The notes: a model not told the origin generated them from the letters alone. A stretch of DNA of 10,069 nt from Candidatus Undinarchaeota archaeon (GCA_964636545.1 CAZWSR010000007.1:1-10069), one strand, 5' to 3'. Positions 1 to 10,069 are shown, counted from the first letter of the stretch. Translations and numbers: made by a program.

Positions 1-2
1 AA

Positions 3-731
3 TGGTCTGTTGACGAGGCTCTCAGTAATTCATCAACTCCAATAACAAACCGAAGACCGGTTCTTGTATGGAACAACTCAACCGACACTGACGGGGATGC
101 ACTAACTTACGAGCTTGTGATTGACAATGATGCTGATTTCAGCAGTCCTGAGGTAAATGTCAGTGGTCTTGACAACACAACTCTTGACAACAGTACAAAT
201 TACACTTCAGTTCTAGAAGCAGATGTTGATGATGTTCACGTCTGGAAAGTTCGTGCCTGGGACGGCACTGTCTGGGGACAATACAGTTCTCCTTGGTGGT
301 ATGAGGTACAGTCTTTAGTTGCGATTTCCATGATTTACAACACTTCTGACTTTGGACAAATGTATGCGCCGCAAACCAATAACTCAATTGACTGGCCTCA
401 GCTTACTGGTAATCCAGTTATTTCAAATAACGGAACTTGCGACCTCAATGTCACAGTTACTGGAACTGATTTATGGGATACTGTCTCAAATCCAACAATA
501 AACTTCCAATACCAGACTGAAGTAAATCAAACAGATGCGTATCTTGAGGGTACTGAAGTCTGGACAAATGTGCCAGCTGTTTCCATTACAGACGATATTG
601 GCTGGTTACAGCACATAAATCTATCAAATGCTGTGAGCCAGGCAAATATCCACTTCAATGTTTCAGTTCCATATGCTGAAGTTGCTGGTGTAAAAACATC
701 AACAGTTACATTAACTGTGGAGAAATCATGA
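3..731 (+). CDS. 5'-truncated large extracellular protein: FN3/Ig-like domain followed by a C-terminal pilin-like beta domain (putative tip adhesin)
   Basis: The frame is open from base 3 (WSVDEALSNSSTPITNRRPVLVWNNSTDTDGDALTYELVIDNDADFSSP...), so the GTG at 117 is internal. PVLVW..STD.DGD.LTY...WKVRAWDG is an FN3-like pattern. The last ~140 aa share motifs with the three paralogs. Many N-X-S/T sequons and no C-terminal TM. Confidence 0.8.
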   Translation, partial: WSVDEALSNSSTPITNRRPVLVWNNSTDTDGDALTYELVIDNDADFSSPEVNVSGLDNTTLDNSTNYTSVLEADVDDVHVWKVRAWDGTVWGQYSSPWWYEVQSLVAISMIYNTSDFGQMYAPQTNNSIDWPQLTGNPVISNNGTCDLNVTVTGTDLWDTVSNPTINFQYQTEVNQTDAYLEGTEVWTNVPAVSITDDIGWLQHINLSNAVSQANIHFNVSVPYAEVAGVKTSTVTLTVEKS

Positions 732-1594
732 AAAGTAAAACAGGTATCAGGTATCAGGTATCAGGCATCGGTTCCCGATGGTTGAAAATTACATTAATCG
801 TAGCAGTGCTTCTAATAGCTCTTCCAGCTCAAGCTTTTGCTCTTGGCATATCTCCTGGAGAGCGTGTTATTAAAAATCAGCCAGGTAAAACCTTTGAGTA
901 TGTTGGTCTTATTGTAAACAATGAATACAAAGATATGACAGTTAATCTTGAAGTTGGCGGCGACCTTAAACAATTTGTTAGTGTTGAACCAAAAGAATTG
1001 AATTTTACTCGTGAAGAATCTCAAAAAACATATATTGTTCAGGTTCTTGTTCCATTTACAATTGAGCCAGGACAAAACCTTGGTTATATTCTTGCAAGCG
1101 AAGAGCCAGAAGCGCAGGAAGGGGAAATGAAAATAAGCACAACTGTTGCTGTAAAAAGCAGAATTGTCATTGCGTCAAATGAAACAGAAGAAAAACAAAA
1201 TGTTCTTGAAAAAGTGGATGCTGGTGATGGCGTACTTGAAACAGAATCTGGACCAAGAACAACTGGGCTTGTTGTTGGAAAAGAAAGTAGAGCAGGTCTA
1301 TTCCAGAACAAAATGGTTGGAATAATCCTCTTAATCTCTGGATTATTAATAATGGGTGGTTTGATGCTTATTGGTGTAAACTATCAAAAACAAGCAAGTC
1401 AAGTGGCTGTAAAGAAAAAAGAAGAAAAACGAGTTCAAAAACAAGTTACAGCTCAAGAACAGCTTCTTGCACTTGAAGATTATATTCAAAAATGCAGAAA
1501 TCGCGGAATAAGCAAGGAAAAAATCAAAGCAAGGCTTATCCAGGAAAAATGGGATGAGAAGGTCATTAATAAGCTATTGAAGCGCGCAAGTTAA
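728..1594 (+). CDS. Secreted, membrane-anchored Ig-like protein (DUF916/pilus-chaperone-like N-domain, C-proximal TM, small cytoplasmic helical domain)
   Basis: ATGA overlap with the upstream stop. Signal peptide ...LPAQAFA|LGISPGERVIKNQPGK, TM MVGIILLISGLLIMGGLMLIGV, tail LEDYIQKCRNRGISKEKIKARLIQEKW. Family assignment is by motif resemblance only. An in-frame TTG at 782 is a possible alternative start. Confidence 0.7.
   Translation: MKSKTGIRYQVSGIGSRWLKITLIVAVLLIALPAQAFALGISPGERVIKNQPGKTFEYVGLIVNNEYKDMTVNLEVGGDLKQFVSVEPKELNFTREESQKTYIVQVLVPFTIEPGQNLGYILASEEPEAQEGEMKISTTVAVKSRIVIASNETEEKQNVLEKVDAGDGVLETESGPRTTGLVVGKESRAGLFQNKMVGIILLISGLLIMGGLMLIGVNYQKQASQVAVKKKEEKRVQKQVTAQEQLLALEDYIQKCRNRGISKEKIKARLIQEKWDEKVINKLLKRAS
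741..768 (+). repeat. Heptamer tandem repeat (CAGGTAT)x3 + CAGGCAT in the 5' end of CDS 728-1594
   Basis: Read directly: caggtat caggtat caggtat caggcat. Confidence 0.9.
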
Positions 1595-1595
1595 G

Positions 1596-1614
1596 CGTAA
1601 GGTATATATAAATA
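1596..1614 (+). promoter_or_regulatory. Archaeal BRE/TATA promoter for the pilin-like trio
   Basis: cgtaagg followed by TATATATAAATA about 30 bp upstream of ATG 1642; no SD sequence. Confidence 0.65.
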
Positions 1615-1641
1615 GGAATAAACATACAATAACATATCCTA

Positions 1642-2322
1642 ATGAAACAAAAATTAGAAACTAAAAAAGTAGTACTTGCTCTTGTTGGACTTATTCTATT
1701 ATCATTCTTAGGCACAGCTGCGTATTTTTCTTCCGTTGGAAAATTACAATTTAGCTTTTCTCCTACTGGTTTTGCTAGTGAAGGTTTTGTATCTGCAGAT
1801 ATTGCAGGAACAACTGCTATTGATGTTGTTGACACCCAAATCAATTTATCAACTACAATTGACACTGCTGGAGATGCTAGTGCTTATGTTGCTACAAATG
1901 CAACAAGTGCCACTATCAACAGTTTTGATAATGTTTCTAATGAAAATTGGTTGAACAGAACAGGTGCTGAGGCACGTTTAGTTGAAAAAGACAATCTTAC
2001 AGTTAATAACACTGGTTCAACAATAGCAAACATAACTCTTTCCTCAAATTCTACTCCTACCACATTTTTCGGTGTTGGCGGCGGCAATTTCTGGGTCAAA
2101 ATCACTAACGGTACTGACAATGCAGCTGGCGCTGGTTGTACTCAAATCCAAAAAGGTTCTTGGGTAGAATACAGCACTAATACAACTAATCTGTGTGGGA
2201 TGCTCCCAACATTTGACCTAAACGATACAATCGATCTATGGATTCAGTGGCAAGTTCCTGCTGCTGCAATTGCTCGTGTTTACAATAGCACTTTAACAAT
2301 AAGTGCAACACAAGCATCTTGA
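1642..2322 (+). CDS. Secreted pilin-like beta-rich glycoprotein, paralog 1
   Basis: 226 aa. N-terminal basic plus hydrophobic segment, SPTGFASEG motif, two Cys, 12 N-X-S/T sequons, C-terminus WQVPAAAIARVYNSTLTISATQ shared with the paralogs, no C-terminal anchor. Confidence 0.8.
   Translation: MKQKLETKKVVLALVGLILLSFLGTAAYFSSVGKLQFSFSPTGFASEGFVSADIAGTTAIDVVDTQINLSTTIDTAGDASAYVATNATSATINSFDNVSNENWLNRTGAEARLVEKDNLTVNNTGSTIANITLSSNSTPTTFFGVGGGNFWVKITNGTDNAAGAGCTQIQKGSWVEYSTNTTNLCGMLPTFDLNDTIDLWIQWQVPAAAIARVYNSTLTISATQAS
1802..1952 (+). repeat. 151-bp exact direct repeat, copy 1 (copy 2 at 3108-3258)
   Basis: Base-by-base comparison shows identity from ttgcaggaacaactgct... to ...gaaaattggtt. Confidence 0.93.
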
Positions 2323-2329
2323 TACTAAA

Positions 2330-2971
2330 ATGAAAGAAAAAACATCAATACTAATAATTGCCCTTCTTGCAGTGGCTGTACTAGGGATTGCAATGCATTT
2401 CCGAATTTCACCTACTGGTCTTGCTAGTGAGGGGTTTGTAACTGCTAATGTTGCAGGTACTGTTGCTATTGATGTTACTGATACTCAAATCAATTTATCA
2501 AAAAATATAGATGCTGACGAAGATGCTAGTGCGTATGTTGCTACAAATGCTACTAGTGCTGAAATTGATAGTTTTGCTAATGTTTCTAACCAGAACTGGT
2601 TGAACCGGACTGGTGCTGAAGCACGTATAATTGATCCAGATAATTTATCAATTAACAACACAGGAACTGTCTATGCTAACATAACTTTTGCTGCAAATGC
2701 TTCACCTACAACTATTTTCGGTGTTTCTGGTGGAAATTTCTGGTTTAAGATGACTAATGGTTCTGAAATAACTGCGGCTTGTGAAGGTATTCAGGCAGCA
2801 GCCTGGACTGAATACAGTACTAACACTAGTGATGTTTGTGAAGAATTACAAACCTTGGACACAACTGATGTTATTGATATTTGGATCAAGTGGCAGGTTC
2901 CTGCTGCTGCTATTGCACGCGTTTACAACAGTACTTTGACAGTTAGTGCAGCTCAGTCCAATTGGGAATAA
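2330..2971 (+). CDS. Secreted pilin-like beta-rich glycoprotein, paralog 2
   Basis: Start reassigned to ATG 2330 (MKEKTSILII..., 213 aa), 7 bp after the paralog 1 stop. SPTGLASEG motif, two Cys, 11 sequons, same C-terminal motif. Confidence 0.8.
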   Translation: MKEKTSILIIALLAVAVLGIAMHFRISPTGLASEGFVTANVAGTVAIDVTDTQINLSKNIDADEDASAYVATNATSAEIDSFANVSNQNWLNRTGAEARIIDPDNLSINNTGTVYANITFAANASPTTIFGVSGGNFWFKMTNGSEITAACEGIQAAAWTEYSTNTSDVCEELQTLDTTDVIDIWIKWQVPAAAIARVYNSTLTVSAAQSNWE

Positions 2972-2977
2972 GATATA

Positions 2978-3637
2978 ATGGCGCAATCATCTAAAACCTC
3001 AATAATCATAATAGTTTTGCTAGCGATTGCAGTTCTAGGTATTGCAATACAGTTCAATCTTTCTCCTACAGGCCTTGTTGCTAGTGAAGGGTCTGCAACT
3101 GTTGAGGTTGCAGGAACAACTGCTATTGATGTTGTTGACACCCAAATCAATTTATCAACTACAATTGACACTGCTGGAGATGCTAGTGCTTATGTTGCTA
3201 CAAATGCAACAAGTGCCACTATCAACAGTTTTGATAATGTTTCTAATGAAAATTGGTTAAACAGAACTGGTGCAGAAGCACGATTAGTTGAAAAAGATAA
3301 TCTTACCGTAAACAATACTGGCACAACTATGGCCAATATAACTCTTGCTGCAAATGCTACTTCTGCTGCTGTTTTCGGTGTTGCTGGTGGCGATTTCTGG
3401 GTTAAAATAACTAATGGTACAGACAATAATGCAGCTTCTGGTTGTGAACATATTCAAGCAGCGGGCTGGACCCAGTACACTATACAAATTACAAACACTA
3501 CTGATTTATGTGGAAAACTTCCATTTTATGACGGAAATGACACAATTGACTTGTGGATTCAGTGGCAGGTTCCTGCTGCTGCAATTGCTCGTGTTTACAA
3601 CAGCACTTTAACAATAAGTGCGGCTCAGTCAGAATAA
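2978..3637 (+). CDS. Secreted pilin-like beta-rich glycoprotein, paralog 3
   Basis: 219 aa, 6 bp after the paralog 2 stop. SPTGLVASEG motif, two Cys, 12 sequons after the TG motif, same C-terminal motif. Confidence 0.8.
   Translation: MAQSSKTSIIIIVLLAIAVLGIAIQFNLSPTGLVASEGSATVEVAGTTAIDVVDTQINLSTTIDTAGDASAYVATNATSATINSFDNVSNENWLNRTGAEARLVEKDNLTVNNTGTTMANITLAANATSAAVFGVAGGDFWVKITNGTDNNAASGCEHIQAAGWTQYTIQITNTTDLCGKLPFYDGNDTIDLWIQWQVPAAAIARVYNSTLTISAAQSE
3108..3258 (+). repeat. 151-bp exact direct repeat, copy 2 (copy 1 at 1802-1952)
   Basis: Identical to 1802-1952, offset 1306 bp. Confidence 0.93.
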
Positions 3638-3647
3638 TTAATCTTGA

Positions 3648-3660
3648 CAATCTTTATAAA
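3648..3660 (+). promoter_or_regulatory. TATA box (caatcTTTATAAA), probable leaderless transcript
   Basis: TTTATAAA at 3653-3660, centred about 26 bp before ATG 3682. Confidence 0.6.
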
Positions 3661-3681
3661 CTGCTAAAGAATATTACGATT

Positions 3682-4827
3682 ATGCGCAAGTTTGTTTTGC
3701 TATTGTCAGCACTTCTTTTTCTTCTAGCTATGGCTGGATGCGCACAAGCAATAATGATTGTGCCTGCTAGAACAAATATTGAATATCAACCTGGCGAAAT
3801 CATTCAATTATCTTTTGGAGTTGGACAGTTTGGCGAAGGCATGGGTTATGAAGTTGATTTTCAAGGAGAATATACAGAAAATGCTCGAATTATTAAAGAA
3901 GATTCCAATAGCATACTTGTTGAATTCACAATGCCAGAAAACGCAAGGCCTGGTCAACACGAGCTCAAAGTTGGGGTAGCTCAGGCGCAAAAAGGCGGTT
4001 TTAGAACTGATGCAATTTCTGCCCGTGCAGCTGTTTATTCACAAGTAAGATTCTTTGTCCCTTATCCTGCAAGATATGCTGAAATCTCAATAGATGATGT
4101 GGATATTGCTATTGGGAAAATGGCATTTTTCACTGTCAATTTACATAATTACGGAAAAGAAATGCTTAATTCAATAAAAGTAAATGTATCTATTTTTGAT
4201 AATCTCAATCAAACAATTGCGATTGTTCCATTATCTGACCGTAGTAGTTTATATTCACTTCAGGCAACTGAACTCTTTGCACAATGGGGTAGTGAGAATT
4301 CCTCTGCTGGAATATACCGAACTGTTGCACAAGTTGATTATGACGGAATTGACGCCACCACAGAAGGACAGCTCAGAGTTGGAACAATGACTATTAACAT
4401 AAACAGCATACGGGCTATTGGTAATGTGCAAAGCGGGATTGTTAAAATAAATGTTGATCTGTCAAGTTTATGGAATGAAAAACTTACTGGGGTTTATGTA
4501 ACTGGAGAAATCACAAAAGATGGTGCAGTTATGGCTAATATGAAATCTGCTACAACTGAACTCCAATCCTGGGATAGTACAACTCTTGTAATGTATTGGG
4601 ATGTTTTGAATCTTGATGTTGGAATTTATGACATTGATGTGAAATTATATTATGCAGATAAAGTAAAAGAAACTGAAACTCAAATTTACTTAATGGAAGA
4701 AGAAGCAATTTCTGAAGATACAACCGTAAACACAATGTTGTATGGTGCTGTTCTTCTTCTAATACTCGCTGTTATCTTCCTTGCAGTTGTGGTTCTAAAA
4801 ACAAAGAAAGGAGATTCAGATGAATAA
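3682..4827 (+). CDS. Secreted multi-Ig-domain membrane-anchored protein (DUF916/DUF3324- or chaperone-like)
   Basis: Start reassigned to ATG 3682 (381 aa). Signal peptide MRKFVLLLSALLFLLAMAGCAQA|IMIVPARTNIEYQPGE, about three beta domains with G.Y/H...V strands, C-terminal TM plus KTKK. The N-domain resembles that of CDS 728-1594. Confidence 0.72.
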   Translation: MRKFVLLLSALLFLLAMAGCAQAIMIVPARTNIEYQPGEIIQLSFGVGQFGEGMGYEVDFQGEYTENARIIKEDSNSILVEFTMPENARPGQHELKVGVAQAQKGGFRTDAISARAAVYSQVRFFVPYPARYAEISIDDVDIAIGKMAFFTVNLHNYGKEMLNSIKVNVSIFDNLNQTIAIVPLSDRSSLYSLQATELFAQWGSENSSAGIYRTVAQVDYDGIDATTEGQLRVGTMTININSIRAIGNVQSGIVKINVDLSSLWNEKLTGVYVTGEITKDGAVMANMKSATTELQSWDSTTLVMYWDVLNLDVGIYDIDVKLYYADKVKETETQIYLMEEEAISEDTTVNTMLYGAVLLLILAVIFLAVVVLKTKKGDSDE

Positions 4828-5212
4828 TAAAATTCTTATTATTGCCGGAATCGTTGTTCTTGTTGCAGTTGGTATTTTTTATTTTAGTCCCTATGCTATG
4901 GTTGAACATGACATGTATTTGACTGTTGAATATGATAATGTTGGAATAAATGTTGATACTGATGCTGTGTGGTTCGGTGGTGTTGTGCAAGGTGGCGCAA
5001 GTATGCGTCCTGTAATCTTGACATCTTCTCGTGATTCCAAAGTAGTAGTCAAAGCTAAAGGAGAATTTGCAGAATGGGTCTCTGTTTCTCAAAATAATTT
5101 TAAAATAAAAGCAGATGAGCCATTTGAAGTTCAAGTAAAAGCACATGTCCCACAAGATGCAGAATTAAGAAATTATGAAGGTACTGTTGTGTTCTACTTC
5201 TTCAGGGATTAA
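4820..5212 (+). CDS. Small N-terminally anchored single Ig-like domain protein (possible minor pilus component)
   Basis: 130 aa, 8-bp overlap with the upstream gene, AAGGAGA at 4808-4814. N-terminal TM, motifs AVWFG and VPQDAELRNYEGTVVF. Confidence 0.72.
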   Translation: MNNKILIIAGIVVLVAVGIFYFSPYAMVEHDMYLTVEYDNVGINVDTDAVWFGGVVQGGASMRPVILTSSRDSKVVVKAKGEFAEWVSVSQNNFKIKADEPFEVQVKAHVPQDAELRNYEGTVVFYFFRD

Positions 5213-5221
5213 TAAGAATAC

Positions 5222-5231
5222 TATATATAAG
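5222..5231 (+). promoter_or_regulatory. TATA box upstream of the PGF-pre-PGF gene
   Basis: TATATATAAG 31-40 bp upstream of ATG 5262. Confidence 0.5.
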
Positions 5232-5261
5232 TGAAAAATTATAGAAATAATACTTAAACCC

Positions 5262-6908
5262 ATGAAACTGCCAAAGGAAATAGACATCCGAACCGCTATT
5301 GTTCTATTTATTCTAGCTGTTGTCCTAACTATTAGTGGAGCTTCAATTCTATTTGGAAGATATTCTAAAGACAGTTCTGCAACTGGGTATGCTTCTGTTG
5401 GTTCAGTTGGCCTCAGTTTTGCAAAACCAGCTGATGATGGTGATGATGAAGATGAAGAGGAAGAAGCACCACCAGAAGGTCCACCTGGGCCTGGTAGTGT
5501 AGGTGGCGCCGGAGGCGGCGGAGGCGGAGGTGGTGGCGGAGGAAGTGGTGGCCCTGGTGGCCAGCCAGCTCAAATTCTCCGATGGCAGGAACAATACCCT
5601 ATCTTAACTAAAGGAGATAACAAGAATATTATTCCAGCACCAAATGTCAAGACTCCAATAGAAATAATCACATTTGATCTTCCAATGGATGTAAAAGATG
5701 TTGTTGTTAAAGTAAGGAATTATGGTTTTGCTGGAGCTTTTGTAAATAAGCCATTCAGTGTTAATGAAGCACCTGGTGTGATTTACAGTTATTCTGAAAT
5801 TGAATTTATAAATCTTGAAGAAGGCGTTGCAACTGAAATCTGGCTCAAATTTAAGGTTGAGCGTGAGTGGATAAATGATAATCGTATTGGGGAAGATACT
5901 GTAGTTTTGTACAGATTCCATGACAAGAAGTGGGATTCACTTGAAACAATTCAGACTGCAAAATCACCAGAATTCATTCATTACAAAGCAAAAACACCTG
6001 GTTTCTCTGTTTTTGCTGTATCTGGTTCTGTTAGTAAAACTGGAATGCACTTAATCTTTGAACCAAATATTTCAATACAACGTGGCGAAACACAGTTGCA
6101 TACAATAATTGTTGAAAATATTGGGGAAGTTGCACTTTCAAATGTTGCTTTGTCTGTTCAAGAAACACTTTTTGAAACAAAATTCACACCAGAATCAATT
6201 GCAGAACTGCCTGTTGCATCAAAAGGGACTTACTTGTTTAATCTTAAAATCCCTGAAGAAGCCAGCCCTGGAACTTATCAATCATCTATTCTTGTAAAAG
6301 CTGATGAAGGATCAACTGAGGAATTCTTTGATATAATCATCCCCTCCACTGCAAAACCAACAGCAGAAGCGCTTCTTTCAGATCAAATCAGTAGTTTGAA
6401 ATCAACAGCAAACAAGCTATGGCTTGAGTCACAATGGGTTGGTCTTCGTGGTGGAAACGTGAGTGCTGTATTTGACTTAATTACTGATTCAAAAGAAAAA
6501 CTTGCAATTGCACATGATAATTTTGGAATGGTTGGGCTTGAAGAAACTCGTGCTTATACTGAAGGTGCAAGCACTGACCTTGAAAAAGCAGTTATCAAGC
6601 TCGCAGAACAACAGCCTTATTTAAGCATTTTCAAAATGTCTCCCGTTCTTATTGGTTTCATTGTTCTTGTCCTACTTGTTGTTGGATTCTTGAGCTACAA
6701 AGGTTTGCACAAGTTTGAGAAAACAGTTAAAGAAAGTAAGAAAGTTGCTCGTGGTGATGCGAAAATGGAAGTTGTTGTTAAAGAAACAAAGAAGTCAAAT
6801 CTTGGCAAACAACTTGCCCTTGTTGAGGAAGCATATCACAAAAAGCATATTTCAAAGAAGATTTATGATGCAGAGAAAGCGCGGCTAAGGAAGAAAATGG
6901 GGAAATGA
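5262..6908 (+). CDS. PGF-pre-PGF domain-containing membrane-anchored surface protein
   Basis: 548 aa. FKVEREWI...VVLYRF..KKWDSLET...YKAKTPGFSVFAVSG is a typical PGF-pre-PGF domain. Also an N-terminal TM plus ATGYAS, a D/E-P-G linker, a CARDB/NEW3-like Ig domain (VENIGE...PEEASPGTY), a helical region, a C-terminal TM and a SHOCT-like tail. Confidence 0.85.
   Translation: MKLPKEIDIRTAIVLFILAVVLTISGASILFGRYSKDSSATGYASVGSVGLSFAKPADDGDDEDEEEEAPPEGPPGPGSVGGAGGGGGGGGGGGSGGPGGQPAQILRWQEQYPILTKGDNKNIIPAPNVKTPIEIITFDLPMDVKDVVVKVRNYGFAGAFVNKPFSVNEAPGVIYSYSEIEFINLEEGVATEIWLKFKVEREWINDNRIGEDTVVLYRFHDKKWDSLETIQTAKSPEFIHYKAKTPGFSVFAVSGSVSKTGMHLIFEPNISIQRGETQLHTIIVENIGEVALSNVALSVQETLFETKFTPESIAELPVASKGTYLFNLKIPEEASPGTYQSSILVKADEGSTEEFFDIIIPSTAKPTAEALLSDQISSLKSTANKLWLESQWVGLRGGNVSAVFDLITDSKEKLAIAHDNFGMVGLEETRAYTEGASTDLEKAVIKLAEQQPYLSIFKMSPVLIGFIVLVLLVVGFLSYKGLHKFEKTVKESKKVARGDAKMEVVVKETKKSNLGKQLALVEEAYHKKHISKKIYDAEKARLRKKMGK
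5433..5561 (+). repeat. Low-complexity acidic / Pro / poly-Gly coding tract
   Basis: Encodes DDGDDEDEEEEAPPEGPPGPGSVGGAGGGGGGGGGGGSGGPGG; a run of GGN codons. Confidence 0.85.
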
Positions 6909-6922
6909 TATTCCCAGTTAAA

Positions 6923-6961
6923 CTTATAAAGAGGTAATGCTTACAGACATCATAAGGTGAT
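6923..6961 (+). promoter_or_regulatory. TATA box (CTTATAAA 6923-6930) and archaeal-type RBS (AGGTGAT 6955-6961)
   Basis: AGGTGAT is complementary to the 16S 3' AUCACCU and lies 5 nt before ATG 6967. Confidence 0.65.
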
Positions 6962-6966
6962 TTATA

Positions 6967-7302
6967 ATGCCAGAAGCAACAAACACACAACCAGATAGCA
7001 CTCCTGCACCTAAAACCGAAACTCCAAATATGGTTGTTTCAGGATTAGAGCAAGAGCTAAAGAAGCTCCAGAACAAGATGTCATTTACAAAGGGCAAAAT
7101 AACAAAATTGGAGAATGAAGAGGGTGGACTACACTCTCAAATAGCAAAACTCCAAGATTCTATTAATAGCACTCAAGACAAAATTGCTAATGACCAGCTC
7201 AAAGAAGAAGAGCTTAGTGATGAAATAGCAAAAATGCGTGACCAAATGGTCTCAATTAAGAAGATTCTAGCAGAATACGAGAGTGTTGGAACATCAGATT
7301 AA
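6967..7302 (+). CDS. Hypothetical coiled-coil protein
   Basis: 111 aa with RBS. Pro/Thr-rich N-terminus, then a continuous heptad pattern (LEQELKKLQNKM...ITKLENEE..LHSQIAKLQDSI...). Confidence 0.8.
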   Translation: MPEATNTQPDSTPAPKTETPNMVVSGLEQELKKLQNKMSFTKGKITKLENEEGGLHSQIAKLQDSINSTQDKIANDQLKEEELSDEIAKMRDQMVSIKKILAEYESVGTSD

Positions 7303-7322
7303 TAACTAGCATATTACTTTCT

Positions 7323-7336
7323 GAAGGTTTTAAATA
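7323..7336 (+). promoter_or_regulatory. BRE/TATA promoter of elp3 (leaderless-type)
   Basis: gaagg followed by TTTTAAATA, 26-34 bp upstream of ATG 7362. Confidence 0.6.
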
Positions 7337-7361
7337 GACGGCTGAGTATCTTTTTTTATTA

Positions 7362-8903
7362 ATGAATAAGAAAATTCTCAAGGAAATCCTTGATCAAGTA
7401 ATGATAGAGCGTCCTACTGACAAACGATTCAGATTAATAAAGCGGAGCATAGCGAAAAAATACAAGGTTTCAATACCTAGACATTATGATCTTTTCAAAG
7501 CAGCTAATAAAAAACAACAGAAAGCACTACATTATCTGCTTTTCAAGAAGCCAACTCGCTCACTTTCTGGTGTTTCAATTGTTGCTGTAATGTGCAAACC
7601 ACACAAATGTCCGCACGGAACCTGCATGTACTGCCCAAAAGGCAAAGAAGCTCCTCAAAGTTATACTGGTGATGAGCCAGCAGCTAGAAGAGCAAGAGCA
7701 AACAAGTTCAATGCAATTAATCAAGTGAAAAATCGCCTTGATCAAATCAAAAACTCAGGTCATCCAACTGACAAACTTGAATTAATTATAATGGGTGGCA
7801 CTTTCCCAAGCATGTCCTGGCAATATCAGAAGAATTTTGTGCGAGATTGTTTAAATGCGATAATCGGGGCGACGGGGCGCCGTGGAGACGGGGCGGCGAA
7901 ATATAGGACTTTAAAATCAGCACAAAAAGCAGCTGAAACCTCGTCAAAACGTCCAGTTGGCCTTACAATTGAGACTCGTCCTGATTATTGCAAAGCAAAG
8001 CATGTAAAAAGAATGCTGAGCCTAGGTGCAACTCGCGTTGAGCTTGGTGTTCAGACAACTTATGATTCAATTTTTAAGAAAATTCAGAGAGGTCACACTG
8101 TTCAGGATGTTATTGATGCAACTAGAATTGCAAAAGATGCTGGATTGAAAGTTCTTTATCACATGATGCCTGGTTTGCCTGGTTCAACTACTGAAAAAGA
8201 CCTTGCTTCTTTTAAAAAAATATTTACTGACAGCAAATTCATGCCAGATATGATAAAAATTTATCCAACTTTAGTGATTTCTGGAACTGAACTTTACAAA
8301 GAATGGAAAAAAGGCAAATACAAACCACTAGACTCAGCACAAGCAGCTAAACTTCTTTCAAAAATTAAGAAACTTGTCCCTCCTTGGGTTCGCATAATGC
8401 GTGTTCAGCGAGATATTCCAACAAATTTAATTGCAGCAGGTGTTCAGCATAGTAATTTGAGGCAATTAGCAAAAGCAAAATGTAAATGTATTCGTTGCAG
8501 GGAAGTTGGACATCAACTTAGACAAGGAAACGTGCCAGAAAACATAAAAATCAAAACAAAAAAATATTTTGCATCTGGCGGAACAGAGTATTTCATCTCA
8601 GCTGAAGATTTTGAAAAAGGAATATTGATTGGATATTTGCGACTAAGAAAAACTCCAACTAAATGGATTGTGCGCGAACTTCATGTCTATGGAACAGAAG
8701 TAAAAATCGGAAAAACAGCTCAAAAAACCGCAATGCAGCATCGCGGTTGGGGTAGGAAATTATTAGAAAAAGCTGAAGAACTTGCTGACAGCAAATTATA
8801 CATCTTAAGCGGAATTGGTGCTCGGGAATATTACAGGAAATTCAATTACAAATACAAAGAACTGTATATGGTAAAATCTCCACAATCTATAAATAACACT
8901 TAA
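7362..8903 (+). CDS. elp3: Elp3 tRNA uridine(34) acetyltransferase (radical SAM + GNAT)
   Basis: KPTRSLSGV, CPHGTCMYCP Fe-S motif, PQSYTG.EPA, MGGTF, TIETRPD, TRVELGVQT, HMMPGLP, KIYPTLV, RVQRDIP, CIRCREVG, VRELHVYG, QHRGWG, SGIGAREYY. Confidence 0.97.
   Translation: MNKKILKEILDQVMIERPTDKRFRLIKRSIAKKYKVSIPRHYDLFKAANKKQQKALHYLLFKKPTRSLSGVSIVAVMCKPHKCPHGTCMYCPKGKEAPQSYTGDEPAARRARANKFNAINQVKNRLDQIKNSGHPTDKLELIIMGGTFPSMSWQYQKNFVRDCLNAIIGATGRRGDGAAKYRTLKSAQKAAETSSKRPVGLTIETRPDYCKAKHVKRMLSLGATRVELGVQTTYDSIFKKIQRGHTVQDVIDATRIAKDAGLKVLYHMMPGLPGSTTEKDLASFKKIFTDSKFMPDMIKIYPTLVISGTELYKEWKKGKYKPLDSAQAAKLLSKIKKLVPPWVRIMRVQRDIPTNLIAAGVQHSNLRQLAKAKCKCIRCREVGHQLRQGNVPENIKIKTKKYFASGGTEYFISAEDFEKGILIGYLRLRKTPTKWIVRELHVYGTEVKIGKTAQKTAMQHRGWGRKLLEKAEELADSKLYILSGIGAREYYRKFNYKYKELYMVKSPQSINNT
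7865..7898 (+). repeat. GC-rich degenerate octamer tandem repeat within elp3
   Basis: cggggcga cggggcgc cgtggaga cggggcgg cg; encodes GATGRRGDGAA. Confidence 0.8.
8883..8895 (+). promoter_or_regulatory. Possible TATA box overlapping the elp3 3' end
   Basis: caatcTATAAATA 27-34 bp before ATG 8922; resembles 3648-3660. Confidence 0.45.
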
Positions 8904-8921
8904 TCTTTAAATCCAATTGTA

Positions 8922-9305
8922 ATGGCTATTCCAAAAAATGTGCAATCAGTTCTAACTAAACTTAAAAAAACCTCAACTGATGTTGCGCAAACTTGTATTT
9001 CAGAAGTTGAAAAATCCTTTCAAGGTAGTGGGTTTGATGACGCCCGTCTCTGGGCAAAAACTGCACTTCACACCATAATCGGCGAACTTGGTGATGTTGA
9101 AGATGATCTTGACCTTGAACAAATGGCAATGCAGCTTGACGGTTTTGAACGCGGAGCAGTAGAAGCATTTTATGAAGTTTTCACTAATATTCAAGATGAA
9201 TTACATGATGTTAATCCAAGCGATATTCGAGATACTCTAGTTTATTCAATAATGGAAACACTTGATCAGCAAGATAAGAAAAATTATCAAGGTCTTTATG
9301 GTTAA
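8922..9305 (+). CDS. Hypothetical acidic, probably helical protein with a C-terminal HbYX-like motif (LYG)
   Basis: 127 aa, D/E-rich, ends QGLYG; collinear with its neighbours. Confidence 0.75.
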   Translation: MAIPKNVQSVLTKLKKTSTDVAQTCISEVEKSFQGSGFDDARLWAKTALHTIIGELGDVEDDLDLEQMAMQLDGFERGAVEAFYEVFTNIQDELHDVNPSDIRDTLVYSIMETLDQQDKKNYQGLYG

Positions 9306-9313
9306 TTTTATAA
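9306..9313 (+). promoter_or_regulatory. Possible TATA box
   Basis: TTTTATAA 24-31 bp before ATG 9337. Confidence 0.45.
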
Positions 9314-9336
9314 TCTAATACTTCGTATTCTTTTTA

Positions 9337-9846
9337 ATGAAAGCTCAAACACATGTTGCAGGTGCAGTTCTTTTTGCAATAGCGCTAGCAAAAGCAGGAA
9401 CGGTGGTAATAACTGGACACGGTTATCTTTTATTTGCATTATTTGGTTCACTTCTTCCAGATATTGACAATCACAACTCCAAAATTGGTCAAAAACTTCC
9501 TGGATTCTCTCGTCTTGCAGAATTTCTAATGGGACATAGGGGAATTTACCACAGTTTTTTTGGCTGTGCAATAACTTTATTTGTATTCTTCGGAATTTTC
9601 AAAATATTTTCAATATCTGCTTGGCAATGCTACCTTGCAGCAATTGCAATTGGTTTCTTATCTCACCTTGTTTTAGATACAATAACAACAAAAGGAATTC
9701 ACTGGTTCAAGCCAATTTGGGGATTGTGGATCCGCGGTCCATTTAACACTGGCGGTTGGGTTGACACTGCATTTTCAGTTGCATTTTTGATCTTAGTTGG
9801 TTTTGTGATGAAAGGAATGGGAATTGGTGTTTTGCGGTTAATTTAG
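9337..9846 (+). CDS. YdjM-family membrane-bound metal-dependent hydrolase
   Basis: N-terminal TH, GSLLPDID, HRGIYHS and SHLVLDTITTKG motifs; several TM segments. Confidence 0.9.
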   Translation: MKAQTHVAGAVLFAIALAKAGTVVITGHGYLLFALFGSLLPDIDNHNSKIGQKLPGFSRLAEFLMGHRGIYHSFFGCAITLFVFFGIFKIFSISAWQCYLAAIAIGFLSHLVLDTITTKGIHWFKPIWGLWIRGPFNTGGWVDTAFSVAFLILVGFVMKGMGIGVLRLI

Positions 9847-9878
9847 CTGAATAGTTTGATTTGTTTAATGTTTTTTCT

Positions 9879-9902
9879 GGGGCTCCGGGGCACAGGGGCT
9901 CA
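9879..9902 (+). repeat. Octamer tandem repeat GGGGC(T/A)C(C/A) x3
   Basis: ggggctcc ggggcaca ggggctca, intergenic. Confidence 0.75.
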
Positions 9903-9905
9903 GTT

Positions 9906-9933
9906 CTGATGCCTGAAACCAGATGCCTGTTAC
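9906..9933 (-). repeat. Degenerate heptamer tandem repeat, reverse-complement relative of 741-768
   Basis: + strand ctgatgc ctgaaac cagatgc ctgttac; the - strand reads gtaacag gcatctg gtttcag gcatcag, versus gtatcag units at 744-764. Confidence 0.65.
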
Positions 9934-9940
9934 CCTAACC

Positions 9941-9948
9941 TTTTTATA
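9941..9948 (+). promoter_or_regulatory. Possible TATA box
   Basis: TTTTTATA 27-34 bp before ATG 9975. Confidence 0.45.
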
Positions 9949-9974
9949 CCACTCCTCACACAGATTTTCCAGAC

Positions 9975-10069
9975 ATGAAGTTAGAAGACGTCATGAAGCT
10001 CTTTTTAAAAAAGGGCAAGGGAGAGGGGGATGAAAAGCAAGGTTCTGAACAACCAGCTCCAGCTCCAGC
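9975..10069 (+). CDS. 3'-truncated hypothetical protein
   Basis: MKLEDVMKLFLKKGKGEGDEKQGSEQPAPAP..., open to the window end and preceded by a TATA-like element. Confidence 0.55.
   Translation, partial: MKLEDVMKLFLKKGKGEGDEKQGSEQPAPAP

Follow-up and report, generated by a model that had tools for sequence, protein, structure and literature searches.

The question raised by this locus is what structure a tiny, symbiont-type DPANN archaeon, related most closely among named groups to Ca. Undinarchaeota (genome of 840 kb, 83% complete), builds from a run of adjacent genes for surface proteins. The window, meaning the whole stretch of 10,069 nucleotides that was analysed, carries eight consecutive ORFs, all on the + strand and separated by intergenic gaps of -8 to 49 nt, which form one operon. 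The original prediction had read them as an adhesin, three pilins, two chaperones, a minor subunit and an anchor of a chaperone-usher-like (CU-like) pilus that has no usher. That reading is supported: the gene roles are backed, and we saw neither a self-complete pilin fold, nor best matches to S-layer or type IV pilin folds, nor a lack of co-conservation elsewhere, the results named in advance as counting against it. We consider it very probable that the product of the operon is a donor-strand pilus, assembled with chaperones but without an usher. The description of the products as eight consecutive exported beta-rich proteins was right as to the consecutive ORFs, but the export signal of ORF1 lies on another contig, C19, and beta structure makes up only part of ORF2 and ORF8, the rest being linkers, helical stretches and cytoplasmic tails. 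Scans for sigma-70 promoters and terminators, which are unsuited to archaea, gave results at chance level, and no RNA holder is listed for positions 1600-4900.

The three pilins are pilin 1 (ORF3, 1642..2322, + strand), assigned from its model, fold matches and paralogy, pilin 2 (ORF4, 2330..2971, +), assigned from paralogy and the pilin profile, and pilin 3 (ORF5, 2978..3637, +), assigned from the same two lines of evidence and a complex prediction. Paralogs 2 and 3 share 63-73% identity with pilin 1, and none of the three is given a name by any Pfam or NCBIfam family. Each has a single N-terminal hydrophobic helix and no C-terminal helix, in agreement with the claimed lack of a C-terminal anchor; nor could a class III signal be seen by eye, and the type IV pilins encoded on contig C1 differ. 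In pilin 1 the N-terminal TM is followed by a TG motif at 1765, a donor strand at 1783-1803 and an incomplete Ig domain that contains a conserved pair of cysteines; the TG motif and donor strand are found at 2414 and 2432-2452 in pilin 2 and at 3068 and 3089-3109 in pilin 3 (all +). The alternating-hydrophobic N-terminal strands SEGFVSADI, SEGFVTANV and SEGSATVEV are present as claimed, and so is the terminal strand VPAAAIARVYNSTLT, except that the end of pilin 2 reads ...LTVSA and not ...LTISA. At the donor position 63 of the 75 family pilins show G/A-x-h-x-h-x-h, and 51 of the 75 fit the stricter G-x-[VAIF]-x-[LVIF]-x-[IVL], versus a mean of 5.8 and a maximum of 13 in shuffled sequences, so that the alternation is not due to chance. 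A conserved TG[FYL]A motif directly precedes the donor strand. Pilin 1 carries 12 N-glycosylation sequons, and in sequon density the three pilins rank 3, 5 and 6 among 895 ORFs.

In the predicted model of the pilin (pLDDT 84.6) the N-terminal strand has no pairing partner, residues 33-59 belonging to no sheet, and the model thus describes an incomplete Ig pilin with an N-terminal donor extension. A fold search over 48,161 chains returned as its five best matches Hyper2 (Z 7.1, rmsd 3.4 with 120 aligned), a cannula (Z 6.5), AbpA (Z 6.3), TasA (Z 6.2) and TLP-1b (Z 6.0), the last of which we take to be a donor-strand filament. As the top five are donor-strand filaments, and not S-layer or type IV pilin folds, the search supports the pilin reading. 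The Z-scores are modest, all being below 8; generic ASH/MSP Ig domains reach 5.2-5.9, and FimG (Z 6.3) and CsuA/B (Z 6.2) tie with the top filament matches. Foldseek gave no match for the pilin model at E<=0.001, and PDB sequence searches with the pilin and chaperone profiles returned no pilin and no chaperone. Modelling supports the view that the pilins are incomplete Ig sandwiches suited to donor-strand assembly.

ORF1 (3..731, +) is the C-terminal end of the putative tip adhesin. The contig start truncates it, and the upstream part of the protein with its start, a 2,386-aa ORF with one TM, a TG motif and four LamG domains, is found on contig C19; the whole adhesin measures ~2,610 aa. Within ORF1, a domain which we take from its motif to be FN3-like precedes a pilin (acceptor) domain, ~300 to 728, that has no donor strand and matches the pilin profile with E 1.9e-10 over profile positions 50-206 (profile-match probability 99.8%). 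Large adhesins ending in a pilin domain number 25 across the surveyed loci, and none of these 25 domains carries the donor pattern that is so common in the pilins. A W-x-F-x-I strand occupies the donor register instead, which counts against the pilus model; it is taken here to close the FN3-like domain that comes before, with 24 of the 25 carrying the upstream motif. The adhesin role proposed for ORF1 is upheld by its pilin domain, its missing donor pattern and its LamG payload. Because a subunit with this architecture only accepts a strand, it would start the fibre and sit at the tip.

Chaperone A (ORF2, 728..1594, +) was recognised by its match to the N-domain of the ORF6 family (E 3.3e-15), and consists of a signal peptide, one chaperone-type Ig domain (836-1177), a TG motif (1262), a TM helix and a cytoplasmic tail. 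Chaperone B (ORF6, 3682..4827, +), assigned from its model and a predicted complex, has its mature start at about 3751 after the signal peptide, followed by three Ig domains, with a predicted donor hairpin strand at 4000-4044, and a C-terminal TM, a feature of 64 out of 64 chaperones. The complex of ORF6 with pilin 3, folded from custom alignments, scored 0.62 vs 0.01 for the best of 3 controls; at the mark used for this score, 116 of 157 solved complexes pass and 2 of 215 mismatched pairs do, and the score may reflect likeness to solved chaperone-pilin structures. Between runs at least 97% of the contacts are shared, and partner pLDDT is 86 or higher. Chaperone residues 84-98 and 1-7 are predicted to contact pilin residues 173-182 and 10-24 in ascending, that is parallel, register, with pilin 177-182 paired to chaperone 94-98; the contacts named do not include pilin residues 1-9. 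Parallel pairing with the last pilin strand is described as the chaperone signature of CU and Elr pili. The complex prediction and the match of ORF2 together support the claim of two membrane-tethered chaperones. A chaperone lies no more than two genes after the adhesin in 20 of 25 cases, and chaperone A is probably dedicated to the adhesin. As to the DUF916-DUF3324-TM chaperone of the Elr/WxL pilus, at E<=0.05 Pfam WxLIP_HBD is matched by 9 of 38 ORF6-family members (best 1.5e-6) and WxLIP_PGBD by 4 of 38 (best 1.1e-4); ORF6 and ORF2 of this operon have no WxLIP or PapD Pfam match, and PapD_N is absent among the best 25 of 26 Pfam families for the 38 members. A fold search with the whole of ORF6 returned generic tandem Ig proteins, because the second and third Ig domains fill the whole-model matches, with a WxLIP structure at rank 49 (Z 9.9) and no PapD-family chain among the best 50.

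The last two genes would supply the base. ORF7 (4820..5212, +), a minor, reduced pilin-like subunit, has an N-terminal TM and a donor-like strand without a TG motif; its profile match reaches a probability of 91% to pilins, in line with the role first proposed for it, and 97% to the chaperone N-domain, and it probably remains membrane-bound, serving as base or terminator. ORF8 (5262..6908, +) combines an N-terminal TM, a TG motif (5382), a donor strand (5400-5420), an acidic/glycine linker, a PGF-pre-PGF domain (5643-6026; TIGR04213, E 5.6e-23), an Ig/helical region and a C-terminal TM, and its leader, donor strand and C-terminal helix fit a membrane anchor as predicted. Many relatives encode strand-only membrane peptides of 60-90 aa. 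Among 36 short membrane peptides chosen without a motif filter, 30 carry the donor pattern (shuffle mean 1.5).

The genes travel together. Of 151 genomes sampled from the phylum that includes Woesearchaeota, 80 encode a member of the pilin family, as do 10 of 13 genomes of the source archaeon's own order; the profile found no match in 4 genomes from the other order(s) of its own phylum, nor in 41 genomes of the phylum of G025 or 17 of that of G024, two sets with no positive control within them. Strong pilin and strong chaperone matches coincide in the same 12 of 41 genomes. The synteny survey confirmed the expected co-conservation, with a chaperone within 6 kb of the pilin in 34 of 35 loci, a minor subunit in 29 and two chaperones in 12, in a gene order that is fixed across at least four phylum-level groups.

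In this 83% complete genome there were no matches to the usher (PF00577, at E<=1, with a positive E. coli control), sortase (PF04203), exosortase/archaeosortase (PF09721) or the WxL domain (PF13731), the last also being absent from all 52 pilin family members searched, and no usher-like neighbour recurs in 38 clustered loci. The one WxL link of the pilin was an ESM lead (0.82). The absence of usher and sortase first noted for the window therefore extends to the genome as far as it is complete, but that of a type IV pilus ATPase does not, as the ATPase, platform genes and class III pilins sit on contig C1; the recurrent neighbours near 35 loci include no ATPase.

The strongest competing explanation, although an unlikely one, is a membrane-held display platform in which strands are lent with the leader uncut and a short stalk or surface lattice holds the adhesin. 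The TG motif lies a median of 10 residues past the helix (range -4 to 20), and a standard signal peptidase site is closer to the helix than that. The motif also occurs within fused minor-anchor proteins, and the genome has a single signal peptidase I (TIGR02228 match, contig C3) with no extra paralog found and no co-conserved peptidase recurring at the loci. However, TG is found on the components that have to be released from the membrane, namely 48 of 75 pilins and the adhesins with intact starts, and on none of 37 minor subunits, and the 1-3 paralogous pilins per locus, with their homogenised bodies, suit an abundant shaft protein. WxL clusters were likewise reportedly deemed static platforms before cryo-EM revealed fibres. 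A chaperone-free, self-assembling fibre of the TasA/AbpA/cannula type, with ORF2 and ORF6 acting only as nucleators or anchors like TapA, is more improbable still. It would fit the four best fold matches (Hyper2, CanA, AbpA and TasA) and a Peptidase_M73 (TasA-family) cluster in the ESM Atlas at TM 0.49, but FimG and CsuA/B lie within 1 Z unit of these, no dedicated SipW/TafD-like peptidase was found among the recurrent neighbours at the loci, and both prediction and synteny point the other way, given the modelled chaperone strand parallel to the pilin terminal strand and a second chaperone placed after the adhesin as expected of subunit-specific chaperones. A third reading, in which the products are S-layer or independently anchored glycoproteins, or else serve the contig C1 ATPase as minor type IV pilins, is hardly credible and largely refuted. 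In its favour are the very high sequon density, a weak match of ORF8 to a family of putative S-layer proteins (E 1.8e-4, well short of the cut-off) and the resident type IV system. Against it stand the lack of a class III signal and of an ATPase among the recurrent neighbours of the loci, the fixed gene order, and a distribution of donor strands that is exactly the one a tip-shaft-base order requires.

Usher-less design has already been described in bacteria, in two 2026 preprints. The Elr/WxL pilus of Enterococcus faecalis and other Bacillota (bioRxiv 10.64898/2026.10.17.759780), which its authors report as confined to Bacillota, resembles the archaeal system in its large adhesin ending in a pilin domain, in the weak Pfam link of the chaperone family to WxLIP and in its donor consensus as reported there, [S/T]-x-[G/A]-x-[V/I]-x-F vs T-G-x-[VA]-x-[VLI]-x-[VI]. 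In contrast, the archaeal system has no WxL domain, LPxTG or sortase and is anchored by TM helices, its chaperone has three Ig domains (one in ORF2) and often two copies, and it adds a TG-motif leader, N-glycosylation sequons and a cysteine pair. The Pam pilus (PMC13278184), reported as exclusive to CPR bacteria, is described as an usher-less donor-strand pilus of ultra-small symbionts proposed to contact hosts, with two C-terminal-TM chaperones and an anchor, PamR, whose N-terminal strand and C-terminal TM recall ORF8. Going by that description, a Pam pilin consists of two domains and lends the strand of an internal linker, whereas the archaeal pilin is a single domain with an N-terminal strand, and the PamT tip is a bare domain where the archaeal tip would be a giant lectin. 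The Fim/Pap/Csu systems share the incomplete Ig pilin, the two-part tip adhesin and, by prediction, a chaperone strand in parallel pairing with the last strand of the pilin, but the archaeal system lacks usher and outer membrane and its chaperone is membrane-bound, not of the soluble two-domain PapD type. Cannulae/Hyper2, AbpA bundling pili, Tafi (PMC12337348), threads (PMC9715654) and TasA give the best fold matches (Z 5.1-7.1), although tied with CU pilins, and are similar, as far as their published descriptions go, in N-terminal strand donation, glycosylation and independence of class III peptidase; the same descriptions present them as chaperone-free or of unknown assembly machinery, and report no operon of giant adhesin, chaperone and anchor. 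Type IV pili differ in their class III signal and linked ATPase/platform.

In the chaperone-assisted pilus that we favour, all parts would be exported by Sec, each pilin being an Ig-like sandwich that lacks its last strand. According to the models, ORF6 (for shaft pilins) and ORF2 (probably for the adhesin) would fill the groove with a strand of their own, parallel to the terminal strand. Pilins would join from below, the newcomer's G-x-V-x-V-x-I strand displacing the chaperone, and the leader would be removed at or near the TG motif, the single signal peptidase I being the simplest candidate enzyme. Growth would stop when a subunit that retains its membrane helix gives the last strand, a role for ORF7 and/or ORF8 here and presumably for the 60-90-aa strand-only peptide in many relatives. 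Neither an ATPase nor a pore would be needed. The lectin domains of the glycosylated fibre would be turned towards glycans on a host cell or a surface, and we lean towards host attachment as its specific function. More tentatively, it may be the main host-recognition organelle of many DPANN, in which variable adhesins of 1,000-6,000 residues set host range, membrane-tethered pro-pilins are cut at a DPANN-specific TG signal only during building-in, and growth is stopped by peptides made up of a single membrane helix plus one or two donor strands.

What is distinctive in the archaeon is the TG-motif leader, the N-glycosylation sequons and the relatives' strand-only membrane peptides. We found no case in print of an archaeal chaperone-assisted donor-strand pilus, and the operon would carry chaperone-guided donor-strand exchange from Bacillota (Elr) and CPR (Pam) into Archaea. 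The pilin-domain ending explains how giant surface proteins are displayed without a C-terminal membrane anchor, and the LamG lectin payloads are pointed to as host-range determinants. Work on the system does not depend on culturing the archaeon, since the two-protein core can be reconstituted in E. coli. For the question of how DPANN find and hold their hosts, the operon offers a named and testable attachment structure whose pilin family occurs in more than half (80/151) of the genomes of the largest DPANN phylum searched.

From position 3 to 6908, the + strand at the start of contig C7 (genome G000; 840 kb, 83% complete) is filled by eight ORFs with intergenic gaps of -8 to 49 nt, bearing out the original prediction of eight consecutive genes. 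The pilin paralogs ORF3 to ORF5 (pilins 1 to 3, starting at 1642, 2330 and 2978) consist of one N-terminal helix, SPTG[FL] and an alternating strand, and they terminate in VPAAAIARVYNSTLT; their N-glycosylation sequon densities rank 3, 5 and 6 among 895 ORFs. No Pfam or NCBIfam family is assigned to the three, and these databases gave no meaningful match to any of 52 pilin-family members. The pilins lie between an adhesin tail (ORF1) and chaperone A (ORF2) on one side and chaperone B (ORF6), a minor subunit (ORF7) and a membrane anchor with a PGF-pre-PGF domain (ORF8) on the other. ORF1 is truncated at the contig start; contig C19, which overlaps window positions 1-55 exactly, holds a 2,386-aa ORF open at its end, and the joined adhesin has about 2,610 aa, one TM helix, four LamG domains and a TG motif, which in the pilins lies between N-terminal helix and donor strand. 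In the relative G002 (start of L018) the contig breaks inside the adhesin at the same base; the shared break with its 55-base overlap could be an assembly branch at which different adhesin payloads share a single pilin tail. Directly after the anchor, a 111-aa coiled-coil protein without signal peptide (6967-7302), whose counterparts in loci L017, L018, L020 and L070 measure 108-111 aa and stand in the same place, may or may not be an operon member; the ordinary neighbours that follow (7362-9846) are Elp3 (TIGR01211), an unknown 127-aa protein and a YdjM-family membrane protein. Across the window and the related loci L017 and L018, pilin bodies are 61-84% identical within a genome versus 38-58% between genomes, while leaders follow their orthologs (65-72% identical between genomes), and pilins 1 and 3 have 151 identical bases in common (1802-1952 and 3108-3258). 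This alignment pattern of homogenised bodies points to gene conversion, or to a recent duplication in which the leaders were kept.

The donor column of the pilins has the consensus T-G-x-[VA]-x-[VLI]-x-[VI], which occurs in 63 of 75 pilins versus 0 of 25 adhesin pilin domains. In the adhesins a W-x-F-x-I strand occupies the donor position (upstream motif in 24 of 25) and is taken to close an FN3-like domain, FN3 being the label that we assume for the domain before the adhesin pilin domain. Small genes that immediately precede a pilin gene and have a single TM helix, selected without a motif filter, encode strand-only peptides (a TM helix plus donor strand), and 30 of 36 carry the donor pattern (shuffle mean 1.5, maximum 6). 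These 36 distinct sequences of 60-100 aa, with one or two donor strands, stand just before a pilin in most relatives (L019-L021, L031-L070, L076-L078) and are missing from the window and its two congeners. ORF8 has the donor pattern at 5400-5420, beyond its TG motif. Profile comparison gave 99.8% for pilins against the adhesin tail and 91% for pilins against ORF7, with donor and first strand aligned; the role of ORF7 is the least certain because it also resembles the chaperone N-domain (97%). Parts that are acceptor-only, donor-plus-acceptor and donor-plus-membrane are the requirements of a tip-shaft-base fibre.

At the level of sequence the gene set, its order and topology, the donor pattern and the adhesin payload are established, and we consider it probable that the operon builds a chaperone-assisted donor-strand pilus. 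The components would be exported by Sec and the pilins would lose their N-terminal leader; pilins would then exchange strands with one another, with the giant adhesin at the fibre tip and ORF7 and/or ORF8 as terminators. The fibre parts would be glycosylated and the fibre would bind a host. That the same genes make a short tethered platform instead is unlikely.

In the pilin model (pLDDT 84.6) a helix at residues 7-32 is followed by residues 33-59 without paired structure and then by a beta-sandwich. Foldseek found no match to it at E<=0.001, the best being a TasA fibre at 0.014, and a wide search of 48,161 chains ranked Hyper2 first (Z 7.1, rmsd 3.4, 120 aligned), then cannula (6.5), AbpA (6.3), TasA (6.2) and TLP-1b (6.0) as the remainder of the top five, with which FimG (Z 6.3) and CsuA/B (Z 6.2) tie. 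Since none of these scores attains 8 and generic Ig domains come as high as 5.9, the enrichment in donor-strand pilins outweighs any single match. Chaperone B (ORF6; pLDDT 89.1) is modelled as three Ig domains, and its fold searches are dominated by generic Ig matches; 9 and 4 of its 38 family members weakly match two WxL-chaperone Pfam domains, which also appear as leads at 0.85-0.87, and ORF2 matches the N-domain of this family (E 3.3e-15). A predicted complex of mature pilin 3 with the ORF6 ectodomain scored 0.62 versus 0.01 for the best control; the mark for such scores, rough since the alignments were self-made, is attained by 116 of 157 complexes of solved structure and by 2 of 215 mismatched pairs. 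Contact agreement between runs was at least 97% and partner pLDDT at least 86. ORF6 residues 84-98 and 1-7 are predicted to contact pilin residues 173-182 and 10-24, residues 1-9 of the pilin being absent from the named contacts, and the pairs 177:94, 179:96 and 182:98 (pilin:chaperone) ascend together, as in a parallel arrangement. The model supports binding of pilin 3 by ORF6 and predicts an incomplete Ig fold complemented by the chaperone, and the score may stem from resemblance to chaperone-pilin complexes already solved. A TasA-like fibre assembled without a chaperone, to which the fold matches would also lend themselves, is very improbable beside this predicted complex.

A profile search for the pilin family yielded 50 proteins from 1.84 billion representatives; most are 185-240 aa long and share the leader-TG-strand layout. 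ESM Atlas neighbours were mainly Nanobdellota/Woesearchaeota clusters without a Pfam family; WxL (0.82) and a TasA-family cluster (TM 0.49) count as no more than leads. With a 52-sequence pilin profile, matches occur in 10 of 13 genomes of the organism's own order, G000 counted, in none of four others in its phylum, and, among 24 other archaea, strongly in 2 and marginally in 2; strong pilin and strong chaperone matches coincide in one set of 12 genomes out of 41, and two more have weak, partial chaperone-profile matches. In the phylum of Woesearchaeota record L031, presumably Nanobdellota by GTDB placement, 80 of 151 genomes matched, a count made with a profile that itself includes sequences probably from that phylum. 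The family occurs in 2 of 61 genomes of G030's class, where one homolog (G050:C11:80902-81425) is split across two frames, and a 75-sequence profile gave matches in 6 of 41 genomes of G021's phylum and none in the phyla of G025 (0 of 41) or G024 (0 of 17). Another Ca. Undinarchaeota record (L027) has the same operon, its ORF6 ortholog being 64% identical. The operon is real, conserved and widespread in DPANN.

Synteny, which the original prediction had named as a check, was surveyed in loci from 36 of the 80 positive genomes (20 by handle order, leaving out G112, G118, G121, G128 and G137, with weak or single matches, and 16 more chosen among strong matches). A pilin was called in 35, and within 6 kb of it a chaperone is present in 34 of 35 loci (the one exception at a contig end), a minor subunit in 29, an adhesin in 15 and two chaperones in 12. 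The common order is adhesin, chaperone A, strand-only peptide, pilin(s), chaperone B and minor subunit, often closed by a TM-TG-strand anchor. In L031's phylum the pilin profile also matches 1,000-6,200-aa open frames over their final 150 residues, beginning at profile position about 47-49, beyond the donor strand. Ahead of their TM helix, giant adhesins of L075 (42-280), L020, L021 and L053 share a basic cytoplasmic start, YKKY...GKK.GPYYY.S.R, that is conserved and has no Pfam match at E<=0.001. In L020 (11585-13306), L068 and L070 the minor subunit is fused to the anchor, and the TG/SG motif and donor strand lie internally. In L030, L037, L063, L076 and L077 the adhesin is followed by a single-TM protein of 154-174 aa, which is absent from the window and, where read by eye, resembles the FN3-like domain of the adhesin. 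The recurrent neighbours of the sampled loci include no usher, ATPase or peptidase, and searches of G000, at 83% completeness, gave no match for usher, sortase, WxL or exosortase. That these genes are parts of an S-layer or type IV system is hardly credible; G000 does have a type IV pilus locus, which lies elsewhere, on contig C1 (C1:30000-38000, L082).

Beyond the helix, 48 of 75 pilins carry the motif TG[FYLMAHR][AV] (shuffle mean 2.1, maximum 8), as against 0 of 37 minor subunits; a TG motif also follows the helix in adhesins with intact starts and occurs within the fused minor-anchor proteins. G-x-A is compatible with the -3/-1 rule for signal peptidase I, but the site lies a median of 10 residues from the helix. 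G000 and its pilus-bearing relatives have one such enzyme each, and cleavage of the pilin leader is putative. G000 encodes a prepilin peptidase A24 (C1:144882-145763), a presenilin-type signal-peptide peptidase (C1:9382-10281) and signal peptidase I (C3:65614-65868), the latter two being candidates for leader processing or clearance. Because a TM-then-TG motif occurs in secreted proteins outside the operon (G000 C1:61159-61443 and C2:32670-35834), it may serve DPANN more widely as a mark for export or processing.

Cannulae are reportedly archaeal donor-strand filaments that assemble independently of chaperones. By published accounts the same holds for Tafi (PMC12337348), the assembly of archaeal donor-strand threads is unresolved (PMC9715654), and the cultured DPANN archaeon Nanobdella has filaments of unknown make-up and lectin-like proteins (10.1101/2023.10.27.564410). 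The Elr/WxL pilus of Enterococcus is described with a TM-anchored chaperone that lends a parallel strand, a tip adhesin that ends in a pilin domain and a donor consensus similar to the archaeal one (10.64898/2026.10.17.759780), and the CPR Pam pilus with two TM chaperones and a strand-plus-TM anchor (PMC13278184). The archaeal operon would work like the former, without WxL and LPxTG/sortase, and like the latter, with two TM chaperones and a strand-plus-TM anchor and without the two-domain pilin; unlike chaperone-usher pili, it has no usher. By the defining domains of those systems it is outside all three classes. The literature covered, which lies largely outside subscription papers, contains neither an archaeal chaperone-assisted pilus nor this operon, and the supplements of the Elr and Pam preprints could list archaeal matches. 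This pilus type has been known only since 2026, from bacteria, and the archaeal operon represents a variant of it in DPANN.
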